A stretch of 64,000 bases of DNA, taken from positions 40,619-104,618 of the forward strand of contig CAYVNU010000002.1 of NCBI GenBank assembly GCA_964453265.1, given 5' to 3'. Of the stretch, positions 1 through 64,000 are shown piece after piece. Source of the stretch: an uncultured Candidatus Saccharibacteria bacterium. Lineage in GTDB: Bacteria; Patescibacteriota; Doudnabacteria; UBA920. The translations under genes were made by a program, and so were the position numbers. Under the pieces are notes generated by a model. That model was not told the DNA's origin, searched no databases, and saw nothing but the letters and a program-made list of their open reading frames with translations. The first letter of the stretch is position 1; every line of letters begins with the position of its first letter.

Positions 1-166
1 CCATAAGCGTGTACAAAATAGTCCAAACTGGTCCAAAAACCCAGTTAGGTGGGCTAAAAAAAGGTTTTATAAGTCCTTTATACCAGGTTTGAATTGAATT
101 TCTGGTAAACAGCGCTCCAAAAATACCTGCCGCTTGGCACAAAACAATAAAAATAGCGTAAATCAT
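1..166 (-). CDS. TspO/MBR family protein (N-terminal part; the gene runs off the window start)
   Basis: The minus-strand translation from the ATG at 164-166 reads MIYAIFIVLCQAAGIFGALFTRNSIQTWYKGLIKPFFSPPNWVFGPVWTILYTLM. This carries the TspO signature L.KP..PP.W.F..VW..LY. Confidence 0.55.
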   Translation of the reverse strand, partial: MIYAIFIVLCQAAGIFGALFTRNSIQTWYKGLIKPFFSPPNWVFGPVWTILYTLM

Positions 167-183
167 AATAGTATAGTATTAAA

Positions 184-918
184 TTAAAAATCTTTTAGTA
201 TTTTCTCCAAAAAAGCATTCGCCCAGTTTTCATAACCTAAATCGCTTGGATGAAAATGGTCAGCCGCGTAGGTTTTTTTAAGGTCAGGATAGTTTTCCCA
301 GCCAAAGTCGTGAATATTTATTATTTTTAGCCTACCTGCTTCCAAACTTAAAATTTGTTTATTAATTTTACTGCTGCGGTATTCTAAAAACTTTCTGTAA
401 AACCAGGGCAGAATATCCGCATCGTCAAAGTGAGGAATATTAGTAATATAAATTTTGGCAGTAGTCTCTTCGGTCAATCTTTTTATTATTGTGCGGTAGT
501 TATTTAAAATATTATTAGAGCTTACTAAATGTGTAGCATCGTTTCCGCTAATTGATATTAAAACTATATCCGGCTTAAAAGCAATAATTTGCTCAAGCTG
601 ATGTTTTATTACATCACTAGTCTTATAACCTTTAACCGCAATATTTTTATATTCAATTGTATTTTTCGCAGACAAAGTTTGTGCGACTCTAAAAGCAAAA
701 GTTTTTTCGGTTTTACTTGCGCCCAAACCTAACCCCGCGCTGTCCCCTGCGACAATATACCGTAAATTCCGTCCTTGTCCAAAAGTCTTGTCAGATTGGT
801 CTATGGCAGGCAGGTTTGGTATTTGAACATATTTAATAGCAAATAAAACCAGTTCATAAGAAATGTAAAAAGCGATTAAATAAATTAATGTTTTTATCAT
901 ATTACTTAAGTATACCAA
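184..918 (-). CDS. SGNH/GDSL family hydrolase (lipase/acylesterase-like)
   Basis: Contains GDS block I (VAGDSAGLG), GxND block III (ISGNDATH) and DxxH block V (DHFHPSDLGY). Has an N-terminal TM/signal segment. Confidence 0.75.
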   Translation of the reverse strand: MVYLSNMIKTLIYLIAFYISYELVLFAIKYVQIPNLPAIDQSDKTFGQGRNLRYIVAGDSAGLGLGASKTEKTFAFRVAQTLSAKNTIEYKNIAVKGYKTSDVIKHQLEQIIAFKPDIVLISISGNDATHLVSSNNILNNYRTIIKRLTEETTAKIYITNIPHFDDADILPWFYRKFLEYRSSKINKQILSLEAGRLKIINIHDFGWENYPDLKKTYAADHFHPSDLGYENWANAFLEKILKDF

Positions 919-939
919 ATTTTAACCACTCCACCTACG

Positions 940-986
940 CCCCTCCTTCGCTAAAGCTTCGGCGGGCAAAGCAAGGCTTCGGCGGA
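940..986. repeat. Dispersed GC-rich repeat, copy R1 (cctccttcgctaaagcttcggcgg...)
   Basis: Shares cctccttcg(c/t)taaagcttcggcgg with copy R4, and gcttcggcgg (reverse-complemented) with copy R5. Confidence 0.45.
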
Positions 987-1020
987 TTATTCGCTATAAT
1001 TATTAAAATAATGAGAATAA

Positions 1021-1055
1021 AAAATCCCGCCCCCTTTACGGGGACGGGGTTTTTA
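1021..1055 (-). terminator. Rho-independent terminator downstream of the cold-shock gene
   Basis: GC-rich hairpin cccgccccctttacggggacggg, flanked by an A-run on one side and a T-run on the other. Confidence 0.5.
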
Positions 1056-1064
1056 AAAGCAAAA

Positions 1065-1262
1065 CTATGCTCTTTGTACGTTAACTGCGTTAGGACCCTT
1101 AGGAGATTCTTCAACCTCAAAAGATACGGTGTCGCCTTCGTTAAGTTCTTCGAAAGTTACACCGACTAAGGACTTACTGTGAAAAAATAAGTCTTTGTCT
1201 TGTCCAGCTACAGTAATAAAACCAAAACCTTTATCGGTTTTCTTTTTGATTACACCAGTCAT
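1065..1262 (-). CDS. cspA: Cold-shock protein (CspA family, S1-like cold-shock domain)
   Basis: 65 aa containing KGFGFI and the FFH motif, which are RNP1/RNP2-like. Confidence 0.9.
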   Translation of the reverse strand: MTGVIKKKTDKGFGFITVAGQDKDLFFHSKSLVGVTFEELNEGDTVSFEVEESPKGPNAVNVQRA

Positions 1263-1319
1263 GGAAGTTTAAATTTAGTTATTTAAGTGCAAAATTTGCA
1301 CCGCCTGTTAAGGCAAAGT

Positions 1320-1395
1320 GTGTACCCCGTTAGAAGTCCGGTGTCTTTAAGACACCGACAGACGCCTTTTGGGCGTCTTACTTCTAACCGGGTGA
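1320..1395 (-). promoter_or_regulatory. Structured leader upstream of csp: a three-way junction with a long closing stem and two internal hairpins
   Basis: Closing stem ccgttagaagt / acttctaacgg. It encloses hairpins cggtgtctttaagacaccg and gacgccttttgggcgtc. The element lies 65-130 nt upstream of the csp ATG. Confidence 0.3.
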
Positions 1396-1495
1396 ATATG
1401 TTAGTGAAATTCGACTAGATTTGTGACATAAATGTTTGCCCACTAAGTATGACACATTACTGGGGTTTTGTATAGGGGCAAATATTTAGTAAAAT

Positions 1496-2062
1496 TTACA
1501 GAATTTCTTTTAACAGCTCGCTAATTCCGCTCTTTTTCTCGGCTGAAACCGGCATGACTTTAACTTTACCGGCCTGTTCTTGAATGTTCTTTAGTTGTTT
1601 TTGCAGTTGTGAACTTTTTATTTTATCTATTTTATTTGCAGCTATTATTACGTTTTTATTTTCCTGATTAAGACTGTATAGCATTTGCATGTCTGTATTA
1701 GTTAAACCAATTTCAGCATCTATAATCATTACTACTTTTTTTTGTTCGTAAATTGGGTTAAATAAATACCAATGAATTAAATTTTGAAGTTTTTCCTGTG
1801 TTTCCTTGGAAGCTTTGGCAAAACCATACCCCGGCAAATCGACAAAATACAACTCCTTGTTTATCAAAAAAATATTAATTTCCTGGGTTCTGCCGGGAAA
1901 CGAACTAGTTTTTGCTAAGTTTTTGTTGCCTGTCAGCACATTAATCAAACTAGATTTACCGGCGTTAGATCTTCCTATAAAAGCAATTTGAGGTTTTGTA
2001 TCGTTTAAAATTTCATCGTCTTCAACAACACCCTTTATAAATTGAGCGGATTTTATATTCAT
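1496..2062 (-). CDS. engB: Ribosome biogenesis GTPase EngB/YihA (YsxC)
   Basis: G1 motif GRSNAGKSS, G3 motif DLPGYG and G4 motif NKID. Confidence 0.85.
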   Translation of the reverse strand: MNIKSAQFIKGVVEDDEILNDTKPQIAFIGRSNAGKSSLINVLTGNKNLAKTSSFPGRTQEINIFLINKELYFVDLPGYGFAKASKETQEKLQNLIHWYLFNPIYEQKKVVMIIDAEIGLTNTDMQMLYSLNQENKNVIIAANKIDKIKSSQLQKQLKNIQEQAGKVKVMPVSAEKKSGISELLKEIL

Positions 2063-2107
2063 AGTTTAAAGTATAACAAATTCTAGGCATTTTGCCGATT
2101 AAATGTT

Positions 2108-2133
2108 AAAGGCTCAACATAGGTTGAGCCTTT
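2108..2133 (-). terminator. Terminator hairpin
   Basis: aaaggctcaac-ata-ggttgagccttt, a perfect 11-bp stem. Confidence 0.45.
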
Positions 2134-2159
2134 AACTATAACTTAATCTATTTAAACAA

Positions 2160-2879
2160 TTACGGGCAAGCAAGAGCCGCTCGGCATTCAGCTTTTACGT
2201 TACCGGATAAATTTTCGCATGCCAAACACTGTACGCTTTTATTTGCCGAAGGACTCGAGGCTTCGGAAGGCGCAGTAGTTTGAGTACTGCCGGAAGTTTT
2301 AACCTGTGTATTTGATTTATAGGTATTCATAATGGCAGTATAATCTGTAAATTTTATATTGCTCGGTATTAAAAATACGCTTGAATCTTCACTCCAATCT
2401 GAACACTTGTATTCATGTTTAGCATTTATATCAAATGCTGCCATAGTATTCTGGTCAGGCAATTTTTGATTGTTGGCATTTTGCTCTAGTGACATTTTAA
2501 ATGCCATTTGATTACTGCCTTCTACCCAAATATATTGGTTTGTGCCGTCATTTATTATGTGGGTAGTTTGACTTTTTCCATTTACATTTGAATTCACATC
2601 GGCGCGCATTTTACCGCCACCAACATATACTTGTGTTTGGCTGCTGGTATTTTCATTATGATATACAACTTCGCATTTTTGACTCCCCTTTAAAGCAAGC
2701 TCTTTTAAAGATAGATTGGAGTTCGTCATACTGCCTTTAATGTCTAAAGAATATTCCTTTGCTTCTTTATGTTTGAAATACCAGCCTAACCCGGCTAAAA
2801 TAACCACAATTAAAATCGCAATTACAATATTTTTTCCTCTGCCGCTTGCCGGCTTTGGCATTTGTTCGTTTGTTTCCAT
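2160..2879 (-). CDS. Hypothetical membrane-anchored secreted protein with a Cys-rich C-terminus
   Basis: N-terminal TM helix, a Ser/Thr/Asn-rich body, and four Cys in the last 25 aa. Confidence 0.55.
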   Translation of the reverse strand: METNEQMPKPASGRGKNIVIAILIVVILAGLGWYFKHKEAKEYSLDIKGSMTNSNLSLKELALKGSQKCEVVYHNENTSSQTQVYVGGGKMRADVNSNVNGKSQTTHIINDGTNQYIWVEGSNQMAFKMSLEQNANNQKLPDQNTMAAFDINAKHEYKCSDWSEDSSVFLIPSNIKFTDYTAIMNTYKSNTQVKTSGSTQTTAPSEASSPSANKSVQCLACENLSGNVKAECRAALACP

Positions 2880-3060
2880 AATATTATTTTAATAATTGAT
2901 TTATTAAAAATAGCAAAATAATTAATTTTAGACAATGAAAGCTTCTAAATAAAAAAGGGCAGCGGGGTTACTGCCCAAAAATTCCGCATTGCAGTCCGCC
3001 TTCTAAGGTTCGCCTGCAATGGAGTTCTGGGTGCAAACTGCACACCAAGTAGTTGGTGCG

Positions 3061-3249
3061 TCAGCCAGGCACCCAAATTAAAATTCCCCTGTATATTTCT
3101 AACTCCTCGCATACCGGGCACCCATCGCCCGGTTTATACCCATATGGTATTTCGCCGGACGGAACCGGCTTGCCATATGTTGCAAAAAGAACATCCTCCT
3201 CTTCAAGCCACTGCTGGAAAACCAGCAGGGTGGCTTCATTATGAGTCAT
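3061..3249 (-). CDS. Hypothetical small protein (62 aa)
   Basis: The ORF sits in a local GC-rich patch and a plus-strand ORF overlaps it. It has a CPVC pair. This is a weak call. Confidence 0.3.
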   Translation of the reverse strand: MTHNEATLLVFQQWLEEEDVLFATYGKPVPSGEIPYGYKPGDGCPVCEELEIYRGILIWVPG

Positions 3250-3287
3250 TTAGATATGTTAGCATATTTTATGAAATGTTTTAAAAT

Positions 3288-3318
3288 AAAAAAAACGCCA
3301 CTTTTGTAGGCGTTTTTT
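3288..3318 (-). terminator. Terminator hairpin
   Basis: aaaacgccacttttgtaggcgtttt, flanked by A and T runs. Confidence 0.5.
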
Positions 3319-3319
3319 A

Positions 3320-3646
3320 CTAGTTTAACTCAGGTTTTTTTGTGTATCCTGAAACAAGACCTATTCTTCTTAAAGTCCAACTGGTAATGAGCTCGGTTAA
3401 GCCTTTGCCTGCAGCTGAATTTTGCAAAGCTTTTTCAACATCTGCAAGGAAACTTTCAGGGTCTAATACGTGTAATTCAGCCAGTAAGCTTTGAGCGGCA
3501 TCACCGTGTATTAACAAAAAGCCAAATGAACTATCGGAATCTGTGTCCATATTTTCCCGAACACATTCAAGGAACAAATCTTCTAATTCTTCCAACAACC
3601 TCATTTTCTTCATTTCTTTTGGCTCTTCGCCATATTCTCCACTCAT
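3320..3646 (-). CDS. Hypothetical acidic protein (108 aa)
   Basis: The ORF has a coherent frame. No motif was recognised. Confidence 0.5.
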   Translation of the reverse strand: MSGEYGEEPKEMKKMRLLEELEDLFLECVRENMDTDSDSSFGFLLIHGDAAQSLLAELHVLDPESFLADVEKALQNSAAGKGLTELITSWTLRRIGLVSGYTKKPELN

Positions 3647-3681
3647 AATTGTTTTAAATTTATTTACACATTATTCCAAGT

Positions 3682-3873
3682 TTACTTGTTTTTAAAAGTT
3701 TTATTTAACCAAAACAATACAAGTAAGAATATAATTAATACCAATGCGCGTATTGGATGTAATTTAAGTTCAGACCAAAGCATGGAAATTATTAAACTTA
3801 AAAAGCTCCAAAAAAACTGCCAGGCATTAATTACTACATTTTTGATTAATTCCCAAAAATTTATTTTCGGCAT
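3682..3873 (-). CDS. Hypothetical small membrane protein (63 aa, two TM segments)
   Basis: Hydrophobic segments. An antisense ORF overlaps it. Confidence 0.4.
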   Translation of the reverse strand: MPKINFWELIKNVVINAWQFFWSFLSLIISMLWSELKLHPIRALVLIIFLLVLFWLNKTFKNK

Positions 3874-3957
3874 ATTAAATCTTCATCTTTAATCCTTTAT
3901 TCATATAAGTTAGTTAACTTTAAACTAACGGGTCATGTCCCCATTTTTCATTTTAAA

Positions 3958-4731
3958 TTATAAAAAAAATACTTCGATGAAGACAAACATTACCAGAGAA
4001 GAAATAATAATTGAAGATAAGGACCAGCGCAGTAACCATGGTTTCATTGGTTGATGACTCAGTTCGGTTTTAATTAGCTCGTATATGGTTTTAAGACCGT
4101 CACTATTTTTACTATCTGAAATTAATACAATATGCCTATATTTTCTATAACTATAGATTTGATTTGCTAAGCCTTTGAGTTTTGGATCTAATCTGGAAAC
4201 CTCTCTTTCAAAATCTTCAAAACTAACTTTATCGTCACTAGCTTTATTTTCAAGCGACTTTTGAATTAGCATACTATCCACTGGGTTTGAGTCTAATATT
4301 TTATTTTCTGAGGCAACTATCTCATTATACTGTTCTATTTTCTGATGTAAAATAGAAATTTTTTTTATGAGTTTATCGGAAATTAAGCTGATTCCTCCTA
4401 TACCGCCACGCATTCTTTTTGTAAGTTCTTTCGTTGCATCGCTAGGCACGGGCTTCCACTGATAAATTGGTAAATAAGACTTTTTATCATGGAAGCCTTG
4501 TTCTGAGTACTCACCTTCAACCCATTCTGCTATTTCATCCCGTAAATTCTTAAGCAAACTTAAGATGGAGTCAAATTCTTTCTTCACTGGATATTGGTAA
4601 GCCAAAAAAGCAAGAATTATTGCCGAGTAGGTCAGCACGTCGCCACTTTTAATGGGTATTGCCACCAATAGGTCTCTTAGCAGCTTTAATAGATGACCTA
4701 AGTAATTAATAATGAAATTAATGTGAGACAT
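3958..4731 (-). CDS. Hypothetical membrane protein (TM at both ends, coiled-coil middle)
   Basis: 257-aa ORF with N- and C-terminal hydrophobic helices. Confidence 0.55.
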   Translation of the reverse strand: MSHINFIINYLGHLLKLLRDLLVAIPIKSGDVLTYSAIILAFLAYQYPVKKEFDSILSLLKNLRDEIAEWVEGEYSEQGFHDKKSYLPIYQWKPVPSDATKELTKRMRGGIGGISLISDKLIKKISILHQKIEQYNEIVASENKILDSNPVDSMLIQKSLENKASDDKVSFEDFEREVSRLDPKLKGLANQIYSYRKYRHIVLISDSKNSDGLKTIYELIKTELSHQPMKPWLLRWSLSSIIISSLVMFVFIEVFFL

Positions 4732-4795
4732 ACTATTTCTTTAATACCGCCAAAAACGCTTCTTGCCCGTTCGACAGACTCAGGGCAGTCGGCTT

Positions 4796-6622
4796 TTACT
4801 TCTTAAGAACAGCTAGGAAAGCTTCTTGGGGGATTTCGACGCGGCCGATTTGCTTCATACGTTTTTTACCCTTTTTTTGCTTGTTTAGGAGCTTCATTTT
4901 TCTAGTTACGTCACCGCCGTATAGGTAGCCGGTTACGTCTTTACGTAGGGCTGAAATAGTTTCGCGGGCTATTATTTTGCCGCCAATGGCTGCTTGAATT
5001 GCTATTTCAAATTGGTGTTTTGGAATTAACTGCTTTAATTTATCTACTAATTCTTTACCATCGTTAGCTGCGGTAGACCTATGCATTATGGCAGAAAGCG
5101 CAGCAACGGGTTCGCCGGCTACTAAAACGTCTACTTTAACCAAGTCCCCAATTCTTTCTTCTATAAATTCATAATTAAGAGATGCATAACCGGAAGAGAC
5201 TGATTTTAGTTTATCGTAAAAGTCTATAATAATATTGGAAAGTGGCATTTCAAAAGACATGTCTACACGACTAGAGCCAATGTATTTTATGTCTTTGCTT
5301 ACAGCGCGACGCTGGTTGGCAATTTCCATTATAGGACCTATATATTCACTGGGGGTTAAAATATTTACAGTCATCCACGGTTCCCAAATATTTTTTATAA
5401 CGCTGGGGTCGGGCATTTCGGCGGGGTTATGAATATAAAATTCTTTAGCATCGGTTTTTTCTATACGGTACGCAACACTTGGCGCAGTTAAAATTAAATC
5501 AAGATTGTATTCACGGGTCAAACGCTCCTGCACAATATCCATATGAAGAAGACCTAAAAATCCCGTGCGGAAACCAAAGCCAATAGAAGGGATGTTTATA
5601 GGTTCGAATTCTAAAGCCGCATCGGAAAGTTTTAATTTACCCATACCTTCTCTTAAAACCGGGTAATCGTCGCCGGAGACCGGAAAAATTGTCGCGTAAA
5701 CCATGGGCTTTACATGTTTATATCCTGGTAAAGCCTTTGCCTGCGATTTATCTTCAATCAAAGTTATTGTGTCACCTACTCTGGCCTTACTAACATCACG
5801 AAGCCCCGTAACAATATACCCCACTTCACCAACCAAAATTTTATCAGAACGTTCCATTTTTGGTTTAAAGTAGCCTATTTCCAATGTCTCACTTTCTGTA
5901 TCACTACCAATCATATAAATTTTTTTCCTTGGAAAAAGTTCGCCGTCAAAAACGCGAACGTAAGCTACTACGCCGCGGTGAATGTCGTATATAGAGTCAA
6001 AAATCAAAGCTGTAACCGGCTTTTTAGGGTCGCCTTTAGGAGCCGGCACTCTTTTTATAACTTCTTTTATAATATTTTCTACGCCTTCACCGGTTTTACC
6101 GCTAGCATACAAAATTTCTTCGTCTGTAAAACCAAAAGCTGATTTTAATTCTTCGGCAGTTTTTTTACGGTCAGAGTTTGGCAAATCTATTTTATTTACT
6201 ACTGGGATAATGGTTAAGTCATGTTCCAAAGCCAAATAAACATTTGCCAAAGTTTGCGCCTCAATACCCTGTGTGCTGTCTACGACTAAAATAGCGCCTT
6301 CACAACAAGCGAGTGAGCGTGATACTTCGTAAGTGAAGTCTACGTGGCCCGGGGTATCAATAAGGTTTAATATATAAGATTTATGATTTAAAATTTCAGG
6401 CACATCACCTAAATTATCATCCAGTTCATAATCCATGCGAACCGGTTGTAATTTGATGGTAATACCTCTTTCGCGTTCTAAATCCATTTGATCCAACAGC
6501 TGGGCTTTCATTTCTCGCATTTGCACAGTTTTAGTAATTTCCAAAAGCCTGTCCGCGAGAGTGCTTTTCCCGTGATCTATATGAGCTATTATACAAAAGT
6601 TACGAATATTTTCTTGAGACAT
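4796..6622 (-). CDS. lepA: Elongation factor 4 (LepA)
   Basis: G1 motif AHIDHGKST, G3 motif DTPGHVDF, G4 motif NKID, and full-length similarity to EF4. Confidence 0.95.
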   Translation of the reverse strand: MSQENIRNFCIIAHIDHGKSTLADRLLEITKTVQMREMKAQLLDQMDLERERGITIKLQPVRMDYELDDNLGDVPEILNHKSYILNLIDTPGHVDFTYEVSRSLACCEGAILVVDSTQGIEAQTLANVYLALEHDLTIIPVVNKIDLPNSDRKKTAEELKSAFGFTDEEILYASGKTGEGVENIIKEVIKRVPAPKGDPKKPVTALIFDSIYDIHRGVVAYVRVFDGELFPRKKIYMIGSDTESETLEIGYFKPKMERSDKILVGEVGYIVTGLRDVSKARVGDTITLIEDKSQAKALPGYKHVKPMVYATIFPVSGDDYPVLREGMGKLKLSDAALEFEPINIPSIGFGFRTGFLGLLHMDIVQERLTREYNLDLILTAPSVAYRIEKTDAKEFYIHNPAEMPDPSVIKNIWEPWMTVNILTPSEYIGPIMEIANQRRAVSKDIKYIGSSRVDMSFEMPLSNIIIDFYDKLKSVSSGYASLNYEFIEERIGDLVKVDVLVAGEPVAALSAIMHRSTAANDGKELVDKLKQLIPKHQFEIAIQAAIGGKIIARETISALRKDVTGYLYGGDVTRKMKLLNKQKKGKKRMKQIGRVEIPQEAFLAVLKK

Positions 6623-6692
6623 TTAATTTAGAAAACTTAGACAAATATTTTATGATATTTAGCAATTTATTTAGACTAACAAATAACCATTC

Positions 6693-6732
6693 TCTCCTCC
6701 GTCATTGCGAGTATAGCCAAAACAATCTATAT
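6693..6732. repeat. Dispersed GC-rich repeat, copy R2 (ctcctccgtcattgcgag...caatctatat)
   Basis: Shares cgtcattgcgag and caatctatat with R5, and ctcctcc(g/t)tc with R4. Confidence 0.45.
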
Positions 6733-6819
6733 TTTTCCCGAATCTCCAAGCCCTTAGCTGAATTTTAATAATCTCCTCACATTAGTTCGTTTAGAAGCTA
6801 TATTCTACCAAAACTAAAG

Positions 6820-8433
6820 CTATTTGTCATATATTAAGCCCAAGGTTTTTTTAAGAAATTTTAAAACACTTTCCGCATTTTTGAGCTTTAATATTATGGC
6901 AAAAATGAAAAATCCCGCAAAGCCAAACAGACTGGCAGTACTAAATTGAATTAAAATACCTATACCAGTTTTAGTATTTAAAAATGGAGCAGATAGATAT
7001 AGAAAAATGTAACCTAAAAGACCACCAACTATACTTGAAAGCAATAGTTTTGCCAAAAAATCTGACAAATTTTTGTCAAAAACCCAATCAGACTTATTTG
7101 GTGAATAATCTTGTAACATGCTTTGTCTCAATAAAACAAACAAAATTCCTGCGTTTAGTATACTTGCAATTACAAAAGCTACGGCAATTCCAATGACTCC
7201 CAATTTAGGCGCCAGATACCATGCAAAAAAAATATTAAGAGCCATACAAATTAAACCAATAATAACCGGTGTTTTAGTATTTTGTCGTGCATAAAACGCT
7301 CTGGACAAAAGAGGTAAAATTGATTGACTAAATAAACCAAAACAAAAAACACCTAAAGTCTGAAAAGTTAAAATGGTATCTTCCCAATTAAAATTGCCGG
7401 CGCCATAGACAAGTCTAACAATATAAGCCCTAAAAATTAAAATAAAAATTGAAATAGGAATTACAAAAAATAAAATTTGCATAAGACTGTTGTAAAAATT
7501 TTCAGCATACTCTCTAAAATTATTTTTCGCATAACTTTCAGACATGCTGGGGAAAATTGCCATGGCAGTTGAAACACCAAAAATCCCTGTTGGTACTGCC
7601 TGTAAATTGTTAGCCAAATTTAAAATCGCAATAGAACCAGAGTTCAAATATGAGCCCACAATCGACCCTATTAACAAACTTAGTTGTGAAGTATCTACGC
7701 CAAATATTCTTGGGAAAAAAAGTTTTCCAATTTTTTTAACTGCGGGATCTCGCAAATCTAACTCAAAAGAAAATTTATAGCCTGTCGCCGCGTTTTCAAT
7801 AATTTGCGCAAATAAATGTAAAAAAGCGCCGAGTATTACTCCAAAACCTAAACCGTTTAAACCGTATTTGGGAAATAAAACTAAAATTCCAAAAACAATT
7901 CCTCCATTATAGAGAATTGGAGCAAGACTGGAAACTAAAAATCTTTTTTTCGCGTTGAGCATGCTGCCAAAAAAATTCGATAAAGTAAAAATTATTGGCG
8001 AAAGCAAAAATATTTTAGTAAGACTAATAGTGTCTGTTAATTTCTGACCGTTAAATCCCGGAACCATTAACTTAGTAAGCCAATGTGCGTTAAAATAGAG
8101 CGCAATACAAATTACAGACATCGACAAAAACGAAAAGCTTAAAATTGTATTAGCAATTTTATCCGCTCTGTTTTTATCTTTATTTAGCCACTCTGTAAAA
8201 ACGGGGATAAAAGCTGCTGAAAGAGTGCCTAGAATAAGTAAATTAAAAATAAAGTCCGGAAGTCTAAAAGCAGCATAATAGCTGTCTAACGTATCACCTG
8301 CGCCAAAGCGGCTGGCCAATAGCCTGTCTCTTAACAAACCCACAAACCTAGAAACTAACGCGAAAAAACCGACTATAAAGGCGGCTTTAGTTAGAGAAAA
8401 ATTAGATTCCCAGTTTCTTATTTTATTTATCAT
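6820..8433 (-). CDS. murJ: Lipid II flippase MurJ (MviN)
   Basis: The N-terminus RFVGLLRDRLLASRFGAGDTLDSYYAAFRLPD is typical of MurJ. The protein is 537 aa and polytopic. Confidence 0.9.
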   Translation of the reverse strand: MINKIRNWESNFSLTKAAFIVGFFALVSRFVGLLRDRLLASRFGAGDTLDSYYAAFRLPDFIFNLLILGTLSAAFIPVFTEWLNKDKNRADKIANTILSFSFLSMSVICIALYFNAHWLTKLMVPGFNGQKLTDTISLTKIFLLSPIIFTLSNFFGSMLNAKKRFLVSSLAPILYNGGIVFGILVLFPKYGLNGLGFGVILGAFLHLFAQIIENAATGYKFSFELDLRDPAVKKIGKLFFPRIFGVDTSQLSLLIGSIVGSYLNSGSIAILNLANNLQAVPTGIFGVSTAMAIFPSMSESYAKNNFREYAENFYNSLMQILFFVIPISIFILIFRAYIVRLVYGAGNFNWEDTILTFQTLGVFCFGLFSQSILPLLSRAFYARQNTKTPVIIGLICMALNIFFAWYLAPKLGVIGIAVAFVIASILNAGILFVLLRQSMLQDYSPNKSDWVFDKNLSDFLAKLLLSSIVGGLLGYIFLYLSAPFLNTKTGIGILIQFSTASLFGFAGFFIFAIILKLKNAESVLKFLKKTLGLIYDK

Positions 8434-10613
8434 CTTTTGTAAATTACAGCCCCAAACAACTGATCTTTGTCTAATAGTATATCAACAGAGTCTGCGTTTG
8501 TCTGCAGGTTGCTAAAACTGAAGTTTTGCCATACCAAAGATCTGCCTGGAAAAGAAAGTGTCCAATTAAAATTTTGAACTTTTGTACCTGGTTGTTTTTG
8601 AAGCATTAATACATATCTGTCTATTTCGGAGTCTGAAAAATTATAAGGCAAAATATACTTTAACTTAACAACTTTCGTCTCCCCACCTTGAACATTTAGC
8701 CAGTTGCCAAAAAAAGTTTTTCCCGCTTCTTGGCCAATAAGCGTTCCGCTTATAACATCTTTAACTGAATTTTTTTCCCACTCATAAACATCTGGGTCAG
8801 TTTTGTATTCATACTTTTTTTGATTTTCTAAAACTTTATTGTCAAAACCGGAATTAAAAACTAGTCTACTACCCAACGGTACTAAAATACGAATAAAACT
8901 TGAATTAAAAGTATTATAACTTTTAGGCATGCTATTGCTTCGAGAGATTTCTAATTCTTCAATTATTTGCCCGTCTTTTTGTATACTTGTATTTAGTTTT
9001 ACTTTTTGATCTATATATAAATCAGTCTTTGTTCCGCCTAGGTTCGAGGTTGAAATTTGTAAATAATCGCGATCCGATGACAAAACTTTTCCGGCCCAAT
9101 TAAAGTCTTCAAATGTTTTTTGAATACTCGGGATTCTGGAGTAGGCTAATATATTTTTAGAATTTAAATTTCTTTGCAAAGCTTCAAATACTGTTAACCA
9201 GTTTTCTGGTGATAAATTTTCTAGTTTTTGAAAAATAAGCGGTATGCAATCCGCTAAAACTTGTTTTGGTTGACCTGGGGTTATTGCTCCATATCCAACT
9301 GAGGAAGCAAGCTGTATTTGCTCAAAAAAATTATCAGAATCTAAAATTAAGTTATACTTTGGCAGCTCAATTGGCCCGGTAATTTTTAACAAATCTTGCA
9401 CAAAGTCAGGAGTTAAAGCAACTATTACATCGGGGGTTTCACCACCTTCTTTTTCATAAAAACCACTCATTAACTTAGCGGATTGAGGGAAATTTACAAA
9501 CCAATTACTATCTCTTAAAAACCATTGAGAATTAACATTTAATATTGGAGTAGGCGGAGAAATTTTTTCAGAAAGTTGTCCGTCCAAATCATATATACTG
9601 CTAACGTGGAGAGTATCTATTTTTCCGTTTTTCAAAATTAAGCTCCCAAATGTCCCCAAAAATCCGCCCGAAGTTCTAAGTTCATTGTTATTTTGAAAAA
9701 TCAATAAAATATTTTTTCTATCGGCATGTAACGCGTATAAAATCTTAAACATTTTTTCAAAACTTTCAAACGTTTGTTTTACAGCATGCAATTTTGTTTG
9801 TGCCGAAAAGAATTGTTCGGCATAGCTCTTAGGTAAATTATTTGGGTTAACTTCATTTGAAATTTCAACTGCTTGATTTATATTTTGACTAATGTTATTT
9901 ACGGAAGCATTCAAATTTTCCCAGGTTCTTTGATCCAAACCCTCTATGCCTAAGCTACTAAATTTTAAATTTTTTAAAGTATCATAAAAGCTAACAAACT
10001 CTTTACCACTTGTTGAAATTAAAGAAGCTATCTGGAGTAAGTTCCCAGCATCATGGGTTTGTGGTAATAAGTTAGTAACTTTTGAAAAGTCGGTAGCAGC
10101 TTGTTTTAATTTCTCTTGCCCGTTTTGAAAACTTTTATATGCCATGAGAAAGCTATTATTTGCGCTTTCAAAATCCTGATTTTGAATGGAGTTCTTAGCC
10201 GACTCTAAATACTTGGCTCCTTGTATTGATGTTTGAATTATCTCATCTTTTTTTTCTAGACCTACTGCAATAAATTTACCAGAAAATATTACAAAAATAC
10301 TGAAAATGGAAAATATTGCAAAGATTAAAAGGGTGTAAGCGCTTGAGGTTTTCAAAAAAGTTTTATACCGAATAGAAAAATAATAAAGTGTTTTTTTCCA
10401 CTCATTAGAGAAACTTTTGGAAAAATTCAAATATATAACATAGCAAAGTTTTTTAATTTTAAGGCATAAACCATAAACGAACTTACTAAAAGCTAGAAAG
10501 AATTTTAATACAAACAAACCAATATAATAAAAAAATAGAAAAACCCTGCTGGTTTTTGAAGCAGTTAATTTAATGGACTGATATTTGTGAATATGGAGTT
10601 TGAATTTTGCCAT
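8430..10613 (-). CDS. Large membrane-anchored protein, probably a DUF4012-family envelope protein
   Basis: N-terminal TM helices, a TSGGFLGTFG motif and a 727-aa extracytoplasmic body. Sits within the mur/fts cluster. The family assignment is from memory. Confidence 0.5.
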   Translation of the reverse strand: MAKFKLHIHKYQSIKLTASKTSRVFLFFYYIGLFVLKFFLAFSKFVYGLCLKIKKLCYVIYLNFSKSFSNEWKKTLYYFSIRYKTFLKTSSAYTLLIFAIFSIFSIFVIFSGKFIAVGLEKKDEIIQTSIQGAKYLESAKNSIQNQDFESANNSFLMAYKSFQNGQEKLKQAATDFSKVTNLLPQTHDAGNLLQIASLISTSGKEFVSFYDTLKNLKFSSLGIEGLDQRTWENLNASVNNISQNINQAVEISNEVNPNNLPKSYAEQFFSAQTKLHAVKQTFESFEKMFKILYALHADRKNILLIFQNNNELRTSGGFLGTFGSLILKNGKIDTLHVSSIYDLDGQLSEKISPPTPILNVNSQWFLRDSNWFVNFPQSAKLMSGFYEKEGGETPDVIVALTPDFVQDLLKITGPIELPKYNLILDSDNFFEQIQLASSVGYGAITPGQPKQVLADCIPLIFQKLENLSPENWLTVFEALQRNLNSKNILAYSRIPSIQKTFEDFNWAGKVLSSDRDYLQISTSNLGGTKTDLYIDQKVKLNTSIQKDGQIIEELEISRSNSMPKSYNTFNSSFIRILVPLGSRLVFNSGFDNKVLENQKKYEYKTDPDVYEWEKNSVKDVISGTLIGQEAGKTFFGNWLNVQGGETKVVKLKYILPYNFSDSEIDRYVLMLQKQPGTKVQNFNWTLSFPGRSLVWQNFSFSNLQTNADSVDILLDKDQLFGAVIYKR

Positions 10614-11728
10614 TATACCGATTGTTTATGGATATTTAACAAAATGCCCATCGCGGAAAGATTTACTATCATTGCACTACCCCCGTAACTAAAAAAGGGT
10701 AGCGGTATGCCAGTTAAGGGAACCAGATTGACCATTGCCGCAATATTTATCGCAACCTGAAAACCAATCCAAGCTGTTATGCCAAAAGCAAGCATTTTAC
10801 CAAAAGTATCTCTAGCATTTTTTGCAATTTTAAAACCTTGAAAAACTAAATATACAAATAAAATAATCACCAATAGAATTCTGAAAAACCCAAGCTCTTC
10901 CGCAGTAACAGCAAAAATTGAGTCCCCCATTACTTCAGGCAAATAATTATGTTTTTGCCTGGAAAGCCCGTAACCATAACCCCAAAACCCCCCTGAGCCA
11001 ATTGCAAGTAGCGCCTGATTAATATGATAGCTAATACCTTTTGGGTCTATACTAGGGTCTAAAAACGATGTCAGCCGCCTAGCTCTATATGGCGCAAAGT
11101 GAATAAAGGAATACAACGACAGCACTCCCACAACAGCTGTCCAAAAAAAGTATTTTAAATTTATCCCTGCAACATAAATCATACTCGCTGCAACTGAAAC
11201 CAAAACTAACATTGTCCCCAAATCAGGCTGCCATAGAATCAAAGCCGCGTACAGAGCAGTTATGGTTAATGTCGGCAATATTCCGAAATAAAAATTATTT
11301 AAATCTTGTTTTTGCCGACCAGCCCATGAAGCTATATAAACAACTACCGCTAATTTTGCTAACTCCGAAGGTTGAAAAAAAATCGGCCCAATATGTATCC
11401 ACCTTGTCGCGCCTCCTGCGCTAAACCCGAGGCCTGGAATTTTCACTGCAACTAAAAGCAAGATTGAACCATATATTAAAACTTTTAAATATTTTTCGAA
11501 TATATGGTAATCAACCTTTGATGCTAAGAACATACCAATTAGTCCTAAACCAACTCCATACATAAGTTGATGCACTACGTAATATGTTGTATTGCCAAAA
11601 TTTTTATAAGAATCAACAGTTGAAGCAGAATATAAGGCAATTAAACCAAAGGCAAGCAAAAACCCAACAACAATAAGTAGCTGCAGGTTTATTGAATTTT
11701 TACTTAAGTTTTTTGTTTGATGACGCAT
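10613..11728 (-). CDS. ftsW: SEDS-family peptidoglycan polymerase FtsW/RodA
   Basis: 371-aa 10-TM protein located between murD and the DUF4012-like protein. The C-terminal stretch PLPFFSYGGSA is characteristic of SEDS proteins. Confidence 0.85.
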   Translation of the reverse strand: MRHQTKNLSKNSINLQLLIVVGFLLAFGLIALYSASTVDSYKNFGNTTYYVVHQLMYGVGLGLIGMFLASKVDYHIFEKYLKVLIYGSILLLVAVKIPGLGFSAGGATRWIHIGPIFFQPSELAKLAVVVYIASWAGRQKQDLNNFYFGILPTLTITALYAALILWQPDLGTMLVLVSVAASMIYVAGINLKYFFWTAVVGVLSLYSFIHFAPYRARRLTSFLDPSIDPKGISYHINQALLAIGSGGFWGYGYGLSRQKHNYLPEVMGDSIFAVTAEELGFFRILLVIILFVYLVFQGFKIAKNARDTFGKMLAFGITAWIGFQVAINIAAMVNLVPLTGIPLPFFSYGGSAMIVNLSAMGILLNIHKQSV

Positions 11729-13104
11729 TAATAACTATATACAAAATTTTTAAATTGTTGTCCCCTATCCTGGTAATTTTTAAACATGTCAAAACTCACA
11801 CATGCAGGACTAAGCAGCACAATATCACCGCTTATTGCCACGGATTTGATTTGCTCAAAAATTTCAACCATATTTTTCGCGCCCAAAATATATTTAAGCT
11901 TAGGATTATTTATAGCTTGTTTTAATCTTTCTGCCTCAACTCCAATTAAAATAACGGCTTTAATTTTATTGGAGTTAGAAATAACTTTTCCCAGTTCATC
12001 AAAATTACTTTTTTTGCTTGCGCCGCCGAGTATTAAAATTATAGGCTCATTAAATGAATTTATAGCGGCAATTGTTGTCTCGGGAGTTGTAGAAAATGAA
12101 TCATCATAAAATGAAATGCCATTTTTTTTTGCAACTAGCTCTAAACGGTGCTCTAAGCCTTTAAAATTATCAATTACAGATTGTATTAAATTAAAATTCT
12201 TCACTCCAGATGCCAAACTAGCAGCAATTGCTGCTTCAATATTTTCCAGATTATGAACACCTTTTAGTTGGTAGTGAGTTGTTGGGAGTGAGTAGTCTGC
12301 ACCAAGCAGATCCTTAACTTGGATTTCGTCCTTTTTTAAGTAAATACCGCTTGTTAATTCTTTCTGGCGGCTAAAATATATTTTTTTTCCAGTACCCTGT
12401 TCTCCAATGAAAACCGATGACGGAAAATCTGCGTTTACAATAGCGAAGTCTTCAGAACCCTGGTATTTAACAATTGCTGTTTTAGCTTCTATGTATTCAT
12501 CTTGATCTGCGTGGTAGTCCAAATGTTCCGAGGTTGTCATTAAAACTACCCCAATGTGAGGACTTTTTCTTAGGTCTTGGAGTTGAAAACTAGAAAGTTC
12601 ATAGACGACCAAATCATCAGGTTTCAGGCTATCAAGAAATTCAAGAGACTGGATTTTACCAATGTTTCCAGTTAAAAAAATTTCAGATTTAAGATTTAAG
12701 ATTTTTGTTTGATTAGAAAGAATTTCATAAATTAGAGTCGATGTTGTACCCTTGCCTTTTGTGCCGGTAACGCCAATAATTTTGCAGGGACAATTATCGA
12801 AAAAAAAATTCGTCTGCGAAGTAATTAGACCTTTAAAATTTTTTAATTGTGTTAATTTTATACCGGGGCTTCTAAACGCAACATCAAAACCTGTTAACTC
12901 TAAAAATGCGTCCGGTCCAAAAATAAAATTTAAACCGAGAGATTTAATTTCTATTTGTTCTAATTCATTCCACTCTTGCCAAGGCCTTTGATCAAACAGC
13001 ACGGGTTTTACTCCGTGCTTAATTAAATATTTTGTAACTGCACGGCCTTCAGTGCCATATCCCAAAACAGCAACAAGATTTTTTTTTAAATCATGAATTT
13101 TCAT
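11728..13104 (-). CDS. murD: UDP-N-acetylmuramoylalanine--D-glutamate ligase MurD
   Basis: N-terminal VLGYGTEGRA Rossmann motif, P-loop GVTGTKGKGTT, and the Mur ligase middle and C-terminal domains. Confidence 0.9.
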   Translation of the reverse strand: MKIHDLKKNLVAVLGYGTEGRAVTKYLIKHGVKPVLFDQRPWQEWNELEQIEIKSLGLNFIFGPDAFLELTGFDVAFRSPGIKLTQLKNFKGLITSQTNFFFDNCPCKIIGVTGTKGKGTTSTLIYEILSNQTKILNLKSEIFLTGNIGKIQSLEFLDSLKPDDLVVYELSSFQLQDLRKSPHIGVVLMTTSEHLDYHADQDEYIEAKTAIVKYQGSEDFAIVNADFPSSVFIGEQGTGKKIYFSRQKELTSGIYLKKDEIQVKDLLGADYSLPTTHYQLKGVHNLENIEAAIAASLASGVKNFNLIQSVIDNFKGLEHRLELVAKKNGISFYDDSFSTTPETTIAAINSFNEPIILILGGASKKSNFDELGKVISNSNKIKAVILIGVEAERLKQAINNPKLKYILGAKNMVEIFEQIKSVAISGDIVLLSPACVSFDMFKNYQDRGQQFKNFVYSY

Positions 13105-13106
13105 GT

Positions 13107-14672
13107 CTAACTCTTTTTTAATACATAACCAGGTTTTCTGCTCGTAAAAATTTTGTTATTTACCACCGCTTGCCCGTTTACAAACACGTAATCAAAGCCC
13201 GTACTAAACTGATTTGGGTTTAAATAAGTACTTTTGCTTGAAAGTTCGCTTGGAGTAAAAATAACTAAATCTGCAAAATTGCCAACTGCTATTTTACCTC
13301 TACTTTTTAGTCCAATTTTATTTGCAGGCCCTAAAGTTAATTTATTAATTGCACTCTCTAAAGAAATTGCTTTTTTTTCTATTACAGTTTGCAGGAATTT
13401 AGCACTAGTTCCAAAGCACCTTGGATGCACAAGCCGACTTTGGTTTTTTTCAGGGAAACCAGCTCCATCGGTAGCTATGAAAGAAAGTGGATGAAAAAGC
13501 AGTTTTTCCACTGAAGCAATATCTAAATTTTCTTCAAAAACCAAAATTTCACTTCCCCCATTTTCTAAAATATGTAGTAAGGCCTGCTCACTAGACATTT
13601 CTAAATTTTTTGCGACTTGTCCTATTGTTTTACCTGTAAAATTTAGTTTATTGGTTGTCGAAGCAATCATTAAATTACTGAATTTCACCCCGCTATTATT
13701 TAAGTAACTAAGTATTTTATTTTTCTGAATCGGATCTGAAAAATGCCTCAACATAACGGCCCTACCACCTTCAATTGCCCACTTAGGTAAATATGAATAC
13801 AGGACCTGCCATATTGACTCATAAGGATAAGCATCAAAATGAACATTTAGTCCTTGGTGAAAAGCGGTATCAATTTCAGCAATAACATCAGCCAACTTAT
13901 TCCAATTTTGCTCATTACGTATTTTTAAATGTGAAATTTTTAAATTTAAATTTCCTGCTTTGGCAATATCCAAGGCTTCTGAGACAGCTTCAACAACTTC
14001 CGCTCCTTCGCTACGTAAGTGAATAGAAAAAAGACCCTCGTATTCTTTAACTATTTTTGCAAGTTCAAAAAGCTCCAGTTCACTAATTATAATTTCATGT
14101 GCGTAAGAAAGACCGCTTGAAAAGCCAAATGCGCCAGCATTCAAACTTTCACGCAATGCTTTTTTTAGAACTTCTAGTTCATCTTTTTGTAAAGAACGAA
14201 TTTCATCACCAACAACTCCGCGTCTTAAAGTTGAATACCCAACAAGACTCGCAATATTGCATCCAAACTGCATTTTTCCGAGCTGTTCTAAATACTCCCC
14301 GAAAGACTGCCAATTAATATTAGCCCCTTCTAAGTTATGCCATTTCTGAATTGAAAGTAAGGCATTTTTTGAAAGTAGTGGCGCCAAACTAGCCCCACAG
14401 TTACCAATTAAGATTGAAGTAAATCCCTGAGTAACCATACTATCTAGAGAAGGGTTATCAAAAATTTGCCAATAACTATCGCTATGGTTTTGAATATCAA
14501 TAAACCCGGGAGTCAAAACTTTCCCCGAAGCATCAATGGTTGAAATGGCATTGCCGGAAATTTTTTCTGAAATATTTACAATCCTGTCACCCTCAACCGC
14601 AACATCTAAAATTTGCCCTGACTTGCCACTCCCATCAATAACATTTGCATTTTTTATAATTAAGCTATACAT
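13107..14672 (-). CDS. Amidohydrolase-family protein (N-acyl-D-amino-acid deacylase / D-aminoacylase-like)
   Basis: An N-terminal composite-domain beta-sandwich followed by the metal-binding PGFIDIQNHSD motif. 521 aa. Confidence 0.7.
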   Translation of the reverse strand: MYSLIIKNANVIDGSGKSGQILDVAVEGDRIVNISEKISGNAISTIDASGKVLTPGFIDIQNHSDSYWQIFDNPSLDSMVTQGFTSILIGNCGASLAPLLSKNALLSIQKWHNLEGANINWQSFGEYLEQLGKMQFGCNIASLVGYSTLRRGVVGDEIRSLQKDELEVLKKALRESLNAGAFGFSSGLSYAHEIIISELELFELAKIVKEYEGLFSIHLRSEGAEVVEAVSEALDIAKAGNLNLKISHLKIRNEQNWNKLADVIAEIDTAFHQGLNVHFDAYPYESIWQVLYSYLPKWAIEGGRAVMLRHFSDPIQKNKILSYLNNSGVKFSNLMIASTTNKLNFTGKTIGQVAKNLEMSSEQALLHILENGGSEILVFEENLDIASVEKLLFHPLSFIATDGAGFPEKNQSRLVHPRCFGTSAKFLQTVIEKKAISLESAINKLTLGPANKIGLKSRGKIAVGNFADLVIFTPSELSSKSTYLNPNQFSTGFDYVFVNGQAVVNNKIFTSRKPGYVLKKS

Positions 14673-15714
14673 AATTTTGACTTAAGAAATAAATAATAAT
14701 ACCAAAAATACCCATCACTGCTGAAATTATCCAAAAGCGCATAGTAACTTTTGCCTCGGGCCAACCCAGTGCCTGAAAATGATGATGAATAGGCGCTGAC
14801 AAGAAAACCTTTTTTTGAAATACTTTTTTTGAAAAAATTTGCAGGATTGTAGAAAAGGCTTCCAAAACAAAAACAAAACCAATAATTGGTAAAAGTAAAA
14901 CTGAGTTAGTTAAAAAAGCTACGACAGCTAAAAGCACTCCCAAGCCCATTGATCCGGTATCTCCCATAATAAACCTAGCCGGATAAACATTAAACCACAA
15001 AAATGCCAGTAATGCTCCGGCAATTACGCCAATAAAAGCTGCTAAATCATGTTTGTTTTGAAAAAATGCAATTAAACCGTAAGAAAAAAATGAGATCATT
15101 AGAATACCGCCCGCAAGTCCATCTAAACCATCAGTTTGATTAACAGAAAAACTTGTGGCAATAACCACTAAAATAAAAAAAGGAATGAAGATCCAGCCTA
15201 AATGTAAGTTTCCATAAAAAGGAATGTTCAGATAATCAAAACCCAGTTTAAAATAAAACCACCACGCACCAATAACTGCAACTAAAATATATAGCCAAAT
15301 TTTAAACCTAAATCTTAAGCCTCTGCCATTATGTCCGAGTCTTCGAACATCAAGCCAATCATCAACAGCTCCGACTAAGGAAGAACCGATTAAAGCGCCA
15401 AAAGGCAAAAGCGTTTCTTTTCTGGAAAAGAAATTTAAGAATTTTAGGCTTTGAAAATGAAGAATTTCTGAAAAAAGCCAAAAAAATCCTAAAAGAACAG
15501 TTAGTGTCCCCCAAACCAAAACTCCGCCCATAGTTGGCGTACCGGCTTTTGAACTATGTAGTTTCGAAAAAATGGGCGTGCTGCCATCATTTCTAATTTG
15601 TTTACCTAATTTATGGTTATATAAAAACTGCGTCAATAAAGGTGTGAAAAAAAGCGCGGCTCCAAAACCGAGCGTGGTTAAAATAAAAATCTTAATTAAA
15701 GCGAGATTCTCCAT
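14665..15714 (-). CDS. mraY: Phospho-N-acetylmuramoyl-pentapeptide transferase MraY
   Basis: Polytopic 349-aa protein with the conserved motifs DD..D, NQTDGLDGLA and MGDTGS. Confidence 0.9.
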   Translation of the reverse strand: MENLALIKIFILTTLGFGAALFFTPLLTQFLYNHKLGKQIRNDGSTPIFSKLHSSKAGTPTMGGVLVWGTLTVLLGFFWLFSEILHFQSLKFLNFFSRKETLLPFGALIGSSLVGAVDDWLDVRRLGHNGRGLRFRFKIWLYILVAVIGAWWFYFKLGFDYLNIPFYGNLHLGWIFIPFFILVVIATSFSVNQTDGLDGLAGGILMISFFSYGLIAFFQNKHDLAAFIGVIAGALLAFLWFNVYPARFIMGDTGSMGLGVLLAVVAFLTNSVLLLPIIGFVFVLEAFSTILQIFSKKVFQKKVFLSAPIHHHFQALGWPEAKVTMRFWIISAVMGIFGIIIYFLSQNYV

Positions 15715-15770
15715 TTATTACTAAATTTTCTTAAGAAAAGTTTAATTAATTATACCATACTTCTTAGGTA

Positions 15771-16739
15771 TTACAAAGTCACTTTATCTTTTAAATACTT
15801 AAGTAAAATGTCTTCTAAAATTAGCACGTCGTTTTCCCTATCCTTGCTACCCAAAACTAAAATAATATAACTCCCGGACTTAGTATTTACTCTTATTGCC
15901 ATAGACCCAAGACTATTTTCGGTATAACCGGTCTTTATTGCTTCAATTTCAGGATGGCTAGAAATTAACTTATTTGTTGACTCAATTTTAAAGGCTTTTT
16001 TTAAAGATACGTCTTTAAAACCGTAATTTTTATAGCGGCTTATATTTTTAAAGGCACCTAATTGCTGAGTTGCTAAAATAATTTTTTTCAAATCATCGGC
16101 GGTCGAGAAATTTCTATCGCTATCAAAACCCATAGGATTACTGAAATTACTATTCTGCATTCCTAAATTTTTTGCTTCCGAATTCATTAATTCAACAAAA
16201 TTATGTCCAGTAACACGAGCAGTTTCATTTGCCAAGGCTTTTGCTGCATCATTAGCCGAACCAATTAGCATGGCATTAAATAGATCCAAAGAACTCACTT
16301 CATCATTGACCCTGAGCCCAAGAATTGGGGCAACATCAACAAAATCTTCGTAATTTATTTTCAGACTAGAATTTAAATCCAAATTCCTATACGCTACATA
16401 TGCTGTTAAAAGCTTGGTCAAACTTGCTATCCCTAGTTTTATATTAATTTCGCTTGTTAATAAATTTTGACCGGAATTTTCGTTATAAATCAAATAACTT
16501 TTTGCTGAAACATTTTTTAGCTCCGAACTGTTTTGGTCTATAAACTCGGGTCTAAGAGGCAGAATAAATGTTGGAGTAGTAGAAGTTGACTGTCCTAAAA
16601 CCATGGGTTTCGACAAAATAATAACCTGCTTTGGTCTGTATAATCCTAGGCTTAGCTGAGAAGAAAAATACCAACCACAAAATACAGAAAAAAACAGTAT
16701 AAAAAGACTAAAAAATATTTTTGTTTTTGTATTTAACAC
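15771..16739 (-). CDS. dacA: Serine-type D-Ala-D-Ala carboxypeptidase (PBP5/DacA family)
   Basis: SxxK motif (ASLTK), SxN motif (SAN) and KTG motif (KTGYT). Has an N-terminal signal/TM segment. Confidence 0.8.
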   Translation of the reverse strand: MLNTKTKIFFSLFILFFSVFCGWYFSSQLSLGLYRPKQVIILSKPMVLGQSTSTTPTFILPLRPEFIDQNSSELKNVSAKSYLIYNENSGQNLLTSEINIKLGIASLTKLLTAYVAYRNLDLNSSLKINYEDFVDVAPILGLRVNDEVSSLDLFNAMLIGSANDAAKALANETARVTGHNFVELMNSEAKNLGMQNSNFSNPMGFDSDRNFSTADDLKKIILATQQLGAFKNISRYKNYGFKDVSLKKAFKIESTNKLISSHPEIEAIKTGYTENSLGSMAIRVNTKSGSYIILVLGSKDRENDVLILEDILLKYLKDKVTL

Positions 16740-16798
16740 TTTTATTAAAATGGCTTAATTTTCAGCTTGTGTCCTTAATTATATAGGTCAAATAACGG

Positions 16799-16827
16799 TT
16801 GACAAAGCTTCGGGTTGTGGATAATAT
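16799..16827 (+). promoter_or_regulatory. Sigma-70-type promoter for trxA
   Basis: TTGACA at 16799-16804, a 17-bp spacer, then TAATAT at 16822-16827. The trxA ATG is at 16855. Confidence 0.5.
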
Positions 16828-16854
16828 AACTAAGCATAATTAACAAAAAAATAT

Positions 16855-17175
16855 ATGTCCTCAATCAAAATTGACGAAGTAAATTTTAAAACTGAAGTAT
16901 TAGATGAAACTTTACCTGTTTTAGTCGATTTTTGGGCTGTTTGGTGCGGACCCTGTAAAATAATTGGCCCAATAATAGAAGAACTTTCTTCTGAATACGC
17001 TGGAAAAATGAAATTTGGCAAAGTAAATGTAGACGAAAATAACTCACTTGCTTCCCAATTTGGCGTTATGAGCATACCAACCCTTAAAATCTTTAAAAAT
17101 GGCAAAGTTGTCGGCGAAATGATCGGAGCAGCACCTAAACAGGTTTTAGAAGACGAAATTAAGAAGCATATTTAA
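16855..17175 (+). CDS. trxA: Thioredoxin
   Basis: The WCGPC active site (WAVWCGPCK) and a length of 106 aa. Confidence 0.9.
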   Translation: MSSIKIDEVNFKTEVLDETLPVLVDFWAVWCGPCKIIGPIIEELSSEYAGKMKFGKVNVDENNSLASQFGVMSIPTLKIFKNGKVVGEMIGAAPKQVLEDEIKKHI

Positions 17176-17252
17176 TTAAATACTTGGATCAATCGAGAAA
17201 GTTTAAAACTTTTGAGACTGGTAACTAAATTGGTTGGTGTTAAAGTACAATT

Positions 17253-17280
17253 AAGCCTTGAATAAAGGCTTTTTTGTTTG
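17253..17280 (+). terminator. Rho-independent terminator of trxA
   Basis: aagccttgaataaaggctt followed by tttttg. Confidence 0.6.
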
Positions 17281-17339
17281 TTTTTCATTAACCAATTTCG
17301 TGTATGAAATCAGTATGTAAATATTGAAATAAGAACCAT

Positions 17340-17692
17340 CCAGATCCGCCAAAGTCCCGACTGGTCGGGACGACGGTGGAAGAGTCGCTGGCGCTCTGAG
17401 TGGCTAAACTGATTAATTACCAACCTAAAAGGTTACCAGTCGCAAACTTTTTTACCAATATACTCTAATAACCTCCTCCCCGGGTTCCGATAACTCCACC
17501 CGGGGTTTCCAACACGGCGCCCGCGATGATTATCAATCGCTAAGAGCTTACCTGCTGGCGGGCGTAACTTGCTTTCCAAAACGGGGATGGTTTTGGAAAG
17601 AACAGAGCCGTTCATCCCCGGACGGCGGTGAAGATCTGTTTTAAGCTTATGGCTTCAATGCTGGCCGCCTGTCCGGGGTTTTCTGGCAGACT
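17340..17692 (+). ncRNA. GC-rich structured region and candidate ncRNA; class unresolved (tmRNA, SRP RNA and 6S-like RNA not excluded)
   Basis: A roughly 350-nt island of about 50% GC sits in an AT-rich genome. It contains nested hairpins: gtcccgac/gtcgggac, ccccgggt/acccgggg, ctttccaaaac/gttttggaaag and cggggatg/catccccg. A strong terminator hairpin follows. The only ORF in the region is a spurious antisense one. Confidence 0.3.
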
Positions 17693-17728
17693 AAAAAGAG
17701 CCTGTAATTACAGGCTCTTTTGTATTTT
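17693..17728. terminator. Bidirectional terminator hairpin
   Basis: aaaaa-gagcctgtaattacaggctc-ttttgtatttt. Confidence 0.55.
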
Positions 17729-17773
17729 ATTAGCAACCAATTTATGCACCAGTCACCAGTCTCGTACATTTTC

Positions 17774-19555
17774 TCAAACGATTTTATGAACCTGACCTGG
17801 CTTTATTACTGTTTTAGTGTTTACAGGATTTATGATTTTATTTATATTGTCAGCATCGTGGATATCTGCATTTTTTTGGTTTCCAATACTTTTATTAAGA
17901 TCTCCTAACTGACGCTGTTTTTTTTCTCTTTCTAAATTAGCTATTGTATTCCAGATTGGATTTTCTTTTTTTCCTTCAGTTTTTTTTGTATTATTTTTTT
18001 TCTCAGAAAATTTAGGATTTTGATGAATTTTTGTTTTAAAATCTTTTTTTGATTTAACAACTTCTTCGTGGGGCTTACTCGAAAAAGTTTGTGTTATAGG
18101 TTTTACAGCTATTTCCCGACTGCTTGTATCAGGAGTTTTTACCAAAGGTTTTTCAGGCAAGGCTGTAATTTGTTCTATGTTATTCAAATTTAAATCAGTA
18201 TTTTCATTTTCCAAATCCTCAGAGCTATCTTTTAAAATAGCTGTCTCCTCATGAAATTCCGCACCCATCCAACGAGAAATTTTTTCTTCTACATCTAAAA
18301 CAGGGTTAGTATACCTCTCTCTGGAAACTTTTATAACTTTGTCAAAATTACCGGAATAATATTCGGGGTTTGGAGATAAGGTAATGGCAGAAAACGGTTC
18401 ACTAGCAACGCCATTTATCATTAATTTTAAAATAATTTGATATTTAGGCAGGTTTACCATGTCGTTTGGCGTAAAAATCGGTTCAAATTCAGTTTCTAAA
18501 AACTCCGCGTCAGCAGCACCAATCCTAAACAACACAATTGTTCCCACGTTTCCAAAAATAGCGTCTCTAACTTTTGTACTACGATCTTGTTCTAACTGAG
18601 CAATGTACTGATGCCCGACAATCAAATTTAAGCGGTATTTTCTGGCTTCACTTAAAATTGTCGCGAAACTTTCAGTGGCAAAATTTTGAAATTCATCAAC
18701 GTACAAATAAAAATCTTTTCTTTCGTGCTCAGGAATGTCTGTTCTTGACATGGCTGCAAGTTGAAGTTTTGTTACCACCATTGCCCCCAAAAGGGCGCTG
18801 TTGTCTTCGCCTACTTTACCTTTAGACAAATCCATAATTAAGATTTTGCGCTTATCCATTATTTCGCGCAAATCTATTGTGCTTTTCGGCTGGCCAACAA
18901 TATTTCTAATAATGCCGCTAGATAAAAATTGTCCTACTTTATTTTGAATAGGGGCAATAGCTTCTGTTCTATACTTCTCATTATAATTAGCAAATTCATC
19001 GACCCAGAAAGCCTTAACCATAGGGTCTTTAATATTATCAACAATTTTCTTTCTATACTTTTTATCAACATACATTCTGGTAATACCTAAAAGAGTATTG
19101 CCAGGGCTATCTAGCAAAGCCAAAATTGTATTATTTAAAATATATTCCATTCTCGCTGACCATAAGTTTGCCCAAATTTTAGTAAATACACCCATAAGCC
19201 CGCTAGCTACCAAATGTTTATATTTAGCGTCAACAGCCTCTAAAATATTAAATGCTACGGGAAATTCCAAATCAGCTGGGTTAAAATATATTACGTCATT
19301 AACACGGTTAGATGGGATGGAATTTAATATTCTTTGAACTGAGTCTCCGTGCGGGTCTAAAAACGCCACACCATTGCCGTTACGGATATCCTGAATGACC
19401 ATATTTTCCATTAATGTGGTTTTACCCATTCCCGTTTTACCAATTAAGTACATGTGCCTTCTTCGATCATCGGTTTTAATACCAAAAGCCACATCTTTAT
19501 TTCGGAAGTTGGTTTTAGCAAAAACAGTAATTTTGTTTTCTTGATTATTTTCCAT
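17774..19555 (-). CDS. AAA-like ATPase of the TraD/VirD4 coupling-protein (AAA_10/TraG-D_C) family
   Basis: N-terminal Walker A (LIGKTGMGKTT) followed by FLDPHGD, a Walker B (LYVDEFQNF), and a Lys/Asn-rich tail of about 130 aa. Confidence 0.65.
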   Translation of the reverse strand: MENNQENKITVFAKTNFRNKDVAFGIKTDDRRRHMYLIGKTGMGKTTLMENMVIQDIRNGNGVAFLDPHGDSVQRILNSIPSNRVNDVIYFNPADLEFPVAFNILEAVDAKYKHLVASGLMGVFTKIWANLWSARMEYILNNTILALLDSPGNTLLGITRMYVDKKYRKKIVDNIKDPMVKAFWVDEFANYNEKYRTEAIAPIQNKVGQFLSSGIIRNIVGQPKSTIDLREIMDKRKILIMDLSKGKVGEDNSALLGAMVVTKLQLAAMSRTDIPEHERKDFYLYVDEFQNFATESFATILSEARKYRLNLIVGHQYIAQLEQDRSTKVRDAIFGNVGTIVLFRIGAADAEFLETEFEPIFTPNDMVNLPKYQIILKLMINGVASEPFSAITLSPNPEYYSGNFDKVIKVSRERYTNPVLDVEEKISRWMGAEFHEETAILKDSSEDLENENTDLNLNNIEQITALPEKPLVKTPDTSSREIAVKPITQTFSSKPHEEVVKSKKDFKTKIHQNPKFSEKKNNTKKTEGKKENPIWNTIANLEREKKQRQLGDLNKSIGNQKNADIHDADNINKIINPVNTKTVIKPGQVHKIV

Positions 19556-19559
19556 AAAT

Positions 19560-20897
19560 TTAATATTCTGCTATTGGTAAATTAGGAGGGGCTTGCGACC
19601 TGCGACTATTAGTTTTCTCTATTGCTGTAGGTACTGTTGTAGTCTTAGTTGTTATTGGGAAATGATACAAAGTCGCAATCTCTTCAACATTTAATACATA
19701 CATAGGTGAGCCGATATGAATCTCCCTATTTTTAAACCCTTTGAGTATATACTTTTTTTTCTTATTTAGAATTTTTTGCAAATAAAGTTGTTCTAAAGTT
19801 TTAGAAAATTTATACTCTGCACTAGTCCAAGTATTGCCGTCGGGCTTTAATTTATTTGTCATACTAGAACCAAGAGGTCTGTATGAGCCAATTATTAAAC
19901 TTTTTTTATTTGCATCAAATTTATCTTTATGAGCAATGTATAAAAAACGGATTTTGGTTTTGTAGCCGGGTTTACTAATCTTCCTTTCAATGAGACTAAC
20001 GCGATCTTTCTCAGCTTCCGTCATACTCATCCAATTATTTTTGGGTTTATTTTCTTCAGCTCCGTGATCATGACCGTGACCTCCACCCAATATTGAATTT
20101 TTTAAATCAAATTGAGAAAATTTAGAAACCGGAGCCATTAAAGCACCGCTATACGAAACCTCGTGAGCACGCTCTTCGCCGATCAAATCTTTAATTTTAT
20201 CCTCCCCTTTTGGCTTCCATTCTTCGTCTGCCAGAGGCTGAATAATAATTTGTGTTGCAAAAAGTTCGTGTGGATTCATTTTTCCCATACCTTCAAAAAA
20301 GTTTGAAAGCGGATCAATAACCGTTTCTTCTGCTGCAGGATGTTCAAAATCTTTATACGTTTTTAAAGGTATAACTTCCGATTCAACTAACTTCCATTCA
20401 GTTCCCCAAATTTCAAAATCGCCCGGATTTTCTGGATCAAAAGAAAAATTCTCCAAGTAATCATTGCATTCTGTAATTTCAGCCTGTTGATACTGCGAAT
20501 AAAAAGCAGCTTCTACTAACTCTTTTGTCTTTTTTGGCACCCTTAGTATAAATGAAACTTTACCACCCAAACTAACAATTTCCAAACTATACCAAAGCTG
20601 AATTTGTCCTTCTACATATTTATCAGGAAAAGTTTTGGCTGAATGCAAAGCATGCATTTGTGTAAAAATACTCTCCACTGCTAAAGTACTGACTAAGTTT
20701 TCTTTCGGAACTTTAATGCTTAAAAAAATCCATTCCTGACTGTGCACGAACTGATGTTGAATTTCATGCAAATAGGTTTTCCAAAGCAAATAAATAGCAG
20801 CCAAAGCAAAAATTACCCAGCCGCCATTTATAAAAAAGATTCCGAAAATTTTAAATATTTCCAAAAACTGCGGGGTTATATTAGAAAATATTTGCAT
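19560..20897 (-). CDS. Hypothetical membrane protein, operonic with the TraD/VirD4-like ATPase
   Basis: N-terminal TM pair and a 445-aa body. Only 5 nt separate it from the ATPase gene. Confidence 0.6.
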   Translation of the reverse strand: MQIFSNITPQFLEIFKIFGIFFINGGWVIFALAAIYLLWKTYLHEIQHQFVHSQEWIFLSIKVPKENLVSTLAVESIFTQMHALHSAKTFPDKYVEGQIQLWYSLEIVSLGGKVSFILRVPKKTKELVEAAFYSQYQQAEITECNDYLENFSFDPENPGDFEIWGTEWKLVESEVIPLKTYKDFEHPAAEETVIDPLSNFFEGMGKMNPHELFATQIIIQPLADEEWKPKGEDKIKDLIGEERAHEVSYSGALMAPVSKFSQFDLKNSILGGGHGHDHGAEENKPKNNWMSMTEAEKDRVSLIERKISKPGYKTKIRFLYIAHKDKFDANKKSLIIGSYRPLGSSMTNKLKPDGNTWTSAEYKFSKTLEQLYLQKILNKKKKYILKGFKNREIHIGSPMYVLNVEEIATLYHFPITTKTTTVPTAIEKTNSRRSQAPPNLPIAEY

Positions 20898-20918
20898 TTT
20901 GTTTTAGTTTAAATAACT

Positions 20919-22058
20919 TTAGGCTGCGATTTCGTAAAGATTTTTTCCAACTTTTTTGAATTGTTTTTTGTCTGATAGACCGACTAAAATTGTATTTTTC
21001 TTTACTACACGTCTTTTTAAAACTTCTTCTACAATTTTCTCTTTTGGAAGTGGTTGTTTTAATTCTAATAGGATTTCACGGATAACATCCGATACAACGC
21101 CAGACTTATAACCCCATTCTGACAACGCGTAAATTCCCCTTCCAATTAAAATAAAGCGCCTGTCTTTTATTAATTCGTTGTGCACTGTTTCTTTATAAGC
21201 TGTTCTTGAATCAAAACCAGCTTTATTTATCATTTCTGTAATTACCGAGTAATGCTCAGGCTTTTTATGGAACTTCATAACCAAATAAGCTTTATCACCT
21301 ACATCTTTTGGCTTAATTTCCTTCCAAAAATTCATTCCCCAAAGCCCAAAAACATTCTTTTCTATTTCTATCGCTAGATCCAAAAAATTGAGTATGATTT
21401 TATCATTTAAATCCTGTTGATTTGCAATATAAAACTCAGTTTTTTTAAAATTTTCTAAAAATTCATGGGCAGCCATAGGAACACTAGAGGTAATAAAAAT
21501 TTGTTTGGTATGCTCAGTAAATTTATGTACCACATCATCCTTAAACAAGGTATGTACCCAAGATTTTTTGTAGTTTTGATGAATAAAATTTTCTATCTCA
21601 TCTATTAAACTTAGCAAAAAAACTACTGCGTTTTTTTCTGTTTCAGTTTTTAAATTTAAGTAAAGAAATAAATTTTCTTCAGCTATAATTTTTCCGTGTT
21701 CTAAAATAACATTTATTAAAAATTCTTTTGTTTGCAAAAATGCTTTATTGCTTGAAGAAGTTTTTCTAAGCTGCTTAATAATGTCTTTTTCAATTTGCCT
21801 AACTCTCTCCCTAGTTAAACCCTGTTCCTGACCAATAGAAGCTAGGGTTTTTGCCTGGTTACCAAGCAAACCGTAGCGATGAATAAGGATTTTTTTATCT
21901 CTTTCCTTCAGCATTGCCAAAATTTCCTCAACCACCCTATTTGGTTCAAAGGTGTTTAAAGATTCTTGCTGCTTTGTTGTAATTATTGTGTCTAAAATTC
22001 CCATTTCAGTAAAATAAATTATCGGATTTAGTATAGCATAAACTTGTTTACTTGTCAA
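20919..22058 (-). CDS. Sigma-70 region-4 (HTH) domain protein with a long C-terminal domain of unknown function
   Basis: Residues about 45-100 (DKKILIHRYGL...LTRERVRQIEKDIIKQLRK) match sigma-70 regions 4.1/4.2. No region 2 is present. Uses a TTG start. Confidence 0.6.
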   Translation of the reverse strand: MTSKQVYAILNPIIYFTEMGILDTIITTKQQESLNTFEPNRVVEEILAMLKERDKKILIHRYGLLGNQAKTLASIGQEQGLTRERVRQIEKDIIKQLRKTSSSNKAFLQTKEFLINVILEHGKIIAEENLFLYLNLKTETEKNAVVFLLSLIDEIENFIHQNYKKSWVHTLFKDDVVHKFTEHTKQIFITSSVPMAAHEFLENFKKTEFYIANQQDLNDKIILNFLDLAIEIEKNVFGLWGMNFWKEIKPKDVGDKAYLVMKFHKKPEHYSVITEMINKAGFDSRTAYKETVHNELIKDRRFILIGRGIYALSEWGYKSGVVSDVIREILLELKQPLPKEKIVEEVLKRRVVKKNTILVGLSDKKQFKKVGKNLYEIAA

Positions 22059-22074
22059 TTACAATGATTAAATT

Positions 22075-22102
22075 AAAAACCCTCTTAAATAAGAGGGTTT
22101 TT
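22075..22102 (-). terminator. Terminator hairpin downstream of secF
   Basis: aaaaaccctcttaaataagagggttttt. Confidence 0.5.
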
Positions 22103-22118
22103 AAAAAAAAGATTACAC

Positions 22119-23006
22119 TTATTTCGTTTTCCACTTTTGCCAAACAACTAGTACCGGACTTGCTATAAAAATTGAGGAATAGGTTCCGACAATAACACCA
22201 ACAAACAAGGCCAAAACGAAATATCTAATTGTCTCACCCCCGAATAATAAAAGCGATAATAACACAAACAGCACTGTTAAGCTCGTGTTTAATGAACGGA
22301 CTATAGTTTGTGCAATACTATGATTAACAACATAATCTATAGACTGTCCTGGATAAATTTTTAAATTTTCTCGAATTCTGTCAAACACAACAATTGTGTC
22401 ATGTACCGAAAAACCAAGCACGGTTAACATGGCAGTAACGAACAAACTGTCTACTTCAACACCCTTATAATGCCCTAATATTGAGAATAAACCTAAAACA
22501 AACAACAAGTCGTGAAGCAAAGCAATAATAGCAGACCAGCCAAATCTCCAAGAAGTTACGGGCTTAGCTACTTTTCTAAAAGCATAACCAATATAAGCAA
22601 CAATACCAAACGAAACTAAAAGTAACTGATAAATAGCATTCTTTTTTAATTCTTTGCCAATAATTGGGCCAATAGAATCTAATTTTGTCTCACTAAACTC
22701 CCCTGCTGACTTAGAAATATTTAAAAGCATCTGGTCATGTCTTTCTTTTTCCAGACTTTCAGTCTTTATAATCAATTGATTGTTTTCGGCTGATTGAAGC
22801 TGAAAATTACCAATACCGCTCTTTGTCACGGCTTCCTGAACTTTATTTAATTCAAAAGCATTTTTAAACTGAATTTCTGTTAATGTCCCGCCTTTAAAAT
22901 CAATACCCAGCTTCAAACCATAAAAAGACAGGGAAAAAATTCCAAAAATTAAAATTAAAGCTGAAATTGTAAACCAAAACTTGTAATATTTTAAGGTATT
23001 AAACAT
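22119..23006 (-). CDS. secF: Protein translocase subunit SecF
   Basis: 295-aa six-TM protein with the SecD/SecF signature, placed immediately after secD. Confidence 0.9.
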   Translation of the reverse strand: MFNTLKYYKFWFTISALILIFGIFSLSFYGLKLGIDFKGGTLTEIQFKNAFELNKVQEAVTKSGIGNFQLQSAENNQLIIKTESLEKERHDQMLLNISKSAGEFSETKLDSIGPIIGKELKKNAIYQLLLVSFGIVAYIGYAFRKVAKPVTSWRFGWSAIIALLHDLLFVLGLFSILGHYKGVEVDSLFVTAMLTVLGFSVHDTIVVFDRIRENLKIYPGQSIDYVVNHSIAQTIVRSLNTSLTVLFVLLSLLLFGGETIRYFVLALFVGVIVGTYSSIFIASPVLVVWQKWKTK

Positions 23007-23038
23007 AAAGTTTAGAATTTTATAAGGTTGAAGTTAAT

Positions 23039-24520
23039 TTAATTATTATTGCTTTTCTTTTTAGAGACTCCAAATAACCACGGGTGGCTTAAAATGTTGT
23101 TACCGACAAAAAGTTTTAAAAATGTTCTGGTAACAGAAATAGCAGTAAACATTGAAATTAAAATACCAATCCCTAGTGTGACTGCAAACCCCTTGATTGA
23201 CGGAGTGCCAAAAATATAAAGTATGGCGGTTGTAATTAAGCTAGACATATTTGAATCTCTTATAGACAGCCAGGCTCTAGCAAAACCATCATCCACTGCT
23301 TTATGAATTTCTTTTCCAACCCTAATTTCTTCTTTAACTCTTTCAAAGATTAAAATATTCGCGTCAACAGCCATACCAATAGATAAAATAAAACCGGCAA
23401 TACCAGCCAAAGTTAAAGTCACCGGCGACAAGCCATTTAATAGCATTAAAATAATGTAACTTATTAAAGCAGCTGCGCCAAACCATGCATTTACAGTTAA
23501 TCCTAAGAAAAAGAAAGCTCCCACCAAAACCAAAGCTGTAAATGATAAACCTATTTTGAAAACGGCAAAAGAAACCAAAGCGTATATTATTAAAGCCAAA
23601 ACTGCCAATAAACCAGGGAAACGGTAATACATAATCATAAATAATGCTATAAGCAATACACCAATTAAACCCGCTACCACAGACTTATGAACAGATTCCT
23701 TACCCAAAGTCGCGCCAACATTTTGTTGGGAAATTAATTTAATTGGCACTGGTAGTGCACCGCTATTAAGTCTGGTAGCTAAATCTTTAGCCTGCTGGGT
23801 AGTAAAGTTACCTGTTATTATTGCTACTCCGTCGGTAATAGCATTTTGAACAGTGGGTGTGCTAATTGGCTGGCCGTCTAAAATAATTGCTACAGGCTTG
23901 CCGACATTAGCAGAAGTTATTTCCCCGAATAATTTTTTTCCTTCATTGTTAAATTCCAAACGAACTACAACTTGATTATCCAAACTCCTGCCTTGCTGAA
24001 AATCCACCGAAGCTCTGGAAAGCTGTTTACCGGAAAGACCGGTAGACTGCCATTGACCTAATGGATCTAAAGTAATCTGTCCGTTTGTGTCGGGTTTAAC
24101 CTCCGTCGGTTTTGGATTTACGACCATAAATTCCAGATACGGGGTTTGGCCGATTTGCTTAATGGCTTCGTTTACATCTTTGATACCAGGAAGCTCAACA
24201 ATAATTCTATCTGTGCCTGCAACCTGAACTAACGGCTCAGAAACACCAAAGCTGTTTACTCTTCTTTCTATAGTGTCCCTGATTGAATTTAAAGCATCAG
24301 CTCTGTCTTCCGGCTTTATGTCTTTAAAATCTGCTTGGTAAACCAAGTGGCTACCGCCCTGCAAATCTAAACCTAAATGCACCTTAAATTCTTGTTTATA
24401 AGGAATTTTAATTTTATTTAAATCTATTTTACTGCCCTTTGGATGATCTATATACAGAGCAGCTGCGGCCATTAAAACTATAAAAAATAACGAGCTAAAG
24501 AGTTTAAATTTTGGATGCAT
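23039..24520 (-). CDS. secD: Protein translocase subunit SecD
   Basis: 493 aa with a periplasmic domain and a C-terminal six-TM block containing GLDLQGG. Confidence 0.9.
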   Translation of the reverse strand: MHPKFKLFSSLFFIVLMAAAALYIDHPKGSKIDLNKIKIPYKQEFKVHLGLDLQGGSHLVYQADFKDIKPEDRADALNSIRDTIERRVNSFGVSEPLVQVAGTDRIIVELPGIKDVNEAIKQIGQTPYLEFMVVNPKPTEVKPDTNGQITLDPLGQWQSTGLSGKQLSRASVDFQQGRSLDNQVVVRLEFNNEGKKLFGEITSANVGKPVAIILDGQPISTPTVQNAITDGVAIITGNFTTQQAKDLATRLNSGALPVPIKLISQQNVGATLGKESVHKSVVAGLIGVLLIALFMIMYYRFPGLLAVLALIIYALVSFAVFKIGLSFTALVLVGAFFFLGLTVNAWFGAAALISYIILMLLNGLSPVTLTLAGIAGFILSIGMAVDANILIFERVKEEIRVGKEIHKAVDDGFARAWLSIRDSNMSSLITTAILYIFGTPSIKGFAVTLGIGILISMFTAISVTRTFLKLFVGNNILSHPWLFGVSKKKSNNN

Positions 24521-24598
24521 ATTTGATTATATCTTTTAATTCAAATAAATCTGGCTTTCGCTATTATAGCAAAATCGCGATTTTTGGCAATGCCGAGG

Positions 24599-25279
24599 TT
24601 AATTTATATAAATATACCCCATCATTGCCTTAACTTTTTTAGGCTTATCACGTCTAAACGAAAAATATTTATCTTTGCTGCAATATGTACAAATATTTGA
24701 AGATTTAATATTTCTTTTTGAGACTCCGGCTAAAATAATTCGATTTTTTATAATTTTAGGCAAATCAACATAATATTTAAAGTTTTGTTTTACGAGTGCT
24801 TGTTTGTAACTACAAAATTTACTTAAAACATCCTTCTTTACTTCAAAATGACATTTTTGAATGCCGGGGCCAACATAAACTTTTAAGGTTTTAAAAGGTT
24901 TTAAGTATTTTAAACAATTTGGCAAAAGTCTATTAATACTCCCCCTCCAACCACAATGCGCAATACCAATAATTTTTGATGATGTGTTATAAAAATAAAT
25001 TGGAAAACAGTCAGCAAAACTTAAAGTTAAAACAATATTTTTTTTAGAAGTCAATAAAGCATCATAGTCTTTATAAACAACATCTTTATTTATACTTGAA
25101 ATAAATTTAGCTCTGGAAGTATGCTTTTGAATTGAGGAAATTATTGGAATTTTTGCAGAAATTTGTTTAGCTATAAATTTTTTGCGGTTAATTAAAGCAC
25201 TTAAATCTGTTTTTTCAATTTTCATTTGACCATCCGTGCTGTCTGAAAAACCAAATTTAACTTTTTTATTAAAGCGCAT
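24599..25279 (-). CDS. pgeF: YfiH/PgeF-family protein (DUF152 purine-nucleoside phosphorylase / laccase-domain protein)
   Basis: Contains ADCFPIYFY, IAHCGWRG and the CTYC C-terminal motif. Confidence 0.75.
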   Translation of the reverse strand: MRFNKKVKFGFSDSTDGQMKIEKTDLSALINRKKFIAKQISAKIPIISSIQKHTSRAKFISSINKDVVYKDYDALLTSKKNIVLTLSFADCFPIYFYNTSSKIIGIAHCGWRGSINRLLPNCLKYLKPFKTLKVYVGPGIQKCHFEVKKDVLSKFCSYKQALVKQNFKYYVDLPKIIKNRIILAGVSKRNIKSSNICTYCSKDKYFSFRRDKPKKVKAMMGYIYIN

Positions 25280-27809
25280 TTAAAAACTCCTGTAATATTT
25301 TTCCGTCTCGTCTTAGCCAATCGGCATTGGAACGAATTTTTTCTAAAGTTTGCTTTAAAGATCTGGCAGCACCAGGAGCTTTATGAATTTTAAAAAACTT
25401 TTCAATTTTTTTAGCGTCTTTCTCTGAATAAAAATTATCCATAGCGCCAATTAATCTCGAAATCATACTTAGGCCTGAAGAATATTTTTCCGTTAATTTT
25501 TTCCAATTTTCAAAAATGAAATCAAGCGCTAAACTTGCACCATCGGGATTTTTTAAAACTCCGACTAAAATAAACGGTGCATCCTGGTCGCGAACTTTAG
25601 AGCTCATGGCAAATTTCAAAGTTTTTAAAAGCAGTTTTTTGTTACTAAATTGGGTCAAGGCTCTACCAATCCTATCTTTTTCGGACTGCAAGGATTCTTT
25701 TTCGTACATATTTATAAATTGTGCGTGTTCTTTCTGGGCACCGTCTTTAGCAACCGCATAATACAAAACTGCTTTTAAATTAACATCTACTGTTTTGCCG
25801 GCAAATAAACTTTTTGCTTTTTGGATTGTTTTTTTATGCCCCCATTTTACAGCCTGCTGCAAAACCAAGGTTCTTAAAAAAACCGCCGAACTTTCTTCTT
25901 TACTTTTTGCCTTAAAACTTGTCTGTTCTAAAATTTTTGAAAAAACTACTAAGGCAAAGTTCTTGTATTTTTCCGAATTCTCTATTTGCCTGGCAATGCC
26001 CCCAATTAAAGAAAGACCGAATGCCATAATTAGCCAAACGTTATAATCATTTTCAGTTTGATAATTTTTTACAAAGTCCAGTGCTTCTTTTGCATCCATA
26101 TGTCCTGACTCGGCCAAAGAAAACACATCACGTAAAACACCTAACCTGTCAGAAGCGCCAAGCTGTTTTGTTTTAACCGCTTTGCCTGTTTCCCTTAACA
26201 TTTGAGTCGGATACTTGGTTCTAAATAAACCTGTTTCCCCGGAATTAAATTTTAACCATGTTTTATTTTTCTTTGGCAAAACCATTTCAGCTTGCGTAAA
26301 CAAAAACTTCTCATGTGATTTTTTACCAAAACTTATATTTAAAGGTATTTGCCACACATTTTTATCTTGATTACTTTTGCCAAAAAGCGCGCTGGAATAA
26401 AATCTACTTTGGCTAATTAATAAATTTTTGGGTTTTTCTGTAATTTTAATAAGCGGATAGCCGGGCTTTAGCGTCCAATTTTTCATGATTTCTAAAACCG
26501 GTTTTTTTGAGACTTTTTCAAAAGCCTGCCATAAATGCACAGTGGAAGTATTTTTATAGGAGTGAGTTTTTAAATAATATCTAAGCCCGTCTCTAAAATT
26601 TTTCGCACCTAAATACTCAGCGAGCATACGGATTACCACCGAACCTTTGGCATAACTGACAGCGTCAAAAATTTCGCTAATTTCTTCCGGATGATTTACA
26701 TTAACTTCAATCGGATGGGTATTTGAAAGAGCGTCCAGCTCCATAGCGGAATTAAATCTTTCCGCAACATATTGCTGCCAAATTTTCCAGTTTGGGAAAA
26801 GAGCGTCAACGCATAAGTACTCCATGTAAGAGGCAAAACCTTCATTAAGCCACAAATGCGTCCACCATTCCATGGTTACTAAATTACCAAACCATTGATG
26901 CGCGATTTCATGGGCAATAACAATGGCAACCCACTGTTTATTTGTTAACGAAGATTTTTCTTCATCTATTAAAAGCGCGGATTCCCTATAAGTAATTGCG
27001 CCCCAGTTTTCCATAGCAGCACTGCTAAAATCCGGAATCGCTATCATGTCGAGCACAGGCAATGGATAATTTATGGCGAAATATTTTTCATAAAATTCTA
27101 ATGCCTTTACTGCGGTCATAAGGGCAAATTTTGCCTGATGTTTTTTGCCGCGCGTGGTAAAAACCCGTACCTTCACCCCCCTTTTAGTTTTTGCTTCAAT
27201 AAACTCAAAATCACCTACAATAAAAGCCAACAAATAAGTAGACATTTTAGGCGTAGGCTCAAACTTGACCAGCTTATAGCCTGGCGAATGTTCAATAATT
27301 TGCGACTCAACAGTATTTGAAATAGCTGTTAAACCTTCAGGCACAGCAATACTTACGTCAAAAACCGCTTTTTGAGCCGGTTCATCGAAGCAAGGAAAGG
27401 CTCTGCGGGCATCTGTTGCTTCAAATTGGGTTGTAGCAAGGTGTTTTTCCTTGCCCTCGTGCACATAACGGCTCCTATAAAAACCCCTCATTTTATCGTT
27501 TAAAACGCCTTGAAAATTTAAGCTTAAAGCACCTTTGCCTTTTGGCAATTTACCCTTGAATTTGATTGTAACTGTTTCAGTCTTTTCATTGTAAACCAAG
27601 TCTTTTGCTTTATAAACGGCATTTTTTATTTTATAAAAAGGCTCAGTAATTTTTAATTCTTTTGAGTGTAAAGTCAACTCCGCTGTCGGTTTATTTAAAA
27701 CCAGTTCAATTGATTCTTGCCCTAAAAAAGTAAAGCCGTTTAAATTCGGCTTTAAAAATATTGTATAGTTTTCCGGCTTTACATGCGCCGACAATCTTGT
27801 ATGCTTCAT
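25269..27809 (-). CDS. pepN: Aminopeptidase N (M1 zinc metallopeptidase)
   Basis: GAMEN-like AMENWG, the HEIAHQWFGN zincin motif, LNEGFASY, and a length of 846 aa. Confidence 0.9.
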   Translation of the reverse strand: MKHTRLSAHVKPENYTIFLKPNLNGFTFLGQESIELVLNKPTAELTLHSKELKITEPFYKIKNAVYKAKDLVYNEKTETVTIKFKGKLPKGKGALSLNFQGVLNDKMRGFYRSRYVHEGKEKHLATTQFEATDARRAFPCFDEPAQKAVFDVSIAVPEGLTAISNTVESQIIEHSPGYKLVKFEPTPKMSTYLLAFIVGDFEFIEAKTKRGVKVRVFTTRGKKHQAKFALMTAVKALEFYEKYFAINYPLPVLDMIAIPDFSSAAMENWGAITYRESALLIDEEKSSLTNKQWVAIVIAHEIAHQWFGNLVTMEWWTHLWLNEGFASYMEYLCVDALFPNWKIWQQYVAERFNSAMELDALSNTHPIEVNVNHPEEISEIFDAVSYAKGSVVIRMLAEYLGAKNFRDGLRYYLKTHSYKNTSTVHLWQAFEKVSKKPVLEIMKNWTLKPGYPLIKITEKPKNLLISQSRFYSSALFGKSNQDKNVWQIPLNISFGKKSHEKFLFTQAEMVLPKKNKTWLKFNSGETGLFRTKYPTQMLRETGKAVKTKQLGASDRLGVLRDVFSLAESGHMDAKEALDFVKNYQTENDYNVWLIMAFGLSLIGGIARQIENSEKYKNFALVVFSKILEQTSFKAKSKEESSAVFLRTLVLQQAVKWGHKKTIQKAKSLFAGKTVDVNLKAVLYYAVAKDGAQKEHAQFINMYEKESLQSEKDRIGRALTQFSNKKLLLKTLKFAMSSKVRDQDAPFILVGVLKNPDGASLALDFIFENWKKLTEKYSSGLSMISRLIGAMDNFYSEKDAKKIEKFFKIHKAPGAARSLKQTLEKIRSNADWLRRDGKILQEFLNAL

Positions 27810-28387
27810 TGATTTTTTAATAAATAATTTTTTAATTTAGTAGCCGCAATTACTCGGGGATTAAAACTATATAATCTATTTTCCTTTAATTCAGCCGAAG
27901 TTTTAAGGCTGCCCTTTGGCTGCAAAATCGGATCAAAACCAAAGCCGCCTCTACCTTTTGGCTTTACTATTTTGCCGGACATAGCTCCGGTAAAATATTT
28001 AATCTGGTTGTTTTCTTTCGCGTACGCAATAGTTATTTTATATTTAGCTCCGGGTTTTTTTGCTTGAGCAGTTAAATTAACAATATCCAAATTACTCATG
28101 GCCTGCAAAAACCACTTTATGAGTGTGCCGGGAAATTTATAATTAAACGCTTCTAAATTTAGGTTGCCGTCTTCAATAATAAACTCGCCTTTATGATGCT
28201 TAAAAGCTTCCTTTAGCTTATGCTCAATAACTTTTCTCGGATCCAGCTCCTGAATTTCCACCAAGTCGATTTCTAGCTGCTCAACCGGAATCGGAGAAAG
28301 AAGCTTTTGCATTTCTTTAAATTTATTTTTATTGCCGGTTATAAACTTTAACATGGGCTTAATTGTTTTGGTATTTAATTTCGTCAA
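27806..28387 (-). CDS. rdgB: Non-canonical purine NTP pyrophosphatase (RdgB/Ham1 ITPase)
   Basis: FITGNKNKFKEM at the N-terminus and the GFGFDPI motif. Confidence 0.8.
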   Translation of the reverse strand: MTKLNTKTIKPMLKFITGNKNKFKEMQKLLSPIPVEQLEIDLVEIQELDPRKVIEHKLKEAFKHHKGEFIIEDGNLNLEAFNYKFPGTLIKWFLQAMSNLDIVNLTAQAKKPGAKYKITIAYAKENNQIKYFTGAMSGKIVKPKGRGGFGFDPILQPKGSLKTSAELKENRLYSFNPRVIAATKLKNYLLKNQ

Positions 28388-28949
28388 AAGTATATTTGCT
28401 CATGGTGCTAACTTTTAGGCCGTAATACTTTTCAATTAAATTGCCGGCATTTTCATAAATCGCATCCGCCCAGTTTAAACCCAAAAGCTCAGCAGTATTT
28501 TTTAATGCATGTTCAGACGGACCTTCTATTTCCAAATAGGTAGGAACTTGCGGCCAAGTATCTATATCTACAATTACATTGTCTTTTTTAAACGAATGTC
28601 GCTTTTTTTCCTGGGTTCTGAAATCTGTTAAATTTATTGCTTTTAAAAAATCCCTGGCAGCTTCTAAGCTGGAAACATAAAATTCAATTTCCGCAGCTTC
28701 AACAGTTTTTACGTCTTGCCTATGATTTTTATAAGTTAAAAGTATGCCGGCTTTTGTTTTCCTCAGCCTAACATAGGTTGTTTGAATTTTCCGGTTTTTT
28801 ACCCACTCAAGCGCTTTGTCGTAAAAAACTATTTCCGTAAAAAAGTCTTCACTCAAATCTTCAAAACCATTTTTCAAAAGACGGGTTTTTATTTCATCAA
28901 CATTAATTTCTTTAAATCTAATTTCAATTTCTTTATTTTGGTTGTTCAT
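28359..28949 (-). CDS. CYTH-domain protein (triphosphate tunnel metalloenzyme; CyaB / ThTPase-like)
   Basis: EIEIRF, VRLRK and EIEF. These are the ExExK...RxR...ExE motifs of CYTH. Confidence 0.7.
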   Translation of the reverse strand: MNNQNKEIEIRFKEINVDEIKTRLLKNGFEDLSEDFFTEIVFYDKALEWVKNRKIQTTYVRLRKTKAGILLTYKNHRQDVKTVEAAEIEFYVSSLEAARDFLKAINLTDFRTQEKKRHSFKKDNVIVDIDTWPQVPTYLEIEGPSEHALKNTAELLGLNWADAIYENAGNLIEKYYGLKVSTMSKYTFDEIKYQNN

Positions 28950-29754
28950 TGGTTGGTTTTTTAAATCTTACTTCAGCAAGTTTCTTTGGGTCTATTTTAA
29001 ACTTTTCTTTATACATATCCGCGTCAGTGCCATTAAAAAGCTCTGAATCTTTAAAACCTAAAAGCTTAATTACTTTATTTCTAACGCTATTATCCGCACA
29101 CTCAACTTCCAGCCAGTTTGGAACATTTATAAAAGGACTAGTGTCATATTTAACCTTTACATGCTGATCTTGAAAATCAAATTCGTAATTTGTCCGTTTT
29201 TTTTCCCGCACAGTTTCAAGATTATAGCCAAAAGTTTTTAGAATATTTACCAACTTATCTTTTTGAGTTATCCTAGCCTCTATTTCATCTCTTTCTTTAT
29301 GGGATTTTTTCTTTGTAATTTCACCTTTAACTGAAAAAATTACAGCATCTCCATCTATTCTTAATCTAACTGTTTTTGTTGAATCGTAATATTTTGATGA
29401 AATATACAAAAAATCTTCTGAGCTATAATAGCCCATTTGATTTTCAATTTTTACACCTAAAAAATCAAGTGCTGATTTTAGCTTATCAGATTCTTCTTTA
29501 TTCTCAGCAATCCTTTCAAAATCTACCTGGGAAAAACTTTCCCCTCCGGTATGCATTTGTCCATCATGAGCAAATTTTGCGTCAGACAAAAGCCTGTCTT
29601 TTTCTCCTATTACTTGAGCTTTAAAAAGCTTAACTAAGTCTTGCTCTAACCTTTCCCTATCAATTCCGCCATTAGGAATAACCTTAACTTCTCGTGCAGA
29701 AGTCGGTTTATGAAAAAATTCCACCATCCTGCTGCCTACTTCCCTTATGCCCAT
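28933..29754 (-). CDS. Second CYTH-domain protein with an N-terminal extension of about 110 aa
   Basis: TVRLRIDGDAVIFSVKGE, EIEARI, YEFDF and WLEVE in the C-terminal 160 aa. Overlaps the downstream CYTH gene by 17 nt. Confidence 0.55.
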   Translation of the reverse strand: MGIREVGSRMVEFFHKPTSAREVKVIPNGGIDRERLEQDLVKLFKAQVIGEKDRLLSDAKFAHDGQMHTGGESFSQVDFERIAENKEESDKLKSALDFLGVKIENQMGYYSSEDFLYISSKYYDSTKTVRLRIDGDAVIFSVKGEITKKKSHKERDEIEARITQKDKLVNILKTFGYNLETVREKKRTNYEFDFQDQHVKVKYDTSPFINVPNWLEVECADNSVRNKVIKLLGFKDSELFNGTDADMYKEKFKIDPKKLAEVRFKKPTNEQPK

Positions 29755-29762
29755 AATTAAAA

Positions 29763-30032
29763 TTATTTTTGTTCTTCTGGTTTTGCTGCCTTTGCCTTTT
29801 CTAATTCATCTATAGCTTCATTGATTTTTTTGCTGTAATCCTGCACTTCCTGGCGTTTAGTGGTTAAATATTCAGCAATGGTTTTCGGGTCTGCCTTAGT
29901 CATTAAAGCTAAAATCGCAATAAATGCTGAATTCGTAACTAAATTTCTGTCCATTGCTTGCATGTGACTGGCTATTTCGTATAAAGCCATTTCGGTTTTA
30001 GTCGGTTGTTTTTGCTTAAAATCATTTGCCAT
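29763..30032 (-). CDS. Hypothetical small helical protein (89 aa)
   Basis: ORF lying between the HD hydrolase and the CYTH genes. Confidence 0.45.
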   Translation of the reverse strand: MANDFKQKQPTKTEMALYEIASHMQAMDRNLVTNSAFIAILALMTKADPKTIAEYLTTKRQEVQDYSKKINEAIDELEKAKAAKPEEQK

Positions 30033-30109
30033 AAAGTTATGGTGCCTTTCGTATTAATTTAATACCTTCCACTCCGTAAATAAAAAATTATTTAATAAAT
30101 TTTGATTAA

Positions 30110-30721
30110 TTATTTTTTCCAACTTCTGTCTTTTGCTTTTCTGTCTACAAACCAGGCGTCTTTGGCGTTAAACCACCAGCCATCCGGATGAGTTTTGGCC
30201 AAAACTTTCCCCAATTCTTTACCGGTTTTAGTCTTAAGCCGTTTTTGCGCTATTACAATCCACTGTTTTGCTTTGCTGTTGCCTTTAATCTCCTCTTCTC
30301 TTAACGTAGACATCCATTCTAATTGGTCGGCATCTTTTACTAATTTCGCCTCTAAACTAATTTTTAATTGCTCTTCTTTAAATAAAGCTAAAATTTCCTC
30401 ACCAAAAGGCAAATTCTTTGCAATATCTTTTACTGCTTCGTCTTCCGCCAAACGGCCATACCTTTGGTGCACATAATTATGATCTGAGGTTCTACCTTCG
30501 CCAATATCATGGAAAAGTGCCATTAGCACTGTCTTACCTACGTTAGCTTTTTTCTCCATTTTTGCCAACACATAGGCAATCATAGCTGTATGAAATAAAT
30601 GTTCAGCTACAGACTGACTGCCACTGCCTAAAAACCATAAACCAGACCTGGGAGTCTTACTGTGAATTCCGGTTTCATAAACAAAACCGGCCAGCTGTTT
30701 GTAAATATTAGTTTTTTTCAT
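30110..30721 (-). CDS. HD-domain phosphohydrolase (YfbR-like 5'-deoxynucleotidase)
   Basis: HLFHTAMIA, LFHDIGE and DADQLE. This is the H...HD...D arrangement of an HD domain. Confidence 0.7.
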   Translation of the reverse strand: MKKTNIYKQLAGFVYETGIHSKTPRSGLWFLGSGSQSVAEHLFHTAMIAYVLAKMEKKANVGKTVLMALFHDIGEGRTSDHNYVHQRYGRLAEDEAVKDIAKNLPFGEEILALFKEEQLKISLEAKLVKDADQLEWMSTLREEEIKGNSKAKQWIVIAQKRLKTKTGKELGKVLAKTHPDGWWFNAKDAWFVDRKAKDRSWKK

Positions 30722-30730
30722 AAAAATATT

Positions 30731-33490
30731 TTATGATTTTTTATGATACGGCGCGTTTACCATTCCGCACTTTTTATACTTATACACTTTGCCGGTTTCG
30801 GGGTTAATTGCTCCGCAAGGGCAAGGGTCGTTGCGGCCTACATTTTCTGTTTTTACGCCTTCGGATGAATTATAATTTGAAGATAATAAGGGACTTTCAG
30901 TTTTATTGGTAACTAAATTGCTCGGAACAGAAGTTTGCTGATTTGCTGATAAATTGGGCTGAACATTAATATGAAAAATGGTATAAACCATTTGCTTGTT
31001 CATTTCTTTTATTAAGTTTTGAAACATAATAAAACCCTCTTTTTTGTACTCAACCAACGGGTCTCTTTGACCATAGCCTCTTAAGCGCACAGAGTCCCTT
31101 AAATGATCCATGGTATCTAAATGCTCCATCCATAAAGTATCCATAGCCTGCAAAGCTACAAAACGCATGGCTCCGTCAAACACTTCCTCTCCCATTTCTT
31201 TTTCTTTTTCCTCAAAAAGTTTTACCGCTTTTTGGCTCAGCGCGTCAACAACGGCAAATTCTTTATTTGCAGCGTTTTGAGCTGCGGTTTTTATTTCATT
31301 TGCCAAAGCTGTGTCAACAGGAATAATTGCGCCAATTGTTTTAATTAAGCTATCCCAATCTTCTTTAGTATTACCGTTTTCATCGAGAGTGTTTAAATTT
31401 TGAGTTGCTAGTTCCGAAAATTCATTCTTTATTAACTCCAAAAACTCTTCTTTCAATGTTTTACTATCTTCCAGTTTTTCCTTTGGATAGCCGGGCAAAA
31501 AACGCCTGCGGATTTTGTAAATTATATTGCGCTGATGGTTTAATACGTCATCAAATTCCAAAACGTGCTTGCGAGTGTCAAAGTTAAGGCCTTCAATTTT
31601 CTTTTGCGCAGATTCAATCGAGCGAGAGACCATTTTGGCCTCTATTGGCTGCTCGTCGGGAAGACCCAAAGAAGTCATAAGACTTTTCATCCGCTCACCA
31701 CCAAAAAGACGCATAAGGTCATCTTCCATGGAAACAAAGAACTGCGAAGAACCCGGGTCGCCTTGGCGTCCGGATCTACCTCTTAATTGATTGTCAATTC
31801 TGCGAGATTCATGGCGCTCCGTGCCTAAAATATGCAACCCACCGGCCTTTTTGACCGCTTCTGCCTCTTCAGGGTTAACCGGATTACCACCAAGCAAAAT
31901 GTCCACACCACGGCCGGCAATATTTGTAGCTAAAGTTACTGAACCAAAACGCCCGGCCTGAGAAATAATATGCGCTTCACGTTCATGATTTTTGGCATTT
32001 AAAATTTCAAATTGCACACCTTCCTTTTTTAAAACTTCCGCCAACATTTCATTTTTCGCAATACTAACAGTACCGATTAACACCGGTTGGCCTTTTTTAT
32101 TTCTCTCTTTAACTTCTTGAGCAATGGACTTAAATTTTGCTTCTTCAGTTTTATAAACTACATCGGGCAAATCTTGCCTAACCATAGTTCTGTTAGTCGG
32201 AATCTGTTCAATAGTCAGCCTATAAATTTTAAAGAATTCCTCTTCTTCAGTTTTCGCCGTGCCGGTCATGCCGGATAAAAACCAATACAGTCTAAACAAA
32301 TTCTGAAAAGTAATAGTGGCTAAGGTTTTACTTTCTTGTTGAATTTTTACATTTTCTTTCGCCTCAATTGCCTGATGAAGTCCTTCGCTATATCTACGGC
32401 CAAACATAAGCCTGCCAGTAAATTCGTCGACAATAATAATTTCTCCTTCACGGACAACATAATCACGGTCAACTTTAAACAAAGTTCTTGCTCTTAAAGC
32501 CTGCTCAATATGATGAATGGTAGTTACGCCTTTACTGGTGTCGTAAATATTCGGAACTTTTAAAATGCCTTCTATTTTATTTATACCCGCATCGGTTAAA
32601 CTGGCGGCTTTATGTTTTTCGTCTACTGTGTAGTCTAGTTTTTCATCTAAACGGTCGATAATTTTAGCGTATTCATAATATTTACTGGTCGGCTCAGTGT
32701 CGGGCGTACTAATAATTAAAGGCGTCCTGGCTTCATCTATTAAAATTGAGTCAACTTCGTCGACAATTGCAAAAAATAAATCACGCTGAGTCATTTGGCT
32801 AAAATGCTGAACCATGTTGTCGCGCAAATAATCAAAACCAAATTCATTGTTAGTTCCGTAAGTTATATCGGCCGCGTAAGCTTCTTTTCTGGTAATAGGT
32901 CTCATGTGCTTAACGTCTAAAACAAGTCCTTGAGTTTCGCCTTCCAACTTTTTTACTTCTTCGTCTTCCGGCTTATATTCCGGGTCATACAAAAAACTCG
33001 CTTCATGCTGAATGGAGGCAACGCTTAAGCCTAAAAATTTAAACAAAGGACCAATTAAAGAAGCTTGCCAGCGGGCTAAATAATCGTTAACGGTAACTAA
33101 ATGTGCGCCCTTGCCTGCAAGTGCATATAAAACCAAAGGCAAAGTAGCGGTTAAAGTCTTGCCTTCACCGGTTTTCATTTCTGAAATTTTGTTGTCTGAA
33201 AGCGCGAGTCCGCCGACAATTTGCACGTCGTAATGAGTTTGCCCCAAAGTTCTTTTACTAGCTTCTCTTACCAATGCAAAAACTCTGGTTCTTACTTCCA
33301 GAATTTTTTCTTTTATTTCTTCTTTGGTCTGCAGCTTAGAAAATTCCTGCTTAAAATTTGCTATTTCAGCCTGGATTTGTTCTTGAGTTAAACCCGCGAT
33401 TTCTTCTTTAAAACTATTAACTTCTAAAAGTTCGGTTTTATAGCTATCCAATGCGCTTTTTTCACCGAATAATTTGTTTAAAAATGACAT
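30731..33490 (-). CDS. secA: Preprotein translocase ATPase SecA
   Basis: 919 aa with DEAD motor motifs (MKTGEGKT, DEVDSILIDEARTPLIIS) and a C-terminal Cys-rich tail (CPCG...C). Confidence 0.95.
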   Translation of the reverse strand: MSFLNKLFGEKSALDSYKTELLEVNSFKEEIAGLTQEQIQAEIANFKQEFSKLQTKEEIKEKILEVRTRVFALVREASKRTLGQTHYDVQIVGGLALSDNKISEMKTGEGKTLTATLPLVLYALAGKGAHLVTVNDYLARWQASLIGPLFKFLGLSVASIQHEASFLYDPEYKPEDEEVKKLEGETQGLVLDVKHMRPITRKEAYAADITYGTNNEFGFDYLRDNMVQHFSQMTQRDLFFAIVDEVDSILIDEARTPLIISTPDTEPTSKYYEYAKIIDRLDEKLDYTVDEKHKAASLTDAGINKIEGILKVPNIYDTSKGVTTIHHIEQALRARTLFKVDRDYVVREGEIIIVDEFTGRLMFGRRYSEGLHQAIEAKENVKIQQESKTLATITFQNLFRLYWFLSGMTGTAKTEEEEFFKIYRLTIEQIPTNRTMVRQDLPDVVYKTEEAKFKSIAQEVKERNKKGQPVLIGTVSIAKNEMLAEVLKKEGVQFEILNAKNHEREAHIISQAGRFGSVTLATNIAGRGVDILLGGNPVNPEEAEAVKKAGGLHILGTERHESRRIDNQLRGRSGRQGDPGSSQFFVSMEDDLMRLFGGERMKSLMTSLGLPDEQPIEAKMVSRSIESAQKKIEGLNFDTRKHVLEFDDVLNHQRNIIYKIRRRFLPGYPKEKLEDSKTLKEEFLELIKNEFSELATQNLNTLDENGNTKEDWDSLIKTIGAIIPVDTALANEIKTAAQNAANKEFAVVDALSQKAVKLFEEKEKEMGEEVFDGAMRFVALQAMDTLWMEHLDTMDHLRDSVRLRGYGQRDPLVEYKKEGFIMFQNLIKEMNKQMVYTIFHINVQPNLSANQQTSVPSNLVTNKTESPLLSSNYNSSEGVKTENVGRNDPCPCGAINPETGKVYKYKKCGMVNAPYHKKS

Positions 33491-33580
33491 AAATATAGCT
33501 GTTTATTACCTAAAGAGTATATCATTATTACCGGCATTTGAAAACCCTTAAATTTAAGCTTGTTACTAATAATACTACAA

Positions 33581-33619
33581 GGCCGGCCATCATGATTTTG
33601 ATGGCCGGCTGGGTTTTTT
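33581..33619 (+). terminator. Strong terminator-like hairpin
   Basis: ggccggccatca-tgattt-tgatggccggc followed by tgggtttttt. Confidence 0.5.
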
Positions 33620-34079
33620 CCCGAAAAGTTTTTCAAACTTTTCGGGGCTCATCTCCTCAACCTTTCTGCCGGACATCCCGGCAAAAAATGAAGAGATTTC
33701 ATAGCACACCCTCAAGGTGTGCTCGGAGCTCCACTCAAACGAGTGGAGCTGATATGTTTTTCCCATACCGCCTCCTCGCAGGCAAGCCCAGCGCGCTTGT
33801 AATTCCCGCTATGTGATTTTGCGCTGGCGATTAGTTACAAAAATAACCAATCGCCAATTCAAATTTAGAGTCCTTTTGCACTAGCGTACTAGCCTGCCCG
33901 CCGACTCGTCCGACAAAGTCCGCCTCAGGCGGACGAAGTTGGAAGCTTTAGTGAAGGAGGGTACGGTGATACACGGAAATATTTAAGGGAAACCTCTTCT
34001 TAATCAACTATTTAAATAACTAACTAAGAAAGGGTGGCAGGTTTTTTAGGCCTGCCAAAATTGTTGATTTCAAAACTCA
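33620..34079. other. GC-rich hairpin-dense non-coding block
   Basis: Six or more perfect or near-perfect hairpins, for example cccgaaaagt/acttttcggg, agcacacc/ggtgtgct, gctccactc/gagtggagc, gtccgcc/ggcggac and ggcagg/cctgcc. The only ORF (33538..33816 +) looks spurious. Confidence 0.3.
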
Positions 34080-34526
34080 CTACTTCTCAAAAATTTTTTT
34101 CTGCAGGGAATTTATTAGACAAAAACGACTCTTTTGATTCTTGGACGTAATGATTTCCCCTTTACGCTCAGCCTTATAGAAGGCCTTTAAAACACCCAGT
34201 AGTTGTTTTGTCCAAAGCATTTTTTTGTACCCCTGAACTACAAAGGCTTCTAATTCCCTAGAGTATCTATTTTGAGAGGCAATTTCTGCCAGTAAATCTT
34301 CTTGAGTAATTTTTGCCATCAACAGCTCTCTAGCCTCTCGTTTTCGATCATTGGTTTCTATGACAACATATGTTTTCCCAGTCAAACTGCTCAGAGTTTT
34401 GAGCAATACAGCAATCTTTTGTTCCCGACGAGTAACAACTGAGTTATGGACAACTCCTTTTTGTTGAAAAACCATTGAACCCTCTTTCCTTGCAAGCGAG
34501 TACCCTAGCGCTCTTACCGCCTGCAT
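34080..34526 (-). CDS. Hypothetical protein (148 aa), an orphan ORF embedded in the GC-rich block
   Basis: ORF only. No recognisable motif. Flanked by the ttttgcgctgg direct repeats. Confidence 0.4.
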   Translation of the reverse strand: MQAVRALGYSLARKEGSMVFQQKGVVHNSVVTRREQKIAVLLKTLSSLTGKTYVVIETNDRKREARELLMAKITQEDLLAEIASQNRYSRELEAFVVQGYKKMLWTKQLLGVLKAFYKAERKGEIITSKNQKSRFCLINSLQKKIFEK

Positions 34527-34617
34527 TGTAGTTTTGCGCTGGTGACCAGGCTGTCATTCCAAACGTGGTGAGAAATCCCTTATAATTTAACGTTCGATCA
34601 TTGTTAGATAATCAAAA

Positions 34618-34682
34618 GTTAAGGGATCCCTCCGCTCCTCGCCAATTTTATTTCATTAAAATTGGCTCGTCGGTCGGGATGA
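34618..34682. repeat. Dispersed GC-rich repeat, copy R3 (gttaagggatccctccgctcctcgcc...cgggatg)
   Basis: Shares the 15-mer ttaagggatccctcc and the terminal cgggatg with R4. Confidence 0.45.
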
Positions 34683-34859
34683 CAAAACTCATCAAAACAA
34701 AACCACCTTCCGCAAAGAAAGGTGGTTAGGAAAGTTTTGTAACAATGCTAAACCCCAGACTTTGCGAAAGAAGGCAAAGTCCACCAAGCTGATACTGTAT
34801 ATTTTATAACTGCTTTACTCATAAAAATATGATAAACCATCGACTGGCCTATGTCAATA

Positions 34860-34873
34860 GCGTACTAGTACGC
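34860..34873. promoter_or_regulatory. Perfect 14-bp palindrome gcgtactagtacgc, a TrpR-family operator-like CTAG site upstream of yerC
   Basis: Perfect palindrome located 105 bp upstream of the TrpR-like gene. A related CTAG-n4-CTAG site (ctagcgtactag) lies at 33881-33892. Confidence 0.4.
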
Positions 34874-34977
34874 TGAAACACATAAATAATTAAGTTTATT
34901 TGAATTATCCACATCTTTATTTACAAAATCTTTTACTAATGTTACCGTACAAGTAACTCTACTAATAACAAATATTT

Positions 34978-35268
34978 ATGAAATACAAGCATGAGTACGG
35001 TGTAGAATTAGAAAAGTTAATAGAAAAAATAGGTCAAACCAAAGACAATAAACTAATGCGTGAGTTTTTGTTTGATTTACTCTCCCCTGCTGAGTACCGA
35101 GAAGTGGCTGTTAGATGGCAAATTGTCAAAATGCTTAACAAAAACATTCCACACCGGGAAATATCTAAAACACTAAAAGTTGGTTTAGCTACAATAAACC
35201 GAGGCGCGAGAGAATTGGTCAATAAAAAAGGCGGCTTTAAAACTGTATTAAATAAATTTTTTAAATAA
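34978..35268 (+). CDS. yerC: TrpR-like DNA-binding protein (YerC/YecD family)
   Basis: 96 aa. The stretch REVAVRWQIVKML...ISKTLKVGLATINRGAREL matches the TrpR/YerC helix-turn-helix. Confidence 0.75.
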   Translation: MKYKHEYGVELEKLIEKIGQTKDNKLMREFLFDLLSPAEYREVAVRWQIVKMLNKNIPHREISKTLKVGLATINRGARELVNKKGGFKTVLNKFFK

Positions 35269-35324
35269 GCTGTAAAAAATCTTATCAAAAATTAAACCCT
35301 GTTTTATACAGGGTTTAACTTATT

Positions 35325-35642
35325 TTATATTTTCTGTCTGCGTCTTCTAAGGCTAACTTGCTTGTCTTTCTCTTTAGCCAATTGTTCTTTTATTTTAGGC
35401 AAAACTAAGTCTAAAGCTGCGTAAAAATCTATACCTAAACTATCTGCGTAATAACCCGCCGGCTGAATATCTATTTCCGCCCTGTGTACCATGCCTTTGT
35501 TATGTTTTTTTAAAACTTCCAGCTCTACTCGAATTTTGTGTTCAGGTTTAATAAACTTAGAAATTGATTCTAGCTTATTTTCAATAACTTCCCTTATTGC
35601 CGGGGTAATGGTGGTGTTAGTTGCTTTGATGTTTATATTCAT
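35325..35642 (-). CDS. hpf: Ribosome hibernation promoting factor (HPF/RaiA family)
   Basis: MNINIKATN...ITPAIREVIENKL...VELEV. The true start is probably the internal Met at 35642; the ORF track extends to 35666. Confidence 0.8.
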   Translation of the reverse strand: MNINIKATNTTITPAIREVIENKLESISKFIKPEHKIRVELEVLKKHNKGMVHRAEIDIQPAGYYADSLGIDFYAALDLVLPKIKEQLAKEKDKQVSLRRRRQKI

Positions 35643-35742
35643 AGAATGATTGACATAATTGAACAAGAATGACCATAAATGACATGATTAAATCTTGCTT
35701 AATCCTTAATTCTTTTAAATCTTGCTTTATACAGCTATTATA

Positions 35743-36957
35743 TCACACTAATTCTTTTAAATCAGAGTCAGAAAAACCTATTAATTCCGGCTCAATGTGG
35801 ATATTTATCCCGAGCTTTTCTAGGGCGGTTTTTTTAACTTGCTTAGCCAGATTTAAGACATCGCTTGCGGTAGCTTTGCCGGTTTGGTTAATTATAACCA
35901 AAGGTTGATTTTTATTAATAGCCGCCCCACCGAAAGCAAAATCTTTCAATCCGCAAATATCAAGCAAAAATGCAGTTGGTACTTTTACGCTATTGGCGTC
36001 AGTAAATTTTTTCTGTTCAAGTTTTTCAGCAGTTTCTTGGCCAAATTCTTTTTGCAACCTATTTTTTAAAATTAAAAATTCTTCTTGATTTAAAATTAAA
36101 TTTTTAAAAAATGAGCCGGCGTTACCTTTTTTAGCTTCTGTGGGAAACGGAAATTTTTTATTTCTTATTTCTATAATTGCCTGACGAATTTCTAACAGGC
36201 TTGGCTTTATATTGGCAAATTTTTGAGCTAAATCTCGGTAATTTAAAATCGGCAGAGGGTTTTTTGAAAGTTTAAAGACAATTTCAAAAATAATATACCT
36301 GCCTTTTTCAGTGCTATTAAATATGCTCTTTCGATACGAAAATCCGCAATCTGTTTTATTTAGACTTAATATTTGATGGGTTTGTTTGTCAAAAACCGTT
36401 ACAGATTCTATGAGATTTTTAGCTTCCTGTCCGTAAGCCCCGACATTTTGCACGGCAATAGCACCTGTGCTCCCGGGAATATGCGATAAATTTTCCATTC
36501 CCCACCAATTATTTTTTACCGCAAAATCAACCACACTGTCCCAATTTTCACCTGAAGCCACTTTAAGAAAAATAAAATTTTTATCCGATCCGAGTCCGCC
36601 AATTGGCGGAGAGGAATCGATTTTTTGTACATGCTGATTTATATTAAGGGATCCCTCCTCCTTCGTTAAAGCTTCGGCGGACAAGTCGGCCGCACTCGGG
36701 ATGGTTAAAACATGAAAACTTTCGATTACTTCAATCCCCTTATTTACAACCCTAATAACCAACCCGCTAAATCCACTGTCAGCTATTAATAAATTACTAC
36801 CCCCGCCCAAAATAAACACGGGTAAGTTTTTTGCTTGAGCAAATTCAAAAGCCGTTAAAGCATCAAACTGGTCTTTAACCTCGCAAAAATATTTGGCCGG
36901 CCCGCCTATTTTAAAAGTGGTGTAAGGTGCTAATTGTATATTTTCTAAAACTTTCAT
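35743..36957 (-). CDS. murB: UDP-N-acetylenolpyruvoylglucosamine reductase MurB, carrying an in-frame repeat-derived insertion
   Basis: N-terminal FAD-binding motifs (YTTFKIGGPAKYF, ILGGGSNLL). The 404-aa length exceeds typical MurB, and the dispersed GC-rich repeat at 36645-36705 lies in-frame inside it. Confidence 0.85.
   Translation of the reverse strand: MKVLENIQLAPYTTFKIGGPAKYFCEVKDQFDALTAFEFAQAKNLPVFILGGGSNLLIADSGFSGLVIRVVNKGIEVIESFHVLTIPSAADLSAEALTKEEGSLNINQHVQKIDSSPPIGGLGSDKNFIFLKVASGENWDSVVDFAVKNNWWGMENLSHIPGSTGAIAVQNVGAYGQEAKNLIESVTVFDKQTHQILSLNKTDCGFSYRKSIFNSTEKGRYIIFEIVFKLSKNPLPILNYRDLAQKFANIKPSLLEIRQAIIEIRNKKFPFPTEAKKGNAGSFFKNLILNQEEFLILKNRLQKEFGQETAEKLEQKKFTDANSVKVPTAFLLDICGLKDFAFGGAAINKNQPLVIINQTGKATASDVLNLAKQVKKTALEKLGINIHIEPELIGFSDSDLKELV
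36645..36705. repeat. Dispersed GC-rich repeat, copy R4, in-frame inside murB
   Basis: ttaagggatccctcctccttcgttaaagcttcggcggacaagtcggccgcactcgggatgg. In the murB frame it encodes TIPSAADLSAEALTKEEGSLN. Confidence 0.5.
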
Positions 36958-36997
36958 TATATGGTAGAATCTTTAAATAAATATTTAATATAATTTT

Positions 36998-37390
36998 ATG
37001 CCAAACAACCAACAAGATATAAACCAGCAAGTAGCCGAAGCGCGAGAACATTTTAACGCCGGGCTAAACTTTACTAACCAAGGTAATTATACTGAGTCTG
37101 TTAAAGAATATGAACAGGCCGCTAAAATTTTCCCTTATTTCTACGAAGCTCTGGATAATGCCGGTTTTGACAGAATGGAACTGGGAGATATTGAGGGAGC
37201 AAAAAAGAATTTTGAAGACTCGTTACAGATTGAAGCTAATAACTATACTGCGTTATGTAAGCTAGGAGAATGCCTCTTAAAACTTGGTAATAAAGAAGAA
37301 GCTAAAACTTACTTTATGAAAGCGGCAGCAGCAGCCTCTAACCCTGGTGATGCAGAATATGCCGAACTTTCTGCAGCTCAATGCGACTAA
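36998..37390 (+). CDS. Tetratricopeptide-repeat protein
   Basis: 130 aa with three TPR-like units (AxxxxxxGNYxxA patterns). Confidence 0.7.
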   Translation: MPNNQQDINQQVAEAREHFNAGLNFTNQGNYTESVKEYEQAAKIFPYFYEALDNAGFDRMELGDIEGAKKNFEDSLQIEANNYTALCKLGECLLKLGNKEEAKTYFMKAAAAASNPGDAEYAELSAAQCD

Positions 37391-37409
37391 ATTACTCAAC
37401 TTCCATCAA

Positions 37410-37520
37410 TTCATAAGACAAACGATTAAAATCCCCCACTGCCATAACGACTACCACGTCCCCTTCCTTGGTTTTTTTAAAATATCCAAGGATTCTTTTT
37501 TATTGCCAACAAGATGCATA
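37410..37520 (-). pseudogene. Remnant copy of the murC 3' end (last ~40 codons plus stop), roughly 85% identical to 38876-38983
   Basis: The minus-strand translation is LVGNKKESLDILKKTKEGDVVVVMAVGDFNRLSYELMEVE*. The murC C-terminus is ...LVHNKQEALDILKKEAKEGDVVVVMAVGDFNRLSYELNENL*. The copy is not in frame with the upstream ORF. Confidence 0.6.
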
Positions 37521-37536
37521 TTTCTTTAATTTGCAT

Positions 37537-37980
37537 TTATGCTGGGAAGTTTATAAAAATTACTTTAGGCCTTATCCCTAAAACCCTAGCTATCATTAAA
37601 CGTGTATTTCCAGCTACTTTGTGATACCTTCCATTCATCTTAAAAATAATTGGGGCTGCCATGGGAACTCCTTTCTTCATATCAGCCAATTTATTCTCCC
37701 AGCTTCTCTTATTCAACGCAGCAATTTCTTCAAGCTTTTCAACTTCACCCTCTGAAAGATCTTGGAAAGAATCTGTATTTTCTAGGACAGACCATATTTC
37801 ATCCGATAAAGTTTCGAGCTGCGCATTGTCAAACTGATTTTTAAAGGCCCACATTATTTGCTTGTATAATTCTTTATCACCTCGTGAAAACTCTTTAGCT
37901 GTACGATCAATTTCACCAAACTCATATTCTAGATTTGGCTTCTCCCATTGTTCGGGCTTTTGTTTTTCAAATTCTCTCAT
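37537..37980 (-). CDS. Hypothetical protein with a C-terminal ParB/Srx-like motif
   Basis: 147 aa. The C-terminal RYHKVAGNTRLMIARVLGIRPKVIFI resembles the ParB N-terminal domain pattern (Y.iiaGerRlrAa..lG...pviv). This is a weak call. Confidence 0.45.
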   Translation of the reverse strand: MREFEKQKPEQWEKPNLEYEFGEIDRTAKEFSRGDKELYKQIMWAFKNQFDNAQLETLSDEIWSVLENTDSFQDLSEGEVEKLEEIAALNKRSWENKLADMKKGVPMAAPIIFKMNGRYHKVAGNTRLMIARVLGIRPKVIFINFPA

Positions 37981-38028
37981 ATCAGCACTTTCGTTAATTT
38001 GTATCCAAATCTCTTTAAATTCACTACT

Positions 38029-38856
38029 TTAATTGCCATATAATTTAATAGCCTCATTAAGACCAAAAGCCATTTTCGTTAGTTTACCCATTTCTAAAGC
38101 TGAATCTTTCAATTTTTTTGGATTTGACTCAACTCTATCCCAAATACTACTTTTGGCGGGAAATATGTTATAAATTCTCTTAGAGTCAAACGAATTTAAA
38201 ATTGTCTTTGCACACTCATACTGTTCAAATTCATTATACACAATTAAAATATCTGTGGCTGCGGTTTTTAAAACATGCGTAACATGTTCAATGGTTTGAG
38301 AGTCCCTGGCAATAGGGTCTTTAAATTTTTCTGTACCTATCTTAACATACCCAGGAGCAAAAAATGGCGCGGAAGCTGCTGCTTTAAAAAGTTTTACATA
38401 GTCTATTTCTTTAAAATTGTGAACTTCTAAATATTCGTCTAGATTTTTTGTTAAATTATTTAAACGCAAATATAGTTTAGTTGACTGATCTAGTATATTA
38501 CTTACATTCACATTTTTTTGCTTTTGCAAAACACTAATTAAATAATCTGAATCAATTAACTTCCAAAATCTAAAAGGATTAAAAAACTTTTTTGAACATA
38601 AATCCTCATAATACACACTAACATTTTTTAAACCATCACCGGACAAAAAACTTGAAGCATTAAAGAACCCTGATGAAATTGTATATATAGAGTCAAAAGC
38701 TTGCCCAAAGCCCATTTCAAGCAAAGCTGCCATAGCTCCTGCGCTTCTAACCCCACTCATAAATCCGCCAAAATTTACTAAGGCAATCGTTAGACCATCT
38801 TTAGTAGGAACTTTTTTATTTTTTCTTGCAAAAATATGTCCGAGTACTGGGTGCAT
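38029..38856 (-). CDS. Patatin-like phospholipase paralogue; the active-site motifs are partly degenerate
   Basis: The glycine-rich LVNFGGFMSGVRSAG stretch sits where the oxyanion motif falls. TISSG replaces GxSxG. No clear DGG motif is present. Confidence 0.55.
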   Translation of the reverse strand: MHPVLGHIFARKNKKVPTKDGLTIALVNFGGFMSGVRSAGAMAALLEMGFGQAFDSIYTISSGFFNASSFLSGDGLKNVSVYYEDLCSKKFFNPFRFWKLIDSDYLISVLQKQKNVNVSNILDQSTKLYLRLNNLTKNLDEYLEVHNFKEIDYVKLFKAAASAPFFAPGYVKIGTEKFKDPIARDSQTIEHVTHVLKTAATDILIVYNEFEQYECAKTILNSFDSKRIYNIFPAKSSIWDRVESNPKKLKDSALEMGKLTKMAFGLNEAIKLYGN

Positions 38857-40347
38857 TTATAAATTTTCGTTTAGTTCATAACTTAGTCTGTTAAAGTCCC
38901 CCACTGCCATAACAACCACCACATCCCCTTCCTTGGCTTCTTTTTTTAAAATATCCAAGGCTTCTTGTTTGTTATGAACAAGTCGAACTTGATTTTTGTT
39001 ACTTGATTCTTGTTTCTTAATTTCTTTAATTACATCGGAAGAAGATATAGTGGCTTCTGATATTTTCTCGCGCGCGGGATAGATTTCGGAAATTAAAATT
39101 TCATCGGCAGCATCAAAAGCTTTAACTAAGTCAGGCAAAGTGGCTTTTGTCCGACTAAATGTATGCGGCTCAAAAACGGCCCACAACTTAGGTGTTAGGT
39201 TAGAGCTGTTAGGTTTTAGATTAGAAAAATACTTAAGACGAGCTGCTTCTAGTGTTTCGCGCACAGCGGTTGGGTGGTGAGCGTAATCGTCTATAATAGT
39301 CACGCCATTTTTTACACCCACAACTTCAAAGCGCCTCTTAAGGCCGGTAAAACTAATTAAGTCCAATAAAAACTGCTGCGGCTGAAAACCCAGTGCTCTG
39401 AGTGTAGCCACAGAAGCCAAAACATTGTAAACATTCAATTTTCCGGGCAGCTGGATTTTATACTCTTCAGTTTGACCAAGCAGCTGAGCGTTTAAATTTT
39501 TTGAAAATTTATTTATTACTTCAAAGTTTGTATATTGCCCGTATTGAATATTTTCAACTTTAAAATCAGCGTTATTATCTACTCCAAAACTTACTGAGGA
39601 CAGATTAGATTCGTGAACCAATCTAACTAAATTAGAATTATCCGCGTTGTAAACAATCAATCCATCTTCAGGCATTGCCGCAATTAACTGTCTAAATTCA
39701 TCTTCAAGCTCCTCTAAACTAGAAAAAATATCCGGGTGGTCGTATTCCAAGTTTGTTAGAACCAAAATGTCGGGTTTATAAAAATGAAATTTCGGGGTCG
39801 GATCGTCAAACTGTTCTTTGTATTCATCGCCCTCAAAAACAAAATAATTACCGTCGCCGGAATAAAAGTTTAAATTATAATTTTTTAAAACACCACCGGC
39901 CATAAAAGAACTATTATCCAAATTCTTCAGCAAATGACCAAGTAATGCTGTTGTTGTGGATTTCCCGTGAGTACCGGCAACAACAATTCTCAATTTGTCT
40001 TTACTTAAAAAATACAAATATTCAGCCAGGCCACAGCGAGTCAAATTGTTTTTTAAAATATAATCAACTTCCGGGTTTGTAAAACTTTCACCAGCAGATA
40101 TAACATACAAATCCGCGTGAGAGTTTTTAACCTGCTCTGAATCATAACCAACAAAATATTTTATTTGGTTTTTATCTAAAACATCTTTTGCCGGAGAATA
40201 AACACTTTTACTGTCGCTACCTAAAACTTCAAAACCCGCTTCTGAGGCTAAGTTAGCCGCTGCAGACATAGCAATACCGCCTATGCCCACAAAATATATT
40301 TTGGCGCCGGGAACAAGAATATTTTCTAAATCTAAGTTTGTATCCAT
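38857..40347 (-). CDS. murC: UDP-N-acetylmuramate--L-alanine ligase MurC (an Mpl-type ligase is not excluded)
   Basis: FVGIGGIAMS N-terminus, the P-loop VAGTHGKSTTT, and NLEYDHPDIF. Confidence 0.85.
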   Translation of the reverse strand: MDTNLDLENILVPGAKIYFVGIGGIAMSAAANLASEAGFEVLGSDSKSVYSPAKDVLDKNQIKYFVGYDSEQVKNSHADLYVISAGESFTNPEVDYILKNNLTRCGLAEYLYFLSKDKLRIVVAGTHGKSTTTALLGHLLKNLDNSSFMAGGVLKNYNLNFYSGDGNYFVFEGDEYKEQFDDPTPKFHFYKPDILVLTNLEYDHPDIFSSLEELEDEFRQLIAAMPEDGLIVYNADNSNLVRLVHESNLSSVSFGVDNNADFKVENIQYGQYTNFEVINKFSKNLNAQLLGQTEEYKIQLPGKLNVYNVLASVATLRALGFQPQQFLLDLISFTGLKRRFEVVGVKNGVTIIDDYAHHPTAVRETLEAARLKYFSNLKPNSSNLTPKLWAVFEPHTFSRTKATLPDLVKAFDAADEILISEIYPAREKISEATISSSDVIKEIKKQESSNKNQVRLVHNKQEALDILKKEAKEGDVVVVMAVGDFNRLSYELNENL

Positions 40348-40349
40348 AA

Positions 40350-41270
40350 TTATTTTTTCTCCTTTAACAAACTTTTAATTTTTGGCAAATAATTAAGCGC
40401 GTTCTGCCTGCCTAAATTATAATAATACAGCATAGCTTCTTCTGAAAGTTCTGTTCTGTTTAATTTAGGAATAATCGGGGTAATTAGTAAATCACATTTT
40501 TCTTTCGGTTTTAAAGCTGCTTTGTTAGCTAAGATAGCTAAATCCATACTCTTACCTAAAACCGTAAAAATATTTGGCGCGTGATGCGTCTGCTGATCAT
40601 CCTCGTTAGAAAATACCCCGTTTAGTAATTCACCAATTTGGTCAAAAAATAATATTTTTTTAAAAAAATTCAGGGTTTTTCTGAAATTAATCTGCCCCTC
40701 CGTAAAAATATGCTTAGTTCCTCTCATATTAATTCCAACCGTAACATCGGGCTGAAATTTTTTTAAAGACGAAACGGGAACCTGAGAAAGCAATCCTCCA
40801 TCTACTAAAATTTTATTTCCCCACATGACCGGTTCAAATATGCCGGGCAGAGTACAGGAAACAATTGCGGCTTTGGCAATATCTCCCATGCACATATCAA
40901 CCAAATTACCCGACTCAATATCAACTCCCACGAAAGACATAATTGGCCTAACTTCTTCGAAGTTTTTACCTTGGGTTAAATTTCTTAATTGTTCTTCCGC
41001 CGGATCTAGACTGTAGAGCCCTCCATGGCCAACGCTTTTCCCAATAAATTGCTTTATATTATTCTTATTTATTTTTAAAGTAATTTCTTTGAGTTTTTCT
41101 AAAGCCCCACAAGCATAAGCAGCTGCGGCCAAAGAACCCCCGGACATAGCCGTAATATAATCTACCCGCACACCAGCTTCCTTTAAAACCTCCAAAAAAC
41201 CAATATAAAAAGTAGTGCGATTACCGCTTCCGCTTAATGCCAAACCTAAAGTTAATTTCTGCTCATCCAT
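40350..41270 (-). CDS. Patatin-like phospholipase
   Basis: GSGNRT oxyanion motif, AMSGGS nucleophile elbow and the VDGG Asp motif. Confidence 0.8.
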   Translation of the reverse strand: MDEQKLTLGLALSGSGNRTTFYIGFLEVLKEAGVRVDYITAMSGGSLAAAAYACGALEKLKEITLKINKNNIKQFIGKSVGHGGLYSLDPAEEQLRNLTQGKNFEEVRPIMSFVGVDIESGNLVDMCMGDIAKAAIVSCTLPGIFEPVMWGNKILVDGGLLSQVPVSSLKKFQPDVTVGINMRGTKHIFTEGQINFRKTLNFFKKILFFDQIGELLNGVFSNEDDQQTHHAPNIFTVLGKSMDLAILANKAALKPKEKCDLLITPIIPKLNRTELSEEAMLYYYNLGRQNALNYLPKIKSLLKEKK

Positions 41271-42358
41271 TAGTCTGCTAATTTAATAATAATATTTGCG
41301 ATTTTTTCATCGGAATTTTTTGGCATAATTTTCTTTATATTTTTTGCTAAATCATTTTGCAAATTCTGATTAAATAAAATTTTACGGAGAATAACCGGAA
41401 AATTATTTTCATTTAAGTTTTTTTGGGAAATAACCAAAGCGGCATTTTCTTTCATTAAAGCCACGGCATTATACTCTTGATGCGAGTTGGGCATAGGAAC
41501 TATTATACTGATTTTCCCCAAATTTGACAATTCGGTTAAAGTTGAAAGTCCGGCCCTGCAAACTACAAAATCCGCAGCTGCGTAAGCTTCGCCCATATTG
41601 GCAATAAATGAAAAAGCCTTATAACGCTCTTTTTGAGCTTCCTTAACACTCTTACCATAGCCTTCTAAGTGCAAAATTTGAACGAACTGAGTTAACTGTT
41701 TTTTGCATTTTATTATAAGTGAGTTTAAAAATTCTGAACCTGTTCCGCCGCCTAAAACCAGTAAGGTTGGAAAGTTTTTTTCAAACCCGAAATTTTCAAG
41801 CGCCTGATTCTTTGAAAAATTTAAAAGTTTTTTTCTAAAAGGATTGCCGGTTAAAACTGTTTTTTGTTCATAACTTTTATAAAAAAAGCCGAAACCGGAA
41901 TTAAAATCTTTCAAAGATTCTTCGAATGTTACCGTGATTTTATTTGCCGGTATTTGGCATAATTTATTAGCCAAACTAGGGACAATGTCTTGTTGGTGAA
42001 TAACGCAAGGTATTTTAAAAAACCATGCGGCCCATATAACCGGCACCTGTACAAAACTGCCTGTCCCAAATACACACCTCGGCTTAAATTCTTTTAAAAT
42101 ACTAATTGCTTGAAAAAAACCTACCAATATAAAAAAAGGACTAAAAAAATTCTTAACACTAAAATATCGGCGAAATTTTCCAGCTGAAATTGCAACAAAA
42201 TTTATATTTGCTTCTTCAGCCATTTTTCTTTCTGGCCCATTTTTTGTTCCAACAAAAAGAAAAATTGAACCGGGTTTCTTTTCTTTTATACTATCGGCGA
42301 CTGACAATAGAGGACTAACACTCCCCCCACTCCCGCCACCTACCAATAAAATTTTCAT
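41270..42358 (-). CDS. murG: Undecaprenyldiphospho-muramoylpentapeptide beta-N-acetylglucosaminyltransferase MurG
   Basis: N-terminal GGSGG glycine-rich loop (LVGGGSGGSV) and a GT28 fold; 362 aa. Confidence 0.85.
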   Translation of the reverse strand: MKILLVGGGSGGSVSPLLSVADSIKEKKPGSIFLFVGTKNGPERKMAEEANINFVAISAGKFRRYFSVKNFFSPFFILVGFFQAISILKEFKPRCVFGTGSFVQVPVIWAAWFFKIPCVIHQQDIVPSLANKLCQIPANKITVTFEESLKDFNSGFGFFYKSYEQKTVLTGNPFRKKLLNFSKNQALENFGFEKNFPTLLVLGGGTGSEFLNSLIIKCKKQLTQFVQILHLEGYGKSVKEAQKERYKAFSFIANMGEAYAAADFVVCRAGLSTLTELSNLGKISIIVPMPNSHQEYNAVALMKENAALVISQKNLNENNFPVILRKILFNQNLQNDLAKNIKKIMPKNSDEKIANIIIKLAD

Positions 42359-43494
42359 TTATTCAGCAATGTTATTTGGTTATAAATTTCTATAGTCTTT
42401 TTGGCGCAACTCTGCCAGCTAAACATCTCGGAGCGTTTTAAACTTTTTTTTGAAAGTTCTTCATAGTATTGCTTGTCATTTGCCAATAAAAATAATTTTT
42501 CCGCTATGTCAGTTGTATCTAAAGGATTAAAATACACAGCGGAATTATCATAAACTTCATTAAAAGTTTTTATGTTGGATACCGCCAAAGGCAATCCGAA
42601 TTTCATTGCTTCAACACCGGGCAAACCAAAACCTTCATGCAAAGACGAGGATACAAAAGCAAAGGCTCCTTTATATAATGCGGGCAAATCCTCGTCTTCC
42701 ACAAAATCTGTAAATACTACGCGGTTATTATTTTTTATGTCTAATGCTTTATGTTTTATTTCCGGATAATGTTTATCTACCGGTCCGGCTATTACCAAAT
42801 CCATATCTAACTTATATTTTTCTAAAAATTCATTAAATCCTCTAGTTAAACTTACTATATTTTTTTTTCGTTCAAGGACACCCACAAACAAAAAGTAAGG
42901 CTTACTTAACAAATATTTCTCTTTAACTTCATCAAGTTTTTCAGACTCTACTTCTGGATTTAAAGACGAACCCTCATAAACAACTTCAACTTTTCTTGCT
43001 TGAACCTGTAGAAAGTTAATAATATCATTTTTTGAATTTTGAGAAACAGTTATTACGGCCCTGGCTTTTTTTGCAGCGGTTTCTATGACTTTTTTATAGG
43101 CTAAAAAGTGCAATAAATGGCTTTTTTTATTCCCACTAATTTTATGATGTACCATGTCATGAATTGTAACCACGTAAGGTTTTTTATAGAAAACAGGTAA
43201 GTTAAAATTCATAAAATGAATTAAATCTAAATTTAACTTATTTAGCTGTTTTAAAAATGCTGTTTGTTCGCTAAATGAATAATGTCTACTACTTGTCTGC
43301 ACAAATACAATATTTGGCGTTGAATTTAATAATTCAGCCAACCTTTCTTGTGCTATATTATTTTGATTAAAAATCACATAATACTCGTGCTCCGAATTCA
43401 AACTAAAAATATTCTTTACCAACTGCAAAGAATAACGGCCAATACCGCTTTGAATTTCACTAACCATTCTTAAATCAAGTCCAATTCGTGCCAC
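42355..43494 (-). CDS. Glycosyltransferase family 4 (GT-B, retaining)
   Basis: C-terminal E-x7-E region (EGFGLPGVEAM). Confidence 0.8.
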   Translation of the reverse strand: MARIGLDLRMVSEIQSGIGRYSLQLVKNIFSLNSEHEYYVIFNQNNIAQERLAELLNSTPNIVFVQTSSRHYSFSEQTAFLKQLNKLNLDLIHFMNFNLPVFYKKPYVVTIHDMVHHKISGNKKSHLLHFLAYKKVIETAAKKARAVITVSQNSKNDIINFLQVQARKVEVVYEGSSLNPEVESEKLDEVKEKYLLSKPYFLFVGVLERKKNIVSLTRGFNEFLEKYKLDMDLVIAGPVDKHYPEIKHKALDIKNNNRVVFTDFVEDEDLPALYKGAFAFVSSSLHEGFGLPGVEAMKFGLPLAVSNIKTFNEVYDNSAVYFNPLDTTDIAEKLFLLANDKQYYEELSKKSLKRSEMFSWQSCAKKTIEIYNQITLLNK

Positions 43495-43498
43495 TTTT

Positions 43499-44614
43499 TT
43501 ATGAATTAATATTATTAATAATATCTTTAGCTGTTTGCTGCCAAGTCAATTTTTCCGCAACTTTAGCTGCATTTTTTGTTAATTCTAGGCAAAGCCCCTT
43601 ATTACTCAACATAAGCGAAATTGAATCGCTAATTTCGTTTATATTATACGGATTAACAAGCATCCCGCCATTTTCAATTATTTCCGGTAGTGAAGTAACG
43701 TTACTAACTAAAACAGGAGTGCCACATGCCGCAGCTTCCATAGGCTGAAAACCAAAACCTTCATAATAAGAAGGGTAAGCCAATATTTGAGCCAACTTAA
43801 TAATAGCAGGTTTATCATTTTGAGGAACATACCCTAAATATTTTATTTTGTGTTTTTTAGGGCTGGCGTTAATAGCATTAAATACCTCGGAATACTTCCA
43901 GCCTTTCCTGCCGGCAATTACTAATGAACAAGGCAATTTAAGATTTTCAAACGCTTTAATTAAACTTAATAAATTTTTTCTGGGCTCTATTGTGTTCAAA
44001 AATAAAATATAATTACCAGGTAAGCCGTATTTATTTCGTGTTTGCCTTAATTTTTCCGAAGAAATTTCTGAATTAAATAATTTTTTATCAATACCCGGAT
44101 AAACTACCTGAATTTTATTTGGGTCTAGCGAAAAAACTTTAATTAAATCTGATTTTGTATATTCTGAGACGGCAAAAATTTTATCAGCTCTCGCGAACGC
44201 ATTTTTATAGTTTAAAAATTTATGCCACAATTGCCTTTTTAGGTCGTAAAATTCCGGCGTAATAACCGGAGACAAGTCATGTACTGTTAAAAACAGTTTG
44301 GCTTTTTTGGAAATATTGAATTGATTTAAATTAGGCATATACAATACATCAAAGTCGCCAATTAATTTTTCCAAGGTCAAAAGTTTTAATTTAAAAAGCA
44401 AATTTAAAAGTTTATTTGGCCAACGAGTTATTTTAATTTTTGCATTTATGTAATGAAACTCGGGCAACTCTGTCTTATAAAATGAATTAAAAAACAGCGT
44501 ATAGGAATTATTCCTATCTTGTTTTAACATATTGTCCAGCAGGTTTAAGGTATAATTCTCCACGCCCGAAACGCTGCCGGAAGATAAACTTCTTAAATCA
44601 ATCGCGATTTTCAT
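43499..44614 (-). CDS. Glycosyltransferase family 4
   Basis: EGFGFQPMEAAACGTPV motif. Confidence 0.8.
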   Translation of the reverse strand: MKIAIDLRSLSSGSVSGVENYTLNLLDNMLKQDRNNSYTLFFNSFYKTELPEFHYINAKIKITRWPNKLLNLLFKLKLLTLEKLIGDFDVLYMPNLNQFNISKKAKLFLTVHDLSPVITPEFYDLKRQLWHKFLNYKNAFARADKIFAVSEYTKSDLIKVFSLDPNKIQVVYPGIDKKLFNSEISSEKLRQTRNKYGLPGNYILFLNTIEPRKNLLSLIKAFENLKLPCSLVIAGRKGWKYSEVFNAINASPKKHKIKYLGYVPQNDKPAIIKLAQILAYPSYYEGFGFQPMEAAACGTPVLVSNVTSLPEIIENGGMLVNPYNINEISDSISLMLSNKGLCLELTKNAAKVAEKLTWQQTAKDIINNINS

Positions 44615-45677
44615 ATTTAATACTATCTCTAATAGAATTTTTAAACTTTTCCTTGCTAAATTTTACAGATTGTTGCTTTAAACCATTCAAACTAAATTTT
44701 TCCACTTCCCAGTTTAAAATAAGCTTTTTAATTTTTTCTTTGTCATAATTTTCAAACAACTCCCCAGTTACGCCGGGTACAACTGTTTCTAAAGCTCCGC
44801 CTTTGGCGTAAGCTAAAGTGGCCGTTCCGCAAGCAGCCGCCTCTAGCGGCATAAGGCCAAAATCTTCAACCTGGGGGTAAATAAAGCCTAAGGCTCCACT
44901 ATATTCGTCCCTGAGCTTAGCATCATCCACCGCTCCTAAAAATAGAATATTTGGCTTTGCAATTCCTCTTAAATACTCCGCTTGCCTGCCGGTGCCAACC
45001 ACATGAAGTAGCAAGCCAAGTTCATTAAATATTTCCACTATAAGTTCGTTATTTTTATGCGGCTGAAGTCGTCCGGCAATTAAAAAGTAATCCTGTTTTT
45101 CTACGGTTTTCTGCCAAAAATTAACATCGACACCCGGGTACACTACCGTACTAGTACACTGATAAACAGATAAAATGCGTTTTTGGACTTCTATTGAATT
45201 AGCAATAAATTGTGTAACGCGCTTTGACCCCGCCAAATCCCACTTGCGCATTTTACTAAGAAGATATTTTACAAATGGTCTTAATAAAAAAGGCACTTCT
45301 TGCTTTACGTAATTTTTATCTATCCACAAAAATCTGGGCGGCGTGTGACAATAGCAAATATGTTTAACGGTTTTAGGAACACGAATATTTTTTACAAACC
45401 CAGAACTGGACGAAATAACAACATCAAAGCCGCTAAAATCTAATTGGTCAACAGCCCAAGGTATCCAGGGCAAAAGGTATTGAAACTTGCCCAAGGCTAA
45501 ATACAAAGTCTGCAGCGGCGAAGTTCGAATGTCCCAAGTCTTATATTTTTCCTTAAACTTTGGATCAAAAACCAAAGTAAAAACAGGCGCGCCTGGAAAA
45601 AGTTCGTGGAGATGTTCAACCACGCGCTCCGCTCCTCCCATTTGAGTAAAACTGTCATGGACAATAGCAATTTTCAT
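44598..45677 (-). CDS. Glycosyltransferase family 4
   Basis: FGLMPLEAAACGT motif. Overlaps the downstream GT gene by 17 nt. Confidence 0.8.
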   Translation of the reverse strand: MKIAIVHDSFTQMGGAERVVEHLHELFPGAPVFTLVFDPKFKEKYKTWDIRTSPLQTLYLALGKFQYLLPWIPWAVDQLDFSGFDVVISSSSGFVKNIRVPKTVKHICYCHTPPRFLWIDKNYVKQEVPFLLRPFVKYLLSKMRKWDLAGSKRVTQFIANSIEVQKRILSVYQCTSTVVYPGVDVNFWQKTVEKQDYFLIAGRLQPHKNNELIVEIFNELGLLLHVVGTGRQAEYLRGIAKPNILFLGAVDDAKLRDEYSGALGFIYPQVEDFGLMPLEAAACGTATLAYAKGGALETVVPGVTGELFENYDKEKIKKLILNWEVEKFSLNGLKQQSVKFSKEKFKNSIRDSIKYENRD

Positions 45678-45681
45678 AGAT

Positions 45682-45773
45682 TTACGAAATACGAAATATT
45701 ACGAACTTACGAATCGCAAGTTTGAGCGACGAATTAATATTCGTACGTTCGTACTGATTCGTACTTCGTAAAT
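45682..45773. promoter_or_regulatory. 92-bp inverted array: four TACGAA repeats, a 13-bp centre, then four TTCGTA repeats with the same 2/4/2 spacing
   Basis: ttacgaaatacgaaatattacgaacttacgaatcg...cgaattaatattcgtacgttcgtactgattcgtacttcgtaa. Fills the whole gap between the sugar transferase stop and the GT4 start. Confidence 0.5.
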
Positions 45774-45774
45774 T

Positions 45775-47226
45775 CTAATAATCTTCCCTAGCCCGGTTAC
45801 CAAACACTAAAAGCCAAAAACTTTTTGCAAGAATTTTTATATCTAAACCCAAAGACCAATTTTCAATGTAGTAAGTATTAAGCCTAATTTCTTCTTCAAA
45901 CGGCAAGTCAGGAAAATTAACCTGCGCCATTTGCGACATTCCAAATATTCCAGGCTTTATACTAAACATTCTTCTATAGCGGTTTCTGTAGCGCTCAACC
46001 TCGTCTAAAACATGCGCCCTTGGGCCAACCATGCTCATATTGCCAATTAACACATTCCAAAACTGCGGGATTTCGTCTAGCTTAGTTTTTCGTAAAAAAC
46101 GGCCGACCGGAGTTACGCGCGGGTCATGTTTGATTTTTAAAAACGGGCCGTCTTTGCCGCCGCGATCATTTTTTTGCCAAAGTTCTTTTCGCACCTTTTC
46201 CGCCTGCTCCCCACCGTAACCTTCACCCACGGAAAGATGCTGATACATAGTTCTGAATTTATAAAATTTAAAGTCTTTCCCCCTGCCCCCTCGCATAGCA
46301 GAATAAATAACTTTGCCTTTGCTATCTAACTTAATGGCAATAGTAATTATTAAAAACAAAGGACTGGTTAAAACTAAACAAACTAAAGAGGCTAAAATAT
46401 CTAACAGTCTTTTAGCTACTCTGCCCCAACCGTCCAGCGGAGTATTTTTTAACCCAATAACCGGCACACCCTGAAGACTAGAGAGTTCAACAATATTTCG
46501 CTGTGCTTCAAATAAATTTGGGACAAAGCTAAACTGAAGCCCTTTGTTTCTTGCAAACTGTACTAAATCTAAATTTGCTTCGTCGTCTAGAGCAGGATTG
46601 GCTTGCAAAATTTCGTCAATTTTATTTTCAGAATACAATAGTTCAAGCTTATTTAATAAACTACTGTCATAATTTAATTCAGCAACCACAGCATAGCCAT
46701 GCTTTTTATTTTTATAAATTCTTTCAAGTATTGAAGTTTCCATAGCTTCCCCTCTTATTACAGCCAGCCTATGAAGCCCGATCCCCTGTTGAAAAAAATA
46801 TTCCTGAAAAAGCTTAAGCGTAACTCGGCCAAAAAATAAAAAAATAATTCCCAAACCCCAAGCAGCTAAAATAATAAACCGGGAGGGAAAAATATCTAAA
46901 AAGAAGTTTTTGTTGAAAAAGAAAAGTAAAATTATAATTAATAAACTCAGTGAAATAGCCGTAATAATTTTGCCCAGCTCCATAGCAAGACTGCGAGTAC
47001 TTCTTAAATTATAAAGCCCAAATAATGCTAAAATTATTAATAAAACCGGAATAGTTTTAAGACTTAAAAGAAAAAAGTCGTGAAATTGTAGTTTAAAGGC
47101 AAGCGGAATTTTAGCCACCACACCTGAGCTAATTCGCAAATAAAAAGACGCTACTCCTGCAAGTAAGAGCATGGCGGCATCGGTAGGAATTGCCGCAATA
47201 TTAAAAAGTAATTCACTTCGTTTCAT
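45775..47226 (-). CDS. Polyprenyl-phosphate hexose-1-phosphate transferase (WbaP/CpsE-type bacterial sugar transferase)
   Basis: N-terminal TM block, a central domain, and the C-terminal catalytic domain KFRTM...DEIPQF.NVL.G.MS.VGPR. Confidence 0.85.
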
Positions 47227-47375
47227 CCCGTTATAAATTTAGGATTAAATATTAAAAATCACCTTACTTTGACCCTTAAAACACACCCGTTAGATAATAA
47301 CTTCTAGCGGGATAAATCCTCTGTATTATACTGAATTTCCTTGACAAAAACAAGTTTTTTTGGTACCCTAAATGG

Positions 47376-47768
47376 GTTCTTAACAAACCGAATAATCGCT
47401 TTCCCGATTCATATCGGGAGGGAGGAAAGTCCGAACACTTATTTGATAGCCTCTTAAGAGTTATCAAAATTGGTAACGGGTAACGCCCGTATGGAGCAAC
47501 CCGCCGTCGCGTAAAGCTATGGCGAGCCAAGCCACGAGATGCGAACAGAAACGATTAAATCCGAAAGGGTTTAATATCCCCAAAGGGTAACCTTGGGATG
47601 TTCCGGTAGTAACACCGGAGTGAAACGGCTAAATTCTTACCTGAGTGCAAGGCCAAATTTGGTAGGCTGCTTGATCCCGGCAGTAATGTCTGGGGCAGAT
47701 AGATGATTATTTTTTCCGCCGTAAGGCGGGATGTTAAACAGAATTCGGCTTATGAGTTTGTTAAGAGC
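47376..47768 (+). ncRNA. rnpB: RNase P RNA, bacterial type A
   Basis: Contains the conserved blocks GGGAGGGAGGAAAGTCCGAACAC, GGGTAACGCCCGT...CAACCCGCCG, ACAGAAACG, GGAGTGAAACGG and GAGTGCAAGGCCAAATTTGGTAGGCTGCTTGATCCCGG...ACAGAATTCGGCTTATGAG. P1 pairs cttaacaaac with gtttgttaag. A TTGACA -35 hexamer lies at 47341. Confidence 0.85.
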
Positions 47769-47775
47769 ATAAAAA

Positions 47776-47807
47776 ATCCACTCCGATTTACGGAGTGGAT
47801 TTTTTTC
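47776..47807. terminator. Bidirectional terminator after rnpB
   Basis: atccactccg-attta-cggagtggat followed by ttttttt. Confidence 0.6.
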
Positions 47808-47849
47808 TGTAGGCATCTGTTGTGTATTTTCCTTTGTAATTCTGTAGTT

Positions 47850-48620
47850 TTATTTGACCTCGAACACCACACTCATTTGCGCTGTTATATCCTGACTGCC
47901 AGGTTCAACATTTGGAGAGACGGACTTGGCGCTGTCTAAAGCCATTCCACCACCCATACCTGCTCCTGCATACATCGGAACTGGATAGTCAAAATTTCCG
48001 CTTTCAGAAACACTAACAACTTTTCCTAAAGTTATACCTGCCGTTTTAGCAAGTTCTTGAGCTTTTGCTTTGGCTTTTTCAATTGCCTGCTGTCTTGCTT
48101 GCTGTCTTAAATTGTCAGGATCCTCAAAACTTAAAGCTACACCAGAAACTTCGTTTGCTCCATTATTTGTAGCGCCACTTAAAATTTTTCCCAAATTGTC
48201 ACTTGATTTGTCCACGCCTTTAACTTTTATACTTATAGTCTGCCTTGCTTCATAACCATTTATTTCATTTTTACCGTTGGTGTAGTCATACCTCGGATAT
48301 ACATTAAACTGGGAGGTTGAAATATCATCTTTTGTTATGCCTTGAGCTTTTATAAAGTCAATAATCTTATTGACCTTTTTACTATTTTGTTCTTGAACAT
48401 CAGCTGCATTAACCCCTTGCGAAACCACACCTAAAGTAACAGTAGCCAAGTCCGGCGTTGCCGAAACCTTGCCTTCAGCAGAAACTGTCATAACATTTTT
48501 AGGATTTTTATTACTGTACGTGTCACTAATTTCTTTACTTTTGCCCACGACTGACAAAGCAACAAAGGCTATTAAAAGGCCGCCTAAACCTACAACTAAC
48601 CATTTTGGTAATATTGGCAT
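47850..48620 (-). CDS. SIMPL-domain (DUF541) secreted protein
   Basis: N-terminal TM/signal segment, the SIMPL pattern (VSAEGKVSATPDLATVTLGV...) and a length of 256 aa. Confidence 0.8.
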   Translation of the reverse strand: MPILPKWLVVGLGGLLIAFVALSVVGKSKEISDTYSNKNPKNVMTVSAEGKVSATPDLATVTLGVVSQGVNAADVQEQNSKKVNKIIDFIKAQGITKDDISTSQFNVYPRYDYTNGKNEINGYEARQTISIKVKGVDKSSDNLGKILSGATNNGANEVSGVALSFEDPDNLRQQARQQAIEKAKAKAQELAKTAGITLGKVVSVSESGNFDYPVPMYAGAGMGGGMALDSAKSVSPNVEPGSQDITAQMSVVFEVK

Positions 48621-48730
48621 ATATTTTTCTTAATTAAGAATTATTTCTTACTAATCTTAATTATTTAGTTTAATGATATATATTCATTATACGATATATT
48701 TACAAAAAAGTAACAGTGGATAACAAAAAA

Positions 48731-49090
48731 TCATCTTTGTAAAAAGATGATTTTTAACACTATAAAAACTAACACTTGACCCATTTGAAACTTCATAGAG
48801 GGTTCTTTCGTCCTGAATAAACCCTTTAAATTTATTTCTATTTTTTTGTTGTTAACAATAAATTTCTGCTGCCAAATAAACTGTTTTACGAAGTCTGTCT
48901 TTACATTTTCTGCTGTCGCATTCATTACTCTCTGATGTTCGTCCTTGCATCTCTCTTTACTAACCGCGACGTAGTATTTATTTGCAATGCCTGTGCAACT
49001 AACAATATTACTGAAATAATTCTGTGACAAGGAATTGGATGGGGATATGTCTTTAAATATTTTTATTAAACTAAATATTCTTATATACAT
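48731..49090 (-). CDS. Hypothetical protein (119 aa); weak call
   Basis: ORF overlapping the upstream Schlafen-like gene by 20 nt. No motif recognised. Confidence 0.3.
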   Translation of the reverse strand: MYIRIFSLIKIFKDISPSNSLSQNYFSNIVSCTGIANKYYVAVSKERCKDEHQRVMNATAENVKTDFVKQFIWQQKFIVNNKKIEINLKGLFRTKEPSMKFQMGQVLVFIVLKIIFLQR

Positions 49091-50456
49091 CCGGATTTAT
49101 TTTCCAACCTCTTGTTTTAGTTTTTGTTCCTGGTAATAACATGATCTTATTTGCATCACTCAAACGTTTAAAAACTTTTCTCATTAAATAATCACTTTTT
49201 ATATGAGTTATTTCTCTAGCTTTGGAAGTTTGAATACTTGGATTTTTCTGAAGATATTGAAAAATAATATCTTCAGGAGAAGCTAATAGTTCATGTTTAA
49301 TAATTACTAAAACACCGTTTTCTAATTCTGTTATTACAGGTGATTTTAAACCTAGTTCTTCCATCTTTACAAAAGCAGTATTTAAACCCTCTCCTACGTC
49401 TTTATTTGGTGGGTTTGGAAATTTATTTAATATCCTCACAATAACACCGTTCCGAGCAAAACGCTGGTCTAATATATTTTTAGGAGTTATATTAGCTGGT
49501 AATCTACCTGGACTCTGAACCTCAACACGGTCATCAAAAATACGAATATGTATGTCATCCTTTATACTATAATCTCTATGCAAAACCGCATTGGCTAAGA
49601 TCTCATGAAGAGTTTCCTGAGGATATTTAATAGATTCGAATTTATCTCCATCAAATTTTGGTATTTGCTCAGTTATCTCAGTTGTTATTCTTACAGCTTC
49701 TTTTATTTGAGAATAAAGACAACCTTCGACTGTTAAAGGATCTTCCGCTAATAAATCCCTGTGACCTTCAAGTTCACGAGTTTTATATCTATAAATTTTA
49801 ATACCACAATGCTTAGAAAGAACAGCTTGCGGTTCGTCAGCAAAAATCAAAGTTCCTGCAACGCTAGGTTTAACATCTCTCAAAAGATTTTGCTTTTTTA
49901 ACCAACGCTCTGCTGTTGTAGTTGGCACCACTAATTTTATAAAATTTTCTGTAACTTCAGATTTCGTAATGACCTCTTTTGAAATATCCAATAGCTCGGT
50001 TTCAAATGAAGCAATACCTTTAGCCATTTCTAAATGTCGTACTTTATCAGGATCGGTTAAGGCTATACTTTGAGCACCCCTTCTCAAGTAAGGAATCCCG
50101 TTTGAAGCTTTAATTATGTGTTGCGCCTTTCCAATTTGAATATGCAGCACAATTCCAGAATATTTAGTACATTCCCAAAATTCATACTGAAAATTTGTGC
50201 CTAATGGAAAAAGTCCTTCAAAAACCTGCAAGTGCGCATTTGCTGCTTCAGTGTTTATAAAACCCACCCAATCTCTTTCTTTATCAGTTATCCCAATATA
50301 AAGATCGCCTCCATCCGCATTTGCAAAAGCTGATATATGGTTACTTAAAACACTGGGCTTAACTTCTACGGATTTCAAGTCAGTGAAGTGATTTTCTTCA
50401 ATCATTCGAATTTCATCCGCTTGTTCATCGGTGATTTTTGTTAGTGAAATTGGCAT
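49071..50456 (-). CDS. AlbA_2 (Schlafen-like 'putative DNA-binding domain', divergent AAA_4) protein with a C-terminal HATPase_c_4-like region
   Basis: FANADGGDLYIGI motif in the N-terminal domain. The 461-aa architecture is typical of RecG-like putative transcriptional regulators. Confidence 0.7.
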   Translation of the reverse strand: MPISLTKITDEQADEIRMIEENHFTDLKSVEVKPSVLSNHISAFANADGGDLYIGITDKERDWVGFINTEAANAHLQVFEGLFPLGTNFQYEFWECTKYSGIVLHIQIGKAQHIIKASNGIPYLRRGAQSIALTDPDKVRHLEMAKGIASFETELLDISKEVITKSEVTENFIKLVVPTTTAERWLKKQNLLRDVKPSVAGTLIFADEPQAVLSKHCGIKIYRYKTRELEGHRDLLAEDPLTVEGCLYSQIKEAVRITTEITEQIPKFDGDKFESIKYPQETLHEILANAVLHRDYSIKDDIHIRIFDDRVEVQSPGRLPANITPKNILDQRFARNGVIVRILNKFPNPPNKDVGEGLNTAFVKMEELGLKSPVITELENGVLVIIKHELLASPEDIIFQYLQKNPSIQTSKAREITHIKSDYLMRKVFKRLSDANKIMLLPGTKTKTRGWKINPDVYKNI

Positions 50457-50564
50457 ATCTAATATATATCAATTTAATCATAAAATGTCAATTTATTTTT
50501 TTACAAAAAAAATTTTATCCATTTAACAATTAAAGCTCTTGTCAAAAATATTACTTAAAATACA

Positions 50565-50592
50565 AAAGACCCCCGCAAAGGAGGTCTTTTTT
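50565..50592 (-). terminator. Terminator of the ribosomal-protein operon
   Basis: aaaagacccccgcaaaggaggtctttttt. Confidence 0.5.
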
Positions 50593-50627
50593 CTATAAAT
50601 ATTGTTGTAAGGTTTCTTCGAAATCTC

Positions 50628-51188
50628 TTAACGCTTCGCCCATTGTGGGCTTCTGCGGGCTCTTTTTAAGCCTGGTTTCTTTCTTTCTTTCTTTCTGTCG
50701 TCTCTGGTTAAGAGGCCATTTTTCTTTAAAACTCTTCTAACTTCTTCGGACATTTTGCCTAAAGCGGTTGAAATACCATGACTCAAAGCTCCGGCCTGGG
50801 AATGTTGCCCACCGCCATTTATATGCGCTGTAAAATAATAATCACCCTTAAGACCCGTTAATTCCAATGGCTTTAAAATTTCATGCTGATGGTATGTATA
50901 ACCAAAGTACTTATTAAAAGCTACCTTGTTAACAATATTTTCTTCTTGCCCGGAAAATAGCCTAACGTTTGCCACAGCGGTTTTTCTTCTGCCAGTAGCA
51001 AAAACATACCTGCCTTTAGCTACAACCGGTTTTTCAGAAACTTTATGATGAACCGGATGCTCTACTACTTCCTGTTTTGCTTCCAAAACTGGTTCATGGA
51101 CCAAAGCTTTCTTTTTTACCGAAACTGCTCTAGGCTTTTTAGGAGCCTTGCTTGTTGCTGATTTAGTTGTAGATTCTTTTGTAACCAT
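50628..51188 (-). CDS. rpsI: 30S ribosomal protein S9 with a Lys-rich N-terminal extension of about 55 aa
   Basis: C-terminal GGGQHSQAGALSHGISTAL...RRSPQWAKR. Confidence 0.9.
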   Translation of the reverse strand: MVTKESTTKSATSKAPKKPRAVSVKKKALVHEPVLEAKQEVVEHPVHHKVSEKPVVAKGRYVFATGRRKTAVANVRLFSGQEENIVNKVAFNKYFGYTYHQHEILKPLELTGLKGDYYFTAHINGGGQHSQAGALSHGISTALGKMSEEVRRVLKKNGLLTRDDRKKERKKPGLKRARRSPQWAKR

Positions 51189-51201
51189 AAATACTAATTA
51201 T

Positions 51202-51651
51202 TTAAATTTTCTTATCTATCTTAAAAGTATGATCTTGATTATTAACCAATTTCAATCTGGATATTAAAGTTTTTCTGAACTTAACTTCATCAAGCATGCT
51301 GTAAACGGCTCTTCGCAAAACTTGTTCCGGATGCTTTTCTAGCTCAGTCTTTAACGTTGTAGTTTTAAGTCCGCCTAAATAGCCAGAATGCCTATAATAC
51401 TGTTTTTGAGAAACTTTACGGCCGGTAAATTTTAAATTATTGCAATTTAGGGCAACTACAAAATCACCCATATCCATATGAGGAGTAAAATCTCTTTTAC
51501 CTTTTCCTCTAAGTAAATTTGCGATTTGAGTAGCAACTCTGCCTAAAGACTGTTTAGAAGCGTCAACTTCAAACCATTTTCTTACAACTGTTTTTGGTAA
51601 TGTAATACTTTGCGATTTCATATCTTTACAAATACTTATATTCTTTGACAA
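51202..51651 (-). CDS. rplM: 50S ribosomal protein L13
   Basis: WFEVDASKQSLGRVATQIANLLRGKGK. Confidence 0.9.
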   Translation of the reverse strand: MSKNISICKDMKSQSITLPKTVVRKWFEVDASKQSLGRVATQIANLLRGKGKRDFTPHMDMGDFVVALNCNNLKFTGRKVSQKQYYRHSGYLGGLKTTTLKTELEKHPEQVLRRAVYSMLDEVKFRKTLISRLKLVNNQDHTFKIDKKI

Positions 51652-51659
51652 ATAAATAA

Positions 51660-52004
51660 TTAATCAACTAATTCCAAAATTGCTTTTGATTTTCCAGCCT
51701 TTGGGTCATTTAATTTAATTAAACGGGTATAACCACCTTTTCTATCTTTAAATTTTGGTCCTAAAACTTCAATTGCTTTTTTCGCAGCCATGGCTGTTAA
51801 ACCGGAAATAAGCTGTCTTCTTACATGTAAAGAATTTTCTTTGGCTTTGGTAATTAGTTTTTCAGCATAAGATTTAGCTCCTCTGGCGTTTGCATAGCTG
51901 GTCTCAATTTTTTCATACAAAAACAGAGAAGAGGCCAAAGCTCTTAAAAGCTTTCTTCTGTGATCCATCCCTTTTCCTAATTTTTTCTTCTTTAAATGAC
52001 GCAT
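51660..52004 (-). CDS. rplQ: 50S ribosomal protein L17
   Basis: MRHLKKKKLGKGMDHRRKLLRAL. Confidence 0.9.
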   Translation of the reverse strand: MRHLKKKKLGKGMDHRRKLLRALASSLFLYEKIETSYANARGAKSYAEKLITKAKENSLHVRRQLISGLTAMAAKKAIEVLGPKFKDRKGGYTRLIKLNDPKAGKSKAILELVD

Positions 52005-52021
52005 AAAATAACAATATTATA

Positions 52022-52954
52022 TTATCTGCCTAAAAATTCAATAATTTCTTTAATGGTTTTATCACCCAAACCCTGCAAACCACCAATATCCTCGTTTGAC
52101 ATTGCCTGCAAAGCAGCCAAGGTAACAATTCCATTCTTAGTTAAAGCGTTTTTTGCTCGCGTGGATAAAGTTGTATCATCAATTTCATTCTGCTGGTTGA
52201 TTTTAGGTTCAGAAACTTCAGTTGACTGAGTTTCTGGCAGAATTTGTTCAGATACAATTGGAGCTATAGCTGCTCCGCCAAATACCATACTAAAATGATC
52301 AACTAAAATATGTGCTGCAATTTCAGAAGCCTCGCTGCCGCTTAAACTGCCGTCAGTTTCCATAACTATTTCGAGTTTATCAAAATTAGTTAGTTGACCA
52401 ACACGGACATTTGATACTTCGTAATGCACTGAACGGATTGGAGTGAATATTGCATCAACAGCTATCATGCCAACTTCTAATTTCAAATTTTCTCTGGACT
52501 CTACCGGACCATATCCCCTGCCTTGCTCTACCATAAGTTCAGCTTCAAATTCAGCATTTTTATTATCTAAAGTAGCAATATGAAGTTCTGGATTTATTAT
52601 TGAAACCTGGTCAGTGGCCTTTATATCTGCAGCTGTTACAGCGCGTTCGCCCTTAACTTTAATAGAAAGCCTAACCGGTTCACTACTAAAACTCTTAATT
52701 CTAAGCTGTTTTAAATTTAAAATTATTTGTATTACATCTTCCTTTACATTAGGCACAGTAGAAAATTCGTGGTCAACAAACTTAATTTTAACTCCGGTCA
52801 CAGCTGCTCCGGGCATTGAAGACAATAATACTCTTCTTAGAGCATTACCAATAGTAACACCGTAGCCTGGATAAAGAGGCTCGAGTATTATATTGTATTT
52901 ATTTTTTCCTAAATCTTGCACTTTTGCCTGGTTAGGCAATGGTATGGCTTCCAT
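52022..52954 (-). CDS. rpoA: DNA-directed RNA polymerase subunit alpha
   Basis: GYGVTIGNALRRVLLSSMPGAAVT in the N-terminal domain, and a C-terminal domain with HhH motifs. The likely start is the internal Met at 52954; the ORF track extends to 52996. Confidence 0.9.
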   Translation of the reverse strand: MEAIPLPNQAKVQDLGKNKYNIILEPLYPGYGVTIGNALRRVLLSSMPGAAVTGVKIKFVDHEFSTVPNVKEDVIQIILNLKQLRIKSFSSEPVRLSIKVKGERAVTAADIKATDQVSIINPELHIATLDNKNAEFEAELMVEQGRGYGPVESRENLKLEVGMIAVDAIFTPIRSVHYEVSNVRVGQLTNFDKLEIVMETDGSLSGSEASEIAAHILVDHFSMVFGGAAIAPIVSEQILPETQSTEVSEPKINQQNEIDDTTLSTRAKNALTKNGIVTLAALQAMSNEDIGGLQGLGDKTIKEIIEFLGR

Positions 52955-53044
52955 ATTTTCTCCAAAACTTATAACAGATAATAAATAGATAACCAATAAC
53001 TCCCTCTGTGGTCATCGGTTATAAGTAATTAGTTATTAGTTTAT

Positions 53045-53653
53045 TTAGGTGCGGCTATAATGTTCAACAATCAATTGAGTGTTGATTAAATTTTTCATAT
53101 CTTCTGCTTCAGGTGAACTTAATATTTTACCGGATAGCTTGGCAGGATTAAGTTCGAGCCATTCAAGAGTTTTAAAAGTTTTTACTTTTTCTTTAAGTTT
53201 TTCAGCCAACTTGCTTTTTAACTTAACTTCTCTTACTGCAACTAAATCACCGACTTTAGCAGAATAAGAAGGAATATCAACTTTTTTTGAGTTAACTTCA
53301 AAAAAACCATGACTAACCATTTGTCTAGCCTGAGCTCTAGTCTCCGCAAATCCTAAGCGAAAAACTAAATTATCTAAACGTAATTCAAGCATTTTTAACA
53401 AATTATCACCTGTAACACCCGGTTGTTTTAAAGCTTTTTGAAAATAGTTTGAAAATTGTTTTTCTAAAATACCGTAAGCAAATTTAGCTTTTTGCTTTTC
53501 TTTTAATTGAGTTCCGTATTCAGAAAGCCTAGCTCTATTTTTTCCATGTTGTCCGGGGGCAAACGCGCGCTTTTGTAATACCTTTGCCTCTTTCGGGGTA
53601 AAAGCTAGTCCAAGTCTACGGGCTTTTTTTGCTTTGGGTCCTGTGTATCTCAT
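53045..53653 (-). CDS. rpsD: 30S ribosomal protein S4
   Basis: MRYTGPKAKKARRLG... and an S4 RNA-binding domain. Confidence 0.9.
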   Translation of the reverse strand: MRYTGPKAKKARRLGLAFTPKEAKVLQKRAFAPGQHGKNRARLSEYGTQLKEKQKAKFAYGILEKQFSNYFQKALKQPGVTGDNLLKMLELRLDNLVFRLGFAETRAQARQMVSHGFFEVNSKKVDIPSYSAKVGDLVAVREVKLKSKLAEKLKEKVKTFKTLEWLELNPAKLSGKILSSPEAEDMKNLINTQLIVEHYSRT

Positions 53654-53754
53654 AATAAATTAATCAGGTTATAAACTTCTTAATGTTTATCAAGTGTTTT
53701 AAATTGCTTATTTAAACTTGCAACTTTACACACTTGATGAACTTATACTACAAA

Positions 53755-54216
53755 TTAAACGCGTCGTGGTTTCTTTGGTCTTACTCCACCGTGTGGAGTT
53801 GGTGTCTGGTCTTTAATACTTAAAACTGAAAGTCCAGATCCTTGTAAGGCTCTAATAGCAGATTCTCTTCCTGATCCAATACCTTTTATAAAAACATCAA
53901 CTTCATTTAATCCGCGTTCTTTTAGCTTAGCTAAAACATCTTCCATAACTCTCTGGCCGGCGTATGGTGTAGATTTCTTTGAACCTTTAAAACCAATTTT
54001 CCCGGCACTACCCCAAATTAAAACATTGCCGGTTAAATCGGTGACTGAAATAATAGTATTATTATAAGTTGAATTAACGAAAATTTTACCTTTTGTAACT
54101 TTAGCCTTGGACTTCTTTTTCTTTGAGGATTTAATTTTAGCAACAGCAGCTAAAACAGCAGAAGTTTCTTCGGCAGGTTTTTCAGTTATTTCGCTATTTT
54201 GTAATTCGTCTGGCAT
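53755..54216 (-). CDS. rpsK: 30S ribosomal protein S11 with an N-terminal extension
   Basis: IFVNSTYNNTIISVTD...PHGGVRPKKPRRV. Confidence 0.9.
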   Translation of the reverse strand: MPDELQNSEITEKPAEETSAVLAAVAKIKSSKKKKSKAKVTKGKIFVNSTYNNTIISVTDLTGNVLIWGSAGKIGFKGSKKSTPYAGQRVMEDVLAKLKERGLNEVDVFIKGIGSGRESAIRALQGSGLSVLSIKDQTPTPHGGVRPKKPRRV

Positions 54217-54242
54217 GAATTAAATTAAATTAATTATTGCTA

Positions 54243-54632
54243 TTAGGTCTTTTCAGATGCATTTTTTCTACCGCTTCCAGCAGTCTTTCTAACATTACCT
54301 CTTCTGGTTCTAGAATTAGTTTTAGTTCTCTGACCTCTGACCGGTAAACCTTTTATATGCCTAATGCCTCTATAACTCTGAATTTCCTTCATTCTTTTAA
54401 TATTAAGTAGAACCTGCTGTCTCAATTCACCTTCTACTTTAAAACTTTTTTCAATAAATTCTCGGATTTTATTTAACTCAGCTTCAGACAAATCTTTAGT
54501 GCGCTTATTTGGGTCAATGTTCGTAGCTGCCAAAATTTTCTTTGACAAGGTTAAGCCTACGCCATAAATATAAGGCAATGCCGCTTCAATTCTCTTTTCA
54601 TTTGGAATATTAATACCTGCGATACGAGCCAT
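54243..54632 (-). CDS. rpsM: 30S ribosomal protein S13
   Basis: [26 protein letters not shown]. Confidence 0.9.
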
Positions 54633-54725
54633 GTTATATTTGATAATTTATAATTAATAACTAATAACTTAAAAACCTTAAGGCTTAGAAATTACCAATT
54701 AATAATTATTAATTGGGTTTAAAAA

Positions 54726-54839
54726 CTAGCCTTGTCGCTGTTTATGCTTTGGGTTTTCACAAATAACATAAATACGGCCAAATCGCTTAACGACTTTGCA
54801 TTTTTTACACATTACTTTTACGCTTGCTCTAACTTTCAT
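54726..54839 (-). CDS. rpmJ: 50S ribosomal protein L36
   Basis: The minus-strand translation is [37 protein letters not shown]. At 37 aa it is absent from the ORF track. Confidence 0.85.
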
Positions 54840-54858
54840 AAATATAGATAGAAATTAT

Positions 54859-55116
54859 TTATCTCATTCTTCTAGTTATTCTGCCTTTAGACAAGTCATA
54901 GGGGGTCATTTCGATTATAACCCTATCTCCTGGCAATACTCGTATCATATTAACTCTCATTTTTCCGGCTAAATGCCCAATAACAACATGTCCTGAGTCT
55001 AATTGCACACGAAAAACAGCATTAGGCAAACTCTCTATTACTTTGCCCTCGAGTTCAATTACATCTTTTTTTGTTCCTGAGTTTGACTTACCTAAGTCTT
55101 GATTGCTGATTGGAAT
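54859..55116 (-). CDS. infA: Translation initiation factor IF-1, with no AUG/GUG/UUG start in frame; ATT at 55116 or ATC at 55110 is the proposed start
   Basis: The translation ...[70 protein letters not shown] aligns with IF-1. The frame is open back to a TAA at 55123-55125, and the only potential start codons are ATT and ATC. Confidence 0.7.
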
Positions 55117-55233
55117 AAACTTTTAACTTAAATATTTAGCTAATTCTATCACAAATACGTAAATTGTCAACTAATTAAATAAAAAAAATCTGGCTTATAA
55201 ATAAGCTTATTTTTCATTTTCATTATAACTACC

Positions 55234-56874
55234 TCACTTATTCACTTTTTTTTCTACCAAAATTTCAATTCTTTGACTTATTAATGGAAGATTTTTTTGC
55301 CAAGTTGGAGCCAAAGTAATTTCTATTGCGTCAATTTCTGCTTTTGACTTTAAAACTTCACTTGCCTGGTTTTGACTTTTCCCTTTTATTTGATTTGCAA
55401 AACTATCCGGATTTATGTTGTAAAAAGCAAAACCTTCAAAATGCGCCTGAATTGTTGCTGATTCTGAAGCTAAATCTATTGTTTTTAACTTAAATGATAG
55501 TTGAGAATCATCAAAATTAATTGTTTTGTTACCCAAAATAGTTTGTTTTATTCTGGAATTAATTAAGTTTTCCATTTCAAGAGATTTAAAAGCAAGTGCG
55601 TTTACAGTTGCGCTTAAATTTGCATTAAAGCTAGGACTCTCAACCCCTGCAAGTTTATCGGGCACAAATATAATATTATCAAGAACATATGCTTTATCAA
55701 CAATAGCTAAATTTTGAGACTTAAGTTCGTCGTAAAATTTTGACAAGAGCATTTCGCCAAGTTGCTGCCTTGCATAGGACAAATCTTGCTCAGAAATAAC
55801 AGACAAATATCTAGAATTACCGCCCGAAATTGGGGTTTGTGTTTTTGCATATAAAAGCAAAGGCCTGCTACCAAAAATTTGATTACTTATTTCTATTCTA
55901 GTACCAGCCGGAATATTATAACTCTCACCACCCTGTTCCGAAATTATTTCGTAGGTCTCTGAGAGACTAATTTCATCTACTTCCTTTGTCTGAGCATTTT
56001 TATAAACTGTTGGTTTTATTGCAGTCGCGTCTTTTACCAATAAGTAATTACGATTACCTAAAGAAAAACTAGTTGTACTAGCTTTTAAATTTATAGGCAG
56101 CTTTGTAAAGTTATAAATTCTAACTAAGCCCGAGGATTTACTCCCCACTTCTCGCTTTCCTTGAGTAGAAAATTTACCAGAAACCTCGACTTTACTGGAA
56201 ATCTTATTAGCCGGCAAAAGCAATCTATTTACGTCAGGTACTTGATTTTGTGTTGATATGGCGACTTCAATGTCTCTAGTTACTGGCTCAGCTTTCGCAT
56301 AAAGTACAATTTTAGCTTTCGGAAGAACTAAAAAAACCAAGACCAAAACGAAAGCCAAACATACTGCCAATAAACTATAAATAATTTTTTGATTAAAGTT
56401 TACTTTTTTACTCGCTTTATAAACTTCTTCTGCTTCTTTAGGAAAAATTACATCGTTAACTTCGACTTGTGGCAATGTCTGGCTAATTTGAGTTTGAACT
56501 GTTTTTACTTTATTAACCGGAGCGGGTTTGGAAATATTTTGTTGTTTATCTGCTTCATGAATAATTTGAGGCAGTGTAACATTTTTTTTAACAACATCAG
56601 AAAATCCGCCTGATTTTTTTACTTGTGGTAAAAATTTCAAACTAAACCCGGCTTCTCTGGCATACATTTGCCCCCGTTCATCCATGGTTAAAATAAAAAC
56701 TTCTCTGCCTAACAAATCAGTCTGTTTTTTTAACAACCTTAAGTTAATGCTGTCGTTAAATAAAAAACATCTTTTTGGACAAACCAAAACCAAGCTAGAA
56801 TTTTTTTCTTTTTTTATTCTAGCTATGACTTTAGGGACATCATCTTCAAGATTAATGTAGATGGAAGGGATCAT
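55234..56874 (-). CDS. Hypothetical single-pass membrane protein (546 aa)
   Basis: A cytoplasmic N-domain of about 150 aa, one TM helix (IIYSLLAVCLAFVLVLVFLVL), and a large C-terminal extracytoplasmic domain. Confidence 0.6.
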   Translation of the reverse strand: MIPSIYINLEDDVPKVIARIKKEKNSSLVLVCPKRCFLFNDSINLRLLKKQTDLLGREVFILTMDERGQMYAREAGFSLKFLPQVKKSGGFSDVVKKNVTLPQIIHEADKQQNISKPAPVNKVKTVQTQISQTLPQVEVNDVIFPKEAEEVYKASKKVNFNQKIIYSLLAVCLAFVLVLVFLVLPKAKIVLYAKAEPVTRDIEVAISTQNQVPDVNRLLLPANKISSKVEVSGKFSTQGKREVGSKSSGLVRIYNFTKLPINLKASTTSFSLGNRNYLLVKDATAIKPTVYKNAQTKEVDEISLSETYEIISEQGGESYNIPAGTRIEISNQIFGSRPLLLYAKTQTPISGGNSRYLSVISEQDLSYARQQLGEMLLSKFYDELKSQNLAIVDKAYVLDNIIFVPDKLAGVESPSFNANLSATVNALAFKSLEMENLINSRIKQTILGNKTINFDDSQLSFKLKTIDLASESATIQAHFEGFAFYNINPDSFANQIKGKSQNQASEVLKSKAEIDAIEITLAPTWQKNLPLISQRIEILVEKKVNK

Positions 56875-57020
56875 AAGGTAATAGTATTGGAAAAGTTAAT
56901 GTGAATCAAGGGTTGCAAATTAACCTAATTATTTTAATTGACCTAATTTCCAAATAAATCCCAATGGCTAAAAGCAACACTAGTAATTAGAAATTTTCAA
57001 TCTCGATAAAACCACTAAAT

Positions 57021-58190
57021 CTACAACAACCCTTTATACTGCAGTCTTTTTGTAAAGCTTATTTTTTTACTATTTTCCACTTCCGGCTGATCAAATGGGT
57101 CAACATTTCTAAGAAGTGATGAGTAAACCGCAAACAGCTGCCAAAACGCGTTAAAGGCTCCAATTTCTTCGGCTGAAAAACTAGTTAGCAATAAATGAAC
57201 CGCTGGGATTGACCGTATTCTAGAGTCCTCTATATTTGCCTCGGCCTCAGCTAACAAAGCAGCTTCTAAGGGAATTTTGTCTATATCATGTAAGTGATGA
57301 TTTTTAAGCTGTACGCTTTGAATTTGTGTTGGGTAACTATTTGTAGTTGGGTGAGTAAAATTGTCTACTGTTACAAAAAAACCGGCAATATTTTTTTGTC
57401 CACCATAGTAACGCTGCATAGTATGATGTTGCACTTCCGGTCCCTCATGCGCAAAATAACTTTGGCCTTTGCCATTTTTTCCAAAACTTTCATGGCACAG
57501 TTGGACAATACCGTAGCTAGACGGAAACAAAAAATGAGAATAAAAAAGTATTAAAACATCGGCAACGCCTTTTTGTTCAAGTTGGTTAAATACTGAAGCG
57601 GCCTTCCAAGCTAAGTTGTCTTTTTCATATTGTTTATAAAAAAACTGTCCCCCGTGCCACAAAGCCTCCACATCAATTCCGGCAATTGCGGCGCCGAGCA
57701 AATTAACTTCCGTCAAGCCAGTGTACCTACCGCCAATAGCCGGGTGTTCTAAAACTTGCCATTTCATTTTTTCGGCTATTGTTCGAAGCGGACTTTTTTT
57801 ACCAGTAACCACTAACATTGGGTATTCAGAAAAAGGCATAGTTTCTTCCAGCTGCGTAGTGTTTTCACCGGACTTACTAATAGATATAACTAGAGTATCG
57901 ACAACGGAAAGTTCTTGTTTAAGTTCAAAAATATAGTCAGGGTCAACAGTATTTAAAAAGTAGACATTTTTTTTCGCCTGATATTTTAGAGCGTTGTAAA
58001 TTCCATACAAAGGATTAATACTGCCCCCGTGAGCAATAATTAGTATATTTTGGTATTTTTGATTTTCTTCTGCTAACTTTTTTAACAACTCAAAATCCGG
58101 TTTGTAATTTACAAACAAAGGTTTTTCTTTAGGCAATATTTTCGCGCTAAACTCTTCAGGTTTAGGGCAATTGTAGAATTCGAGATTCAT
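57021..58190 (-). CDS. pgi: Glucose-6-phosphate isomerase (SIS-domain, bifunctional PGI/PMI-like)
   Basis: SKSGENTTQ (the SKSGNT(T/A)E SIS signature) and a length of 389 aa. Confidence 0.75.
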   Translation of the reverse strand: MNLEFYNCPKPEEFSAKILPKEKPLFVNYKPDFELLKKLAEENQKYQNILIIAHGGSINPLYGIYNALKYQAKKNVYFLNTVDPDYIFELKQELSVVDTLVISISKSGENTTQLEETMPFSEYPMLVVTGKKSPLRTIAEKMKWQVLEHPAIGGRYTGLTEVNLLGAAIAGIDVEALWHGGQFFYKQYEKDNLAWKAASVFNQLEQKGVADVLILFYSHFLFPSSYGIVQLCHESFGKNGKGQSYFAHEGPEVQHHTMQRYYGGQKNIAGFFVTVDNFTHPTTNSYPTQIQSVQLKNHHLHDIDKIPLEAALLAEAEANIEDSRIRSIPAVHLLLTSFSAEEIGAFNAFWQLFAVYSSLLRNVDPFDQPEVENSKKISFTKRLQYKGLL

Positions 58191-58203
58191 TTGTTTTTTT
58201 ATT

Positions 58204-58225
58204 CCTCTCCTTTTTAAAGGAGAGG
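58204..58225. other. SD-containing hairpin cctctccttttt/aaaggagagg between the DUF559 stop and the pgi start
   Basis: Perfect 9-bp stem that includes AAGGAGAGG. Confidence 0.4.
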
Positions 58226-58235
58226 TTAGGTGAGG

Positions 58236-58612
58236 TTATTTTGAAAATTCTTCTGATATTAATTTTTTCATAATTACTTGTAAAACCCCGTCAATATTTT
58301 CCATAACGTCTTTATTTGTAAATCGCAAAACTTTAAAATTTAATTCTTCAATATAACCCTGTCTCTGTTTATCTTTAACTACAACTTCTGAGCCTACATA
58401 ATGACTATCACCATCAACTTCTATAACTAATTTTTTTCAGTGCAACAAAAGTCTACAGAATAAGGTCCGATGCCGTATTGGCGACGAAATTTAAAACCTA
58501 ACAATTGGCGATTTCTTAGTTTTGACCAAAGAAGCCTTTCCGTAACAGGTTCGTCTTTTCTTAGTTTTCTTCTTATTTCTAAAGTGTCGGTAGGGTTATA
58601 AATATAAGCCAT
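58236..58612 (-). pseudogene. DUF559 (Vsr-like PD-(D/E)xK endonuclease domain) gene disrupted by a 1-nt frameshift in an A7/T7 homopolymer near 58430
   Basis: Frame 1 reads MAYIYNPTDTLEIRRKLRKDEPVTERLLWSKLRNRQLLGFKFRRQYGIGPYSVDFCCTEKN*. Adding one A gives ...TEKKLVIEVDGDSHYVGSEVVVKDKQRQGYIEELNFKVLRFTNKDVMENIDGVLQVIMKKLISEEFSK*, which is the canonical DUF559 VIE(V/L)DG core. Confidence 0.75.
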
Positions 58613-58665
58613 AATAACCTCCCTTAATCCCTCCTTTAAAAGGAGGGAAATAGACCCAGAACTAA

Positions 58666-60594
58666 CTACTTAATCACCGCTTTTATTCTGCGCACACCAG
58701 CGCTACTAGCTTCTTCTTTTTGTATTTTAAAAGTGCCAATCACTCCGGTATGTTCAACGTGTGGGCCGCCGCAAAATTCTCTTGAAACAACCTCGCCTGA
58801 TGATTCATCATAAACCGTATAAATAGACACAGTATCTGCATACTTTTCGCCGAACACGCCAATAGCGCCTAGACTTCTTGCTTCTTCTAAGCTCATAGTT
58901 TCGCGCTTTACTTTCAAATCACTAGCTATCCAGTCGTTAACTAAAGCTTCCACTGCGGCAATTTCTTCCGGGGTCATTTTTTTGTCATGAGTAAAATCAA
59001 ACCTAGTTCTTTCTTCTGTTATATTACTCCCCTTTTGCCACACGTTGTCACCTAAAACCTGACGCAGCGCTGCATTCATAAGGTGAGTTGCTGTATGAAG
59101 GCGCACGATTTTGTCTGAATGTGATGCCAAACCGCCTTTAAATTGCCCAGCACTAGCTGTGCGTGATAGCTCCTGATGTTTTTTAAATTCTGTTTCAAAT
59201 TCTTTATGATCAATTTTTTGCCCCATACTTTCGGCTAACTCTTTGGTTAATTCCCAAGGGAAGCCATATGTTTGATACAAATCAAAAGCATCTTTACCCG
59301 ATATTCGGGTCATTTGCCTGCCTACCGGCAAGGCAGAGACATTATTCGCAGATTCAGATCCCGACATTAGTTTTTCAAACTCTTTCAAGCCCTTGTCTAA
59401 AGTTGTTTCAAATTTTTTTTGCTCTTCTAGAATTACAGCGAAAATTTGTTCGGAATTTTCTACAAGTTCCGGGTAAGACTGGGCGTAAATAGCAATAACT
59501 TTACCAACCAAAGCTTCTAGCCAATGTCCTTGAAAATTAAGTAGCTTGGCCATAACCATTGTCCTTCTAAGCAGTCTTCGCAAAAAATACCCACGGTCTT
59601 TGTTAGAAGGCGCAACACCGTCGCTCACCATAAAAGTACCTGCTCTTATGTGGTCAGCTATAATTCTAACTTTTTTTACTTCATCACCCGAAAGTATTTC
59701 ATTACCTCTGCCTAAAGACTCGTACATTACGTCAAACAAAGGTTTAAAAACATCTGTATCAAAAACCGCCTGCTGTCCAACTGCAGCCGCCAAAATTCTT
59801 TCAAGCCCTCCACCAAAATCCACATTTTGTTGTTTTAACTTTTCAAACCCATTTTCAGTTTTAACGTATTCCATAAATACGTTATTGCCAATTTCCACAA
59901 ACCTACCACAGTCGCAATTAACATGACAAACGCTATTTTTAAATTCCGATTTTTCATGAATTTGCAAATGCGCCCCGTAGTCCCAAAACATTTCACTGTC
60001 CGGGCCACCGGGTTCGCCTACCGGCATATTTTTTGTAACACCCGCTCTTGACCACCAATTTTTTTCTTCAGGATAATAAAAAATCCTACCGCCCTGCATT
60101 CCATCACGCTCAGGAAAATCAATGATGCGCGAATCAATCCCTTTTGCTTCAAACAAGCCCTGCCAAATTTTGGCTGACTCATCATCTCGCGGGATTTTTA
60201 TGTCTTCTTTTCCCCTAAAAACAGTAACGTACAAATTTTTTGGATCAAGCCCCACTTCTTTGGTTAAGAACTCAAACATCCAGGGAATTTGTTCTTTTTT
60301 AAAGTAGTCACCTAAAGACCAATTGCCGAGCATTTCAAAAAACGTGATATGACGATTATCGCCAACTTCTTCTATATCTTGAGAACGAAAGCATTTTTGT
60401 GAATCTACAATTCTTGTACCTTTGGGGTGCTCCGCGCCAAGTAAGTAAGGTACCATAGGCTGCATTCCACTTCCCGTAAAAAGTGTTGTTGCATCATTCT
60501 CCGGCACCAAAGATGCCGAAGGGATAATGGTGTGTCCTTTGGATTTAAAAAATTCAAGATATTTAGAACGTAGTTCTTGTGCGGTAATTTTCAT
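58666..60594 (-). CDS. alaS: Alanine--tRNA ligase, short form lacking the C-terminal C-Ala domain
   Basis: Class II core (FTGSGMQP, HxxxH editing motif HTATHLMNAALRQVLG). 642 aa, against about 870 in canonical AlaRS. Confidence 0.9.
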   Translation of the reverse strand: MKITAQELRSKYLEFFKSKGHTIIPSASLVPENDATTLFTGSGMQPMVPYLLGAEHPKGTRIVDSQKCFRSQDIEEVGDNRHITFFEMLGNWSLGDYFKKEQIPWMFEFLTKEVGLDPKNLYVTVFRGKEDIKIPRDDESAKIWQGLFEAKGIDSRIIDFPERDGMQGGRIFYYPEEKNWWSRAGVTKNMPVGEPGGPDSEMFWDYGAHLQIHEKSEFKNSVCHVNCDCGRFVEIGNNVFMEYVKTENGFEKLKQQNVDFGGGLERILAAAVGQQAVFDTDVFKPLFDVMYESLGRGNEILSGDEVKKVRIIADHIRAGTFMVSDGVAPSNKDRGYFLRRLLRRTMVMAKLLNFQGHWLEALVGKVIAIYAQSYPELVENSEQIFAVILEEQKKFETTLDKGLKEFEKLMSGSESANNVSALPVGRQMTRISGKDAFDLYQTYGFPWELTKELAESMGQKIDHKEFETEFKKHQELSRTASAGQFKGGLASHSDKIVRLHTATHLMNAALRQVLGDNVWQKGSNITEERTRFDFTHDKKMTPEEIAAVEALVNDWIASDLKVKRETMSLEEARSLGAIGVFGEKYADTVSIYTVYDESSGEVVSREFCGGPHVEHTGVIGTFKIQKEEASSAGVRRIKAVIK

Positions 60595-60670
60595 ATGAGT
60601 AAGTAGTGGGTAGCGAATAGTAGGTAGCCAAACTTGTATGGCTAGATTACTACTTACTACCTACTATTAG

Positions 60671-61918
60671 CTATCTAACTATTTCTTCTAACGCTTTTTC
60701 CATTTGAGCGTCTTTGTTATTTTTAGCGTCTTCTTCTGTAATGGAAACTTTTACATCCGGTTCAAGTCCGTCTTTATTTAAATTCTTACCGTTTGGAGTT
60801 ATCCATTTGGCAATAGTTACTTTAACCGCGCTACCGTCTCTTAAATCTACCAATTCTTGCACACTGCCTTTACCAAAAGATTTTTCTCCGACTAATTTTG
60901 CAATTTTATAATCATGCAAAGCTCCGGATAAAATTTCCGCTGCCGAAGCACTGCCGCCGTTTATTAAAACTACAGTTGGCATATTCGCAAAACGGCTGGC
61001 TCCTTCTGCTTTGTAAACGGTGTTTTCGCCCGTGCTTTTTGCTTCAGTTACTACAGTCGTGCCACTCTTAAGCCAGTTAGAAGCCACAGCCACAGCAGTT
61101 TGCAAATAACCGCCCGGGTCATTGCGCAAATCTAAAACCAAACCTTCCGCGTTGTGGTTTAAAGCCTCGGTAACTGCCTGGTTAAAAAGCCCTTCTGTGT
61201 CATCGCCGAACTTAGACAGTGTAATAACCGCAATATTTTTTTTCTTACCATCTTTTTCAACAGTCTTAAATTCCCACTTTACACTTTTAACTTTTATAAC
61301 ATCTCGGATAATTTTTACATCAAAAGGCTTGTCTTTACCTTTTCTATAAATAGTCAAATTAACCGGAGTGCCTTTTTGACCGCGAATTTTTCCCACGGTT
61401 TCTTCCACTGACCAATTCTCGGTAGATTGCCCATCTACTTTAACAATAATGTCCTGAGCTTTTAACCCGGCTTTTTGCGCCGGACTTTCATCTAATGGAG
61501 CCACAATCACAATTAAACCGTCTTTTTTAGAAATTTCAGCGCCAATACCGTCAAAGCTGCCTTTTAAATCGGTTTTAAAGCTTTGCAAAGCTTTAGGTTC
61601 AAAAAAATCCGTGTAAGGGTCACCGGTAGATGCTACTGCGCCGCGAATCGCCCCGTATAAAACTTTTTGAGGGTTAACTGGCTTATCTATATATTTGGTG
61701 TCTAAAATATTTATGGCATCCCATAGTAAATTGTAGTCAACAACTTTAGGCTGATCTTGCTTGCTAATTACCTTAAAAGTTTTTGGTTCAAAAACCAAAC
61801 CTTTTTTCCCGGCTGCAAAACCCACTCTGTAGCTAATAGCCAATAAAGCAATAAAAAGTACAGCTATTCCGATTTTTTTCTGATTTTTCTTTGCAATTTC
61901 CTGATAATTTGTTTCCAT
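60671..61918 (-). CDS. ctpA: Carboxyl-terminal processing protease (S41 family, CtpA-like)
   Basis: N-terminal TM helix, a PDZ domain, and the S41 catalytic region GGSASAAEILSGAL. Confidence 0.85.
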   Translation of the reverse strand: METNYQEIAKKNQKKIGIAVLFIALLAISYRVGFAAGKKGLVFEPKTFKVISKQDQPKVVDYNLLWDAINILDTKYIDKPVNPQKVLYGAIRGAVASTGDPYTDFFEPKALQSFKTDLKGSFDGIGAEISKKDGLIVIVAPLDESPAQKAGLKAQDIIVKVDGQSTENWSVEETVGKIRGQKGTPVNLTIYRKGKDKPFDVKIIRDVIKVKSVKWEFKTVEKDGKKKNIAVITLSKFGDDTEGLFNQAVTEALNHNAEGLVLDLRNDPGGYLQTAVAVASNWLKSGTTVVTEAKSTGENTVYKAEGASRFANMPTVVLINGGSASAAEILSGALHDYKIAKLVGEKSFGKGSVQELVDLRDGSAVKVTIAKWITPNGKNLNKDGLEPDVKVSITEEDAKNNKDAQMEKALEEIVR

Positions 61919-61997
61919 ATTAAAAAATAGTTTATGAGGTAATATTTAATAATTTGAGCTTAGATTTTATTTAAACAAAAATAACTAGTATTTCAAT

Positions 61998-62036
61998 CGT
62001 CATTGCGAGAAGTGCATCCGCCGAAGCAATCTATAT
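61998..62036. repeat. Dispersed GC-rich repeat, copy R5 (cgtcattgcgagaagtgcatccgccgaagcaatctatat)
   Basis: Shares both end motifs with R2 and contains ccgccgaagc, the reverse complement of the R1/R4 core. Confidence 0.45.
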
Positions 62037-62151
62037 AGTTATCAGATTGCCCCATCATGTATACCCTATCTAAGACTAATAGTGATAATATAATCGCCAG
62101 AAGTTTGATAATTAAGTAAATTATACCAGGTTTTTTTAGCAATACCAAATT

Positions 62152-63111
62152 TTAAACCTGTTTGCTCACTACCGGATTTTTTTTAAAAAAGTTTATAACT
62201 ACCAATAAAAACAGCCTAAAATATATCCCCAAAAACACCAACCAGTTTAAAACAAACAAATATTTCTGGGCGTAATGTTTTTTATAAAAAATCCACATAG
62301 CCTCATGAAACCACTTTAAGGCTTTAAAAGGCGTCTTGCGCGACGAAGAACCTTTGTAGTGTGTGATAGATGTCTTTGGATAATACCAAACCTTGTACCC
62401 CGCCTCTTTAACACGCCAGCATAAATCTAAGTCCTCGCCGTACATAAAAAAGTCCTCGTCAAACAACCATGATCTCGTCTCCTTTACATTTTGCATTTTG
62501 AATTCTGAATTCCTCATTAACATAAACGCTCCCATGCAAGCATCAATTTCCTGAGACGCATTTTCGTCTGTGTCTAGCATATTATAATTAGCATTCGATA
62601 TTTTAAGTAGACGTAATAAACTATTCCAAGGGTTTGGAAATCTACGACGACAAGCTAAATCTAATTTGCCGTTCGGCAGCATTACTTTACAAGTACTAAT
62701 TCCAATTTCCCCGTGCTCTTCCATAAACTCATGCATAGTTTTAAGCGTATCTTTTTCAAGTTTAGTGTCCGGGTTTAAAATAAGTAAATACTTTCCTTTA
62801 GCTTCTTTGATTCCTAAATTATTTCCACAAGCAAAACCGTTATTTGAATTAAAAATCACTTTACAAAGTTCACGGCCGTGAACTTTGTAAAGTTCGGTTA
62901 TATAATCTTTTAACCATTTTTCTGTACCGTCGGTTGAACCATTATCAACTATAATTATTTCAGTTTTGTAGCGTGCTGATTTATCGGTCTCCTGATTGCC
63001 CATAAATGGGCGCGCTACAATATCAATTCCCTCACTCCCAAAAACACTCGGCAAAAGCCGCTCTAAGTCGTTTTTGGAATTATATGAAAGAATAATTATT
63101 GAAATATCCAT
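62152..63111 (-). CDS. Glycosyltransferase family 2
   Basis: ILSYNSKNDL...VDNGSTDGT N-terminal GT-A motifs, and a C-terminal TM helix. Confidence 0.8.
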   Translation of the reverse strand: MDISIIILSYNSKNDLERLLPSVFGSEGIDIVARPFMGNQETDKSARYKTEIIIVDNGSTDGTEKWLKDYITELYKVHGRELCKVIFNSNNGFACGNNLGIKEAKGKYLLILNPDTKLEKDTLKTMHEFMEEHGEIGISTCKVMLPNGKLDLACRRRFPNPWNSLLRLLKISNANYNMLDTDENASQEIDACMGAFMLMRNSEFKMQNVKETRSWLFDEDFFMYGEDLDLCWRVKEAGYKVWYYPKTSITHYKGSSSRKTPFKALKWFHEAMWIFYKKHYAQKYLFVLNWLVFLGIYFRLFLLVVINFFKKNPVVSKQV

Positions 63112-63115
63112 ATAA

Positions 63116-63838
63116 CTATTTTTTTAATAAAATTACTTGCCTGGAAAATTCCCCCCAATTCTTTTCTGTTTGAGTTGGTTTCCATACGCTCTGCAGTTCA
63201 AGACTTTTATCTCTTTTAAAACCCGCTTTTAAAGCCTCCTTAATCAAAAGTGTTTTAGATAAAAGAAAGAATGGCGGCGATACATTAACACCAGGTTTTG
63301 TGGTTCTTATATATTTAACCTGATCTTTATACTCTTTCATGCTTGAAACTAAATATTTATGCCAACCCCCATCTTCCCAACACGCAAAAAAAGGATAATT
63401 AAATCTTCCTTCCTCTGAGCATTTAGACGTAATAAGAATTTTACCATCAGGCTTTAAAACCCTAAAAGTTTCCAAAAATAACCCCTGTTTATTTGGCATA
63501 TGCTCAATCGCGTCTTTCAAATGGATAAAATCAAAACTTAAGTCATTATAAGGAAGCCTAGTGTAGTCGCCCAAAATAAAATTTCTATCAGTTTTAGGAT
63601 TTGCCAAATAAGCATCCGGTGAAATATCAAGTTCAAATACTTTTGCTTTTAACTTTTTCCTCATGTACTCAGCTTCGTTGCCTTTTCCGCTTGAAACATC
63701 TAAAACATTAGATTTTTCTTGTATTCCCAAAACATCCAAAACATTTTTTTCATAGCTATCAGAAGCTTCGGCGTCAGTATACGAATAACCTTTTTCTCCT
63801 TGTAAATAGTATAAAGTGGGATCCTTTTCTTTTAACAT
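63116..63838 (-). CDS. Class I SAM-dependent methyltransferase
   Basis: VLDVSSGKGNEA motif I and a Rossmann-like layout. Confidence 0.7.
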   Translation of the reverse strand: MLKEKDPTLYYLQGEKGYSYTDAEASDSYEKNVLDVLGIQEKSNVLDVSSGKGNEAEYMRKKLKAKVFELDISPDAYLANPKTDRNFILGDYTRLPYNDLSFDFIHLKDAIEHMPNKQGLFLETFRVLKPDGKILITSKCSEEGRFNYPFFACWEDGGWHKYLVSSMKEYKDQVKYIRTTKPGVNVSPPFFLLSKTLLIKEALKAGFKRDKSLELQSVWKPTQTEKNWGEFSRQVILLKK

Positions 63839-64000
63839 ATATCATTTAAAATACGTTGTTAAATAACATGGCCTGTAATTTTTACAATAACTAATAAACT
63901 ATTGACTTATATAAGTTATATATATATACTTTTTTCTGGTTTACAACCAGAAAGAGGCGAAAAAAGTATGATTTTGACTTGTACGGGATTGGACGCCAGT

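Follow-up and report, generated by a model that had tools for sequence, protein, structure and literature searches.

A putative tryptophan-responsive regulatory island with a new pseudoknot RNA motif upstream of secA in Candidatus Doudnabacteria

The block lies between a repressor gene and secA in a 64-kb window (the whole stretch of DNA analysed and the extent of our coverage of this genome). SecA relatives at 63–81% identity belong to Doudnabacteria, and the host genome is placed in Candidatus Doudnabacteria (CPR/Patescibacteria). As the original prediction described, the block is GC-rich (0.40–0.49 against 0.30–0.39 in the flanks) and contains a 148-aa ORF (ORF148), perfect hairpins with 10–12-bp arms (33582–33609, 33620–33646 and 33727–33750), a plus-strand terminator-like element placed at 33581–33610 by a terminator scan, and dispersed-repeat copies at 33895–33962 and within 34552–34684. 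Both direct repeats are likewise there: ttttgcgctgg (reverse complement CCAGCGCAAAA) occurs exactly twice in the window, at 33817–33827 and 34532–34542, within a similarity spanning 38 nt (71% identity), and agcgtactag at 33885 and 34859 lies inside a 21-nt repeat (81% identity). An exact 11-mer repeat within 1.5 kb is estimated to arise ~0.3 times by chance and is only mildly improbable alone; it gains its weight because it is kept in relatives. All features are collected in Table 1.

Table 1. Features between the repressor gene and secA (window coordinates)
Feature	Position	Strand	Sequence or basis
TrpR-family repressor gene ("yerC"), divergent from the island	34978..35268	+	Pfam Trp_repressor
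Putative operator O1 (repressor-proximal), degenerate copy	34947..34956		GTACAAGTAA; relatives have a perfect GTACTAGTAC here
Putative operator O2, palindrome	34859..34874		AGCGTACTAGTACGCT; the agcgtactag copy at 34859
Sigma-70 promoter of the leader transcript	34829..34857	-	TTGACA-17-TATCAT; 11/12 consensus matches
Leader-peptide ORF, 24 codons	34748..34822	-	MSKAVIKYTVSAWWTLPSFAKSGV*; tandem TGG TGG at 34781-34786
Attenuator hairpin 1:2	34757..34782	-	GGACUUUGC / GCAAAGUCU; 5' arm begins in the second Trp codon
Predicted intrinsic terminator 3:4	34691..34727	-	AACCACCUU...AAGGUGGUU plus UUUGUUUU; terminator scan
MITE-like insert	34552..34684		9-nt terminal inverted repeats TGTCATCCC / GGAATGACA
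Leader copy A	34476..34542	-	P1 CCAGCGC / GCGCUaGG; P2 UGCAGGCGG / UCGCUUGCA
ORF148	34080..34526	-	148 aa; likely true start ATG 34475, 131 aa
Hairpin after ORF148 (cassette terminator)	34036..34056	-	GGCAGG-9 nt-CCUGCC
Dispersed GC-rich repeat copy	33895..33962		...CCCTCCTTCACTAAAGCTTCC...; inserted in left half of O3
Operator O3 remnant (putative)	33881..33892		CTAGTACGCTAG; the agcgtactag copy at 33885; 21-nt repeat with O2
Hairpin P0, abutting leader copy B	33826..33855	-	GGCGAUUGGUUA / UAACUAAUCGCC; inverted repeat
Leader copy B	33767..33827	-	P1 CAGCGC / GCGCUG; P2 GCGGG / CCUGC; P3 CAAGC / GCUUG
ORF-B, conserved 58-aa protein gene	33590..33766	-	family motif SFFAG..G....F..LFG
Terminal hairpin after ORF-B	33582..33609		GCCGGCCAUCA / UGAUGGCCGGC; the earlier "plus-strand terminator"
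Predicted secA promoter	33516..33544	-	TTTTCA-17-TG-TATACT; promoter scan

Across ~45 related Candidatus Doudnabacteria loci, read in the minus-strand direction, the order murB–hpf–(repressor gene)–island–secA is kept, and the island gap measures 140 nt at its shortest and 4.8 kb at its longest; in eight Doudnabacteria loci hpf adjoins secA, and both repressor gene and block are missing. The block varies among relatives. The motif agggttttcaaat upstream of secA is kept in four of them (L032, L033, L143 and L144), and secA would lie outside the island unit, transcribed from its own promoter.

The expectation that this is not ordinary spacer DNA was borne out. Its likening to a decayed integrated element, retron or intron was not: no integrase, reverse transcriptase or transposase was found in the block, no similarity to phages or plasmids was detected, and an Rfam search gave 0 matches. 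On the map the ttttgcgctgg repeats do bracket ORF148, but each lies just 5' of a minus-strand ORF and marks no insertion boundary. We rejected a target-site-duplication origin for the direct repeats, which are paralogous cis-regulatory copies (one pair belonging to an RNA leader, the other to a TrpR-type operator); both elements sit at the same positions in relatives. As far as the regulatory scaffold is concerned, relatives have the same block without an insertion boundary. Generic REP-like hairpins were also rejected, since resemblance to dispersed repeats is confined to two short segments.

The gene named yerC is present and reads better as a TrpR-family repressor. It matches Pfam Trp_repressor at 73 bits (cut-off 27), and its NCBIfam score is higher for TrpR (48.9 bits) than for YerC/YecD (28.8 bits), both below cut-off. 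Aligned to E. coli TrpR chains, it keeps the residues that we take to be R54, T81, R84 and G85 in E. coli numbering. Tryptophan as its effector would follow from context only, because the YerC of B. subtilis acts as a histidine repressor (PMC9413887) and the NCBIfam TrpR score is below cut-off. The agcgtactag repeat is a copy of a palindrome, GTACTAGTAC, which we regard as the putative repressor operator. O2 contains a perfect GTACTAGTAC (34862–34871), lies directly 5' of the -35 in every relative that has the repressor gene, and holds GNACT, the half-site of TrpR (PMC9413887); in this the operator matches TrpR, whereas it differs from the Firmicute HisR/YerC motif TTTA-n6-TAAA (PMC9413887). 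Boxes of sequence GTACTAGTACgctagtgcaaaagg that precede cassettes in L143, L146, L151 and L005 are homologous to O3. The dispersed-repeat copy inserted in O3 is similar to 941–960 and 36657–36684; L143 lacks this copy and has an intact GTACTAGTAC in its place, and the short-read contig L001 ends at it. Among the 154 loci fetched, 23 have a perfect GTACTAGTAC; 22 of these also carry a repressor gene, with the sites inside the island or at its edge, and the exception (L013) has short DNA upstream of secA. The sites stand before the repressor gene, on the leader-promoter -35 and before cassettes, and in L005 also before SerK-like/TrpB2.

Downstream of O2, the leader promoter is kept in relatives. 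The leader-peptide ATG lies 6 nt past the -10 hexamer, so the leader mRNA is probably leaderless; the ORF has no Shine-Dalgarno sequence, and leaderless translation would therefore be required. Trp codons always fall at residues 12–14 in 17 homologous leader peptides (tandem WW in 15, W-P-W in one, a single W in one), and a second leader peptide, QNFW[FY][FY]F[YF]F, is found in four relatives. Segment 2 has its complement in the apex of terminator 3:4 (CUUUGCG). In the minimum-energy fold, a ribosome modelled at the Trp codons makes 2:3 pairing take the place of the terminator, and one modelled at the stop codon restores the terminator. This switch is seen in the window and in L032, L143, L008, L017, L150 and L152; of the 16 relatives folded, a set from which L155, found later, is absent, 8 keep the terminator in the minimum-energy fold even when the ribosome occupies the Trp codons. 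The window's free RNA already favours the 2:3 fold. Such an arrangement would follow classical trpL-type attenuation logic. From the island promoter, a probably leaderless transcript would encode the 24-codon peptide with tandem Trp at positions 13–14. With ample charged tRNA-Trp the ribosome would reach the stop codon and the terminator (34727–34691) would form; a ribosome stalled on the Trp codons would cover segment 1, so that segment 2 (GCAAAG) would pair with the apex CUUUGC and permit read-through. The operator and the attenuator each add a new member to a kind already known.

The ttttgcgctgg repeat is the 5' strand of a ~65-nt pseudoknot leader that occurs twice in the block, directly before ORF148 (copy A, containing the repeat copy at 34528–34546) and before the 58-aa gene (copy B, containing that at 33803–33822). 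In the predicted structure, the apical loop GYGCUGG of P2 (plus P3 in one subtype) pairs with the upstream CCAGCRC (P1). Compared with Rfam, the leader gave no match; it is a new RNA motif, absent from that database. A Shine-Dalgarno sequence follows each copy, AGGAAAGAGGG directly 3' of the copy A structure and GAGGAGG after copy B. Over 63 nt copy A is 98% identical to L032, against only 73% for SecA. Covariation, named beforehand as a check on the RNA, is present, with compensatory changes among ~25 copies in relatives. Because the two structural alignments were hand-built and N-padded with the structure in mind, pairing is favoured in their figures: 98.1% of cells paired and compensatory change in 7 of 15 pairs for the A-type, and 96.6% with changes on both sides in 7 of 16 pairs for the B-type, for which 0 of 500 shuffles were as good and slid controls reached 15–43%. 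RNAalifold recovered P3 on an unguided MAFFT alignment, and P1 variation is limited to one pair (G-C to A-U). A covariance model built from 14 B-type copies, window copy B (67 bits, E = 3e-13) being one of them, recovered all 14, as its construction would lead one to expect. Beyond these it found the B-type copies in L146 and L152 and the 7 A-type copies, including window copy A (E = 2.4e-5). In total it gave 23 matches with E up to 0.011, and nothing else below E = 0.5 in 596 kb; two further leader copies lie in L155. At one P2 position, six sequences have G-U pairs that would turn into C-A mismatches if the opposite strand were read, and the structure therefore belongs to the minus-strand RNA. 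The arms of hairpin P0 differ yet stay complementary in L032, L143, L144, L152 and L137 (by eye). The ORFs 3' of the leaders fall into at least 12 unrelated families (blastp comparison of homologues), and therefore no common pathway indicates a ligand. Placed directly 5' of the Shine-Dalgarno sequence in each small-gene cassette, the leader may be a cis-acting control element for translation or stability, and thus a second input. The predicted RNA–protein module thereby took shape as an RNA element without Rfam match coupled to small protein genes.

ORF148, whose likely start codon lies just 3' of a Shine-Dalgarno sequence, lacks any Pfam, NCBIfam or PHROG domain, as had been anticipated. It found only itself among 5.8 billion clustered proteins and among 1.84 billion representatives, and had no match in phages. 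With a codon score of +0.10 per codon it exceeds the other five frames (-0.3 to -0.8) but stays below host genes (0.30 ± 0.05), and its AlphaFold model has a pLDDT of 43. Cassette A is homologous to L032, L143 and L144 over the leader and the initial ~5 codons, and again at the terminator hairpin, which is 85–89% identical to that after an unrelated ORF in L032 and L144; the body (34459–34068) has no homology to relatives, which have a 91-aa ORF there. In a cassette swap, ORF148 has replaced a conserved 91-aa ORF. The MITE-like insert upstream holds the R3 dispersed-repeat segment, has TTAAGGGATCCCTCC in common with 36644–36658, and is without counterpart in L032, L143 and L144, where an operator plus spacer stands instead. 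A promoter scan found no cassette-specific promoters. Cassette A would have lost its own operator and spacer through deletion and MITE-like insertion, and ORF148 would therefore be expressed only via attenuator read-through.

The hairpin stretch upstream of secA, earlier taken as noncoding, proved to be mostly the coding sequence of the conserved 58-aa protein (blastp E = 6e-14 in L137, 4e-12 in L011 and 6e-10 in L003), which makes four near-perfect hairpins. For the minus-strand RNA of 33560–33770 the folding energy is -102.8 kcal/mol, whereas shuffled sequences give -55.1 ± 4.2 (z = -11.4), and 0 of 200 did as well. The ORF-B fold has z = -7.7 against -0.5 to -3.7 in homologues, and the hairpin-rich coding sequence is lineage-specific. 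At the position of the terminal hairpin, relatives have a minus-strand hairpin with a T-run; in the window only the plus strand has a T-run there.

Taken together, and judged from sequence comparison, we consider it likely (probability roughly 0.7) that the stretch separating the TrpR-family repressor gene from secA is a regulatory island responsive to tryptophan, read from the minus strand and combining operator, attenuator and leaders. The tryptophan-loaded repressor would bind the GTACTAGTAC palindromes, one overlapping the island promoter's -35 and another, truncated, preceding the second cassette, and would thereby repress the island. The island promoter unit would feed two downstream small-gene cassettes, of which cassette B carries the conserved 58-aa protein gene. 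The genes under this putative control in the window are two small ORFs, not trp genes. In relatives, the same island contains TrpB2 (L005; 708 bits, cut-off 366) or DAHP synthase (L008; 495 bits, cut-off 335), and this gene content provides a pathway link for the tryptophan reading of the island.

The GC-rich, hairpin-dense block at 33490-34978, between secA and the gene that the original prediction named yerC, is best read as a Trp-responsive regulatory island. It combines a known logic, a TrpR-type operator followed by a Trp-Trp (WW) attenuator, with an unexpected host, and to this are added a new RNA leader motif with good support and a set of tiny genes prone to turnover; that tryptophan is the effector we infer from protein family, operator motif and gene context. 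We put the probability of the overall arrangement, in which repressor operators, attenuator and pseudoknot leaders drive small-gene cassettes, at roughly 0.7. The host is a low-GC CPR bacterium whose nearest relatives by SecA (63-81% identity) are labelled Candidatus Doudnabacteria. The raw observations behind the original prediction held up well: the GC content of the block (0.40-0.49, against 0.30-0.39 in its surroundings), the 148-aa open reading frame (ORF148), both copies of the direct repeat agcgtactag, and the direct repeat ttttgcgctgg, which corresponds to two minus-strand copies of CCAGCGCAAAA, the only two in 64 kb, each within a 38-nt repeat. The run of perfect hairpins is equally real, with the minus strand of 33560-33770 folding at -102.8 kcal/mol compared to -55 ± 4 for shuffled sequences (z = -11.4). 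The coordinates of the features are collected in the table.

Features of the regulatory island and their conservation. Positions count along the window; homology refers to the blastn mosaic map against the nearest island-bearing relatives (loci L032, L143 and L144).
Feature	Position	Strand	Remarks
Repressor gene	34978-35268	plus	96 aa
Repressor gene to attenuator	35268-34693		homology 74-80%
Operator AGCGTACTAGTACGCT	34859-34874		abuts the -35 element of the minus-strand TTGACA-17-TATCAT promoter
Perfect 10-mer GTACTAGTAC	34862-34871		on the -35 hexamer of the leader promoter
Leader-peptide ORF	34822-34748	minus	ATG...TGG TGG...TAG; 24 codons, product MSKAVIKYTVSAWWTLPSFAKSGV
Segment 1			CUUUGCC, directly 3' of the Trp codons
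Segment 2			GGCAAAG, partner strand of segment 1
Intrinsic terminator	34727-34691	minus	hairpin 34727-34701 plus T-run; second CUUUGC(G/C) in the apex
Region of the MITE-like insert	34692-34543		homology none
MITE-like insert	34552-34684		133 nt, 9-nt inverted ends; displaces the relatives' operator and spacer before leader A
Leader A and first codons	34542-34460		homology 87-89%; 63-nt core 98% to L032
Leader helix P1			CCAGCRC pairs with GYGCUGG
Leader helix P2			4-9 bp, sequence very variable: UGCAGGCGG/UCGCUUGCA, GCGGACGG/UCGUCCGC, GAGGCGGU/GCCGCCUU, UUGGG/CCCAA, CCAGG/CCUGG
Leader helix P3			B subtype only; CAAGC/GCUUG, closes the 6-8-nt loop that is the P1 3' strand
ORF148 body	34459-34068		homology none
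Hairpin after ORF148	34067-34032		homology 85-89%
Dispersed GC-rich repeat	33895-33962		copies also at 941-985 and inside murB
Operator O3, hairpin P0 (abutting leader B), leader B	33904-33773		homology 83-86%
Operator remnant CTAGTACGCTAG	33881-33892		homologous to the cassette operator; second agcgtactag copy
ORF-B, hairpins, secA promoter	33772-33492		homology none
ORF-B	33590-33766	minus	58 aa
secA promoter	33544-33516	minus	conserved
secA	30731-33490	minus	homologous from 33491

The gene bordering the block matches Pfam Trp_repressor (PF01371) with 73 bits over residues 10-93 (gathering cut-off 27). The NCBIfam models for TrpR (TIGR01321; 48.9 bits, cut-off 67.25) and YerC/YecD (TIGR02531; 28.8 bits, cut-off 42.2) both score below their cut-offs, so that by these profiles the protein is a PF01371 family member and the curated equivalog of neither. 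With a TrpR-like site, a tryptophan-related gene context, and 48.9 bits for TrpR against 28.8 for YerC/YecD, the name yerC is misleading, and "TrpR-like" describes the gene better. When aligned to E. coli TrpR, the protein keeps, among the tryptophan-contacting residues, the positions of R54, T81, R84 and G85 and carries Ser for T44 and Glu for S88. YerC of B. subtilis is the histidine repressor HisR, which recognizes the Firmicute motif TTTA-n6-TAAA (cacTTTAnnnnnnTAAAgtg), while the TrpR motif TGTAcTnGTnnACnAgTACA is made of GNACT half-sites (PMC9413887). HisR and the island repressor share the Pfam family, a length below 100 aa, a palindromic operator and the frequent autoregulation of such proteins (PMC9413887); unlike the HisR motif, the island site GTACTAGTAC is TrpR-like, and its context consists of Trp codons, TrpB2 and DAHP synthase rather than his genes.

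From its sequence, the agcgtactag repeat is predicted to be the operator of this TrpR-type repressor. A promoter scan ranked the leader promoter on the minus strand best in the block (11 of 12 consensus positions). Among 154 fetched loci, 23 carry a perfect GTACTAGTAC, and in 22 of these the repressor gene is present as well, with the sites lying inside the island or at its margin; L013, the exception, is a locus for which little DNA upstream of secA was available. The sites recur ahead of the repressor gene, over the leader promoter, 5' of the cassettes and, in L005, before a gene pair encoding a SerK-like protein and TrpB2. Palindromic operators of GNACT half-sites thus stand at the predicted regulated promoters, including that of the repressor itself. 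In the second agcgtactag copy, the remnant CTAGTACGCTAG, the left half has been replaced by the dispersed GC-rich repeat, and L143 retains this site intact. A further GTACTAGTAC at 45148-45157, inside a glycosyltransferase coding sequence (44598-45677, minus), was set aside as probably due to chance (~0.06 sites expected per 64 kb), although a repressor site within the gene is conceivable. A literature search with the exact operator string returned only unrelated primer sequences. A perfect DnaA-box, TTATCCACA, is found at 34905-34913, in the stretch that separates the leader promoter from the TrpR-like gene; at least ten related loci (L007, L008, L009, L017, L140, L142, L143, L146, L147 and L151) have TGTGGATAA at the equivalent place, which could be part of the promoter of the repressor gene or a DnaA-regulated site.

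Downstream of this promoter, the short minus-strand ORF carries TGG TGG as codons 13-14. Its ATG lies 6 nt past the -10 hexamer (6-9 nt when the homologous sites in L008, L009, L017 and L032 are included), and no Shine-Dalgarno sequence precedes the ORF in the window (34822-34834 region) or in these four loci; together, these features imply leaderless translation of the regulatory peptide, and the leader mRNA is probably leaderless. We collected 17 homologous leader peptides of 16-28 codons with Trp at residues 12-14, comprising WW in 15, W-P-W in one and a single W in one. The RNA was refolded with the ribosome footprint masked, and the minimum-energy structure was read. When the ribosome covers the second Trp codon, segment 2 pairs with the 5' arm of the terminator and the terminator disappears; a ribosome placed at the stop codon lets the terminator form. 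This switch was seen in the window and in six relatives; in eight other folded relatives the terminator persists at minimum energy. The element therefore has the trpL-type hallmarks of a short ORF with consecutive Trp codons and a terminator that is mutually exclusive with an antiterminator favoured by stalling, but it does not control tryptophan biosynthesis genes, as only ORF148 and a 58-aa ORF (ORF-B) lie downstream in the window. The attenuator is predicted to work like the Rfam Trp_leader family (RF00513), yet is not a sequence member of it, and no match to this family was found in the block up to E = 1.

The WW ORF might instead encode a ribosome-arrest or otherwise functional peptide of the TnaC or SecM type, or the terminated leader RNA might act as a trans-acting sRNA. 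The peptides keep a WW-x-L(P) motif beyond the Trp codons, three of them end in Pro-stop, secA lies downstream, and the minimum-energy fold lacks the switch in half of the relatives; moreover, two papers on Sinorhizobium meliloti describe a trp attenuator RNA and peptide that act in trans (PMC6614838, PMC7298713). On the other hand, the conserved codons after WW are CUUUGCC, that is, segment 1, which is the complement of segment 2 and is repeated in the terminator apex, so that a constraint on the RNA explains the peptide motif. In addition, secA has a conserved promoter to itself and is set apart from the island by hairpins. A role in trans would be an addition to attenuation rather than an alternative to it, and we consider this explanation unlikely as a replacement for the attenuator reading. 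The idea that the attenuator RNA targets the pseudoknot leader was dropped, because its terminator loop CUUUGCG can pair with CGCAAA of CCAGCGCAAA and not with the common variant CCAGCACAAA.

The ttttgcgctgg repeat belongs to a conserved pseudoknot leader, of which it forms the 5' strand. Each copy has CCAGCGCAAAA on the minus strand, followed ~60 nt on by a Shine-Dalgarno sequence and a start codon; leader A precedes Met18 of ORF148, and leader B precedes the 58-aa ORF. In hand-built, N-padded alignments, 96.6% of the cells are paired for the B subtype, with 7 of 16 pairs changed on both sides, and 98.1% for the A subtype, with 7 of 15 pairs changed on both sides (slid controls: 15-43% and 28-42% paired, respectively). 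Not one of 500 shuffles reached the observed pairing and covariation score for either subtype. In total, 14 pairs are altered on both sides, as expected of a cis-regulatory RNA leader under compensatory change. These counts carry the caveat of hand-built alignments, which were used because the covariance-model alignment (A3) was inconsistent in its P2 register. P3 was also recovered by RNAalifold on an unguided MAFFT alignment. A second caveat is that P1 varies at one position only, where a switch from G-C to A-U is perfectly coupled across all copies.

A covariance model built from 14 B-type copies, including copy B of the window, was searched against 596 kb and gave 23 matches with E ≤ 0.011, consisting of the 14 training copies (by construction), two B-type copies in L146 and L152, and seven A-type copies; beyond these, nothing scored below E = 0.5. 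Two further leader copies occur in L155. A strict pattern matched four sequences in JGI metagenomes, two of them genuine and both directly after a WW attenuator, and a loose pattern gave 54 matches in viral contigs, all of them false positives in GC-rich coding sequence. Judging from these scans of public collections, which used exact patterns only, the motif looks rare.

At least 12 unrelated small-protein families are encoded behind the leader, which makes its role independent of the encoded protein. The leader would act in cis on translation or stability, in answer to a signal. The diversity of the ORFs could also mean that the leader is a DNA-level recombination site for ORF exchange, similar to the attC sites of integrons, and two further observations fit this: homology between genomes stops a few codons past the start, and the 63-nt core of leader A is 98% identical to that of L032 although the SecA proteins of the two genomes are only 73% identical. 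Yet none of the loci contains an integrase, the orientation of the leader and its spacing to the Shine-Dalgarno sequence and start codon never change, and the G-U pairs, which would be C-A mismatches on the opposite strand, place the structure on the minus-strand RNA rather than on DNA. Since homologous recombination in the conserved flanks (leader and terminator hairpin) would account for the cassette swaps with no need for a dedicated site, we regard a recombination site as very unlikely. The island resembles integron cassette arrays in its tandem unrelated small ORFs, each with a conserved structured element, and in its strain-variable content; it differs in that the element lies 5' of the ORF at the ribosome-binding site, pairs with RNA-type G-U pairs, and comes with neither an integrase nor attC features.

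Rfam does not contain this leader. In Rfam 15, no family matched it in the window or in 11 further loci; the window block and the fully scanned island of L009 gave no match at E = 0.05, and ten loci gave none at gathering thresholds. No tRNA, tmRNA or Rfam family was found in the block, and a literature search yielded no paper linking Doudnabacteria with riboswitches. Known riboswitches and leaders were discarded, as the E-value scans of the block and the L009 island returned only noise. The segment GGCGGUAAGAGCGC in leader A recalls a conserved part of RNase P RNA; this reading was abandoned because the Rfam scans showed no match to RNase P, tmRNA, SRP or 6S RNA and because GGCGGUAAGAGCGC is part of the repeated leader. 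Elsewhere in the window, at 54600-54697 on the minus strand, the Rfam family Alpha_RBS (the ribosome-binding-site leader of the alpha operon) matches with 39.2 bits (gathering threshold 38).

SAM-II and preQ1-II riboswitches are H-type pseudoknots that act as cis-regulators beside the ribosome-binding site. The leader is comparable to them in length (~55-70 nt), in a hairpin loop that pairs with the 5' strand, in A-rich joining strands, in ending a few nucleotides before the Shine-Dalgarno sequence, and in the occurrence of one element before several unrelated genes. It differs from them in that it has no Rfam match, its Shine-Dalgarno sequence is not obviously within a helix, all copies were seen in one island, and the small ORFs downstream have no assigned function.

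The original prediction also likened the block to a decayed integrated element, or a retron- or intron-like RNA cassette. Under the first proposal, ORF148 would have been inserted and the ttttgcgctgg copies would be a target-site duplication or terminal repeats. ORF148 is indeed an orphan. No domain was found in Pfam, NCBIfam or PHROG, and a word-indexed search of 5.8 billion clustered proteins returned only the protein itself; a full HMMER search of 1.84 billion representatives added one marginal match to a 1036-aa protein (E = 8e-4), and tblastn against phages found nothing. A single-sequence AlphaFold model was unusable (mean pLDDT 43). With the codon table of the window, ORF148 scores +0.10 per codon, compared to -0.3 to -0.8 for the other five frames and 0.30 ± 0.05 for host genes, and is therefore probably coding, though atypical. 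In L032, L143 and L144, its slot holds a conserved 91-aa ORF (MFEKIS...), which together with the homology map shows ORF148 to be a replacement specific to this lineage, set between a leader and a terminator hairpin that are both conserved. ORF148 retains a few ancestral codons at its start, and homology breaks at codon ~5 and at the terminator hairpin. The adjoining MITE-like insert has displaced the operator and spacer of the relatives, which leaves ORF148 with no promoter of its own. A short GC-rich motif, CGTCATTGCGAG, which resembles the ends of this insert (TGTCATYCC), occurs in AT-rich spacers at 6700-6711 and 61998-62009.

The orphan status and atypical codon usage of ORF148, its place in the slot of a conserved ORF, the neighbouring 133-nt element with inverted ends, the eight relatives without an island and the short-read assemblies broken there would all suit a mobile element. 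The repeats do not. Both copies occupy equal positions in relatives with different ORFs, and each stands before an ORF rather than on either side of one; they belong to a structure with compensatory changes, and the homology breakpoints fall elsewhere. The arrangement is the opposite of an empty site with a single ttttgcgctgg copy. Given further that no integrase, transposase or reverse transcriptase is present and that neither phages nor plasmids show similarity to the block, we reject the integrated element, which is highly improbable, and retain the reading of a regulatory island with exchanged cassettes. A retron, a group II intron or another known structured-RNA cassette enclosing its own protein would account for the dense secondary structure (z = -11.4) and for an ORF between structured flanks. 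Its probability is close to nil: no Rfam family reached threshold in the block, the L009 island or the ten loci, ORF148 has neither a reverse-transcriptase nor a maturase domain and its coding sequence is itself unstructured (z = -0.8), and the structured flank codes for a conserved 58-aa protein. To the extent that sequence and profile searches can decide, this proposal is refuted.

That structured flank, ORF-B, is a real gene. A word-indexed search gave no candidates, and homologues came from translated related loci (L137, L011, L013 and L003; E = 6e-14 to 3e-7). Its coding sequence consists of four near-perfect hairpins, with a fifth just past the stop codon, and folds with z = -7.7, whereas the homologous genes are not hairpin-rich (z = -0.5 to -3.7). 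One hairpin, CCC GAA AAG TTT / GAA / AAA CTT TTC GGG, encodes PEKF-E-KLFG, of which the family keeps KLFG only; this may point to "correction" of quasi-palindromes into perfect palindromes, or to selection acting on the structure of the mRNA. The plus-strand terminator placed here by the original prediction exists as a hairpin, namely the last of the ORF-B series, but the terminator that relatives have at this position is on the minus strand.

Could the hairpins be ordinary REP- or MITE-like elements, dispersed over the genome and of no function at this site? Two segments of the block fit this: 33895-33962 and a portion of 34552-34684 have cores of 15-20 nt in common with copies at 941-960 and 36644-36684, and one copy is inserted in frame in murB. 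The five hairpins at 33582-33750, P0 and both leaders have no other copy in the 64-kb window, and leaders, attenuator and operators are conserved in position among relatives, which makes this explanation quite unlikely for the block as a whole. The murB gene (35743-36957, minus) has an in-frame insertion of ~44 aa (residues ~81-128, window 36575-36715), absent from the 64% identical MurB of L144; the inserted DNA holds the copy of the dispersed repeat (TTAAGGGATCCCTCC...CTTCGTTAAAGCTTCGGCGG). Between a TPR gene and an ORF of 147 aa, a stretch of ~110 nt (37401-37513) matches the murC 3' end (38866-38982) at 78-86% identity and looks like a duplicated murC fragment.

Comparison of synteny in relatives revealed a variable island, not an insertion with boundaries. 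The order murB-hpf-secA is kept across ~36 Doudnabacteria loci, with an hpf-secA gap of ~140 nt to 4.8 kb; at the ~140-nt end are eight loci with neither the 96-aa repressor gene nor the block. All 15 additional loci fetched via homologues of the 96-aa protein have the same neighbourhood. Independent short-read assemblies end within the island, both for the organism of the window and for a relative with 95% identity (L001 ends at about window position 33920, and L140 and L141 end 190 nt upstream of the TrpR-like gene), which is consistent with repeats or strain heterogeneity.

Several relatives carry pathway genes in the island. In L005 (2040-3815), a ParB-like protein with weak similarity to the serine kinases SerK/SbnI (SerK is described in PMC5120207) is followed by the TrpB-like PLP enzyme TrpB2 (708 bits, cut-off 366), both behind a GTACTAGTAC operator. 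The pair could be a salvage route from indole and (phospho)serine to tryptophan in a CPR bacterium; TrpB2 uses O-phosphoserine. The island of L008 contains a DAHP synthase (495 bits, cut-off 335). In four relatives, another operator and promoter are followed by a second leader peptide, MN.L.QNFW[FY][FY]F[YF]F, in which aromatic codons abound. It is located at ~5377-5470 in L009, ~5185-5280 in L017, ~4360-4260 (minus) in L146 and ~5190-5090 (minus) in L151, has its own GTACTAGTAC operator and TTGACA promoter with hairpins after it, is absent from the window, and looks like a Phe/Tyr/Trp attenuator. TrpB2, DAHP synthase and the second aromatic leader in relatives mark the island as an aromatic-amino-acid regulon, whose version in the window has lost the enzymes or never had them.

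Two well-described systems offer a comparison. The TrpR/operator and trpL attenuator mechanism of E. coli (summarised in PMC7755916) shares with the island a TrpR-family repressor, a promoter-overlapping palindrome of GNACT half-sites, a short leader peptide with tandem Trp codons, alternative 1:2, 2:3 and 3:4 hairpins, and an intrinsic terminator. Unlike in E. coli, the operator of the island is a 10-bp CTAG-centred palindrome instead of TGTACTAGTTAACTAGTACA with its 18-20 bp, the repressor gene is a divergently oriented neighbour, the leader mRNA has no Rfam Trp_leader sequence match and probably is leaderless, the genes downstream in the window are small ORFs and not trp enzymes, and the host is a CPR bacterium. 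In Chlamydia trachomatis, the trpRBA operon of a reduced genome places a TrpR-family repressor next to the tryptophan-synthase beta gene, with possible salvage of indole, and YtgR is used in place of a functional TrpL attenuator (PMC7755916). Relative L005, with its repressor gene, WW leader, SerK-like protein and TrpB2, is similar in this respect, but the WW attenuator of the island appears intact, L005 combines TrpB2 with a ParB-like putative serine kinase where Chlamydia has TrpBA, and the island of the window has no synthase gene.

What the leader responds to may be linked to this pathway. A speculative reading, possible but doubtful, is that it is a new riboswitch class, or a tRNA- or protein-binding site, that senses a Trp-linked signal such as Trp, indole, an aromatic-pathway intermediate or uncharged tRNA-Trp and gates translation of the small proteins under Trp shortage; the gated products would be fast-turnover small proteins of a genome-reduced CPR bacterium. 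A related idea, in which the P1 5' strand imitates the GCCA end or the CCA anticodon of a tRNA (GCCA being the 3' end) and competes with it for the UGG(C) loop, was rejected in general, since the position preceding CCA varies and TCA takes the place of CCA in some copies; we keep it only within this speculative reading. If the leader does sense a Trp-linked signal, the island would be a three-layer Trp sensor built from repressor, attenuator and leader.

For annotation, the 58-aa gene and the 24-codon leader ORF had been missed by standard gene calling, and ORF148 should be treated as a lineage-specific replacement and not as a conserved gene. With ~25 examples and clear covariation, the pseudoknot leader is a compact RNA motif that has no counterpart in Rfam or in the literature searched. 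Members of the CPR/Patescibacteria are believed to obtain most amino acids from hosts or neighbours, and to our knowledge almost nothing is known of their gene regulation. The locus suggests that one CPR lineage keeps a full E. coli-style tryptophan logic, with a TrpR-type repressor and a Trp-Trp attenuator, that this logic controls salvage and aromatic-pathway enzymes (TrpB2, DAHP synthase) in some members, and that all island-bearing members use it on a changing set of tiny proteins. Tryptophan limitation thereby becomes a cue that can be tested in the biology of these bacteria.

What the first reader, a model, noticed from the sequence alone, without database searches (positions are those of the whole stretch)
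33881..34873. CTAG-type palindromes resembling trp-operator half-sites flanking the TrpR-like yerC gene
gcgtactagtacgc (34860-34873) is a perfect 14-bp palindrome located 105 bp upstream of the TrpR-family YerC/YecD gene. About 1 kb away, ctagcgtactag (33881-33892) has the CTAG-n4-CTAG architecture of the E. coli trp operator (ACTAGTTAACTAGT). TrpR-family proteins recognise CTAG-centred sites, so these are plausible YerC operators: one for autoregulation, and one that may control the orphan ORF or structured-RNA block. The target regulon of YerC/YecD proteins is essentially unknown, which makes a predicted operator useful. A similar site (ccgtactagtacac) occurs inside the GT4 gene at about 45150, where it may be coincidental.
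Basis: partly seen in the sequence, partly recalled or inferred. Interest (0 to 1): 0.5.

Follow-up and report, generated by a model that had tools for sequence, protein, structure and literature searches.

The report
Conserved Trp-repressor operator and attenuator
The palindrome upstream of the small regulator gene is very probably a real operator, nearly identical to the E. coli tryptophan-repressor site and conserved across many candidate-phyla-radiation bacteria next to a tryptophan-codon leader peptide; the second site is a broken remnant and the third is probably chance.

Summary
Site B (AGCGTACTAGTACGCT, 34859-34874) is far beyond chance. GTACTAGTAC lies beside the orthologous gene in 40 of 50 Patescibacteria loci (61 exact copies in 279 kb; 0.05-0.3 expected).

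The regulator is not YerC/HisR-like. It scores higher on the TrpR model, keeps the TrpR DNA-contact and Trp-sandwich arginines, and in relatives sits beside trpS, trpE/B/C/D, prsA, DAHP synthase, or a serK-like/trpB2 pair.

B abuts the -35 of a near-consensus divergent promoter. That promoter drives a leaderless 24-codon leader peptide with tandem Trp codons (MSKAVIKYTVSAWWTLPSFAKSGV), followed by antiterminator and terminator hairpins. This is E. coli-style dual control, repressor plus attenuation, and it is conserved in at least 13 relatives.

Here it carries a private CTAG-to-CAAG mutation.

Site A is half of an ancestral perfect operator, split by a 69-nt GC-rich insertion; deleting the insertion in silico restores GTACTAGTAC. 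Site C lies in coding sequence and is not conserved.

In this genome the controlled unit holds no trp gene, only an orphan ORF and a conserved RNA hairpin.

Verdict: new member of a known kind. No binding or expression was tested.

The parts
34859..34874 (.). Site B, the distal operator. A 16-bp perfect palindrome AGCGTACTAGTACGCT with core GTACTAGTAC. CTAG-like units sit 8 bp to either side (ATAG and CTGA).
   Evidence: The core is invariant in 12 aligned relatives and in the 95%-identical relative. Flank conservation follows an 8-bp period.
34829..34857 (-). Divergent promoter P_L: -35 TTGACA (34857-34852), 17-nt spacer, -10 TATCAT (34834-34829). The -35 starts 2 nt after the 14-bp palindrome, and the flanking operator unit overlaps it.
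   Evidence: 11 of 12 consensus matches. TTGACA plus a -10 hexamer are conserved in relatives.
34748..34822 (-). Leaderless leader-peptide ORF MSKAVIKYTVSAWWTLPSFAKSGV*. The ATG lies 6 nt after the -10. The tandem Trp codons are at 34786-34781.
   Evidence: WW or W leader peptides occupy the same place in 13 related loci, and KSWWG-type leaders occur in Nomurabacteria-type loci.
34701..34766 (-). Attenuator RNA. Helix 1:2 pairs 34782-34774 with 34765-34757. The antiterminator (2:3) pairs about 34766-34751 with 34728-34711. The intrinsic terminator (3:4) is at 34727-34701, followed by TTTTGTTTTG.
   Evidence: Terminator. Helix energies are -11.4, -16.6 and -15.5 kcal/mol. The architecture is conserved.
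34947..34956 (.). Proximal, autoregulatory operator, degenerate here: GTACAAGTAA in place of GTACTAGTAC. It overlaps the inferred -10 of the regulator gene.
   Evidence: Every aligned relative has CTAG here. The 95%-identical relative has GTACTAGTAA, so CAAG is private to this genome.
34920..34948 (+). Inferred promoter of the regulator gene: -35 TTTACA (34920-34925), 17-nt spacer ending in TGT, -10 TACCGT (34943-34948).
   Evidence: Inferred from the alignment (conserved TTGACA-17-TGnTAyyGT). It is below the threshold of the scanner.
34978..35268 (+). TrpR-type repressor gene, 96 aa.
   Evidence: Pfam Trp_repressor 2.2e-20. NCBIfam scores TrpR above YerC. The model has pLDDT 94.5 and six helices, and matches E. 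coli TrpR at TM 0.64-0.71.
33877..33892 (.). Site A, the left part of a split ancestral operator (plus strand TGCACTAGCGTACTAG). It keeps two CTAG units 8 bp apart and one GNACT half-site.
   Evidence: It ranks 7th in the window on a one-dimer matrix.
33893..33961 (.). GC-rich insertion that splits the site A operator. It is the 30-nt element CCTGCCCGCCGAAGCTTTAGtGAAGGAGGG carrying a nested 39-nt hairpin at 33905-33943.
   Evidence: In-silico excision restores GTACTAGTAC in the window, L001 and L002. Other copies are at 942-965 and 36657-36680.
33962..33974 (.). Right part of the split site A operator (TACGGTGATACAC).
   Evidence: It matches the right-flank consensus TACrCTrAwACA of intact operators.
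33788..33827 (-). D1a hairpin leader (CCAGCGC...GCGCTGG), lying before the ribosome-binding site and ATG of ORF58.
   Evidence: 16 copies, with G-C to A-U covariation.
34504..34542 (-). D1b hairpin leader, lying before the ribosome-binding site and ATG of ORF131.
   Evidence: It is 98% identical over 63 nt to L001 and L002.
34080..34475 (-). ORF131, an orphan ORF and the first ORF downstream of the attenuator.
   Evidence: The only significant match among 1.84 billion representative proteins is the ORF itself.
33590..33766 (-). ORF58, a small ORF just upstream of secA, with homologues in L011 and L012.
   Evidence: tblastn 3e-10 and 8e-11.
45146..45159 (.). Site C, CCGTACTAGTACAC inside the GT4 gene (codons C-T-S-T). 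Probably coincidental.

Best explanation
Site B is the main operator of a tryptophan repressor of the TrpR type, encoded by the adjacent 96-aa gene.

Inferred mechanism:
1. With L-tryptophan bound, repressor dimers sit in tandem on the CTAG-centred palindrome. Each dimer uses one perfect inner half-site (GTACT) and one weaker outer half-site 8 bp away.
2. The dimer on the left covers the -35 hexamer of a strong divergent promoter and shuts it off.
3. That promoter makes a leaderless transcript starting at the ATG of a 24-codon leader peptide with two adjacent Trp codons.
4. When charged tRNA-Trp is scarce, the ribosome stalls on those codons. An antiterminator forms and transcription reads through. 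Otherwise a terminator stops it about 125 nt from the start.

Tryptophan is therefore sensed twice, as in the E. coli trp operon.

A second operator over the regulator gene's own -10 gives autorepression in relatives. In this genome it carries a CTAG-to-CAAG change and is probably weakened.

Site A is what remains of a third operator, which once stood before the hairpin-led small ORF upstream of secA. A GC-rich repeat inserted at its centre, so at best one dimer can still bind.

Shown here: sequence conservation, co-location with trp genes in relatives, promoter and terminator matches, and helix energies. Inferred: protein binding, Trp as corepressor, and the direction of regulation.
For: Conservation:
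- GTACTAGTAC lies beside the orthologous gene in 40 of 50 loci. Two more have GCACTAGTGC and three have a one-mismatch copy at -15 to -43.
- There are 61 exact copies against 0.05-0.3 expected.
- All 19 Doudnabacteria-type loci have it upstream, usually twice, at about -110 and about -30.

Family and residues:
- The site matches the published TrpR half-site GNACT and motif TGTAcTnGTnnACnAgTACA (PMC9413887).
- The protein keeps the equivalents of Arg69, Ala80, Thr81 and Arg84 (DNA contacts) and of Arg54, Arg84 and Thr44-to-Ser (Trp pocket) in the HMM alignment to E. coli TrpR. Residue roles are from established knowledge of TrpR.
- TrpR scores above YerC on the NCBIfam models.
- The fold matches E. 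coli TrpR.

Context in relatives:
- TrpRS immediately upstream.
- Anthranilate synthase, IGPS, a TrpD-TrpC fusion, TrpB-like PALP enzymes, PRPP synthetase and DAHP synthase downstream of the palindrome.
- TrpB2 (2.4e-213) with a SerK/SbnI-like protein.

Local signals:
- Promoter with 11 of 12 consensus matches abutting B, and an intrinsic terminator downstream.
- WW leader peptides in 13 loci of this clade and KSWWG leaders in the Nomurabacteria clade.
- Three alternative helices of -11.4, -16.6 and -15.5 kcal/mol, with the stop codon placed over region 2.
- Flank positions at +/-9 and +/-13 conserved with an 8-bp period.
- The proximal site overlaps a conserved TGnTAyyGT -10.
- Site A: excision restores the operator in three genomes, and a perfect palindrome stands at the homologous place in L003, L005 and L006.
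Against: - No experiment: binding, the corepressor and the transcript starts are all inferred.
- The protein is below the curated cut-offs of both the TrpR and the YerC models. By sequence and by fold it is about equally distant from E. coli TrpR and from HisR-like structures.
- B is centred near -44 of the divergent promoter, a position also typical of activators.
- An equilibrium fold with a stalled ribosome still predicts the terminator, so the antitermination argument is kinetic.
- In this window the attenuated unit holds no trp gene. Its first ORF is an orphan, so what is being regulated is unknown, and the module could be decaying. Three of four ancestral operators at this locus are damaged.
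Confidence: 0.78

Rival explanations
1. The gene is a YerC/YecD-type protein with an unknown regulon, B is its autoregulatory operator, and A is a working operator for the orphan ORF or RNA block.
For: The protein is in Pfam Trp_repressor. It has a C-terminal GGF motif resembling the DGY of YerC-like structures, and its best PDB sequence hit is 3FRW. B is upstream of the gene. A has the CTAG-N4-CTAG spacing.
Against: The YerC/YecD model scores only 28.8 bits against a 42.2 cut-off, lower than the TrpR model. The HisR motif is absent in 51 of 51 upstream regions. Neighbouring genes are trp genes, not his genes. The autoregulatory site in relatives is the proximal one over the -10. A is a split remnant, and L002 has already lost one of its CTAGs.
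Confidence: 0.07
2. B is a TrpR-type site but works as an auxiliary or upstream site for the regulator gene's own promoter, through cooperativity with the proximal site, or as an activator site for the divergent promoter. On this view the leader promoter is not repressed and is controlled only by attenuation.
For: B is centred at about -44.5 of the divergent start and about -88 of the gene's own start. Two operators per intergenic region is the rule in this clade.
Against: The divergent promoter matches the consensus at 11 of 12 positions and should not need activation. The outer half-site of the operator lies inside the -35 hexamer (sequence). Spacing between the distal and proximal sites varies from 72 to 108 bp among relatives without helical phasing. 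In the Nomurabacteria clade the same palindrome overlaps the -10 of the trp-gene promoter, a repressor position.
Confidence: 0.12
3. Site A is still a working single-dimer operator, acting for example as a roadblock or weak repressor site for the D1a/ORF58 unit upstream of secA, rather than a dead relic.
For: It keeps CTAG-TACG-CTAG with one perfect half-site (AGTGC on the minus strand) and ranks 7th of about 128,000 positions on a one-dimer matrix. It is identical in L001. The CTAG bases are the most critical in E. coli operators (established knowledge).
Against: The GTACTAGTAC core is destroyed. Two apparently random sites score higher in the same window. L002 has CAAG in one unit. The surrounding block is about 84% identical anyway, so conservation of 12 nt carries no weight. 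No promoter is recognisable downstream.
Confidence: 0.25
4. The palindromes are chance, or are DNA or RNA structural elements unrelated to the regulator, such as hairpins, recombination sites or restriction sites.
For: The window holds 19 perfect palindromes of 14 bp or more. CTAG-N4-CTAG occurs in 24% of shuffles. Site C lies in coding sequence.
Against: There are 61 exact copies against at most 0.3 expected, and 56 lie next to the regulator gene across several Patescibacteria classes. B lies upstream of both inferred transcript starts, so it is not in RNA.
Confidence: 0.02

Closest known systems
E. coli TrpR and its operators (trpEDCBA, aroH, trpR)
   Same: Same Pfam family and fold. Same recognition sequence, GNACT/CTAG (PMC9413887). 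The operator sits over a -35 at one promoter and over the -10/+1 at the regulator's own promoter, as recalled for aroH and trpR. Autoregulation. The regulon in relatives includes DAHP synthase and trp genes. The 8-bp periodicity fits tandem dimer binding; PDB 1TRR is titled 'tandem binding ... half-site complex'. I recall the 1TRR oligonucleotide as AGCGTACTAGTACGCT, identical to site B, but could not verify this here.
   Different: Symmetry is centred on CTAG itself (GTACT|AGTAC adjacent), not on the 4-bp spacer between two CTAGs. The protein is 26-28% identical, lacks the N-terminal arm, has one residue fewer between helices C and D, and ends in a conserved NKKGGF motif. The host is a Patescibacteria (CPR) bacterium.
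E. coli-type trp leader-peptide attenuator (trpL)
   Same: A short ORF with tandem Trp codons, three alternative helices (1:2, 2:3, 3:4), a stop codon that places the ribosome over region 2, and an intrinsic terminator. It is combined with a TrpR operator at the same promoter.
   Different: The leader peptide mRNA appears leaderless, with the ATG 6-9 nt after the -10 and no Shine-Dalgarno sequence. In this genome no trp gene follows. In relatives the cargo is a serK-like/trpB2 indole-salvage pair rather than a full trp operon.
HisR (B. subtilis YerC; YerC/YecD family)
   Same: TrpR-family fold, about 95 aa, 20-bp palindromic operators, frequent autoregulation (PMC9413887). Similar PDB scores.
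   Different: The HisR motif is cacTTTAnnnnnnTAAAgtg, with Tyr in place of Arg69 and histidine as corepressor. Here the motif is absent, Arg69 is kept, the neighbours are trp genes, and the TIGR02531 score is below cut-off.
Rickettsia palindromic elements (in-frame selfish repeats), as a comparison for the insertion that split site A
   Same: A short GC-rich hairpin repeat found between genes and in frame inside a housekeeping gene (murB).
   Different: Only about 30 nt long. The sequence is unrelated, the mobilisation mechanism is unknown, and it is found in many metagenome contigs of 32-60% GC. The resemblance is recalled, not tested.

Membership tests
TrpR family (Pfam PF01371) | Trp_repressor domain above the gathering score | tested here: met
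   73 bits against a 27 cut-off, E 2.2e-20.
TrpR family (Pfam PF01371) | Six-helix TrpR fold with a helix-turn-helix at helices D and E | tested here: met
   AlphaFold model with pLDDT 94.5 and six helices. Foldseek TM 0.64-0.71 to E. coli TrpR chains, probability 1.00. The intertwined dimer was not modelled.
Trp operon repressor proper (NCBIfam TIGR01321 equivalog) | HMM score above the curated cut-off | tested here: not met
   48.9 bits against a 67.25 cut-off. It is the best-scoring model but is sub-threshold.
Trp operon repressor proper (function) | Operator of the GNACT/CTAG type next to regulated promoters | tested here: met
   GTACTAGTAC is conserved at promoters in 40 of 50 loci. The motif definition is from PMC9413887.
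Trp operon repressor proper (function) | Regulon of tryptophan or aromatic biosynthesis genes plus the repressor's own gene | tested here: inconclusive
   Met in relatives: trpE, trpB, trpC, trpD-C, prsA, DAHP synthase and trpB2 lie behind the palindrome. Not met in this window, where no trp gene occurs in 64 kb.
Trp operon repressor proper (function) | L-tryptophan as corepressor | not testable with these tools
   Only indirect evidence: the Arg54, Arg84 and Thr44(Ser) equivalents are conserved, and there is a Trp-codon attenuator at the same promoter.
YerC/YecD (HisR) subfamily (TIGR02531) | HMM score above the curated cut-off | tested here: not met
   28.8 bits against a 42.2 cut-off.
YerC/YecD (HisR) subfamily | cacTTTA-N6-TAAAgtg operator upstream of his genes or of the regulator gene | tested here: not met
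   No strict match in 51 upstream regions or in the window. The loose pattern is at chance level, 11 observed against 7.8 expected.
Leader-peptide transcription attenuator (trpL type) | Short ORF with consecutive codons of the regulatory amino acid | tested here: met
   WW at codons 13-14 in the window. WW or W at the same place in 13 loci of this clade, and KSWWG leaders in a second clade.
Leader-peptide transcription attenuator (trpL type) | Intrinsic terminator plus a mutually exclusive antiterminator whose formation depends on ribosome position | tested here: met
   Terminator. Helices 1:2, 2:3 and 3:4 are at -11.4, -16.6 and -15.5 kcal/mol, and the stop codon overlies region 2. Conserved. 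The kinetic behaviour was not tested.
Leader-peptide transcription attenuator (trpL type) | Biosynthetic genes for that amino acid downstream | tested here: not met
   In the window the downstream ORF is an orphan. The feature is met in L006, L008 and L012, which have serK-like plus trpB2.

The most novel reading that the evidence does not exclude
In this lineage a complete tryptophan-sensing switch survives although the trp genes it controls in relatives are gone from the locus. The switch comprises the TrpR-type repressor, its operator and a leaderless Trp-codon attenuator. It now drives units made of a conserved, undescribed RNA hairpin leader (D1) followed by small fast-evolving or orphan ORFs next to secA. 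If that is a working arrangement and not decay, tryptophan supply would be used as a general nutritional or host signal by an auxotrophic CPR bacterium to control non-metabolic genes. Meanwhile a 30-nt selfish hairpin element is eroding the other operators.
Probability: 0.25. Interest if true: 0.7.

Novelty: new member of a known kind. Interest (0 to 1): 0.55.

Why it matters
- It gives a concrete, testable regulon prediction for a transcription factor in the candidate phyla radiation, where almost no regulation has been worked out. The prediction covers the protein, a 28-bp operator, the likely corepressor and the target promoters.
- It shows that the TrpR recognition code (GNACT/CTAG) and the repressor-plus-attenuator logic of the E. 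coli trp operon extend to a very distant, genome-reduced lineage.
- It corrects an annotation-style error: the protein is a TrpR type, not YerC/HisR.
- The operator form, a single CTAG-centred palindrome flanked by weak 8-bp-spaced units, looks like a natural case of the tandem-binding mode seen in crystals.
- In searches of the held paper library I found no description of TrpR control in Patescibacteria.

Tried and rejected
- Rfam, whole window at gathering score and 33400-35050 at E up to 10: nothing for the structured block, the D1 hairpin or the attenuator.
- Literature search for the 10-mer GTACTAGTAC: only primers, nothing on TrpR. I therefore could not verify my recollection that the 1TRR oligonucleotide equals site B.
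- Symmetric position matrix with an invariant core: too harsh to rank degenerate sites. I replaced it with a one-dimer matrix.
- RNAalifold on the MAFFT alignment of D1 copies: no structure, because the 3' arm was misaligned. I tabulated the covariation by hand instead.
- Equilibrium folding with a masked ribosome footprint: does not by itself switch to the antiterminator, so the argument rests on co-transcriptional order.
- ORF131: no Pfam family, and the only significant match among 1.84 billion representatives is the ORF itself.
- Remnants of trpB2, serK or DAHP synthase: none in the window or in 33480-34860.
- Site C as a real intragenic operator: rejected as unlikely. The four closest GT4 homologues (78-87% identity) have a different residue at the Thr encoded by ACT in the core.
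- The 56068 site (ACTAGTTGTACTAGC): intragenic, with a 9-bp rather than 8-bp period.
- A and B as a target-site duplication flanking a mobile element: considered because of their 21-nt direct repeat. Rejected because both are copies of the same operator-plus-(-35) module, found many times in relatives.
Full report
**Observation**

All three sequences are at the stated coordinates.
- Site B is gcgtactagtacgc at 34860-34873, 105 bp before the ATG at 34978. It is in fact a 16-bp perfect palindrome, AGCGTACTAGTACGCT, 34859-34874.
- Site A is ctagcgtactag at 33881-33892, the only CTAG-N4-CTAG in the window.
- Site C is ccgtactagtacac at 45146-45159, inside a minus-strand GT4 gene.

Taken alone these are only moderately unusual.
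- CTAG is not depleted (120 observed, 132 expected).
- The window holds 19 perfect palindromes of 14 bp or more.
- CTAG-N4-CTAG appears in 24% of shuffles.
- The exact 10-mer GTACTAGTAC is expected 0.01-0.07 times and occurs twice.

**The gene**

The ORF at 34978-35268 is a Pfam Trp_repressor protein. It scores 48.9 bits on NCBIfam TrpR and 28.8 on YerC/YecD, both below their cut-offs.

A profile search of the PDB places it about equally far from E. coli TrpR and from the YerC/HisR-like structures 3FRW, 3KOR and 3G1C. A confident model (pLDDT 94.5, six helices) agrees: TM is 0.64-0.71 to E. coli TrpR and 0.67-0.70 to the HisR-like structures.

The HMM alignment to E. coli TrpR shows the equivalents of Arg69, Ala80, Thr81 and Arg84 (DNA contacts) and of Arg54, Arg84 and Thr44-to-Ser (tryptophan pocket) conserved in 40 homologues. 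Residue roles are from established knowledge of TrpR.

The literature shows that B. subtilis YerC is HisR, a histidine repressor (PMC9413887). HisR binds cacTTTAnnnnnnTAAAgtg and has Tyr in place of Arg69. That motif is absent here and in all 51 related upstream regions.

**Comparative test of site B**

I fetched 51 loci encoding relatives from Patescibacteria genomes.
- All 19 Doudnabacteria-type loci carry the palindrome upstream of the gene. Seventeen have GTACTAGTAC and two have GCACTAGTGC.
- It is usually present twice, at about -110 (AGCGTACTAGTACGCT, as in the window) and at about -30.
- Three more distant loci have it at -8 to -13.
- In about 25 Nomurabacteria-type loci it lies 60-80 bp after the stop codon of the gene.
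- In total there are 61 exact copies in 279 kb against 0.05-0.3 expected, and 56 of them are within about 500 bp of the gene.

Flanks are conserved at +/-6, 8, 9, 13 and 14, giving TGTnnyAryGTACTAGTACryTrnnACA. This is an 8-bp periodicity of CTAG-like units.

The core equals two adjacent inverted copies of the published TrpR half-site GNACT. Adjacent copies cannot be bound by one dimer in the canonical geometry, which needs 8 bp between half-sites. They do fit two dimers in tandem, each using one inner perfect and one outer weak half-site. That is the mode named in the title of PDB 1TRR.

**What the relatives' sites control**

In the Nomurabacteria-type loci:
- The gene follows a class I W/Y tRNA synthetase gene.
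- The palindrome overlaps an extended -10 (TGyTAyyAT|GTACTAGTAC) of a promoter.
- That promoter leads to anthranilate synthase, IGPS, a TrpD-TrpC fusion, TrpB-like PALP enzymes or PRPP synthetase.

In the Doudnabacteria-type loci:
- L006, L008 and L012 have a divergent unit made of a SerK/SbnI-like ParB-domain protein plus TrpB2 (NF009057, 2.4e-213). [quoted passage not shown]
- L010 has a DAHP synthase.

This is a tryptophan regulon.

**Site B in the window**

- A minus-strand promoter with 11 of 12 consensus matches starts 2 nt from the palindrome: TTGACA at 34857-34852, a 17-nt spacer, and TATCAT ending at 34829.
- The outer half-site of the left-hand dimer falls inside the -35 hexamer.
- Six nucleotides after the -10 comes an ATG (34822) opening MSKAVIKYTVSAWWTLPSFAKSGV*. 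It has tandem Trp codons at 34786-34781 and no Shine-Dalgarno sequence, so the mRNA is leaderless.
- An intrinsic terminator follows at 34727-34701.
- Three alternative helices exist: 1:2 at -11.4, 2:3 (antiterminator) at -16.6, and 3:4 (terminator) at -15.5 kcal/mol. Helix 1:2 starts right after the Trp codons.
- The stop codon places a finishing ribosome on region 2.
- Thirteen related loci have a leader peptide with WW or W at the same codon positions and the same helices. The Nomurabacteria clade has KSWWG leaders.

The arrangement is the E. coli design of repressor plus attenuator.

**Autoregulation**

In relatives the proximal palindrome overlaps a conserved TTGACA-17-TGnTAyyGT promoter of the regulator gene, and the -10 ends in the GT of the palindrome.

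The window has TTTACA (34920-34925), a 17-nt spacer, and TACCGT (34943-34948), followed by GTACAAGTAA (34947-34956). The closest relative (95% protein identity) has GTACTAGTAA. The CTAG-to-CAAG change is therefore private to this genome and probably weakens autorepression.

**Site A**

On the minus strand, site A reads GGCTAGTACGCTAGTGCAAAAGG. It lies about 50 nt upstream of a covarying hairpin and the D1a leader of ORF58.
- At the homologous place L003, L005 and L006 have a perfect operator. In L003 it is CCTTTTGCATCATCGTACTAGTACGATGATGCAAAAGG.
- In the window, L001 and L002, deleting CCCTCCTTC...GGGCAGG restores GTACTAGTAC with normal flanks. That segment is 30 nt in L001 and L002 and 69 nt in the window (plus strand 33893-33961).
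- The inserted 24-nt core recurs exactly at 942-965. It also recurs with one mismatch in frame inside murB at 36657-36680.

Site A is therefore half of an operator split by a dispersed repeat. What is left could bind one dimer: two CTAGs 8 bp apart and one perfect half-site. On a one-dimer matrix it ranks 7th in the window, below two apparently random sites. L002 has already lost one CTAG. I rate it a probable relic.

**Site C and others**

Site C encodes C-T-S-T. Homologues mostly have R-[TDNE]-S-[TE] at this position. The four closest (78-87% identity) have a different residue at the Thr encoded by ACT in the core. It is probably coincidental.

The only other near-operator, ACTAGTTGTACTAGC at 56068, is intragenic with a 9-bp period. 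Among GNACTAGTNC matches in the window, only B is intergenic.

**What is regulated here**

No trpB2, serK-like or DAHP synthase gene occurs in the 64 kb, and no remnant occurs at the locus. After the terminator, in order, come:
1. A strongly structured 5' region (z = -3.8). It replaces the operator module that L001 and L002 have at that place.
2. The D1b hairpin.
3. ORF131, an orphan.
4. The split site A.
5. D1a.
6. ORF58, which has homologues in L011 and L012.
7. secA.

D1 has 16 copies. CCAGCGC always pairs with GCGCTGG, and CCAGCAC pairs with GTGCTGG or a close variant. It is an undescribed hairpin leader.

Of four ancestral operators at this locus, only B is intact.

**Verdict**

- It is wrong on the family label, on which promoter B most directly serves, and on the state of A.
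- This is a new member of a known kind: TrpR operator plus trp attenuator, in the candidate phyla radiation. I found no prior description in the searchable library.
- Binding, corepressor and transcript ends remain to be tested.

Noticed in passing
window 33893-33961; 942-965; 36657-36680; loci L056-L135: A 30-nt GC-rich hairpin element, (c)TTGyCCGCCGAAGCTTTAGCGAAGGAGGr, is dispersed. It splits the site A operator, sits between genes at 942, and lies in frame inside murB. Some contigs carry tandem copies at a 33-36 nt period (L073, L076, L128). About 20 of 86 copies lie in long open frames. The mobilisation mechanism is unknown.
   Followed up: partly
window 35746-36957 (murB, minus strand), insert around 36560-36700: MurB carries a 44-aa insertion (IESFHVLTIPSAADLSAEALTKEEGSLNINQHVQKIDSSPPIGGLGSDKN) that is absent from five orthologues and shorter in L002. 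The extra DLSAEALTKE is the GC-rich element translated in frame.
   Followed up: partly
window 33788-33827 and 34504-34542 (minus strand); 14 further copies in L001-L019: D1 is a conserved hairpin leader (CCAGCRC, 21-59 nt loop with CAAAnnnACA, then GYGCTGG) that sits directly before the ribosome-binding site and ATG of small non-homologous ORFs in the Trp-controlled units. It shows clean G-C to A-U covariation, and a possible alternative helix CAAGC/GCTTG flanks the 3' arm. It is not in Rfam.
   Followed up: partly
window 34545-34700 (minus strand): The 5' region between the attenuator terminator and D1b is strongly structured (MFE -70.4 kcal/mol, z = -3.8). It has no counterpart in L001 or L002, which have a TrpR operator module there instead. 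It shares GGAGGGATCCCTTAA with the murB insert.
   Followed up: partly
window 33590-33766 (minus strand): ORF58 (MGKTYQLHSFEW...) is a small ORF immediately upstream of secA with homologues in L011 and L012 (E about 1e-10). Its function is unknown. Two strong hairpins lie inside and after it (33727-33750, 33581-33610).
   Followed up: partly
window 34820-34834 and 13 related loci: The Trp leader peptides start 6-9 nt after the -10 hexamer with no Shine-Dalgarno sequence, so they appear to be translated from leaderless mRNAs.
   Followed up: partly
L006:601-2320, L008:35-1232, L012:999-2706: A ParB-domain protein resembling serine kinase SerK/SbnI is paired with TrpB2 under TrpR/attenuator control. 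This suggests indole salvage with phosphoserine in these CPR bacteria. The phosphoserine preference of TrpB2 is recalled, not checked.
   Followed up: no
window 54600-54697 (minus strand): The only Rfam hit at gathering score in the window is the Alpha operon ribosome binding site (39.2 bits against a 38 cut-off).
   Followed up: no
window 62858-62893; 17694-17721; 54695-54716: Long perfect palindromes of 36, 28 and 22 bp (for example ACTTTACAAAGTTCACGGCCGTGAACTTTGTAAAGT). Not examined.
   Followed up: no

What the first reader, a model, noticed from the sequence alone, without database searches (positions are those of the whole stretch)
36645..36705. A dispersed-repeat copy inserted in-frame into murB, adding about 20 aa to an essential enzyme
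Copy R4 of the repeat lies inside the MurB coding sequence and is read through in frame as TIPSAADLSAEALTKEEGSLN. MurB here is 404 aa against about 300-340 aa typically. Tolerated in-frame insertion of a repeat into an essential peptidoglycan enzyme is unusual. It could mark a surface loop, and it is evidence that the repeat family has been mobile.
Basis: seen in the sequence. Interest (0 to 1): 0.5.

Follow-up and report, generated by a model that had tools for sequence, protein, structure and literature searches.

The report
Hairpin repeats read through inside MurB
An essential cell-wall enzyme (MurB) of a small uncultured CPR bacterium carries about 45 extra amino acids that are translated copies of two selfish-looking DNA hairpin repeats, one nested in the other; this kind of event was previously known mainly from Rickettsia.

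Summary
murB (35743-36957, minus strand, 404 aa) reads through a GC-rich block whose core also occurs at 940-971 and 33941-33961, where chance predicts no such matches.

The insert is larger than the finding says. About 132-135 nt (36586-36720, residues 80-124) are absent from 92 of 119 close MurB homologues. The nearest homologue (93% identical, same gene order) lacks 120 nt of it.

The block has four parts:
- a 16-nt left flank;
- hairpin H1 (CCATCCCGAG..GAGGGATCCC);
- an AT-rich spacer;
- an inverted, decayed hairpin H2.

This is a head-to-head dimer of a REP-like repeat of the CGTC/NTS type. A separate 30-nt hairpin repeat (36658-36687) sits in the H1 loop. A more distant relative has the same dimer at the same site without that 30-nt piece.

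The insert lies between two beta-strands. AlphaFold2 gives it low confidence, consistent with a disordered loop.

Related dimers occupy the same loop in at least five scattered MurB lineages, in two reading frames. The 30-nt repeat is read in frame in ATP synthase, aminoacyl-tRNA synthetases, PGK and MurC-like genes in other metagenomes.

Closest precedents are the Rickettsia palindromic elements and intragenic REP dimers. How the repeats move remains an inference.

The parts
35743..36957 (-). murB coding sequence, 404 aa, intact
   Evidence: ORF list. Pfam MurB_C and FAD_binding_4. PDB hits to MurB. Gene order TPR-murB-hpf-trpR matches L001.
36586..36720 (-). Whole extra block (residues 80-124) relative to the canonical 12-residue loop. 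120 nt of it are absent from the nearest homologue, L001.
   Evidence: Protein alignments A1 and A3. DNA alignment A2. Coordinates.
36705..36720 (-). 16-nt left flank of the insert (sense strand AGTTTTCATGTTTTAA, peptide SFHVL). It is shared with L003 at 12 of 16 positions and absent from empty sites.
36648..36704 (-). Hairpin H1: CCATCCCGAG-loop-GAGGGATCCC (sense strand), including the nested repeat
   Evidence: Apart from the nested 30 nt, it is identical over 33 nt (codons 84-90 and 101-104) to H1 in the murB of L003. The same 27-nt hairpin occurs in other CPR genomes.
36658..36687 (-). Nested 30-nt hairpin repeat (sense strand GACTTGTCCGCCGAAGCTTTAACGAAGGAG, peptide DLSAEALTKE). This is the 'dispersed repeat' of the finding.
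   Evidence: Exactly these 30 nt are missing from L003. Similar copies lie at 940-971 and 33941-33961. The family has at least 120 metagenome loci.
36619..36647 (-). AT-rich spacer between the two hairpins
   Evidence: Spacer length is typical of the family, with a mode of 26-28 nt.
36585..36618 (-). Hairpin H2, an inverted and decayed copy (GATTCCTC-loop-CTCGGATCGG). Its loop holds the perfect 16-nt palindrome TCCGCCAATTGGCGGA (36595-36610).
   Evidence: Compared with H2 of L003, GGGATTCCTCGCAAAGCCTCGGAATGG. Palindrome.
940..971 (+). Intergenic copy of the 30-nt repeat, in the opposite orientation to the murB copy
33941..33961 (+). Partial intergenic copy of the 30-nt repeat core
34553..34683 (+). 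Intergenic copy with the same layout as the murB dimer: GTCATTCC..GAAATCCC, an AT-rich spacer, then TTAAGGGATCCCTCC..TCGGGATGAC
   Evidence: Fold z-score -1.9.

Best explanation
The flagged segment is part of a translated fossil of mobile hairpin DNA.

Proposed history:
1. A head-to-head dimer of a REP-like hairpin repeat landed in the hairpin loop between two beta-strands of MurB's FAD-binding module. The dimer consists of H1, a spacer of about 29 nt and an inverted H2, and it is of the CGTC/NTS type. The event happened in an ancestor shared with the P0005 lineage.
2. In the window's lineage, a second, unrelated 30-nt hairpin repeat (consensus TTGCCCGCCGAAGCTTTAGCGAAGGAGGG) later inserted into the apical loop of H1.
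3. The loop of H2 grew by 9 nt.

Every step added a multiple of three bases without a stop codon. MurB is therefore translated straight through and carries a surface loop of about 45 residues, probably disordered, with no required role in catalysis.

The copy in the window has lost the ability to fold as one long hairpin, so it is probably no longer mobile.

Shown: the presence/absence pattern, the nesting, family membership at the DNA level, the loop position and the intact enzyme.

Inferred: that the peptide is functionless, and how the repeats move. Movement is most likely through single-stranded hairpin intermediates, as for REPINs with RAYT transposases, or in association with a small GIY-YIG (Ssn-like) nuclease.
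For: Presence and absence:
- The syntenic nearest homologue L001 (93% aa identity) lacks 120 nt.
- 92 of 119 homologues have the 12-residue loop.

Nesting:
- L003 (three independent assemblies, L003-L005, plus MAG contig L017) has H1, spacer and H2 at the same site, minus exactly 30 nt in H1 and 9 nt in H2.
- A parallel case exists in truB: L101 has a 30-nt nested piece in the same H1 loop and the orthologous L069 does not.

Repeated colonisation of this loop:
- Related dimers occupy it in L006, L008 and L009. There the left arm is read as CCA-TCC-CGA, whereas the window reads ACC-ATC-CCG.
- Carriers are scattered on the MurB tree, each with sisters that lack the insert.

Family evidence:
- CCATCCCGAG-N(7-37)-GAGGGATCCC has at least 119 loci in reference genomes.
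- 44 of 120 matches have an inverted H2 downstream, against 2 in the upstream control.
- The L003 and L009 elements fold as single long hairpins, with z-scores of -4.96 and -3.1.

The 30-nt repeat:
- It has at least 120 metagenome loci.
- 27 of 132 hits lie deep inside ORFs of at least 200 aa. These include ATP synthase alpha/beta, two class I aaRS, PGK, a Mur ligase, an M50 peptidase and PGM/PMM.

Structure and enzyme:
- pLDDT is 30-55 across residues about 79-127, between confident strands.
- The catalytic-site motif is conserved and substitutions are biased to third codon positions.
Against: - The window's own copy folds no better than shuffled sequence (z=+0.21). Its hairpin nature is argued by homology to better-preserved copies, not shown directly.
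- It lacks the CGTC tag, and the published SRM search pattern does not match any copy tested.
- No transposase, RAYT or GIY-YIG gene lies in the 64-kb window, so nothing here shows mobility in this genome.
- Gain and loss cannot be separated within the window/P0005 clade. A single ancestral insertion needs several later deletions, one of them restoring the canonical loop exactly (L010).
- H1 is 100% identical over 33 nt between window and L003, while third codon positions of murB are only 55% identical. Neutral decay of a dead fossil does not predict this. It points to DNA-level constraint, gene conversion or more recent acquisition.
- Translation of the insert is inferred from frame and selection, not observed.
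Confidence: 0.82

Rival explanations
1. Exapted loop. The repeat-derived peptide or its DNA/RNA hairpin has acquired a function, for example a protein contact, regulation of murB mRNA or a nuclease recognition site, and is kept by selection rather than merely tolerated.
For: The dimer is retained in two lineages whose MurB proteins are only about 71% identical. H1 is perfectly conserved over 33 nt, including 11 third codon positions, where about 55% identity is expected. In other CPR genomes the same H1 sits immediately upstream of gene starts.
Against: - The closest relatives of both carriers do without it (L001, L010).
- The spacer and H2 have diverged freely.
- The window copy has lost its fold.
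- The peptide is predicted to be disordered.
- Unrelated repeat-derived peptides occupy the same loop in other homologues.
Confidence: 0.12
2. Independent recent insertions. The window and P0005 lineages each acquired the dimer separately at the same site, through target specificity for this sequence, rather than inheriting it.
For: - H1 and its TTAA flanks are identical in the two lineages.
- L010, sister of L003, has an apparently untouched canonical loop.
- L006, L008 and L009 show the loop can be hit repeatedly.
- CPR copies are usually preceded by TTA or TTAA.
Against: - The 16-nt left flank and the spacer, which differ among other copies of the family, are similar in window and L003.
- The L001 loop DNA resembles the spacer end plus the left arm of H2. 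This suggests an imprecise deletion of an inherited element, but the match is weak.
Confidence: 0.3
3. Chance similarity or lineage-specific loop growth. The extra residues arose by ordinary indels and only resemble the repeat.
For: The loop varies in length in many homologues (11-60 residues).
Against: - No shuffle reached the observed matches, and blastn-short gives E=6.9e-6.
- The same 27-nt hairpin and the same 30-nt unit are found in unrelated genomic contexts and other genes.
- The 30-nt indel against L003 has exact boundaries.
Confidence: 0.02
4. Assembly artefact or pseudogene. The block is a chimeric join, or this murB is a dead copy.
For: Only one assembly of this exact sequence was available. 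Repeats are a common cause of misassembly.
Against: - The block is in frame and free of stop codons.
- The flanking coding sequence is collinear with the orthologues.
- The related dimer recurs in four independent assemblies.
- Substitutions follow the pattern of purifying selection.
- Gene order is conserved.
Confidence: 0.03

Closest known systems
Rickettsia palindromic elements (RPE; Ogata et al. 2000 Science, 2002 Genome Res, as summarised in PMC10969869 and PMC3733652)
   Same: Both are short palindromic repeats inserted in frame into unrelated housekeeping genes and read through as extra peptides compatible with the protein fold. Both occur in a small-genome, host-dependent lineage. truB is a target in both (PMC3733652).
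   Different: The host phylum is different (CPR/Patescibacteria, Doudnabacteria-like). The units are shorter, about 27-nt hairpins in a dimer of about 90 nt plus a 30-nt repeat, against about 100-150 bp for RPE-1. Here one repeat is nested inside another. No sequence comparison with RPE consensus sequences was possible.
Intragenic CGTC-tagged REP dimers (Di Nocera et al. 2013, PMC3733652)
   Same: Hairpins whose stems begin with A-T pairs and end in a short tail, arranged as head-to-head dimers with 20-100 nt spacers. Intragenic dimers encode 20-30 aa, and no dedicated transposase is known. Many high-GC copies found here carry the CGTC or TGTC tag.
   Different: The murB copy itself has no CGTC/TGTC/CCTC tag (its ends read AACC and ATCC). 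Its stem contains a conserved GAG/GAG purine mismatch block. That survey did not report CPR among the host phyla and does not mention murB (0 text matches).
NTS/SRM hairpin repeats associated with Ssn GIY-YIG single-strand nucleases (Chenal et al. 2025, PMC11893778)
   Same: The layout is (C)GTCAT-stem-loop-stem-ATC. In two CPR genomes a 96-aa single-domain GIY-YIG gene is flanked by these hairpins, as in NTS-ssnA-NTS.
   Different: The published SRM search pattern fails on our hairpins, which have GAG where NTS has GCG. Membership of the GIY-YIG protein in cd10448 was not testable. No such gene lies in the window. That paper's text has no match to 'intragenic' or 'within genes'.
REPINs mobilised by RAYT transposases (Bertels and Rainey 2011, PMC3116915)
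   Same: Two inverted REPs with a spacer fold into one long hairpin and act as the replicating unit. The L003 and L009 elements fold this way.
   Different: REPINs carry GTAG tags, are essentially extragenic and have a RAYT gene nearby. None of these was seen here.

Membership tests
MurB (UDP-N-acetylenolpyruvoylglucosamine reductase) | FAD_binding_4 plus MurB_C domains and the MurB fold | tested here: met
   Pfam hits. E. coli MurB at E=1.7e-45. Foldseek top 18 hits are all MurB, with target-normalised TM-score 0.76-0.87.
MurB (UDP-N-acetylenolpyruvoylglucosamine reductase) | Active-site serine (E. coli Ser229) and its surrounding motif conserved | tested here: met
   Query GNAGSFFKN aligns to E. 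coli GNAGSFFKN and to the S229A mutant 1uxy, GNAGAFFKN. S282 is invariant in 119 homologues.
In-frame palindromic insertions of the RPE type | Repeat present in a gene but absent from close orthologues, in frame and without stop codons | tested here: met
In-frame palindromic insertions of the RPE type | Same repeat family also found in other genes and in intergenic DNA | tested here: met
   Intergenic copies in the window. Copies in truB, a TP_methylase gene and a Wzy_C gene. Copies of the 30-nt repeat in ATP synthase, aaRS, PGK, Mur ligase, M50 peptidase and PGM/PMM genes.
In-frame palindromic insertions of the RPE type | Insertion lies in a surface loop compatible with the fold | tested here: inconclusive
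   Low-confidence segment between two confident strands, and a loop of very variable length in homologues.
In-frame palindromic insertions of the RPE type | Sequence homology to a named RPE family | not testable with these tools
   No RPE consensus sequences were available.
CGTC-tagged REP (Di Nocera 2013) | Terminal CGTC (or TGTC/CCTC) tag outside the stem | tested here: not met
   The murB copy has TTAACC|AT.. on one side and ..AT|CGGAT on the other. The tag is present in the window copies at 6700 and 61998 (CGTCATTGCGAG) and in many high-GC copies.
CGTC-tagged REP (Di Nocera 2013) | Stem of 8-9 bp starting with complementary A-T pairs, plus a short 3' tail | tested here: met
   ATCCCGAG...CGAGGGAT followed by CCC. 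The stem includes a GAG/GAG mismatch block.
CGTC-tagged REP (Di Nocera 2013) | Head-to-head dimers with 20-100 nt spacers | tested here: met
   The spacer in murB is 29 nt. 44 of 120 family hits have an inverted partner downstream, against 2 upstream.
CGTC-tagged REP (Di Nocera 2013) | Loop of 4-5 nt | tested here: not met
   The H1 loop is 6-7 nt in CPR copies (TGCATC or TGCGGCC) and 37 nt in the window because of the nested repeat.
SRM/NTS repeats of Ssn nucleases (Chenal 2025) | Match to the published SRM search pattern | tested here: not met
   The pattern finds the NTS control but none of H1, H2, the Acidobacteria-type copy or the window copies.
SRM/NTS repeats of Ssn nucleases (Chenal 2025) | Single-domain GIY-YIG gene flanked by the repeat on both sides | tested here: inconclusive
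   Seen in L082 and L121, which is 2 of 17 low-GC loci. None lies in the window. Membership of the protein in cd10448 was not testable. The nearest solved structures are UPF0213 proteins, at weak scores.
REPIN/RAYT | GTAG tag and an associated RAYT (Y1 transposase) gene | tested here: not met
   No GTAG tag was seen. Pfam scans of nine candidate window ORFs found no Y1 transposase. Only 64 kb was examined.
REPIN/RAYT | Dimer folds into one long hairpin | tested here: inconclusive
   Met for L003 (z=-4.96) and L009 (z=-3.1), but not for the window copy (z=+0.21).

The most novel reading that the evidence does not exclude
CPR/Patescibacteria may have a Rickettsia-like, genome-wide regime in which at least two families of hairpin repeats routinely colonise essential genes in frame.

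One of them is a 30-nt unit that keeps the reading frame by its length and is stop-free in four of six frames. It preferentially lands in the single-stranded loops of other hairpin repeats.

The dimer family belongs with the CGTC/NTS repeats, which include RPE-4 and RPE-6. Small Ssn-like GIY-YIG nucleases flanked by these hairpins could then be the long-missing mobilising or maintaining enzyme. That would also account for the perfect conservation of H1 inside murB.
Probability: 0.3. Interest if true: 0.65.

Novelty: new member of a known kind. Interest (0 to 1): 0.47.

Why it matters
- It shows that repeat colonisation of essential coding sequence, best known from Rickettsia, also operates in the Candidate Phyla Radiation. 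This can explain some of the odd insertions that make CPR proteins longer than their homologues.
- It identifies a loop of MurB that tolerates insertions.
- It provides natural matched pairs for studying how hairpin repeats move and how proteins absorb them: empty site, dimer, and dimer plus nested repeat.
- For annotation and phylogenomics, these inserts are non-homologous columns and should be masked.
- The GIY-YIG association, if confirmed, would bear on the open question of what mobilises CGTC-type REPs.

Tried and rejected
- **Whole 56-nt segment as a repeat:** it is unique in the window. Only sub-modules repeat.
- **Rfam:** no family matches the element in the window (gathering thresholds, region 33450-35000, which includes the intergenic dimer copy) or in six loci carrying it.
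- **Literature search by sequence strings:** only unrelated primer hits.
- **Searches for CPR plus intragenic or REP repeats:** nothing relevant in the held library.
- **Published SRM pattern:** no match to our hairpins.
- **GIY-YIG or transposase in the window:** a motif scan, tblastn and Pfam on nine candidate ORFs found none.
- **NCBIfam on the GIY-YIG protein:** no family.
- **Supplementary data of the Ssn paper, to get the SsnA sequence:** not held.
- **H1 as an independently mobile unit with a TTAA duplication:** rejected for murB, because H1 plus TTAA is 31 nt and would shift the frame.
- **The 148-aa ORF at 34080-34526 or the 147-aa ORF at 37537-37980 as homologues of the 148-aa ORF upstream of murB in L003:** no similarity.
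- **Intein or intron readings:** the block is too short and carries no such motifs. These were not pursued further.
Full report
**1. The observation**

The minus-strand ORF 35743..36957 encodes 404 aa, and residues 85-105 read TIPSAADLSAEALTKEEGSLN. The protein is MurB:
- Pfam MurB_C and FAD_binding_4, the latter split into two stretches;
- E. coli MurB at E=1.7e-45;
- an AlphaFold2 model (mean pLDDT 86) whose 18 best PDB matches are all MurB.

The flagged segment is a GC island, 0.55 GC against 0.35 for the window.

Its core of 28 nt matches 942-969 at 93%. No shuffle reproduced the two matches, and blastn-short gives E=6.9e-6. A weaker copy lies at 33942-33960 on the other strand. A 15-mer, TTAAGGGATCCCTCC, is shared with the intergenic site 34619-34633.

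**2. The insertion is larger than flagged and is composite**

E. coli MurB aligns to query residues 6-78 and 129-394 and has 5 residues where the query has 50.

Among 119 close homologues, mostly labelled Doudnabacteria or Patescibacteria, 92 have a 12-residue loop between the invariant GIE and LKVASGE motifs. The query has 56 residues over the same span.

The nearest homologue, P0001, is 93% identical over aligned columns and sits in the same gene order (TPR gene, murB, hpf, trpR). It is 40 aa shorter.

Aligning the DNA gave the key result. L001 (P0001) lacks 120 nt. L003 (P0005, 71% identical) carries an element at the same place that lacks exactly 30 nt present in the window. That piece is GACTTGTCCGCCGAAGCTTTAACGAAGGAG, window 36658-36687. 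These 30 nt are the part that matches the dispersed copies.

Read in the murB sense, the block consists of:
- a 16-nt left flank (36705-36720);
- hairpin H1, CCATCCCGAG-loop-GAGGGATCCC (36648-36704), with the 30-nt repeat in its loop;
- an AT-rich spacer (36619-36647);
- an inverted, decayed hairpin H2 (36585-36618), whose loop is the perfect palindrome TCCGCCAATTGGCGGA. This loop is 9 nt longer than in L003.

The additions of 30 and 9 nt give 13 codons. That is the length difference between the two inserts (44 against 31 aa).

**3. What the outer element is**

The hits fall in Acidobacteriota, Chthoniobacterales and other Verrucomicrobiota, Thermoanaerobaculia, and CPR groups (Doudnabacteria, Saccharibacteria, Uhrbacteria, Falkowbacteria, Berkelbacteria).

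In 44 of 120 matches an inverted partner, GGGATYCCYC..CYCGGRATGR, follows, against 2 in an upstream control. The partner either abuts H1 or follows a spacer, most often of 26-28 nt. Loop-proximal bases are complementary in 24 of 120 matches, against about 2 expected.

The L003 and L009 elements fold as one long hairpin, with z-scores of -4.96 and -3.1.

This layout matches two descriptions in the literature. One is the head-to-head REP dimer of Di Nocera et al. 2013 (PMC3733652), with these features:
- stems that start with A-T pairs;
- a short tail;
- tags facing outward;
- spacers of 20-100 nt;
- no dedicated transposase.

Those authors place Neisseria dRS3 and Rickettsia RPE-4 and RPE-6 in the same superfamily. 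The other is the NTS/SRM hairpin of Chenal et al. 2025 (PMC11893778), CGTCATTCCCGCGMAVGCGGGAATCYRG.

Many high-GC copies found here carry the CGTC or TGTC tag. So do two other hairpins in the window, CGTCATTGCGAG at 6700 and 61998.

The murB copy itself has no tag, and the published SRM pattern matches none of our copies. I therefore describe the element as a CGTC/NTS-like REP dimer rather than a member of either family. Rfam has no family for it.

**4. What the inner element is**

The flanks are unrelated, so the unit is about 30 nt: (C)TTGYCCGCCGAAGCTTTAGCGAAGGAGGR.

It can be drawn as the imperfect hairpin CCCGCC-GAA-GC-TTTA-GC-GAA-GGAGGG. Its predicted stability as single-stranded DNA is no better than that of shuffled sequence.

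By inspection of the sequence, the unit is a multiple of three bases long and four of its six frames are open.

Of 132 hits, 27 lie deep inside ORFs of at least 200 aa. They are read mostly as PAEALAKEG or, on the other strand, PSFAKASAG. Pfam confirms the hosts: an ATP synthase alpha/beta subunit, two class I aminoacyl-tRNA synthetases, PGK, a Mur ligase, an M50 peptidase and a phosphoglucomutase-type enzyme.

A second natural pair shows the same nesting. truB of L101 has a 30-nt relative of this unit in the same H1 loop, and the orthologous truB of L069 does not.

**5. Evidence for mobility, and its limits**

Dimers of this family occupy the same MurB loop in L006/P0036 (with P0051), L008/P0074 and L009/P0031. 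In those genes the left arm is read as CCA-TCC-CGA, whereas the window and L003 read ACC-ATC-CCG. There were therefore at least two separate events.

On a neighbour-joining tree the carriers are scattered, each next to sisters that lack the insert.

Other repeat-like peptides (LPPLTPPKIGGE and similar) occupy the same loop. Two further hotspots exist, after consensus positions 204 and 276-278.

Other CPR genes carry H1-type hairpins in frame: truB, an RsmI-like methylase and a Wzy_C membrane protein.

Within the window/P0005 clade I cannot separate one old insertion followed by losses from repeated gains:
- The shared left flank and the similar spacers argue for common descent.
- The L001 loop DNA weakly resembles the spacer end plus the left arm of H2. 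Its peptide is KNDSP where the window has KIDSSP. This suggests an imprecise deletion.
- L010, the sister of L003, looks like an untouched canonical site.
- H1 is identical over 33 nt in window and L003, although murB third codon positions are only 55% identical. That conservation is unexplained.

**6. Consequence for the enzyme**

The insert lies between strands 75-78 and 128-134 and has pLDDT 30-55. From my recollection of the E. coli structure papers, not tested here, the equivalent point is near the junction of domains 1 and 2.

The catalytic serine motif is intact. Identities to P0001 at codon positions 1, 2 and 3 are 0.95, 0.98 and 0.79, as expected for a gene under purifying selection.

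The window copy has lost the long-hairpin fold (z=+0.21). I read it as a decayed, immobile, translated passenger.

**7. Mechanism of spread (inferred)**

No transposase or nuclease candidate lies in the window.

In two CPR genomes (L082, L121) a 96-aa single-domain GIY-YIG gene (Pfam PF01541) starts 2-6 nt after an H1. It is followed by another H1-spacer-H2 unit. This resembles the NTS-ssnA-NTS arrangement of the Ssn single-strand nucleases.

Upstream of a CobO-like gene, L082 has this gene between hairpins, whereas L093 has only a hairpin.

This is a lead, not a test. Two of 17 low-GC loci show it, and family membership of the protein could not be checked.

**8. Comparison and verdict**

The kind of event is known: Rickettsia palindromic elements, and intragenic REP dimers encoding 20-30 aa (PMC10969869, PMC3733652).

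New here are the host lineage (CPR), the host gene (murB), the nesting of one repeat in another, and the breadth of in-frame spread of the 30-nt unit. I found no description of these in the searchable library, which does not cover all journals.

I rate this a new member of a known kind, of moderate interest.

Noticed in passing
window 47380-47768 (+): A bacterial class A RNase P RNA scores 95.5 bits, just under Rfam's gathering score of 100, so the default scan missed it. It includes a GC-rich stretch at 47469-47544 that resembles the repeat style (CGCGTAAAGCTATGGCGAGCCAAG).
   Followed up: partly
window 17332-17702: A GC-rich non-coding block of about 370 nt lies between ORFs, with several hairpins and a terminator-like palindrome at 17694-17721. 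It has no credible Rfam match and no tRNA or tmRNA.
   Followed up: partly
window 33491-34079 and 34527-34977: Two long GC-rich non-coding regions flank a 148-aa ORF (34080-34526, no Pfam hit). Direct repeats of 38 nt at 33793-33830 and 34508-34545 (71% identical) bracket the ORF. No Rfam family matches.
   Followed up: partly
window 37401-37513 vs 38866-38982: A copy of about 113 nt of the 3' end of the Mur ligase gene (78-86% identical) lies 1.46 kb away. The two copies bracket two genes (a 147-aa ORF and a 275-aa ORF). L001 has no gene at the corresponding position, between its TPR gene and its Mur ligase gene, so this looks like a cassette insertion with a long duplication.
   Followed up: no
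window 36648-36704 vs L003:829-861: Hairpin H1 and its TTAA flanks are 100% identical between two murB genes whose third codon positions are only 55% identical. Possible causes are constraint at the DNA level, gene conversion or recent acquisition. Unexplained.
   Followed up: partly
L082:2020-2450 and L121:1741-2180: A 96-aa single-domain GIY-YIG gene starts 2-6 nt after an H1 hairpin and is followed by an H1-spacer-H2 unit, like the NTS-ssnA-NTS arrangement of Ssn nucleases.
   Followed up: partly
L069 (truB ORF) and L051 (Wzy_C ORF): These proteins carry further in-frame inserts reading VIPASEPGS..LDSRFRGNDK and VIPVKTGIQ. These look like translations of NTS-type hairpins (by inspection of the peptides, not tested at the DNA level). 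If so, canonical NTS-like repeats are also read through in CPR genes.
   Followed up: no
L202:4061-4192 and L147:8738-8797: The 30-nt repeat forms tandem arrays with a 36-nt period inside an ORF, encoding ADLPAEALAKEG four times. The repeat can therefore also expand as a coding tandem repeat.
   Followed up: no
MurB homologues P0017, P0085, P0110, P0114, P0120 (after consensus position 204); P0055, P0077, P0086, P0094, P0118 (after 276-278): There are two more insertion hotspots in this MurB clade. The inserted peptides look like translated GC-rich repeats, for example TLSVPAKPAHFPQRGEN and SPHLPLGEGRGEG.
   Followed up: no
window 6700-6727 and 61998-62031: Two intergenic hairpins of a sister type carry a proper CGTC tag (CGTCATTGCGAG..CAATC). 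Both are preceded by a similar 20-nt AT-rich stretch (family D3 of the repeat scan).
   Followed up: no
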